Assembly (NCBI GenBank): GCA_016218785.1
Contig: JACRCY010000572.1
Coordinates: 1 to 35,471 of the forward strand
DNA: 35,471 nt
From: Deltaproteobacteria bacterium
Lineage (GTDB): Bacteria > Myxococcota_A > Polyangia > JACRCY01
Reading direction: 5' to 3'
The notes beneath the pieces are model-generated. The model searched no databases and was not told where the DNA came from. It saw only the letters and a program-made list of their open reading frames with translations. Made by a program: the position numbers and the translations under genes. Numbering within the stretch: the first letter of the stretch is position 1; each line of letters begins with the position of its first letter. Of this stretch, positions 1 to 35,471 are shown in pieces.

Positions 1-114
1 CCTTTCGCCGCGCCGCCTTGACGCCGCGCCCATTACCTGGAATACCTACGCGGTCTTTTTCTCGCGGCACGCGCGCCCCGCGGGCGCCCGGTCGCGGGCC
101 ACGAGGGAGCGACC

Positions 115-1371
115 ATGGACAACTTCAAGGTGGCGGATCTGAACCTGGCCGAGGCCGGGCGCCGGCTGATCGACTGGGCCGAGTCGCGCATGCCGGTGAT
201 GATGGCGCTGCGCGCGCAGCACCAGGAGCAGCAGTCCCTCCAGGGGATGCGCATCGCCGGCTGCCTGCACGTCACCAAGGAGACCGCGGTCCTCGTGCGT
301 ACGCTGCGGGCCGCGGGCGCCGAGGTGTCGTGGTCGGGCTGCAACCCGCTCTCGACCAACGACGAGGTCGCGGCCGCGCTGGCGGCCGAGGGCACCTCGA
401 TCTACGCGTGGCACGGCATGAACGTCGAGGAGTTCTACTGGTGCATCGAGCGCACCCTCGACTTCAAGCCGACCCTCACCCTCGACGACGGCGCTGACCT
501 GATCTTCACGGTCCACGCGAAGCACCCCGAGCTGGCCCCGGGGATCTACGGCGGCACCGAGGAGACCACCACCGGCGTCCACCGCCTGCGCGCCATGGGC
601 GCCGACGGCAAGCTCCTCTACCCGGTGATCGCGGTCAACGATGCCGAGACCAAGTGGGACTTCGACAACGTCTACGGCACCGGCCAGTCGACCCTCGACG
701 GCATCCTGCGCGCGACCTCCGTGCTGCTGGCGGGCAAGAACTTCGTGGTGGCCGGCTACGGCCACTGCGGCAAGGGCGTGGCCACGCGCGCCAAGGGCAT
801 GGGCGCCAACATCGTCGTCACCGAGGTGAAGGCGACGGCCGCGCTCAAGGCGACCCTCGAAGGCATGCGCGTGATGCCCATGGACCAGGCCGCGGCCAGC
901 GGCGACATCTTCGTCACCGCCACGGTCATGAAGGACGTGATCGTGGGCCGCCACTTCGACCAGCTCAAGAGCGGTGCCATCGTCTGCAACACGGGCCACT
1001 ACGACGTCGATATCACCCTCGGCGACCTCGTGGCGCGCGCGGCGCAGAAGCGTCGCATCCGCGACAACTGCGAGGAGTACACGCTGAAGGACGGCCGGCG
1101 CGTGTACGTGCTGGCTCAGGGACGCCTGGTCAACCTCGCCGCCGCCGAGGGGCACCCCTCGGAGGTCATGGACATGAGCTTCGCCAACCAGTTCCTGTCG
1201 CTGGTGCGGCTGTCGCGCGAGGGGCGCAGCCTCACGCACCAGGTCCACGACATCGACCCGGCGCAGGACCAGGACGTCGCGCGGCTCAAGCTCCAGACCA
1301 TGGGCCTGGGCATCGACACGCTCACCCCGGAGCAGGTGAAGTACGCGAGCGACTACTCGGCGGGGACGTAG
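115..1371 (+). CDS. ahcY: Adenosylhomocysteinase (SAH hydrolase), short 418-aa type
   Basis: Motifs CLHVTKET, SGCNPLST, LDDGADL, GTEETTTG, KWDFDNVYGTGQS, GYGHCGKG, GRLVNLAAAEGHPSEVMDMSFANQ; SD-like GAGGGAG upstream of the ATG. Confidence 0.97.
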   Translation: MDNFKVADLNLAEAGRRLIDWAESRMPVMMALRAQHQEQQSLQGMRIAGCLHVTKETAVLVRTLRAAGAEVSWSGCNPLSTNDEVAAALAAEGTSIYAWHGMNVEEFYWCIERTLDFKPTLTLDDGADLIFTVHAKHPELAPGIYGGTEETTTGVHRLRAMGADGKLLYPVIAVNDAETKWDFDNVYGTGQSTLDGILRATSVLLAGKNFVVAGYGHCGKGVATRAKGMGANIVVTEVKATAALKATLEGMRVMPMDQAAASGDIFVTATVMKDVIVGRHFDQLKSGAIVCNTGHYDVDITLGDLVARAAQKRRIRDNCEEYTLKDGRRVYVLAQGRLVNLAAAEGHPSEVMDMSFANQFLSLVRLSREGRSLTHQVHDIDPAQDQDVARLKLQTMGLGIDTLTPEQVKYASDYSAGT

Positions 1372-1372
1372 C

Positions 1373-1400
1373 GGCTGGAGGCTGAAGGCTGGAGGCCGAA
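1373..1400. repeat. Four tandem heptamers (GGCTGGA GGCTGAA GGCTGGA GGCCGAA) between convergent ahcY and metK
   Basis: Read directly from the sequence. Confidence 0.8.
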
Positions 1401-1405
1401 AGGGG

Positions 1406-2650
<1,245 letters not shown>

Positions 2651-2698
2651 CGTGTGCTCCCCTAGGGGCTGCGCGGAGCTCGCAAGTCGAGCCGACCG

Positions 2699-2726
2699 AG
2701 TCTACCCCCGGTTCGAGGCAAGTCAA
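2699..2726 (-). promoter_or_regulatory. Putative sigma70 promoter of metK (TTGACT-16-TAGACT)
   Basis: On the + strand, AGTCAA at 2721-2726 and AGTCTA at 2699-2704; SD GGGGAG downstream on the minus strand. Confidence 0.55.
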
Positions 2727-2731
2727 CCCTG

Positions 2732-2759
2732 TTGCTCCCCGGGCCCGCGGCGCTACTAT
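2732..2759 (+). promoter_or_regulatory. Putative sigma70 promoter of hisD (TTGCTC-16-TACTAT), back-to-back with the metK promoter
   Basis: Hexamers at 2732-2737 and 2754-2759; 11 nt to ATG 2771; no SD. Confidence 0.4.
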
Positions 2760-2770
2760 GGTGGGCCGAC

Positions 2771-4063
2771 ATGCTCCGCATCCTGCTCCCCGACGAGGCC
2801 GACTACCACGCGGAGGTCGCGCGCCTGCTCGACCGCGGCCGCGCGGTGCCGCCCGCGGTGGAGGAGACGGTGCGGGCCATCGTGGCCGACGTGCAGCGCC
2901 GGGGCGACGAGGCGGTGCGGGAGTACTGCGCGCGCTTCGACGGCGGGGCCCCGGAGCGGTTCGAGCTCCGCCGGGACGAGATCGAGGCGGCGGCCGCGGC
3001 GGCGACGCCGGAGGTGCGCGCGGCGCTCGAGCGGGCTGCGGCCCGCATCCGCGCCTTCCACGAGCGGCAACGGGTGGCGGGGTACGACTTCACCGACGCC
3101 GACGGAGTCCACCTGGGGCTGCGCGTGGCCCCGCTCGGGCGCGTCGGGCTCTACGTGCCCGGCGGTACCGCGCGCTACCCCTCGTCGGTCCTCATGACCG
3201 CCGTGCCGGCCAAGGTCGCGGGCGTCCCGGAGGTGGTGATGACCACGCCGGGGCCGTCGCCCGAGACCCTGGCGGCGGCGCTCATCGCCGGCGTCGACCG
3301 CGTCTTCACCCTGGGCGGCGCGCAGGCCATCGCGGCCCTGGCGTACGGCACCCGGAGCGTGCCCCGCGTCGACAAGATCGTGGGGCCCGGCAATGCCTGG
3401 GTGACGGCGGCCAAGCGGCTCGTCTACGGCGCCGTGGACATCGACGCCATCGCCGGACCGAGCGAGGTCCTGATCGTCGCCGACGAGACGGCGGAGCCCG
3501 CCTGGTGTGCCGCCGACCTGCTGGCGCAGGCCGAGCACGACCCCGACGCGGTGCCGGTGCTGGTGACGACCTCGGCTGCCCTGGCCGCAGCCGTGGCGCG
3601 CGCCGTCGAGACGCAGCTCGCCGATCTGCCGCGGCGCGCGATCGCCGCCGCCGCGCTCGCGGGGCAGGGCCGCATCGTGGTGGTCGCCGACGTGGCCGCG
3701 GCCGTGCGCTTCGCCAACGAGTTCGCGGCCGAGCACCTCGAGCTGCAGGTCCGCGCCGCCCGCGCCGCGCTGCCGGCGATCACCGCCGCCGGCGCGGTGT
3801 TCGTGGGACCCTTCACCACCGAGGCGCTGGGGGACTACTTCGCGGGCCCGAACCACGTGCTGCCCACGGCGGGCACGGCGCGGTGGGCGTCGGCGCTCGG
3901 GGTCCACGATTTCGTGCGGCAGACGACGGTGCTCGAGTACGACCGCGATGCGCTGCAGCGGCACGCCGCCGACGTTCAGCGCCTCGCCCAGGTCGAGGGG
4001 CTCGACGCGCACGGGCGGGCCGTCGCGGTGCGGCTCGGGCCGGGAGACCACCGTGATCGGTAG
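2771..4063 (+). CDS. hisD: Histidinol dehydrogenase
   Basis: [71 protein letters not shown]; start moved to ATG 2771. Confidence 0.97.
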
Positions 4064-4781
4064 CCGCCCCGGCCGCCGGCGGACGGGCGCGTGGCTCGCG
4101 CTCGTCGTCCTCAGCGCGCTCGTGCGGCCGGCCGCGGCCCAGGAGGTGCCGGTCGAGCCGGCGGCGCCGCCGCCGGCCGCGGCGGCGACCGCCACGCCTC
4201 CGCTCGTGACGCCGGCGAGCCAGCCGCTCGCGGAGCCGCTCCTCAAGGGCAAGAGCCTGCAGCCGGGCGAGCGCGGCCACAAGTCGCTGGCCTGGGCCGC
4301 CGCGTGGTCGTTCGGGAGCACGCTGCTGCCCGTGCTCATGGGCGGGTTCCTCACCCGCTCGCAGCAGGACGACGTCATGTGGACCGGCCTCGGCCTGATC
4401 GCGGCCGCCCAGTCGTTCGGGCCCTCGGCCGGCTACTGGTATGCCAGGGAGAGGGCCCGCTTCACCTGGTACCGCCTGGCCCTCTCGGGGATCGCGCTCG
4501 CCGCCGCCGGCTACCCGCTCTACGCGTACACCGGGCGCCTCGAGAGCTACAACAGCGGCGGCGCCGCGGCGCTCGTCACGCTAGCCGTCGTGGCCGAGGC
4601 GGTCACGCTCGCACTCGCGGCGTGGGACCTGAGCCTCCTCGGCGACGCCGTCGAGCGGCACAACGAGCGGCCGGTGCGGCCGCCGGCGAGCCAGCCACTC
4701 AAGGTGCGGGCCGCGGCGCCGATGGTGGCGCCCGTCGTGGTGCCCGGCGGCGGGGGCGTGGGCCTGACGGGGTGGTTCTAG
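4053..4781 (+). CDS. Hypothetical exported/membrane protein
   Basis: GTG start overlapping the hisD end; signal peptide ending AAA-QE; Pro/Ala linker; hydrophobic segments; C-terminal [17 protein letters not shown]. Confidence 0.7.
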
Positions 4782-4793
4782 GCCGGAGGGGTC

Positions 4794-5813
4794 ATGGGCG
4801 CGACGCCGGGACGCTACGCTCGCCAGGAGTTGTTTCTCGGCACCGAGGTCCAAGGAAGGCTGCAAGCTGCCACGGCGGTCGTCGTCGGGTGCGGGGCCCT
4901 CGGCTGCACCGCGGCCACCATCCTCGCGCGCGCGGGGGTGGGCCGGCTGCGCCTCATCGACCGGGACTACGTCGACCTCGTCAACCTGCACCGGCAGATC
5001 CTCTTCGACGAGGAGGACGTGCGCGCGGTGCTCCCCAAGGCCGTGGCGGCCGCGGCCCACCTCGCGCGCGCCAACTCCACCATCGCCATCGAGGCCTGCT
5101 TCGAGGACTTCACCGCGGGCAGCGCGCAACACCTGTGCGCGGGCGCCGACGTCATCGTCGACGCCCTCGACAACTTCGAGGGGCGCTTCCTGCTCAACGA
5201 CCTCGCGGTGAAGCTGGGCGTGCCGTGGATCTACGGCGCCGCGGTCGGCAGCTACGGCCTGGCCATGGCGGTGCTGCCGGGCGAGGGGCCCTGCCTGCGC
5301 TGCCTGCAGGAGGAGGAGCCGCCCCCGGGCACGACGCCGACCTGCGACACGGCCGGTATCGTGGCGTCGGCCCCGATCATCGTCGCGAGCCTCCAGGCGG
5401 CCGAGGCGCTCAAGCTCCTCGGCGGCCGGCGTGACCTGGTGACGCGGCAGCTCATCGCCATCGACCTGTGGCCCGGGACGGTCCAGGCGATCGCGGTCAA
5501 GCGCCACGAGGCCTGCCCCTGCTGCGGCGCCCGCCGCTTCGAGTACCTCGAGGGCGAGCGCCGCCCACCCGCGATCTCGCTCTGCGGCCGCAACGCCGTG
5601 CAGATCGCCGCGCCGGCCTCCGGGACCATCGACCTCGACGTGGTGGCGGCGCAGCTCGGGACGACGGGCGAGGTGACGCGGAACGAGTACCTGGTGCGCG
5701 CGGAGATCGAGGGGTTCCAGCTGACGGTGTTCCGCGACGGCCGCGCGATCGTGGTGGGCACGCAGGACCCGGCGGTGGCGCGGGGACTGTACGCGCGGTA
5801 CGTGGGCGCGTAG
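4794..5813 (+). CDS. ThiF/MoeB-family adenylyltransferase
   Basis: RYARQ, VVGCGALG, DRDYVDLVNLHRQ, DALDNF, PCLRC, TCDTAG, CPCC; C-terminal extension LCGRNAVQI...TVFRDGRAIV; SD GGAGG. Confidence 0.92.
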   Translation: MGATPGRYARQELFLGTEVQGRLQAATAVVVGCGALGCTAATILARAGVGRLRLIDRDYVDLVNLHRQILFDEEDVRAVLPKAVAAAAHLARANSTIAIEACFEDFTAGSAQHLCAGADVIVDALDNFEGRFLLNDLAVKLGVPWIYGAAVGSYGLAMAVLPGEGPCLRCLQEEEPPPGTTPTCDTAGIVASAPIIVASLQAAEALKLLGGRRDLVTRQLIAIDLWPGTVQAIAVKRHEACPCCGARRFEYLEGERRPPAISLCGRNAVQIAAPASGTIDLDVVAAQLGTTGEVTRNEYLVRAEIEGFQLTVFRDGRAIVVGTQDPAVARGLYARYVGA

Positions 5814-5818
5814 GACGC

Positions 5819-8179
5819 TCAGCTGCCCAGGAGCGCCCGGCGCAGCAGGGTCCGGACGATCGTGACCTTGAAGGCGTTGCGCTGGAGGGGCTGCACGGCG
5901 CGGACCGCGAGCGCGCCGGCCGCCGCGGCCGTCTCCTCGTCGAGCGCGCGGCCGACCAGGAAGTCCTCGACGGCACGCGCGCGGTAGGGGAGCGGGGCGA
6001 CCGCCCCGAGGACCACCCGCGCGGCCGTGACCCGCTGGCGCTCGAGGGTGAGGCTCACGGCGACCCCCACGATGGGGAAGTCGATGGCGTTGCGGATACG
6101 GAACTTGAGGTAGCGCTGGACGCCGCCGGGCGGGGCCCTCGGGATCTCGACCTCGGTCAGCACCTCGCCGGGCGCGAGCACGGTGGTGCTCTGCAGGCCG
6201 GTGCCGAAGAAGTCCTCGGCGTCGATGGTCCGCGCGGTGGTCTTCATCCGGGCCCGGAGCGCGATGAGCGCCGGCGCCAGGTCGGAGGCGTTGACCGCCA
6301 CGCAGCCGCAGTTGATGCAGCGCCGCGCCTCGGTCTGGATGGCGCGCAGGTCGAGGGTCGCGGTGTCCTCGGCGTCGATGGTCCGCGCGGGGACGGGGCG
6401 TGTGGTCGGCCGGACCGCCGTGGACCGGGCGAGCGCCTGGGGGTTCACGTCGATGGGGCCCGCGGCGGCGGCGGCGCCCGCGTCCGTCCGCTTGCCGCGC
6501 CGGAGGGCGGCGTCGAGCGCCACCGCCGCGCGCCGGCCCGCGGCGATGGCCGCGATCACGGTCGCGGCGCCGGTCGCGGCGTCGCCGCCCGCGAAGACGC
6601 CCGGCAGGTTCGTCGCCTGGGTCTCCTCGTCGGCGACGATCAGGCCGCGCGCCGTCTGAAGCGCGCGGTCGCCGAGGTCGAGGTCGCTCCCCTGGCCGAT
6701 CGCCAGCATCACGCAGTCGGCCGCGACCGTCATGGTGTCAGCGGGGTCGTAGGTCGGGCGGAAGCGCCCCTCCTGGTCGAAGACCGAGGTGCACCGCTGC
6801 AGCTCCAAGCCCGTCAGCCTGCCCCCTTCCGTCAGGACCCGATGCGGCCCCCACGACGGCAGGAGCGCGATCTGCTCCTCGAGCGCCAGCTCGAGGTCCT
6901 CGGCGAAGGCGGGCATGCTGTCGCGGGCCTCGAGGCAGGCCATGGTGACACTCGCCGCGCCCAGGCGCCGCGCCGTGATGGCCACGTCCACCGCCACGCT
7001 GCCGCCGCCGATGACGAGCACCTTCCTGCCCGGCGCGCCGCGGCGGCCGCGCTGGACCTCGATCAGGAAATCGAGGCCGCTCGCGAGCAGCGCCTCCTGC
7101 TCGAGCCCCAGCGTCTTCTGCCGCCACGCCCCGGGCGCGAGGAACACGGCGTCGTGGGACCGGCGCAGCCGGGCGAGCGGCAGCCCCTTGCCGATGGCGA
7201 CGCCCAGACGGAACTCGATCCCCATGGCCGCGAGCGCGGCGACCTGCCGCTGCACCACGTCCTTGGGCAGCCGGTAGGCGGGGATGCAGTAACGGAGCAT
7301 GCCGCCGGCCTCGGGCATCCGCTCGAAGACCGCGACCTGGTGACCGGAGAGCCTCAAGTAGTAGGCGGCGGCCAGGCCCCCGGGGCCGGCGCCGACCACG
7401 GCCACCTTCTTGCGGCTCTTCACCGCCGGCGGCGCCATGAACCGGTCGGCGTGCGCGAGGATGTGGTCCCCCAGGAAGCGCTCGATCGCGCGGGTCGAGA
7501 CCGCTTCGTCGAGCGTGCCGCGGTTGCAGTGCTCCTGGCAGTAGTGCGGGCACACGCGACCGGTGATGGCCGGCAGGGGGTTCCGCTCGAGGATCAGCCG
7601 GGCGGCCCCGTCGAGGTCCCCGCCGCGGATCTTCGCCAGGTAGGTGGGGATGGCGACGTGGGCCGGGCAGCTCTGGGCGCAGGCGGGCAGCGCGGTGCGC
7701 GCGGCCCCATAGATGGAGTGGTAGCGGTTGTCCCCGAGGATCGCGCCGCAGTGGTCGCCGCCCTTGCGCAGACAGAAGAAGAGGTTCTCGGGCGTGCGGT
7801 AGTACCAGCAGCGCGGCTCCTGACAGAGGTTGCCGCCGATGGTGCCCATGTTCCGGATCTGGGGCGAGGCCACCACGCGGGCCGCCTGCCAGAGCAGGGG
7901 CCAGGCCTCGCGGACCACCGGGTGCCCCGCGATCTCGGCGAGCGTGGTGAGGGCCCCGATCCGCAGGCCCTGGCGCTCCGCCGTGACCCCGCGCAGGGCC
8001 CCGAGCGGCTTGAGATCGACCAGCAGGTCGGGGTAGCGCAGGTGGACGTTGTCCTTGAGCACGCCCAGGAGGTCGGTCCCGCCGGCGACCAGGGCGACCT
8101 TCTTGCCGGGCGTGGCGCCGAGGCGGGAGGCCTCCTCGAGCGAGGTCGCCGCGACATGGTCAACGGGTCTCAGGGCCAT
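5819..8179 (-). CDS. Xanthine dehydrogenase-family FAD subunit (PaoB/YagS-like) with an inserted GltD-like Fe-S flavo-oxidoreductase domain
   Basis: N-terminal AGGTDL, ASPQIRNMGTIGGNLCQEPRCWYYR; central CAQSCP, GRVCPHYCQEHC, GAGPGG, GGGSVAVD, FAGGDA; C-terminal CVAVNASDLAPAL, YLKFRIRNAIDFPIV, LGAVAPLPYR. Confidence 0.88.
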   Translation of the reverse strand: MALRPVDHVAATSLEEASRLGATPGKKVALVAGGTDLLGVLKDNVHLRYPDLLVDLKPLGALRGVTAERQGLRIGALTTLAEIAGHPVVREAWPLLWQAARVVASPQIRNMGTIGGNLCQEPRCWYYRTPENLFFCLRKGGDHCGAILGDNRYHSIYGAARTALPACAQSCPAHVAIPTYLAKIRGGDLDGAARLILERNPLPAITGRVCPHYCQEHCNRGTLDEAVSTRAIERFLGDHILAHADRFMAPPAVKSRKKVAVVGAGPGGLAAAYYLRLSGHQVAVFERMPEAGGMLRYCIPAYRLPKDVVQRQVAALAAMGIEFRLGVAIGKGLPLARLRRSHDAVFLAPGAWRQKTLGLEQEALLASGLDFLIEVQRGRRGAPGRKVLVIGGGSVAVDVAITARRLGAASVTMACLEARDSMPAFAEDLELALEEQIALLPSWGPHRVLTEGGRLTGLELQRCTSVFDQEGRFRPTYDPADTMTVAADCVMLAIGQGSDLDLGDRALQTARGLIVADEETQATNLPGVFAGGDAATGAATVIAAIAAGRRAAVALDAALRRGKRTDAGAAAAAGPIDVNPQALARSTAVRPTTRPVPARTIDAEDTATLDLRAIQTEARRCINCGCVAVNASDLAPALIALRARMKTTARTIDAEDFFGTGLQSTTVLAPGEVLTEVEIPRAPPGGVQRYLKFRIRNAIDFPIVGVAVSLTLERQRVTAARVVLGAVAPLPYRARAVEDFLVGRALDEETAAAAGALAVRAVQPLQRNAFKVTIVRTLLRRALLGS

Positions 8180-8187
8180 GGCCTACC

Positions 8188-10548
8188 TCACACCTTCCCC
8201 AGGGCGGCGAGGACCTTCTCGGGTTTCAGCGGGATCTCGTCGAGGCGGACGCCGATGGCGTTGTGGACGGCGTTGAGGATCGCGCGCGGCGTGCAGGTGA
8301 GCGTGCCCTCGCCGATGCCGCAGGCGCCGTACTCGCCGCCGCCGCGCCACACCTCGAGGAGCACCGGGTCGATGTCGGGCATGTCGGCCATCGTCGGGAT
8401 CTGGTAGTCGATCCAGTTGAAGTTGAGCGGGATGCCCGTCTGCGGGTCGTAGATGATCTCCTCGGTCAGGGTCTCGCCCACGGCGATGACCTGGCCGCCG
8501 ATCTGCTGCGCCTCGGCGCCCGAGGCGTACATCACGCACCCGCAGTCGTTCACGACCACGAGCCTGAGCACCTGCACCAGGCCGGTGCCGGTGTCGACCT
8601 CGACCTCGGCGAAGTTGGCGATCGCGGGCACGCCGGTGCGGGTGGCGAGCGGCGGGCGCGAGAGCTTGACCGCGAGCGGCACCAGGTCGCCGGCCATGAG
8701 CAGCTGCTTGACGCTCTGCCCCTTGTCCGGGGAGGCCTTGGGGAAGATGCGGCCGGCGGCGATGTCCAGCTCGGAGGGCGCCCGGCTGAGGCGCGGCGCC
8801 AGCTTCTCGATGAGCCGGGCCTTCAGCTCTCGCGCGGCCACGGCCATGACCTCGGACTGCAGGTAGGCGACCGAGCTGTCGGTCTGCACGCAGTCCTTGC
8901 TGCTGGTGTCGGTGTCGACCACCTTGACCCAGTTGATGTCGGCCGGGGTGACGCCGAGGAAGTCGAGCGCCTCGGCGCAGCCCAGCACGTTGCAGGTGTT
9001 GGAGCCGGTGCCGGTCTCGATCGTGGGGGCGTCCAGGATGACCGTGCCGTCGGGGTTCAGGGTAATGCCGACCTGCACCTCGCCGCGGCGCTCCTCCTGC
9101 CACTCGGCGTGCCAGCCCGGGTGGTACGAGAAGCCGACGCCGCGGCGGCAGCCACCGGCGTAGACCGGACCCTGCCCCGGGGCGTGGCGCTTCTCCTTCC
9201 AGCCGATCCCCTCGGCCCCGGCGCGCAGCACGGCCTCCAGGCTCTGGTCGGGCAGGGTCTCCCACTCGTGGCCGAAGTTCTTGAGGCACACGTCGAGGGG
9301 GTCCAGGCCGAGCTTCTCGGCCAGCACGTCCACCACGTGCCCCAGGATCAGGTTGAGCTGCGAGTTGCCGACGCCGCGCATCATGCAGGCCGGGAGCATG
9401 TTGGTGTAGACCCCGTACGCCTCGAAGCGGAGGTTGGGGATGTGCGCCAGCGCCACCTCGGCGAGCTCCCTGGGGGCGAACTTCAGCGCGAACATGGTGT
9501 GATCGGCGTGGGCGCCGGCGTTGCCGATCGACTTGAAGGACATGGCGGTGATGCGCCCGTCCCTGGTGGCGCCGACCTGGGCGGTGTAGGTCGCCTGCTG
9601 GCGGCCGTCGTGGAAGCTCTCGCGGCGGGTGTGCTTGAACTTGACCGGCCGGCCCGTCTGCCGGGCGAGGAGCGCGGTGAAGAGGAAGAAGGGCTGGTCG
9701 CCGGTGTCGCCGCGGCCGAACTGGCCGCCCACGTAGGGGCTGACCACGCGGACCTGGTGGAGCGGGATGTCGAGCATCGTGGCGAGGTGCATCCGGCTCT
9801 GGTCGGCCTCGTAGGAGTTGGACCAGACGGTGAACCGGTCGTCGCGCCACTCGACGACGCAGCACCACGGATCGAGCGAGTTCTGGGTCGCGTTGTGGTA
9901 GGTCGAGGTGCACTCGACCACCACCGGCGCCGTGGCTAGGGCGTGCACCACGTTGCCCCGGTCCACGAACACGTCGGGCCCGCCGATCGGGTCCTGCGGC
10001 AGCACGTTGTTGGGCGCGATCTCGGGGTGGAGCACCGGCGCGCCCGGGCGCATCGCCGCGGCGGCGTCGAGCAGGAAGGGCAGGATCTCCCAGTCGACCT
10101 GGACCAGCCGGAGCGCTTCCTCGGCGAGGGCCTCGCTCTCGGCCGCCACCACCACGCCGACCTCGTCGCCGACCCACACCGCGTAGTCTCCGAGGACGCG
10201 GCGGTCCTTGAACTTCCCCCACATCATGCGGTCGTACGAGACGGTGTCGACGCCGTCGGTCCAGCCGGCGCTGGTCGGCTTCAGGGCGGCGACCGCGGGG
10301 TCCTGGTAGGTGAGGATCCCGACGACGCCGGGGAGCGCCTCGGCCGCGCTGGTGTCGAGCGACTTGATGCGGGCGTGGGCGTGCGGGCTGCGCAGCACCT
10401 TGGCGTAGAGCAGGTCGGGGATGCGCAGCCGCGAGGCGAGGTCGTCTGCGTAGGTGGCGCGGCCGGACGCCTTCTCGGCGCCGTCGAGGCGCGGCCGGTA
10501 GCCGCCGACGTGCTGGCGCGGGACGCGCGGGGTGTAGGGCTTCTTCAT
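8188..10548 (-). CDS. Xanthine dehydrogenase/aldehyde oxidoreductase-family molybdopterin-binding subunit
   Basis: RLDGAEKASGRATYADD, VLRSPHAHARIKSLDTS, VGGQFGRG, MRGVG, ETGTG, FAEVEVDTGTG, DYQIPT, GIGEG, NAVHNAIG; ATG 10548 overlaps the upstream TGA (ATGA coupling). Confidence 0.92.
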   Translation of the reverse strand: MKKPYTPRVPRQHVGGYRPRLDGAEKASGRATYADDLASRLRIPDLLYAKVLRSPHAHARIKSLDTSAAEALPGVVGILTYQDPAVAALKPTSAGWTDGVDTVSYDRMMWGKFKDRRVLGDYAVWVGDEVGVVVAAESEALAEEALRLVQVDWEILPFLLDAAAAMRPGAPVLHPEIAPNNVLPQDPIGGPDVFVDRGNVVHALATAPVVVECTSTYHNATQNSLDPWCCVVEWRDDRFTVWSNSYEADQSRMHLATMLDIPLHQVRVVSPYVGGQFGRGDTGDQPFFLFTALLARQTGRPVKFKHTRRESFHDGRQQATYTAQVGATRDGRITAMSFKSIGNAGAHADHTMFALKFAPRELAEVALAHIPNLRFEAYGVYTNMLPACMMRGVGNSQLNLILGHVVDVLAEKLGLDPLDVCLKNFGHEWETLPDQSLEAVLRAGAEGIGWKEKRHAPGQGPVYAGGCRRGVGFSYHPGWHAEWQEERRGEVQVGITLNPDGTVILDAPTIETGTGSNTCNVLGCAEALDFLGVTPADINWVKVVDTDTSSKDCVQTDSSVAYLQSEVMAVAARELKARLIEKLAPRLSRAPSELDIAAGRIFPKASPDKGQSVKQLLMAGDLVPLAVKLSRPPLATRTGVPAIANFAEVEVDTGTGLVQVLRLVVVNDCGCVMYASGAEAQQIGGQVIAVGETLTEEIIYDPQTGIPLNFNWIDYQIPTMADMPDIDPVLLEVWRGGGEYGACGIGEGTLTCTPRAILNAVHNAIGVRLDEIPLKPEKVLAALGKV

Positions 10549-11213
10549 GGCGTGCCTCCGCGGGCCGCGAGCTTCTCCGCCGCGTGCAGCACCGCCCGGG
10601 CGATGCCCGCGTAGCAGCCGCACCGGCAGAGGTTGCCGGAGAGCGCCTCCTTCACCTCGGCCAAGGAAGGCCGGGGGTTCTCCCGCAGCAGGGCCACCGA
10701 GGCCATGACGAAGCCGGGGGTGCAGTAGCCGCACTGCAGCGCCGTGCCGTACCCGGGCTCGCTCTGCGCGGCGAAGGCCTGAATCACCGGGTCGTCCTGG
10801 GGCAGGCCCTCGATGGTCGTGACCTCGTGCCCGTGGGCCTCGACCGCGAGCATCATGCACGAGAGCACCGCCTTGCCGTCCAGGAGCACGGTGCAGGCGC
10901 CGCACGCGCCCTCGTCGCAGGAGACCTTGAGGCCGGAGAAGCCGAGCCGCTCGCGGAGCAGGTACGCGAGGGTGGTCTCCGGGGCCAGGTCGCGGGGCAC
11001 GAGGAAGTCGTGCCGGCGGCCGTTGACGGTGATCGCGACCGTCCGCTCCGTTGCCACCGCCGCTGGCTCCGGCACCGCCGGCGCGGGCTCGGCCGGCCTC
11101 AGGACCGCTGGCGTCCGCTTCGCCGCCGCAGGCTTCGCGGTCTTCGGGCGTTTCGTGCCGCTGCGCGTCGCCTTCCCTGCGCCGCGGCCCTTCCCCGATC
11201 GTGCCCTCGCCAT
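10545..11213 (-). CDS. (2Fe-2S)-binding small subunit (CoxS/XdhC-like) with a basic Lys/Ala-rich N-terminal extension
   Basis: CDEGACGACTVLLDG..SC and QCGYCTPG..NLCRCGCY; SD GAGGAGG before ATG 11213. Confidence 0.92.
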   Translation of the reverse strand: MARARSGKGRGAGKATRSGTKRPKTAKPAAAKRTPAVLRPAEPAPAVPEPAAVATERTVAITVNGRRHDFLVPRDLAPETTLAYLLRERLGFSGLKVSCDEGACGACTVLLDGKAVLSCMMLAVEAHGHEVTTIEGLPQDDPVIQAFAAQSEPGYGTALQCGYCTPGFVMASVALLRENPRPSLAEVKEALSGNLCRCGCYAGIARAVLHAAEKLAARGGTP

Positions 11214-11257
11214 CGCCGACCTCCTCGTCGTTTCTCCGACGGTGATGGAGCGAGGGA

Positions 11258-11287
11258 ACAGTAGGCAAAAGGGCCGCGACAGGTCAA
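11258..11287 (-). promoter_or_regulatory. Putative sigma70 promoter of the molybdoenzyme operon (TTGACC-18-TACTGT)
   Basis: On the + strand, GGTCAA at 11282-11287 and ACAGTA at 11258-11263. Confidence 0.45.
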
Positions 11288-11444
11288 TAGGCTTTCGCCG
11301 GTCAGCGCGCGATCGAATGTCTTGCAACTGCCGAGGCCGGCGATATCATGGGGGCCGCCGGCCCCTCCCGGCCCGGCGCACCGCCGGTGCCCTTGAGGGG
11401 CGCCGCGCGTAGGTACTAGGTCGACCGATCGAGGGCCCGCCCGC

Positions 11445-12587
11445 ATGGCGAGGAAGCGCACACCGCGCGTCGACAAGCTCGCGCAGATCTACGACGAAGA
11501 GGTCCTGCCGATCTGGTCGATGCGCTTCGGGCGCATGCTCCTGCGCAAGATCGAGACCCCGCCCCAGAAGTCGATGATCCTGGACGTGGGCTGCGGCACC
11601 GGCTACCCGGCCCTCGAGATCCTGCGGAAGCTCGACGATCAGAGCCGCATCATCGCCATCGACTGCGCCTCGGAGATGCTGAACGTCGCGCGCAAGAAGG
11701 CGGGCGACCTCTCCGGCAAGCGCATCTTCTTCCGCACCGAGACCGTCTCCGGCAAGCTGTCGTTCGCGAGCGACGTCTACGACGTGGTGGTCGCGAACGA
11801 CGCCGTGTGGGAGCTGGACGACCCCCGCGCCGCGATCGCCGACTTCGCCCGGGTCTGCAAGCCCGGCGGCTTCGTGCTCGTCACCATGCCGCTCCAGGGG
11901 AGCTGGAGCGAGTTCTACGACATCTACCGCGAGGTGCTGGTCAAGCACGACCACCACGAGATCCTGCGGAAGCTCGACGAGGAGCTGCAGCGCTCCCCCG
12001 ATCCGGAGCAGGCGCGGCAGTGGCTCGAGGAGGCGGGGCTGCAGGGCGTCACCGTGGACACCGAGGAGTTCGACCTGCTCTTCCGCTCGGCGCGGGAGTT
12101 CTTCTTCGCGCCGGTGATCGAGTACGGGCCCCTGCCGCAGTGGAAGGAGATCGCCGGCAAGGGCGAGACGATGCAGGAGATCTTCTGGCACATCAAGGAG
12201 GCGATCGACGCCTACTTCGGGGACCGCGCCTTCAGCGTCACCATCAAGGCCGGGTGCCTGGTGGGCCGCAAGCCGCTCGAGAGCGAGCGGCCGCAGGTCG
12301 CACCGAAGGCTCCGCCGCCGCCCGTCAGCGACGACGATCAGCTCACGCCCGCGGTGCCCGTGACCATGCCGCCGGTGGCGGCGGGGGCCAGCGACGACAC
12401 GCCGCCCGGCGGGTCCGCGGCGCCGACCCCCGGCCCGAGGGAAGTCGGTCACGGGGACGAGGAGGAGACGGGCGAGATCATGGAAATCTCGACCAACGAG
12501 ATCCAGGTCGTCGACGAGGTCATCGAGTCGCTCAGTGTCCTCGACGACGAGGTCGCCAAGCACGACGACGTCCTCAAGAAGAAGTAG
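11445..12587 (+). CDS. Class I SAM-dependent methyltransferase with a Pro-rich/acidic C-terminal tail
   Basis: ILDVGCGTG motif I, IIAID, YDVVVAN, FARVCKPGG. Confidence 0.88.
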   Translation: MARKRTPRVDKLAQIYDEEVLPIWSMRFGRMLLRKIETPPQKSMILDVGCGTGYPALEILRKLDDQSRIIAIDCASEMLNVARKKAGDLSGKRIFFRTETVSGKLSFASDVYDVVVANDAVWELDDPRAAIADFARVCKPGGFVLVTMPLQGSWSEFYDIYREVLVKHDHHEILRKLDEELQRSPDPEQARQWLEEAGLQGVTVDTEEFDLLFRSAREFFFAPVIEYGPLPQWKEIAGKGETMQEIFWHIKEAIDAYFGDRAFSVTIKAGCLVGRKPLESERPQVAPKAPPPPVSDDDQLTPAVPVTMPPVAAGASDDTPPGGSAAPTPGPREVGHGDEEETGEIMEISTNEIQVVDEVIESLSVLDDEVAKHDDVLKKK

Positions 12588-12596
12588 CGCTTGTCG

Positions 12597-15670
<3,074 letters not shown>

Positions 15671-15820
15671 CAGCGCGGCCGGTGCCGATGGGGGCCAGGG
15701 CGAGACATCGGCTGGGGCGTGTGCGCTGCGCGGGGGCGCGGGGCGGTTCGGGGCGGCGCTTGGCCTGTTGCTGGTGGTCCTCCGGGGAGCGGTTGCGTTG
15801 GCGCGACGGCGCCGGAGGCG

Positions 15821-16927
15821 CTAGGCGCCGTAGAACGCCCGGATCTGCTCGGCCACGTACTCGAGCTGCGGGGCTTCCAGCTCCGGGTAGATGGGCAGGG
15901 CCAGGCTGGTGCGGGCCGCGTCCTCGGCCTCGGGGAAGGCGCCCGGGCCGTAGCCGAGGCCGGCGAAGCACGGCTGCAGGTGGAGCGGCACCGGGTAGTA
16001 GACCTCGGTGCCGATGCCGTGCTGCTTGAGGTAGTCCTGGAGCACGTCCCGCTTCTCGGCGCGGATCACGAACTGGTTGTAGACGCAGCGCTCGCCGGGC
16101 TCCTCCGCGGGCGGCAGCTCGATGGGCACCCCGCCGAGCAGGGCGCGGTAGCGCGCGGCGTTGCGGGCGCGCGCCGCCGAGAAGGACTCGAGGTGCGGCA
16201 GCTTGGCGCGCAGGATGGCGGCCTGCAGCGCGTCGAGGCGGAAGTTGCCGCCGACGATCTCGTGGTGGTACTTGCGGCCGGGCGTGCTGCCGTGGGCGCG
16301 GAGCGAGCGCAGGCGCGTGGCGAAGCTCTGGTCCGAGGTCAGCACCATGCCGCCGTCGCCGAAGGCCCCCAGGTTCTTGGACGGGAAGAACGACAGGCAG
16401 CCCGCGAGGCCGACGGCGCCGGCGCGGACCCCCTGACGCTCGGCCCCGACCGCCTGGGCCGCGTCCTCGATGATCGGCACCCGGGGACAGGCCGCGCGCA
16501 GCACCTCGAGGCGCGCCATGCGGCCGTAGAGGTGCACCGGCACGAAGGCCTTGGTGCGCGCGGTGCAGAGCGCCGCGGCGCGCGCGCAGTCGAGGTTCAG
16601 GGTGCCGCGCTCCACGTCGCACAGGACCGGCCGCGCGCCCAGCCGCGCGATGGAGCCCACCGTGGCGAAGAACGAGTAGGGCGTGGTCACCACCTCGTCG
16701 CCGGGGCCCACCCCCAGGGCCCACAGGCTCATGAGGAGCGCGTCGGTGCCGGAGGAGACGCCCACGGCGCAGCGGGTGCCGCAGAGGGCGGCCAGCTCGA
16801 CCTCGAGCCCCTCCACCTCGGGGCCGAGGATGAAGTGCCCGCTCGTCACGACGCGCGCGATGGCGGCGTCGATCGCCGCGCGCAGGCTCGCGGTCTGGGC
16901 CTTGAGGTCGAGCAGCGGGACTCGCAT
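15821..16927 (-). CDS. DegT/DnrJ/EryC1/StrS-family PLP-dependent aminotransferase
   Basis: MRVPLLDL, SSGTDAL, PVHLYG, IIEDAAQAVG, SFFPSKNLGAFGDGG, NFRLDALQAA, YYPVPLHLQ. Confidence 0.94.
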   Translation of the reverse strand: MRVPLLDLKAQTASLRAAIDAAIARVVTSGHFILGPEVEGLEVELAALCGTRCAVGVSSGTDALLMSLWALGVGPGDEVVTTPYSFFATVGSIARLGARPVLCDVERGTLNLDCARAAALCTARTKAFVPVHLYGRMARLEVLRAACPRVPIIEDAAQAVGAERQGVRAGAVGLAGCLSFFPSKNLGAFGDGGMVLTSDQSFATRLRSLRAHGSTPGRKYHHEIVGGNFRLDALQAAILRAKLPHLESFSAARARNAARYRALLGGVPIELPPAEEPGERCVYNQFVIRAEKRDVLQDYLKQHGIGTEVYYPVPLHLQPCFAGLGYGPGAFPEAEDAARTSLALPIYPELEAPQLEYVAEQIRAFYGA

Positions 16928-16934
16928 GGCGCCG

Positions 16935-16963
16935 AGTCTAGTTCGGCCCCCGGAGCGAAGCAA
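16935..16963 (-). promoter_or_regulatory. Putative sigma70 promoter giving a leaderless mRNA (TTGCTT-17-TAGACT-7-ATG)
   Basis: On the + strand, AAGCAA at 16958-16963 and AGTCTA at 16935-16940; no SD. Confidence 0.55.
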
Positions 16964-17078
16964 TCGACGCGCCGGCGGCGACGCCCGCGGCGCTCCCGGC
17001 CCGCGATCGCCGCGTGCCAGACGCACGGCGCGGGGTGGTTATCGTCGGAGATCACCGGCGGCGCCCGTCACCGGCGGC

Positions 17079-17107
17079 TTGACAGGCCGACCTCGATCCT
17101 GAATCAT
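17079..17107 (+). promoter_or_regulatory. Putative sigma70 promoter giving a leaderless mRNA (TTGACA-17-AATCAT-6-ATG)
   Basis: Perfect -35 at 17079-17084; -10-like hexamer at 17102-17107; ATG 17114 without SD. Confidence 0.5.
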
Positions 17108-17113
17108 GACCGC

Positions 17114-18721
<1,608 letters not shown>

Positions 18722-18741
18722 CACGCTCAAGGGGAGAGGCG

Positions 18742-19071
18742 ATGATTCCGCCGGTCGTCATCTACGTGCTCGGGGCGCTCCTCGGCGTCTGGGGCGCCTT
18801 CCGCCTCAACCTGGCCCGCCGCCCGGGCGCGAAGGGGCGTTCAGGCCACCTCTTCTTCGGCGTGCTCTACCTGCTGATGGCGGCCTACCTGATCCTCACC
18901 ACGGCGCGGGTCATCCCGCCGCCGCGCATCTTCGGCGGCCCGCCGCCAGCCCCCAAGGCGCAGGCGGTGCAGGTGATCCCGCTCTCGAAGATTCCGGTGC
19001 GGCCGATGCCGGCGACGGCACCGGGCTCGGCTCCAGCCTCCGCGCCGGCCCCGTTGAACGTTCAACGTTGA
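18742..19071 (+). CDS. Small hypothetical membrane protein (2 TM segments and a Pro-rich tail)
   Basis: SD GGGGAGAGG; two hydrophobic helices; GC3-rich codons. Confidence 0.75.
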   Translation: MIPPVVIYVLGALLGVWGAFRLNLARRPGAKGRSGHLFFGVLYLLMAAYLILTTARVIPPPRIFGGPPPAPKAQAVQVIPLSKIPVRPMPATAPGSAPASAPAPLNVQR

Positions 19072-19079
19072 ACGCTCAA
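19052..19079. repeat. Four tandem, self-complementary heptamers (CGTTGAA CGTTCAA CGTTGAA CGCTCAA) at a convergent gene junction
   Basis: Contains the perfect palindrome GTTGAACGTTCAAC (19053-19066) and both stop codons. Confidence 0.8.
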
Positions 19080-19408
19080 CCCTCCGGTCGGATGTCCGAC
19101 TCGAGGATGCCCGGCTCCTCGTCGTAGTCGGAGATCACCATCTCGCGATGCACGGCGTCGGTGGAGGTCGGGGTGAAGAGCCCCTCGACCAGGTCGGCGA
19201 CCTCCTCGTGCGGGGTGCCCCGCTTGACGCTCGCCAGCGCGTAGACCGCGTGCTGGTCGTCCACCACCGACAGGAAGCCGACCCGGCGGCCGTCGTCCAC
19301 CGACCACAGGTCCCACACCTCGCCGTGGCGGGTGCGCGTGACCCGCGTGGCGTAAAAGGTGCGCGGCTCGTGGCGGGTGATCGGCGTGATCTTGGGATCG
19401 CGCGGCAT
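19076..19408 (-). CDS. Hypothetical protein (110 aa)
   Basis: MPRDPKITPITRHEPRTFYATR...; GC3-biased codons; TATAAT 7 nt upstream of the ATG. Confidence 0.7.
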   Translation of the reverse strand: MPRDPKITPITRHEPRTFYATRVTRTRHGEVWDLWSVDDGRRVGFLSVVDDQHAVYALASVKRGTPHEEVADLVEGLFTPTSTDAVHREMVISDYDEEPGILESDIRPEG

Positions 19409-19415
19409 GCGCGCT

Positions 19416-19421
19416 ATTATA
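19416..19421 (-). promoter_or_regulatory. -10 box TATAAT inside the inverted repeat GCGCTA-TTA-TAGCGC; leaderless geometry
   Basis: ATTATA at 19416-19421 on the + strand, 7 nt from the ATG at 19408. Confidence 0.55.
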
Positions 19422-19504
19422 GCGCACTTGGGACGGCGGCCGGCCCGCTGCAGCTCAGCGGGCGGGTCGCCGGGGACGCGCCTTGAGGACGGAGTGAGCA
19501 GGGC

Positions 19505-19874
19505 ATGCGCGCGGTGCTCTTCCACCGGCACGGCGGGATCGAGGAGCTGAAGCTCGAGGAGGTGCCGGCCCCGGCACCCGGTCCCGGCGAGATCCAGGTG
19601 CAGGTGGCGGCCTGCGCCCTCAACCACCTCGACCTGCGGCGCGACCTCGGGCTACGACGCGCGCACCGGCCTGCGCTACGTCTTCTCCAAGCAGCTCACC
19701 ATCATCGGCAGGGCCATGGGGGCGAAGGGACGTCTCTTCGACCTGGTCGCGCTCCTCGCGGCCGGCAAGGTGCGGCCGGTCATCGACCGCACGCTGCCGC
19801 TCGCCGCGGCGGCGACGGCCCAGCGACTGCTGGAGGAGCGCCAGGTGTTCGACAAGGTGGTGCTGGAGCCGTGA
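19505..19874 (+). pseudogene. Internally deleted, frameshifted zinc-binding dehydrogenase/quinone oxidoreductase (MDR family) remnant
   Basis: N-terminus MRAVLFHRHGG..PGPGEIQVQVAACALNHLDL joins, in another frame, the C-terminus TCGATSGYDARTGLRYVFSKQLTIIG..GKVRPVIDRTLPL..FDKVVLEP*. Confidence 0.85.
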
Positions 19875-19909
19875 CACACCAACTCGCGACTGCTTCGGGG
19901 GTGGGGACC

Positions 19910-21724
<1,815 letters not shown>

Positions 21725-21814
21725 TCCCCGGGAAAACCACCGCCAGGTAGCTTGTTCCACCCCTGCTCGTGCGTATACTGTGACTGCGGGGCCTGAGCAC
21801 CCCGGGGGTCGAAC

Positions 21815-23668
<1,854 letters not shown>

Positions 23669-23929
23669 TTCTCTCGGGCCGCCGGTCGCCGCCTACCGCC
23701 GCCAGGGCCGCCACAGCGAGCCACCAGCCTGCAAAGCCTTGGCCACGCGCCGCGGCGCAGTCACACCCTCGCTGCTCGCCCAGGTGCGCGAGCTTCCAAA
23801 CCCGCTGAGCTCATTGAGTGGCGGGCTCCACCTCGGCCACGAGCTTGCGAACGACCTGGTCTCAGGACTTCCGCACGGTCGCCAGCACCCGCCTGGGCGC
23901 GTCCGCAACGTCCGTAGCCCTGCTCGGCC

Positions 23930-24181
23930 CTACTCGCAGTAGAAGATGTCGATCATGCAGACGCTGCACAAGGCGCCATGTCCGGTACAGACCTTCCCAT
24001 CGGAGCAGTCGGCGGAAGTGGTGCAGACGTAGGCGCAGCGCATCGCGCCCCCTTCTCCTCCGATCCACACGCACCGTTGCGACTCTGGGCACCGGCCCGA
24101 GTCGGCGCCACACCGCTTCAGTTCCTCCCCGCACGAACCCAGGACGAGCCCGGCGACAAGCAGGTAGACTCTAGGCGTCAC
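23930..24181 (-). CDS. Small Cys-rich putative lipoprotein (83 aa)
   Basis: Leader VYLLVAGLVLGSC followed by about 10 further Cys (C..SADCSDGKVC type); start codon uncertain. Confidence 0.6.
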   Translation of the reverse strand: MTPRVYLLVAGLVLGSCGEELKRCGADSGRCPESQRCVWIGGEGGAMRCAYVCTTSADCSDGKVCTGHGALCSVCMIDIFYCE

Positions 24182-24206
24182 CCTTACCGCACCCGTTGCC
24201 GGAAAC

Positions 24207-24779
24207 CTACTGGCACGCGACCACGCACTCGGGCCACGGGGAGCAGCACAGCTCGGAGAACTCCTCTGGCACCGGCGCGCAGTCGGGGCGTGGTCCGTAG
24301 ACGATTGGCCGCACCCGGAAGCCAATCAACGAAGCCCCGTCACGTGACAGGACCTCGCCTGCGACCACGCCATCCCCTTCCTCGGTCACGTCAACCTCTC
24401 CCACATCGAGCTGATCCCAGCGGCAGGCCGCCGGCCTGGCGTCGGAGCACGACAGCGCTGTGGGATCTGAGCAGTCCGCGGAGTCTTCGTCGACCCGGAG
24501 CAGTGCAACTTGGCTCCAGGAGTTGAGCAGCCCTTCCCGCTGGACGGCCACGCGGATCGAAGAGGTTCCGAGATGAGCCCTACCGACTAGCCGAAAGTCG
24601 TACCCAATTGCATTCCACCAGTACGCGGCGGTGACCGTCTCGAACTGGACTGTGGTCGAGTCGGGCAAGAGGACACGACCACCTTCCTCGGGCGCCCTTG
24701 ACGGCGCATTGCACGCCGCCACCACTACGGCCATCAGACTACTAGCAAAGATCGAGGTCCTCAACCGCGCCCCGCGCAT
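24207..24779 (-). CDS. Hypothetical lipoprotein
   Basis: Lipobox-like VVVAAC after a basic, hydrophobic leader; Cys-rich C-terminus; overlaps the end of the upstream peptidase gene. Confidence 0.6.
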   Translation of the reverse strand: MRGARLRTSIFASSLMAVVVAACNAPSRAPEEGGRVLLPDSTTVQFETVTAAYWWNAIGYDFRLVGRAHLGTSSIRVAVQREGLLNSWSQVALLRVDEDSADCSDPTALSCSDARPAACRWDQLDVGEVDVTEEGDGVVAGEVLSRDGASLIGFRVRPIVYGPRPDCAPVPEEFSELCCSPWPECVVACQ

Positions 24780-26937
24780 TGAGCCTCCGTCCTCGTTCGA
24801 CGCGGCCGTCCAAGGACGGAAGGTCGCAGTTTCCGCCGCGGAGAATCCGTTGCTTGATAGCCGCCGGATCATGGGCGAGTCGGTCGAAATCGGTGGCGAT
24901 GACCAACACCGCCACCCCTGCTACCTGCGGCGCAGCTAGGGAGCTGCCCGATTCGAGTGCGGGCTCCACTCCCTCTGGATCGTGGGTCTCAAGACCGAGG
25001 CAGCGGTCACCAGGGAGGCTCGATAGGTTGATGCGCTTTGCCGACAGCACCGACATGTCGATCCCGGCAGCCGCCATCTGGTAGGCGCCGGCGCCCCATG
25101 AGATCCGCAGGTCCGCGGGGAAAGAGTCATCTTGCCGGACTGACGTGACGCTGATCTGGGTGTCCAGCCCCAGTTCCGTGGGCAGATCTTGCACGCCATC
25201 CTTGCCGAGATCCACCGCGTAGTTGACGCCACCGACCACCAAGAGCGCTTGACCGATGTTGGCGATCTCGAACGTCCGGCGCATGGACTCGGCCTTGTCC
25301 GCCCGGTCCGCGTCGCTGCAGCGGTACTTCTCGGGCACGCTGTCGTTCTGGGGAGCGCAGAGTTCGGACCAACTCGCGTTGATCACGCTCGCACCCAGGC
25401 CAATCGAGTAGTCGAGCGCATCATGTACCCTGTCGTACGGCATCATCTGGGTTTCGGGAGCGAACGCCCGCGTCACCAAGATCCTGACGCGCCACGCTTG
25501 CCCCACGTAGTTAGGGGCCCGGAGCCCGGCGGCCGCGAATATGCTCTCTCCATCCTCGGTCGCTCCTGCGATTCCCGCGACGGCCCCACCGTGTGCCATG
25601 GTGTTGCACGTGATTGGAATCTGGTCAGGGTAGGGCCAGTTGTCGTCACCGACGAAGTCCCACCCGACAAGGTCATCCGTGTGGCCGTTCGAGTCGTTGT
25701 CTTCGGTGTCCTCGAAAAGCCCGCAGCCCTCGTTAATGAGGTCGTCGAGGCGAACGAAGTCCGACCGGCCAAGGATGCCTAGGAGAAGGCTGCGGTTCGG
25801 TTCGATGTTGAAGTCGCGAAGCGTGGTCGCGCCGTCGCCATCAGCATCCAGAACCAGCGTCGAGATGTCGATGGGTGGGTCTCGCGGACGGCAGTCCTCG
25901 GTGAACCGCACCTCGTGGGGGATCTCTCCGACGTTGAAGAAGACATTCTCCTGGAGTTCCTCGTGGGCGAGATTCGCGCCGTGATCAACGACTGCCAACA
26001 CCACCCGACTATCCCCCACGGTCGTGTCCCAAGCCGCGGGGCTCTCAGTCTGGAACAGCCAGTACTGGGTCGTGTCACCGGGTCCGCTGAAGTCGGCGGG
26101 CAAGCGGTTCAGGCTGTGAGCGTTGTAGTTCCGCATGGCCCAGCGAACCTGGGGCTTGGCCCGATAGAAAGCGACTGCAGCGTTCTCGTCGGAGCCAGAG
26201 GGGAGCTGGACGGTGTACCAGGGGTGACGTGCGGAGCGGCGCGCGACAGTCGCACCTATCTCTGCATTGATCGAATCGACGGTCGCTTGGTCGGTGTCCT
26301 CGGCGAAGAGAGCGTAGACTTGGCCAGGAACGAACTGGGGCGGGATGAAGATATCCTCGCTTGCGAGTTCTCCAACCAGTACCGGCTTCACGATGTATTC
26401 GTTCGTGCGGTGCTCGTTGAAAGTGACTTGGACTTCGGGATCGAAGACCGCCTTGACGACTGTGATGGTGTCCGCTTTGACGGGGAACGGTTGTGTTTCA
26501 TCGGCCGGGATTATCTTGAGACCCGTCTGCGGGCCGCTCGGGAGTTTCACATCGTAGTCCGCCCCGTCCTTGATGACTTTGATCGATTCGGTGATGAAGC
26601 GGATCTGATGCACGTACCCTGGGGGCACGGAGAAGAGGCCGGCCTGCAGCGGCAGCGCCGCCGCCACGGCGACGATTCTGGTCGTGAAGGTCCCCTGGGC
26701 CACGGTGATCACTTTCTCGGATCCCGTCGGCGTGTCGGAATGAACCACGTCGACGCGGCTCGCGGTGATGTCCACCGACGAGATGCCCAACTCCGGAGCA
26801 GGTTTCCCCTCAATAGCCACCTCCAGCACCCCGGGTGCCGGGGGATCTCCACACCCGAGGAGCACCGACGCCGTGCCGGACCACCCGAGGACACACAAGA
26901 AGACAGACGACACCACCACGCGAGCCCGACGGCGCAT
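24742..26937 (-). CDS. Lipoprotein with a DUF4382-like domain and a divergent S8 peptidase domain
   Basis: Leader ..VLLGC; VPPGYVHQIRF..VKLPSGPQTGLKI..YIVKPV; LAVVDHG, DNDSNGHTDDLVGWDF, HGGAVAGIAG, SGSSLAAPQVAG; SD GGAGG before ATG 26937. Confidence 0.82.
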   Translation of the reverse strand: MRRRARVVVSSVFLCVLGWSGTASVLLGCGDPPAPGVLEVAIEGKPAPELGISSVDITASRVDVVHSDTPTGSEKVITVAQGTFTTRIVAVAAALPLQAGLFSVPPGYVHQIRFITESIKVIKDGADYDVKLPSGPQTGLKIIPADETQPFPVKADTITVVKAVFDPEVQVTFNEHRTNEYIVKPVLVGELASEDIFIPPQFVPGQVYALFAEDTDQATVDSINAEIGATVARRSARHPWYTVQLPSGSDENAAVAFYRAKPQVRWAMRNYNAHSLNRLPADFSGPGDTTQYWLFQTESPAAWDTTVGDSRVVLAVVDHGANLAHEELQENVFFNVGEIPHEVRFTEDCRPRDPPIDISTLVLDADGDGATTLRDFNIEPNRSLLLGILGRSDFVRLDDLINEGCGLFEDTEDNDSNGHTDDLVGWDFVGDDNWPYPDQIPITCNTMAHGGAVAGIAGATEDGESIFAAAGLRAPNYVGQAWRVRILVTRAFAPETQMMPYDRVHDALDYSIGLGASVINASWSELCAPQNDSVPEKYRCSDADRADKAESMRRTFEIANIGQALLVVGGVNYAVDLGKDGVQDLPTELGLDTQISVTSVRQDDSFPADLRISWGAGAYQMAAAGIDMSVLSAKRINLSSLPGDRCLGLETHDPEGVEPALESGSSLAAPQVAGVAVLVIATDFDRLAHDPAAIKQRILRGGNCDLPSLDGRVERGRRLNARGAVEDLDLC

Positions 26938-27458
26938 TGCGGCCCTCCGATCTGCAGATGCTTCAACTGGCCCGCCGCCTACAGCGGCACCAAGTGGAAA
27001 CGCGCGATGTAGGTAGCGTAGTTGAAACGGACAAGAAGATGAAACTGCTTTGGCGAGCGCGGGAGGGGACGACCGAGGACGGAACCAGGCTCGGCATCGC
27101 CGTTGAGAGTGCAAGGGAAGACCGCCGGGGCGTTGGGGTGGGTGAAGGCGAGCGAGCTGCGGCATGCGGGACGCGTGTGTGGCGGGCCCTTGGGGGACCA
27201 CAGGGCAGACGGGGTCCGCGGCGCACGCCCCGGAGGTCGTGGGGGCGCGCGCCCGCGCCCGCGGCAGCCGCGCCAGCGCGGCGCCGGGTGGGCCTCACGC
27301 GCGGGGTGGTGGACATCGATGCTACGCTCGCGAACGGGACCAGCAGTCTACGCGTGACCGGCACCGGGCGCGCGCCATAGGCAGAGGCGGAGCGACCTCC
27401 GTCCGGTGGGGGGCGCCAGGCCGGAGGGCGGGGTCGCTGTGGAATGGAGCTTGTCGAG

Positions 27459-27510
27459 CCCGACTGGGCCCCGACTGGGGCTTGCCTTTCCGACCGTCCT
27501 CCTGTACGGT
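27459..27510 (+). promoter_or_regulatory. Putative sigma70 promoter (TTGCCT-17-TACGGT) preceded by the direct repeat CCCGACTGGG x2 (11-bp period)
   Basis: Hexamers at 27482-27487 and 27505-27510; repeats at 27459-27468 and 27470-27479. Confidence 0.45.
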
Positions 27511-27553
27511 GCTGACCGTCCAGAGCTTCATTGATCTTGCCGAGGAGACGCCC

Positions 27554-28267
27554 ATGGCCGACACCTTCCCGTTCTCCCCCGTCAACCTGGTCGTGCTGCC
27601 GAAGTACAGCGTCCCGTCCGCCCTCGCAGTCGGTACCAAGATCCTCACGGTGGGCCGCGCCGAGGCCTCGCTGCCCGCGCCCATCGCGGCCGCGCTCGAG
27701 GACGTGGCCACCACGCATGGCCAACTGCAGCAGACCGCGGCGAGCCGGCACGCCGGGCCGGGGGACGCCGATCCCGAGCGGCTCCGGCGCGCCGACACCA
27801 GGGTTGACGACGGCTGGGCCGCGCTCTACCTGTGGTTGTGCGGCTGGGCGCGGCTCCCCGACGCCCCCGAGGCGGTGAAGGTCCGCGACGTCATCGCGGC
27901 GACCTACCCGGACCGGCTCAAGTTCACGCAGGCCTCGTACCCGGTCGAGTGGTCCGAGTCGCAGACCCGGCTCGATCACCTTGCCGGCCACGGCCACGAG
28001 GCGCTCATCCGCGGGCTGGGCGGCGAGCGCTTCATCACCGCGATCCGCGCGGCGCAGGCCGAGTACGGCGAGGCGCTGGGGCTGACCAAGCTCCAGCCGG
28101 GCGCGCCGCCGGCCGTCAACCTGCGCCAGCCGCTGGACGCGTTCGTCGACGCCCTGCGGCTCTACGTCGTGCGCGTATCGGCCAACATCGACATCGCCGT
28201 CCCCGCCACCAGCGCGCTCGCCGCGCGCCTGCTCGCGCCCCTCGCCGAGGACGGTCTCTCCGCCTGA
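27554..28267 (+). CDS. Hypothetical, probably all-alpha-helical cytoplasmic protein (237 aa)
   Basis: SD GAGGAG; GC3-rich; motifs ADTRVDDGW and YPDRLKFTQASYPVEWSESQTRL; loosely reminiscent of DUF6261-type helical proteins (unverified). Confidence 0.85.
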   Translation: MADTFPFSPVNLVVLPKYSVPSALAVGTKILTVGRAEASLPAPIAAALEDVATTHGQLQQTAASRHAGPGDADPERLRRADTRVDDGWAALYLWLCGWARLPDAPEAVKVRDVIAATYPDRLKFTQASYPVEWSESQTRLDHLAGHGHEALIRGLGGERFITAIRAAQAEYGEALGLTKLQPGAPPAVNLRQPLDAFVDALRLYVVRVSANIDIAVPATSALAARLLAPLAEDGLSA

Positions 28268-28411
28268 GCCAGCCGTAGCCACGGGCCGGTCTCCTGCGCC
28301 GCGACCCGGGGCGCGCGGGTCATCCAGCCCGAGCGGCTACACCCCACCAGCCCAGACGCCCGCGAACCACGGCCGGCGGTTGCGCCGCCGGCCTTCACGC
28401 CTCTTACCACA

Positions 28412-28662
28412 GGTAAGCACATGTAGGCCAAGGTGTGGTCCAAACCCCGGCCAGGGTTCCTTGATGTACCCCCGGGGCTGGTCTTGACCCCGGTCGGGGT
28501 TCATTCATGTACCCCCGGGGCTGGTCTTGACCCCGGCCATGGTTCATTCATGTACCCCCGGGGGTGGTCCAGACCCCGGCCATGGTTCATTCATGTACCC
28601 CCCGTCGGGGTCCTGACCCCGGCCCGGGGTTCATTCATGTACCCCCCGCCGGGGTCCTGAGC
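28412..28662. repeat. Tandem array of 6 units, 43-44 bp period: block A (GGTTCATTCATGTACC), 9 nt, block B (GGTCnnGACC), 8-9 nt
   Basis: Block A starts at 28412 (degenerate), 28455, 28498, 28541, 28584, 28628; block B at 28437, 28480, 28523, 28566, 28609, 28653. Confidence 0.95.
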
Positions 28663-28827
28663 CCGACCCGGCCACATCCGCGAAGCCACGCGGGCGCGGG
28701 CGGCCGGCCGCGTCCGGGTGCCACCGAGATGGGACCAGGATTCTCCTCCCTCCCCGTGTTGTGGCCCGTACTACTACTGGTGTAGCATCGCCCCCACGTG
28801 CCACCCGCTGTGCGGGAGGAGGTGCCC

Positions 28828-31800
28828 ATGTCGAACCGAAACTTCGGGCTCGCGGGCGTGACCGCGTTCGCGCTCTTCGTAGTCTTGCTCGGACCGGGGT
28901 GCTCGTGCGGGGGGGAAGCCCACCCCGCCCAGCAGGACGCGGCGCCGCAGCAGGACGTGGCGCCCCAGGAGGATGCGCAGGAGGACGCTCAGGACGACGC
29001 CTGGGTGCCGCCGGACGGCTACGTCCCCGACGGCTTCCAGCAGCCCGACGGCTACATCCCCGACGGCGGCACGGGCGTGCGCATCGAGGAGGTCGTGCCC
29101 GCGGCCATCGCGCGGGCGCAGGACAACGACGTCGAGATCATCGGTGACGGTTTCCAGGACGGGGCCTCGGTCACCCTCCGGAACTGCGACACCGGCACCG
29201 AGTACACCTTCACCGCCACCGTCACCGGCTTCGACGACGGCGGCGCGGGCGGGATCGCCACCATCACCGTCCCCGCCGACGTGGCGCGGGAGCAGGGGCT
29301 CTACACCGTCACCATCGTCAACCCGGACGGCTCCTTCGCCTCGCTCACGTGCGCCCTGTGGATCAGCGCGCAGGCGCCGCCCACCGTGACCGAGGTCAAG
29401 CCCGCCTCGGCGTCGCGGGGTGATCCGGCCGACGGCATCAGTTCCGACCAGTTGGTCACCATCGTCGGCACCGGCTTCCAGTCCACCCCCAACGTCCGCT
29501 GGCAGGAGCTGGCCACCGGCGACCTCTACGATGCCAAGATCGTGGGGTTCATCGACGGCCAGCACCTGACCGCGCTCTGCCCGTCGGAGAGCAAGCACAT
29601 GCCGGTCGGTGACTACCACGTCTGGGTCGTCAACCCCGACCTGCTCGCGGCCGAGTGGCTGGTCAACGGCACCACCCCCGGCATCTTCAAGATCATGGCG
29701 CTGCCGCCCCCGCGCATCGAGACTGTGACGCCCTTCACCTTCGCTGGCGCCGACTGCTCCAGCACCAACATGGAGGTCACGGGCTCCGGCCTCGTGCCCG
29801 ACACCGGCTCCGGCGGCACCACGTTCTGGATCGTGATGCCGGCGGGGACCACCACGTGCACGAGCGGGACCGGGCGCTATGACGCGCAGGGGAACTGGCT
29901 CTGCCCCATCACCACCACGATCAACAGCGCCACCAGCGCGACCATCAGCTTGAGCCCCAACTGCCCCAACAACGGCGCGTACCCGATCGAGGCCATCAAC
30001 CCCGACGGCCAGGCGGGCTTCTACTACTCGATCGTGCTGACGCCATCCTCCATCTGCAAGTTCCAGGCGGCCGGCAACACGTGGCAGGACACCACCGGGG
30101 GCCTGAAGACCAAGCGCTACCTGCTCGCGTCAGCCACCGGGTGCGACGAGTTCGGCCACGCCTTCATCTACGCTGCCGGCGGTCTGAACGACACCAACAC
30201 GGCCGTGGCGTCGGTGGAGTTCAGTGAGGTCGACCTCGGCGGGCTCCCCGGGCCCTGGCATGAGTCCCAGCAGTACTACGACGCGACCACTCCCCGTGTC
30301 ATCAACACCTTGGGCGGGCTGGTGGCCGACCAGCAGCCGCGCGCCGGGCTGACCATGATCCGAGTGGGGCGGCACCTCTACGCCATCGGTGGCACGGCCA
30401 CCAACAGCATCCAGAACCCGAGCCCTAACCCGGTGACCGCGCTCGACACGGTCGAGCACGCCTTCATCCTCGGCTATGAGACCATGCCGATGGCCCACAC
30501 GCCGAAGGTGGAGGGCACGGGTGGCCTGCCGATCGGCGCCTGGTACTACCGAGTCTCGGCCATCGGCGACTTCGGCGAGGGGCTCGCCTCCGACGAGGTG
30601 GTGATCCTGAACGAAGGCGGGACGCTCAAGGTGTGCTGGACCGTGCCACCGGCGCCGACCACGGCCACGGCGTACAACATCTACCGGACCAAGGCCGCCG
30701 ATGGACGCTCCCGCAGCGAGGTGCTGCTCGCGGCCGGCGTGGCGGGCGTCGACAGCGGCATCACCGGCATCAAGTGCTTCACCGACGACGGCTTCGGCGC
30801 CCTGACGCCCGCGCCGGGCCGGTTGCGCGGGGCGCCGGTCACGGGCGGCAGCCTCGTTGCCGGCACCTACCGGTACCGCGTGTCGGCCACGATCGACGAC
30901 GGCGGCGGGACGATCCGCGAAACCCTGGGCGGCTACGAGGCGGCCATTCAGGTCACGGCCGCGGACGTCACGGCGGGCCTCACGAGCGTCCAGCTCCACT
31001 GGGACCCCGTGCAGTACGCGTCGGCCTACAACCTCTACAAGTGGAACGCCACCGACCAGAAGTTCGTGATCTTCGCCAACACCGCGAACGGCGCCACCCT
31101 GACACTCACCGATGACGGCGGCACGCCGACGGCGGCTTGCCCGGTGAGCCGCGCCGACACCCCCTGCGCGGCCCTGGAGGGCTTCGACCCGCTGCCGTTC
31201 GGCTCCCTCTCGGTGTGGCGGGACACGGGCGTGAAGCTCAACACCGCCCGTGAGGGGCTCGACGGCGTACCGATCGTCCACGAGAACGACACCGACCCCA
31301 CGCAGAAGAAGTACTTCCTACTGATCGCGGGCGGCCGCTCGGACAACACCGATGGCAACGGCGCTTTCTTGAGCAGCGCCGAGAGCGTCGAGGTCGACTA
31401 CGCGACCGGCGCGCTGCAGAGCGTCACCGGGTACTTCGTCAACGAGACCCAACACATGGTGCTTCCGCACGCGTTCTTCCCCCTGGTGACCAACCAGGGG
31501 CGCAACGATCCGACCTTCTGCCCGCCGGCGGCGCAGCCGCCGTGCCAGGACCTCGACGGCGACGGCTACTACGACTGGGCCTGCGCCTCGCCGGACCAGA
31601 TGCCGTGCGACTGCGACGACACCGATCCGGAAGTCCACCCGGGCCCGCCCGATGAGCGGGGCCGGTGCACCAACGGCAAGGATGACGACTGCGATGGGCT
31701 CATCGACTGCGCCGACACCGCCGACTGCGCCGACGACCCGTACTGCACGGCGAGCTGCCCGGACGAGGACGGCGACGGCTACACCGCGGCCTGGTGCGGC

Positions 31801-32829
31801 GGCACCGACTGCTGCGACAACGGCACCGAGCAGTCGCTCGGATGCGATCCCACGACCGCGCCCGGCATCAACCCCGGCGCCACCGAGATCTGCGGCGACG
31901 GCATCGACCAAAACTGCGACGGCATCGATGACCCCTGCGCCTGCGACACCGACGCGGACGGCGACGGCCACGTCTCGATCGCCTGTGGCGGCGACGACTG
32001 CTGCGACAGCGGCACCGAGGGGAACGACTTCTTCTCCGGCCAGGGCACCATCGGCTGCAACCCGACGAACGCGAACGGCATCCACCCGGGGGCCTACGAT
32101 CCGTGCGGCGACTCCGTCGACCAGAACTGCGACGGCTGGGACTCGCTGTGCCGGGTCTACGGCGGCTCCATGGCCCGGCAGGTTCGCCAGCACGTGGCGG
32201 AGGGGCCCATGTCGGTGGTGCCGACGGCGCGCGGGCGCTGGGCAGACCGCGTCAACCGGCTGCCGCGGCCGACGCACCGGGCGCTGCCCAAGCTCTACGG
32301 CAGTGATCCCCGAGTGTGGGTCGTGGCGGCCCAGGGGCTGAACTCCTGGAGCGTGGCCGGCAACAACAACAGCGGCGAGAAGAACTTCGAGGCCTGCGAG
32401 CTGCTGGCCACCTGGCCGCCCGTCGCCGGCGCGCTCTTGACGACGTGCAGCTCCACCGCCGACCCGACGCAGTGGTCGCTGCAGGGGCAGGGCCCGCCGC
32501 AGTTCACCTTCGGGCACGACGCCGTCGTCTACGGTCACGATCCGAACGAGCCTGCGAGCTACACGTGCCTGTTCGACCTCTACGGCGCGGCGTCGCAGAC
32601 CATCGGCGGGGGACCCAGCGTGATCAACTCGGCCAGCAAGCGGTTCCCGTTCGACACCAACCCGAGCGCGCCGAACCTCGTGATCCTCAACAACCAGGCC
32701 GGCGCGCCGGCGCCAATCACCCCGCGCGCCTACTACCAGCTGGTCAGGCTCAACGGCTACATCTTCATCGTCGGCGGGCACTCCGGCGCCGCCGGGTTGA
32801 ACAGCGTCGAGCGGATCCAGCAGCAGTAG
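28828..32829 (+). CDS. Large surface lipoprotein with IPT/TIG-like repeats, Kelch-like blades, two FN3-like modules and Cys/Asp-rich (MopE-related-like) repeats
   Basis: Leader ..LLGPGCSC; VTIVNPDG/VVNPD/AINPDG Ig-like ends; IYAAGG, LYAIGG, LIAGG, FIVGG; DLDGDGY..DCDD..VHPG, EICGDGIDQNCDG; SD GGAGGAGG. Confidence 0.88.
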   Translation: MSNRNFGLAGVTAFALFVVLLGPGCSCGGEAHPAQQDAAPQQDVAPQEDAQEDAQDDAWVPPDGYVPDGFQQPDGYIPDGGTGVRIEEVVPAAIARAQDNDVEIIGDGFQDGASVTLRNCDTGTEYTFTATVTGFDDGGAGGIATITVPADVAREQGLYTVTIVNPDGSFASLTCALWISAQAPPTVTEVKPASASRGDPADGISSDQLVTIVGTGFQSTPNVRWQELATGDLYDAKIVGFIDGQHLTALCPSESKHMPVGDYHVWVVNPDLLAAEWLVNGTTPGIFKIMALPPPRIETVTPFTFAGADCSSTNMEVTGSGLVPDTGSGGTTFWIVMPAGTTTCTSGTGRYDAQGNWLCPITTTINSATSATISLSPNCPNNGAYPIEAINPDGQAGFYYSIVLTPSSICKFQAAGNTWQDTTGGLKTKRYLLASATGCDEFGHAFIYAAGGLNDTNTAVASVEFSEVDLGGLPGPWHESQQYYDATTPRVINTLGGLVADQQPRAGLTMIRVGRHLYAIGGTATNSIQNPSPNPVTALDTVEHAFILGYETMPMAHTPKVEGTGGLPIGAWYYRVSAIGDFGEGLASDEVVILNEGGTLKVCWTVPPAPTTATAYNIYRTKAADGRSRSEVLLAAGVAGVDSGITGIKCFTDDGFGALTPAPGRLRGAPVTGGSLVAGTYRYRVSATIDDGGGTIRETLGGYEAAIQVTAADVTAGLTSVQLHWDPVQYASAYNLYKWNATDQKFVIFANTANGATLTLTDDGGTPTAACPVSRADTPCAALEGFDPLPFGSLSVWRDTGVKLNTAREGLDGVPIVHENDTDPTQKKYFLLIAGGRSDNTDGNGAFLSSAESVEVDYATGALQSVTGYFVNETQHMVLPHAFFPLVTNQGRNDPTFCPPAAQPPCQDLDGDGYYDWACASPDQMPCDCDDTDPEVHPGPPDERGRCTNGKDDDCDGLIDCADTADCADDPYCTASCPDEDGDGYTAAWCGGTDCCDNGTEQSLGCDPTTAPGINPGATEICGDGIDQNCDGIDDPCACDTDADGDGHVSIACGGDDCCDSGTEGNDFFSGQGTIGCNPTNANGIHPGAYDPCGDSVDQNCDGWDSLCRVYGGSMARQVRQHVAEGPMSVVPTARGRWADRVNRLPRPTHRALPKLYGSDPRVWVVAAQGLNSWSVAGNNNSGEKNFEACELLATWPPVAGALLTTCSSTADPTQWSLQGQGPPQFTFGHDAVVYGHDPNEPASYTCLFDLYGAASQTIGGGPSVINSASKRFPFDTNPSAPNLVILNNQAGAPAPITPRAYYQLVRLNGYIFIVGGHSGAAGLNSVERIQQQ

Positions 32830-32958
32830 CTGTCGCCGTCCTGCCGGGCCGCACGTGCGGCCCCAGCCTCCGTCCTCTCCCCAGCAGCGTCCCGACCACC
32901 TCGACGCGCAGGAGCGCGACGGGGTGCCGCTCGCGCCGGCACCCCACGACCTGCGGAC

Positions 32959-32992
32959 AAGAAAACGGCCCTGGGGCAACTCTCCCAGGGCC
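32959..32992 (-). terminator. Intrinsic terminator on the minus strand (GGCCCTGGG-8-CCCAGGGCC followed by GTTTTCTT)
   Basis: 9-bp GC stem at 32967-32975/32984-32992 with adjacent AAGAAAAC on the + strand. Confidence 0.75.
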
Positions 32993-33183
32993 TGCGACCC
33001 AACACCTGCCAACTAGGACAAGGCCAACAACCGGTGCTTCTATGTCTACGCCCGGGGGTGCGGTCTTAGTGGTAGCGCGCCCTCTGGGCAAGCTAGCAGT
33101 CCGAGCGGCCGCGGCCGCTCGGGTGGAGGAGGAGGCGCCCGACCTGGGACTTCGTGAGGCATGAACCTGGAGCAGCCTCCGGT
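32959..33183 (-). ncRNA. Putative sigma54-dependent small RNA (~220 nt)
   Basis: Bounded by a -24/-12 promoter and an intrinsic terminator; internal 22-bp palindrome at 33101-33122; CU-rich tract; no convincing ORF. Confidence 0.5.
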
Positions 33184-33193
33184 GGGCCGATCT

Positions 33194-33209
33194 AGCAACC
33201 GACGTGCCA
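33194..33209 (-). promoter_or_regulatory. Sigma54 (-24/-12) promoter TGGCACGTCGGTTGCT
   Basis: Match to TGGCAC-N5-TTGCW with correct GG-N10-GC spacing. Confidence 0.75.
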
Positions 33210-33395
33210 CGGGTCTTCCCTTGGCCAGGTCGTTGAAATCCGAATGGAACTGTGCTAACCGCATGGTCGAGACAGGCCCTCGGCCACTCCGCGGTGCGAC
33301 ATTCGTGTCGCGGGCGGTGGCACGATGTGCAACTCTTTGCAGGGATCACGAGCCTTGACTGCGGTACCCATGACTCACGCGCCCTACAGGGCCGC

Positions 33396-34991
33396 ATGAG
33401 CGCTCACGCCACCATCGTCGTCAACGCGGACGGCCCGGAGACCCGGGTCGCGCTGATCGAGCACGGCATCCTCGCGGAGCTCTACCTCGAGCGCAAGCGC
33501 GGCCGCGGCGTCGGCGGCAACGTCTACAAGGGGAAGGTCGCGCGCGTGCTGCCCGGCATGCAGGCGGCCTTCGTGGACATCGGCGTCGAGAAGGCCGCGT
33601 TCCTCTACGTCGGCGACGTGCGCGGCGCGCCCGACGACTACCTGCGCCTGTTCGCCGAGGAGGACGAGGAGCGCGGCGACGAGGAGGAGCGCGAGGAGGC
33701 GGCGCGCCAGGGCCGTGGCGCCCAGATCCAGGACCTGCTGAAGGAAGGGCAGGAGATCCTGGTGCAGGTGGTCAAGGAGCCCATCGGCACCAAGGGGGCG
33801 CGCATCACCTCCTACGTGTCGCTGCCGGGCCGCCACCTGGTCTTCATGCCGACGGTGGATCACGTCGGCATCTCGCGGCGCATCCAGAGCGACCGGGAGC
33901 GCAAGCGGCTGCGCGACATCGTCGACTCGATGCGGCCGAAGGGGGCGGGCTTCATCGTGCGCACCGTGGCCGAGGGGGTGCCCGAGGCCGACCTGCGCGC
34001 CGACATGGACTTCCTCATCAAGCTGTGGAACGAGACGCTCCGGCGCGAGCGCGTGGCCAAGGCGCCGGCGCTCCTCTACAGCGACCTCGACCTCCTCCTC
34101 CGGACCGTGCGCGACCTCTTCACCGACGAGGTGTCGCAGCTCATCGTCGACTCGAAGGCCGAGTTCGAGCGGATCCAGAAGTTCGTCTCCGCCTTCATGC
34201 CGCAGTACCTGTCGAAGCTCGAGCTGTACGAGGGGTCGGAGCCGATCTTCGACGGCTACGGCATCGAGATCGAGATCGACCGGGCGCTGCAGCGCAAGGT
34301 GTGGCTCAAGAGCGGCGGCTACCTCATCCTCGACCAGGGGGAGGCGCTGACCTCGATCGACGTCAACACCGGGCGCTTCGTCGGACGCCGCAACCTCGAG
34401 GAGACCATCACCAAGACCAACCTCGAGGCGTGCCGCGAGATCGCCGAGCAGCTCCGCCTGCGCAACCTGGGCGGCATCATCGTCATCGACTTCATCGACA
34501 TGGACCGCGACGCGAACCGCGACAAGGTGTCGCGCGCGTTCCACGAGGCGCTGCGCGGCGACAAGGCGCGGGTCAACGTCACCAAGATCTCCGACATGGG
34601 CCTGGTGGAGATGACCCGCAAGCGCACGCGCGAGAGCCTCGGGCGCACCCTGACCGAGCCGTGCTTCTACTGCGAGGGGAAGGGATACCTCAAGGCGAAG
34701 ACCACCATCGCCTACGAGCTGCTCCGCGAGGTACGGCGGCAGTCCTGGACCATCCCGGACGACGTGATCACCGTCCTGGCGCACCCCGAGATCGCCAACC
34801 TCCTCACCACCACCGAGCACGAGTTCGTCGAGGCGGTCGAGAAGAAGGTCCAGAAGCAGATCGTGGTCCGGCCGAAGGGGAGCTTCCACCTGGAGCAGTT
34901 CGAGATCCGGCCGGGGAGCCGCGAGCCCGAGCCGGGCCGTGGCCGGGCCCCGAATGGCCGTGGCGAGAGCAAGGCGGAGGGGAACTCATGA
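33396..34991 (+). CDS. rng: Rne/Rng-family ribonuclease (RNase G-like length)
   Basis: GNVYKGKVARVLPGMQAAFVDIG, VQVVKEPIGTKGAR, IDVNTG, LRLRNLGGIIVIDFIDM, GLVEMTRKR, CFYCEGKG. Confidence 0.93.
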   Translation: MSAHATIVVNADGPETRVALIEHGILAELYLERKRGRGVGGNVYKGKVARVLPGMQAAFVDIGVEKAAFLYVGDVRGAPDDYLRLFAEEDEERGDEEEREEAARQGRGAQIQDLLKEGQEILVQVVKEPIGTKGARITSYVSLPGRHLVFMPTVDHVGISRRIQSDRERKRLRDIVDSMRPKGAGFIVRTVAEGVPEADLRADMDFLIKLWNETLRRERVAKAPALLYSDLDLLLRTVRDLFTDEVSQLIVDSKAEFERIQKFVSAFMPQYLSKLELYEGSEPIFDGYGIEIEIDRALQRKVWLKSGGYLILDQGEALTSIDVNTGRFVGRRNLEETITKTNLEACREIAEQLRLRNLGGIIVIDFIDMDRDANRDKVSRAFHEALRGDKARVNVTKISDMGLVEMTRKRTRESLGRTLTEPCFYCEGKGYLKAKTTIAYELLREVRRQSWTIPDDVITVLAHPEIANLLTTTEHEFVEAVEKKVQKQIVVRPKGSFHLEQFEIRPGSREPEPGRGRAPNGRGESKAEGNS

Positions 34992-35471
34992 GCCGGTCAG
35001 CGAAGGGGTTCGTGCCGCGCGCCGATCGGGTGGAGATCAACCGCGAGTTCGCGAGCGTCGAGGCGTTCATCAACGAGTACGTCTCGAACATCTCGCGCTC
35101 GGGCGTGTTCATCAAGTCGAAGGACCCGCTGCCGGTCGGGACCAAGGTGAACCTCAAGTTCACCGTGCTGATGGACGAGATCGAGACCGTCGAGGGCGTG
35201 GGGGAGGTGGTGCGCGTCTCCGAGCGCCCCCGGGGCATGGGGGTGGTCTTCATCCACCTGACCGAGCACAGCCAGGGACTGCTCGGCAAGCTGCTCACCC
35301 GGCGCGAGGCGCAGAAGGCCGTGGCCGCCGGGGTCGCGGCGGCCGAGCGGGCGGCCGCGCAGAAGGCCGCCGCCCGGGCGGCGGCCCGGGCCGCCGCCGA
35401 CGCGAGCACGCCGGAGGACGGGGTGCTGTCGCCGGCGGCCAAGGTCACCACGCCCATGCGGGCCGTGCGCC
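34988..35471 (+). CDS. PilZ (TIGR02266-like) domain protein, truncated by the window end
   Basis: Absent from the ORF track; ATG overlaps the rng TGA; MSRSAKGFVPRADRVEINREF..FINEYVSNISRSGVFIKSKDPLPVGTKVNLKF..GEVVRV..GMGVVF followed by an Ala-rich helix. Confidence 0.88.
   Translation, partial: MSRSAKGFVPRADRVEINREFASVEAFINEYVSNISRSGVFIKSKDPLPVGTKVNLKFTVLMDEIETVEGVGEVVRVSERPRGMGVVFIHLTEHSQGLLGKLLTRREAQKAVAAGVAAAERAAAQKAAARAAARAAADASTPEDGVLSPAAKVTTPMRAVR

Follow-up and report, generated by a model that had tools for sequence, protein, structure and literature searches.

Genes encoding a family of helical orphan proteins (family A) and short tandem arrays of conserved geometry form a recurrent pair in Polyangia genomes, with one array per gene: an array flanks 68 of the 115 family A loci in 62 Polyangia-class genomes, lying downstream of the gene at 35 loci, upstream at 33, and on both sides at none. 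The periods are 41–44 bp or multiples of these, apart from two arrays at 21 bp, and the unit sequences of different loci are unrelated and unalignable. Our leading, still tentative, reading is that the array would act as a DNA platform of phased dyad sites on one face of the helix, with a geometry like that of sopC, and that its binder is probably the adjacent protein.

The window, by which we mean the whole stretch of 35,471 nt that was analysed, comes from a groundwater myxobacterium, and the features of the gene and its array are collected in Table 1. An earlier note on this DNA had described a gene of 237 codons with its own Shine-Dalgarno sequence, followed about 145 bp later by an array of six units; all of these are present, with a measured gap of 144 nt between the stop codon and the first unit. 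The start codon agrees with those of the homologues, the profile alignment beginning at residue 3–5, and the neighbouring genes encode an S8 peptidase and a MopE/Kelch protein (Pfam). No sigma-70-like sites and no intrinsic terminators were called in 27200–28900 by a consensus scan, and no Rfam family matched within 27000–29000 at E≤1. Because the terminator scan did not call the GC-rich hairpin between the gene and the array, we infer only that this hairpin may act as a terminator. The array copy number may be inexact, because the window belongs to a short-read metagenome bin of low depth (word depth 3–36); the locus is present in one DNA run, from a groundwater metagenome, and in no listed RNA run, and the contigs of that DNA run across the locus are short fragments, without joints or indels.

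Table 1. Gene, flanking signals and array elements in the window (positions are those of the whole stretch).
Feature	Position	Strand	Basis or remark
Shine-Dalgarno-like GAGGAG	27542..27547	+	6 nt 5′ of the ATG; read from sequence
237-residue protein gene, function not assigned	27554..28267, including TGA	+	ATG at 27554; ORF and translation
GC hairpin GGCCGGCGG-TTGCG-CCGCCGGCC, no T-run	28371..28393	+	between gene and array; sequence
Array of six 43/44-bp units	28412..28670; in-register unit starts 28412 (degenerate), 28455, 28498, 28541, 28584 (44 nt), 28628	.	
Degenerate array unit 1 (GGTAAGCACATGTAGG ... GGTCCAAACC)	28412..28454	.	units printed in register
Five well-kept units of 43, 43, 43, 44 and 43 bp	28455..28670	.	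TRF; nhmmer unit profile, E 2e-13 to 2e-9
Block A, 16-bp imperfect dyad GGTWCAT-NN-ATGWACC	28455..28643; starts 28455, 28498, 28541, 28584, 28628	.	locus-specific
Block B, dyad GGTC-NN-GACC	28437..28662; starts 28437, 28480, 28523, 28566, 28609, 28653	.	read from sequence

Tandem Repeats Finder (TRF) reports the array at 28435–28665 with a period of 43, 5.3 copies, 87% matches and a score of 292, and this is the sole row with a period above 33 among the 62 rows in the window. In each well-kept unit, block A is followed by a CCCCGGGG-type segment and block B by a CCGGCC segment. Both blocks had been proposed as palindromes, and both descriptions hold: block A, GGTTCATTCATGTACC, is a 16-nt imperfect palindrome that is exact in four units and has two mismatches in a fifth, and copies of the GGTCnnGACC palindrome are located in all six units. 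With up to three mismatches allowed, block A has five matches against 0.02 expected, a number reached in none of 100 shuffles. The centres of blocks A and B alternate at distances of 22 and 21 bp, and the two blocks would therefore lie on the same face of the helix. TTGACC occurs inside two block B copies, but a promoter within the units was rejected, there being no plausible −10 element at 16–18 nt.

The source genome assembly is 6.3 Mb in length and 75% complete, and within it a profile of the unit (nhmmer) matches five units on contig C465 and five on C630 at E<1e-4, with the next best match at E=0.066. The unit is thus present at only two loci of this 75%-complete genome, each 3′ of the 237-residue gene or of a truncated paralogue. 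The likeness to bacterial interspersed mosaic elements (BIMEs) suggested earlier is confined to the alternation of intergenic palindromes; REP sequences are dispersed genome-wide in many copies, whereas this unit is not scattered, and the objection that it might be an ordinary REP/BIME found irrespective of the gene fails. The array on C630 bears the same short segments as that in the window, and in some of its units the half-sites of block A are swapped (GGTACATTGATGAACC), with the dyad kept and the hairpin not improved. A further paralogue, on C647, has a degenerate array in which only GATCGATC is kept, three times at exactly 42-bp spacing, the remainder having drifted. On C630, C547/C168 and C658, too, arrays remain next to genes that are truncated.

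The recurrence of arrays with conserved geometry and divergent sequence beside homologues was what the earlier note had looked to for support, and the 68 loci provide it. If the two sides were independent, arrays on both sides would be expected at about 10 loci by simple arithmetic, compared with none observed. Downstream arrays begin 3–243 nt past the stop codon, several of them at 3–13 nt, and 32 of the upstream arrays end 65–303 nt ahead of the start codon, the other ending 551 nt ahead. Strong self-similarity is seen in 36/112 downstream regions (700 nt) and 29/101 upstream regions, versus 2/115 coding regions, and always at a lag of 42/43 or 83–87, or in one case 21. Higher-order periods of 84–86 and 127 bp with homogenised units also occur, and the array at locus L014 has a 21-bp period. 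A TRF-detectable array is absent at 47 of the 115 loci, and no neighbouring gene is conserved, the most frequent recurring at 6/115. Placement on either side of the gene went beyond what the earlier note could see. At locus L070 a good sigma-70-like promoter, TTGACC-17 nt-TAGATA, lies about 20 nt past the upstream array, and the promoter is less clear in three other upstream-array loci inspected by eye. A literature search, its coverage excluding subscription journals, found nothing describing 42–43-bp arrays in Polyangia or other myxobacteria.

The dyads are the best-preserved parts of the units. In 46/62 arrays, conservation between units is higher at the dyad positions than at the remaining ones (0.916 versus 0.862; Wilcoxon p=4.7e-5, an overstated significance in that the genomes are related and not independent), and 19/62 arrays reach a dyad score of at least 7, compared with 31/1320 shuffles. 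Dyad centres of 0 or 2 nt are found in 32/47 arrays versus 181/596 shuffles, which on this analysis appears operator-like rather than typical of hairpin loops. Comparison of unit sequences indicates that the element common to the family A arrays is block B, not block A: GGTC-N0-4-GACC is present in 19/66 family A arrays, from six host families, versus 0.49 in shuffles, and ranks first when the dyads of all 256 4-mers are compared in these arrays. This dyad is specific to the family, being found in 0/13 arrays at loci of an unrelated gene family (family B) and in 1/18 other arrays of the same genome. The GGATGTCC dyad adjoins family A proteins of different clades within one host family, which counts against the DNA-platform reading.

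The 237-residue protein is an all-helical, mildly acidic orphan (pI 5.7), with an AF2 model composed of helices only (pLDDT 91.8), and 25/26 family members have a pI of 5.1–6.3. The family is large, with 1867 cluster representatives (50% identity clusters) at E≤1e-3, and is patchily distributed, being present in 62/401 genomes with up to six or more copies per genome; 40 homologues were examined and none has a Pfam domain. The protein itself matches no Pfam family at E≤0.1, and PHROGs, PADLOC and NCBIfam gave no families for it or for six other array-adjacent proteins, which have only sub-threshold noise in Pfam. No DNA-binding motif or fold is recognisable in it by Pfam, NCBIfam, PHROGs, PADLOC or structure searches. 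Foldseek found no match in the PDB at E≤0.001, and the best structures in a wide VIA-align search are generic four-helix bundles with Z scores of 8.0–9.4, below the meaningful level for helical proteins. There is no tblastn match among 72,556 plasmid records, and a pattern-based locus search with the single protein yielded 273 pattern matches, none of them confirmed.

The protein is predicted to form a symmetric homodimer. The model scores 0.67, compared with 0.00 for the best control, with contact agreement of at least 97% and partner pLDDT of at least 78; in calibration, 20/30 solved homodimers and 1/23 monomers reached the mark. The predicted interface, at residues 83–104 and 156–167, coincides with the most conserved helix. 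A distant relationship to DUF6261 (PF19775) is suggested by weak matches of relatives and by the Atlas neighbours: DUF6261 is carried by 12–38% of the members of the Myxococcota clusters that lie nearest in protein-language and structure comparison, and 10/26 aligned family A members have weak Pfam matches to it (best E 2.2e-4). However, the window protein is unmatched even at E≤1, and thus does not reach the gathering score of 27 bits, and PF19775 finds nothing in the source genome at E≤0.01. DUF6261, which includes Bacteroidota proteins named HagB, has no known function, and the papers found mention it only in passing.

Of the two mechanisms that had been offered, a multi-site DNA platform with a period of about four helical turns and a processed RNA, the former fits best, because the dyads are centred at 0 or 2 nt and are better conserved than their surroundings and because there is neither a strand nor a wobble signature. 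We propose that dyad-symmetric protein-binding sites are lined up along each array at 42–43 bp, or about four helical turns; with the two dyads in each unit about two turns apart, all of the sites would face the same side of the helix. The likeliest binder would be the homodimeric helical protein encoded next door, recognising block B, and dimers on successive units could bind cooperatively and build up a nucleoprotein complex. At upstream arrays such a complex would abut the promoter of the gene and might serve as an operator or insulator; at arrays just past the stop codon, as in the window, it may mark the locus in cis. Against the DNA-platform reading are the want of a recognisable DNA-binding fold, the acidic character of the family, the 47/115 loci that have no array, and the arrays found elsewhere.

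The closest parallel in geometry is sopC of the F plasmid, the centromere that SopB binds in a type Ia partition system. In sopC, 12 units of 43 bp containing one 16-bp inverted repeat apiece follow immediately on the gene for the protein that binds them; the spacing is about four helical turns, with the sites sharing one face, arrays range from 3 to 17 units, and sopC-like sequences are reported on enterobacterial plasmids only (PMC3177203). The window array matches this in unit length (43 bp), in the 16-bp imperfect dyad of its units and in its place after the adjacent gene. It differs in that the window has no ParB/SopB helix-turn-helix protein (Pfam and NCBIfam; no ParB among the structural matches) and no adjacent ParA-type NTPase, no neighbour family occurring at more than six of the 115 loci. 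Moreover, the family A modules are chromosomal, with several copies per genome, an array on either side and an acidic helix-bundle protein. Iteron arrays at plasmid rep genes (P1 incC/incA, F incB/incC) are a second parallel, being phased direct repeats of 17–22 bp, asymmetric, spaced at whole turns upstream and/or downstream of the gene and bound by the protein of that adjoining gene. The phasing of repeats flanking an adjoining gene is shared with these, as is the 21-bp period of the L014 array, but family A units are of 42–43 bp with dyads, arrays never occupy both sides of a locus, and Rep_3 and winged-helix matches (Pfam), a replicon context and plasmid matches are all absent.

The strongest competing explanation, which we consider possible but unlikely, is that these are generic Polyangia intergenic minisatellites, formed by slippage or unequal exchange at hairpin-forming palindromes, with the period set by a general host process or architectural protein and with no specific partnership between array and neighbouring protein; family A would adjoin arrays only in that both accumulate in variable accessory DNA. 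The distribution of arrays in the source genome speaks for this. There are about 20 arrays of the same period, mostly next to genes outside family A, and among TRF periods of at least 25 bp that are not multiples of three almost all are at 41–43 (one row at 41, eight at 42 and eight at 43, with single rows at 25, 26, 28 and 34). A fixed-step 400-kb sample of genome G398 contains four arrays, three of them beside unrelated, larger genes (507, about 708 and about 867 codons). Arrays are also present at 10/22 full-length family B loci, and several other orphan genes have the same array geometry with no detectable homology. Because arrays of the same period also adjoin other genes, a general host factor, or none, could explain the geometry. 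The periods of 84–86 and 127 bp with homogenised units are typical of satellite evolution, and truncated genes keep their arrays at the three places noted above.

The array-adjacent proteins give no sign of a common superfamily: comparison of the array-adjacent proteins with the family A profile gave single-sequence hhalign probabilities of at most 1.7%, profile–profile comparison of A1 with A2 gave 0.3%, and blastp among the candidates joins only C69 with C547. The family B model has longer helices.

Several observations weigh against generic minisatellites. By simple arithmetic the frequency of arrays at family A loci is enriched about 30- to 100-fold over the approximately 2.5 arrays per Mb in genome G000 and 7.5–10 per Mb in G398. 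The absence of loci with arrays on both flanks runs against it, as does the retention of the GGTC-N-GACC dyad over six host families in units that otherwise cannot be aligned; dyads are more constrained than linkers, and a neutral process leaves the narrow period window unexplained. Mycobacterial MIRU-type VNTRs are likewise tandem repeats of tens of bp between genes, variable in copy number, with a few sequence families spread over many loci. Family A loci differ in that each has its own unit sequence, and what the loci share is limited to the period and the occurrence of dyads.

An RNA role, in which transcription of the array together with the gene or next to it would yield RNA processed into 43-nt protein-binding units, as in type III toxin–antitoxin systems or another RNA–protein complex, appears improbable. 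The layout is similar, a tandem non-coding array beside a protein gene; known type III families have repeats of 31–62 nt in 1.9–5.6 copies with a family-typical length and divergent sequence, one locus with repeats downstream of the toxin, a patchy multi-copy distribution, and truncated toxins that keep full repeat sets (PMC3401426). Family A shares with these its patchy distribution in multiple copies, its variable genomic context and its truncated genes with intact arrays. At several loci the downstream array begins only 3–13 nt past the stop codon and would therefore be co-transcribed. Yet nothing in the units points to RNA. Folding energy is strand-symmetric, the sense strand being better in 17/35 arrays (p=0.70) and G exceeding C in 16/35, and there is no wobble preference (42 G.T and 42 A.C mismatches). 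Dyad centres are mostly of 0 or 2 nt, the half-site swap on C630 keeps the mismatch and leaves the stem unrepaired, and Rfam has no match at the locus. The type III toxins (ToxIN, CptIN, TenpIN) are endoribonucleases of another fold, and the 237-residue protein is not of the ToxN, CptN or TenpN type in fold or family (Pfam, PADLOC; a model of helices only). Type III repeats function as RNA and are located upstream of the toxin gene, separated from it by a terminator, whereas the window array is downstream, family A arrays are divided between the two sides, and several upstream arrays fall outside the likely transcript, just ahead of the promoter, which they can abut. The DNA-type dyads of family A units differ too, and the 47 loci without an array are hard to square with an obligatory antitoxin.

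A TIGR- or CRISPR-like array of guides, whose nucleic-acid-targeting spacers would be the short segments separating blocks A and B, is already close to refuted: the likeness is a superficial one of layout, with two conserved blocks that alternate and are set apart by short stretches, the lists of 9-nt and 8/9-nt segments given earlier agree with the sequence, and these supposedly variable segments are almost unchanged between units (CCCGGGGCT twice, then CCCGGGGGT; CCGGCCAT twice), the entire 43-nt unit repeats at 87%, and the segments are common to the C630 array, in place of the unit-specific spacers of TIGR-Tas. As had been observed from the translation, Nop, Cas and nuclease families are absent from the protein and its 25 aligned relatives (Pfam; seven families at E≤1); a Nop-domain Tas protein was not found (Pfam at E≤0.1, and at E≤1 for the 26 aligned members), and fold searches list no Nop fold, the best matches being generic helix bundles.

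Returning to the DNA platform, a broader and more doubtful proposal is that these loci represent an undescribed class of Polyangia modules, self-contained with one gene and one array, each consisting of a dimeric helical orphan protein of about 230–265 residues, from several unrelated-looking families, together with its own 42–43-bp dyad array in cis. Such modules would be a motor-less chromosomal analogue of a centromere or iteron or, if the arrays are RNA, a new protein–RNA type of toxin–antitoxin system, with several copies of orthogonal specificity in a genome and arrays that outlast decayed genes. Should the pairing prove functional, the flanking array would become a testable ligand for a large orphan family, and Polyangia genomes would carry dozens of phased nucleoprotein sites. 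An orphan gene with a 42–43-bp array provides a search rule for further modules. A strict 42–43-bp period over unrelated sequences is a rare and clean structural constraint in bacterial non-coding DNA, and explaining it, whether by a cooperative binder on one face of the helix, a ruler for array formation or an RNA–protein assembly, would add new chromosome biology.

The earlier note's description of a gene followed by a 43-bp dual-palindrome array is borne out in the window, with the open reading frame, a GAGGAG 6 nt ahead of its ATG, six units, a TRF period of 43 (5.3 copies, 87% matches; no other of the window's 62 TRF rows exceeds a period of 33), and five matches at three or fewer mismatches to block A, the 16-bp imperfect dyad GGTWCAT-NN-ATGWACC, where 0.02 are expected. 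A consensus scan of the region gave no match to the promoter also proposed for the gene. The centres of block A and of block B, the GGTC-NN-GACC dyad, are alternately 22 and 21 bp apart in the array, which puts all of the dyads on the same helix face.

Coordinates of genes, arrays and neighbouring repeats (C, contigs of the window's own genome; L, compared loci)
Sequence	Position	Strand	Feature	Remark
Window	20032–20070		(GCC)13 trinucleotide run	top-scoring short-period repeat of the window
Window	24742–27201	−	flanking gene, 819-aa S8 subtilase	DUF4382 and fervidolysin-like prodomain
Window	27554 (ATG) to 28265–28267 (TGA)	+	237-aa gene	read from sequence
Window	28371–28393		GC hairpin, 9 bp	within the 144-nt stretch between gene stop and array
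Window	starts 28412 (degenerate), 28455, 28498, 28541, 28584 (44 nt), 28628		array units, six	first unit 144 nt past stop
Window	28798–32829	+	flanking gene, 1343 aa	MopE metal-binding motifs, Kelch motif
Window	28926–29067		coding tandem repeats	N-terminal region of 1343-aa protein
C7	4019–4161		array	own genome (L127–L143); the arrays tabulated are examples
C42	1196–1299		array	as C7
C69	1850–2035		array	as C7
C119	2575–2839		array	as C7
C131	543–672		array	as C7
C634	6253–6519		array	as C7
L138 (C547)	gene 2693–2941, array 3027–3155		gene fragment and array	3′ piece related to C69 gene
L134 (C168)	gene 3–170, array 250–387		gene fragment and array	3′ piece related to C69 gene
L140 (C658)	gene 4249–4551, array 4607–4822		gene fragment and array	N-terminal piece of family B
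L131 (C119)	1841–2551		family B founder	237 aa, long helices; further loci L144–L173
L141 (C630)	3396–3703	opposite	small coiled-coil gene, TNERL-type repeats	beside the 20-bp repeat
L141 (C630)	3753–3850		20-bp tandem repeat, ~5 copies	directly upstream of truncated paralogue
L143 (C647)	from ~2290		similar coiled-coil gene	~400 nt downstream of paralogue
L181	8853–9123		array, 41–43 bp	G398, beside non-family gene
L191	1084–1330		array, 41–43 bp	as L181
L192	3860–4109		array, 41–43 bp	as L181

Of 401 genomes sampled from the Polyangia, 62 encode homologues of the 237-aa protein (family A), often more than one each. We compared 115 loci drawn from among the matches listed (35 from searches and 80 fetched by coordinate, matches with too short a flank being left out), the genes being delimited stop to stop with a profile match, without a gene caller, in mostly draft assemblies of which related ones are not independent. 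TRF on the 1000 nt past each stop reports arrays at 35 loci, with periods of 41–43, 84–86, 127 or, once, 21, that begin 3–243 nt past the stop; non-coding tandem repeats of other periods (15, 17, 26 and 27) occur downstream in four loci only. Upstream arrays are present at 32 loci with periods of 41–44 or 127 and at one more with a period of 21, and stop 65–303 nt ahead of the gene start (551 nt in one). A flanking array is therefore seen at no fewer than 68 of the 115 loci, a lower bound because TRF misses degenerate arrays such as that on C647; none of the 115 has arrays on both sides, and the side tracks the clades of the protein tree. In an alignment-free check all strong self-similarity is at lags of 42/43, 83–87 or 21, in 36 of 112 regions past the stop and 29 of 101 ahead of the start, versus 2 of 115 coding regions. 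The unit sequences of different loci are unrelated to one another, and recurrent arrays of the same geometry but divergent sequence beside homologues, which the earlier note had named as support for its proposal, are thus what was obtained.

The own genome, a bin of 665 contigs (6.3 Mb, 75% complete), contains the window's unit at two places only, the window and C630 (nine-unit profile, E 2e-13 to 7.5e-5), the best further match having E=0.066; a repeat scattered through this genome is rejected, since matches are confined to these two contigs. C630 retains no more of a paralogue than its final 37 codons (86% amino acid identity), with DNA identity of 90.6% over 160 bp extending about 55 bp beyond the stop. 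A six-unit array 83–85% identical to that of the window comes next, and the flanks are unrelated. In some of its units block A reads GGTACATTGATGAACC, the half-sites being exchanged such that the dyad is kept, and the central mismatch too. Full-length paralogues on C207 (46% identity) and C647 (39%) have no array detectable by TRF, yet on C647 GATCGATC occurs three times, spaced at exactly 42 bp, and the rest of the sequence there is unrelated.

Arrays of this kind are not confined to family A. Tandem periods in the own genome that are at least 25 bp and not a multiple of three sit almost only at 41–43. This genome has about 20 arrays of period 41–43 (one of 84), of which only those of the window and C630 adjoin family A. 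Several begin 14–284 nt past stand-alone orphan genes close in length to that of the window (232, 236, 236, 237, 252 and 257 aa), and others come after 3′ fragments of such genes; the fragments on C547 and C168 are 91% identical and have a common array unit. The arrays beside these two fragments and beside that on C658 are intact; as on C630, arrays outlast, or travel with, gene pieces. A second orphan family, family B, has no profile similarity to family A, is present in 12 of the 401 genomes (10 of which also have family A), and 10 of its 22 near-full-length loci have a 41–43-bp array no more than 300 nt away, on one side or the other. A fixed-step sample of 400 kb from a complete 10.3-Mb genome (G398) contains four arrays, one at a known family A locus and three beside unrelated genes (507, ~708 and ~867 aa), which suggests on the order of 100 in that genome. 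Array density is about 2.5–10 per Mb in the background versus about 340 per Mb in family A flanks, by arithmetic a 30- to 100-fold enrichment without exclusivity. That 41–43-bp arrays are widespread in these genomes limits the claim for family A.

Generic minisatellites without a specific partner are a somewhat less likely explanation than the phased-site reading given below, to be weighed between this wide distribution and the conservation within the units. In 46 of 62 arrays the dyad positions are more conserved among units than the linkers (p=4.7e-5, related genomes not being independent). Strong dyads are about 13 times as frequent as in shuffled units, and 32 of 47 arrays have a dyad centre of 0 or 2 nt, versus 30% of shuffles. 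GGTC-N0-4-GACC ranks first among dyads of all 256 4-mers and occurs in 19 of 66 family A arrays, across six host families, versus 0.49 expected, but in none of 13 arrays at family B loci and in one of 18 other arrays of the same genome. Block B is thus the family-wide element, and block A a local one.

The earlier note had offered either an RNA partner or a DNA platform. Of 35 arrays, 17 have the more stable fold on the sense strand (p=0.70) and 16 have more G than C, and imperfect dyad pairs comprise 42 G.T and 42 A.C. At locus L070 a sigma-70-like promoter of good quality (TTGACC-17 nt-TAGATA) begins about 20 nt past the end of the upstream array; the promoter is less clear at the three other upstream-array loci printed. 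[quoted passage not shown] Guide arrays are scarcely credible. Some upstream units at two family A loci (L018 and L057, in G032 and G123) consist of a long GC-rich hairpin and then a T-run, each resembling an intrinsic terminator, unlike the window's units, which have no T-runs.

Searches of Pfam, NCBIfam, PHROGs and PADLOC found nothing for the window protein, whose 40 homologues in a 90%-identity clustered collection are all unnamed or hypothetical (one is from Polyangium jinanense). With a family profile, 1867 cluster representatives match at E≤1e-3 and 653 of them at E≤1e-30; almost all of the 150 that were listed have lengths of 230–310 aa. Family A proteins are mildly acidic. An AF2 model of high confidence (pLDDT 91.8) contains helices only; Foldseek found nothing with it, and VIA-align gave generic bundles only (Z≤9.4). 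The closest Atlas clusters are Myxococcota hypotheticals with DUF6261 in 12–38% of members, and 10 of 26 relatives have weak DUF6261 matches; the window protein itself has none, and a PF19775 search of the own genome found nothing. A symmetric homodimer is predicted with a score of 0.67 versus 0.00 for the best control, with contact agreement of at least 97% and partner pLDDT of at least 78; in calibration, 20 of 30 solved homodimers reached the mark set for this prediction, as did 1 of 23 monomers. The predicted interface (residues 83–104 and 156–167) includes the most conserved helix.

A literature search found no description of such arrays, most subscription journals being outside its coverage. 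The best-supported reading of the array, held tentatively at a little under an even chance, is a phased row of dyad-symmetric putative binding sites on one helix face. This would be geometrically the same solution as sopC of F (PMC3177203), which has twelve 43-bp units, each with a 16-bp inverted repeat, spaced at about four helical turns. That the adjacent predicted homodimer binds these sites is about half as probable as the phased-site reading itself, and is disfavoured by the lack of a known DNA-binding fold, the acidity, and the arrays beside other genes; the family-specific dyad, the single array per gene, and the linkage of gene and array on either side would nonetheless make this neighbour the prime candidate.
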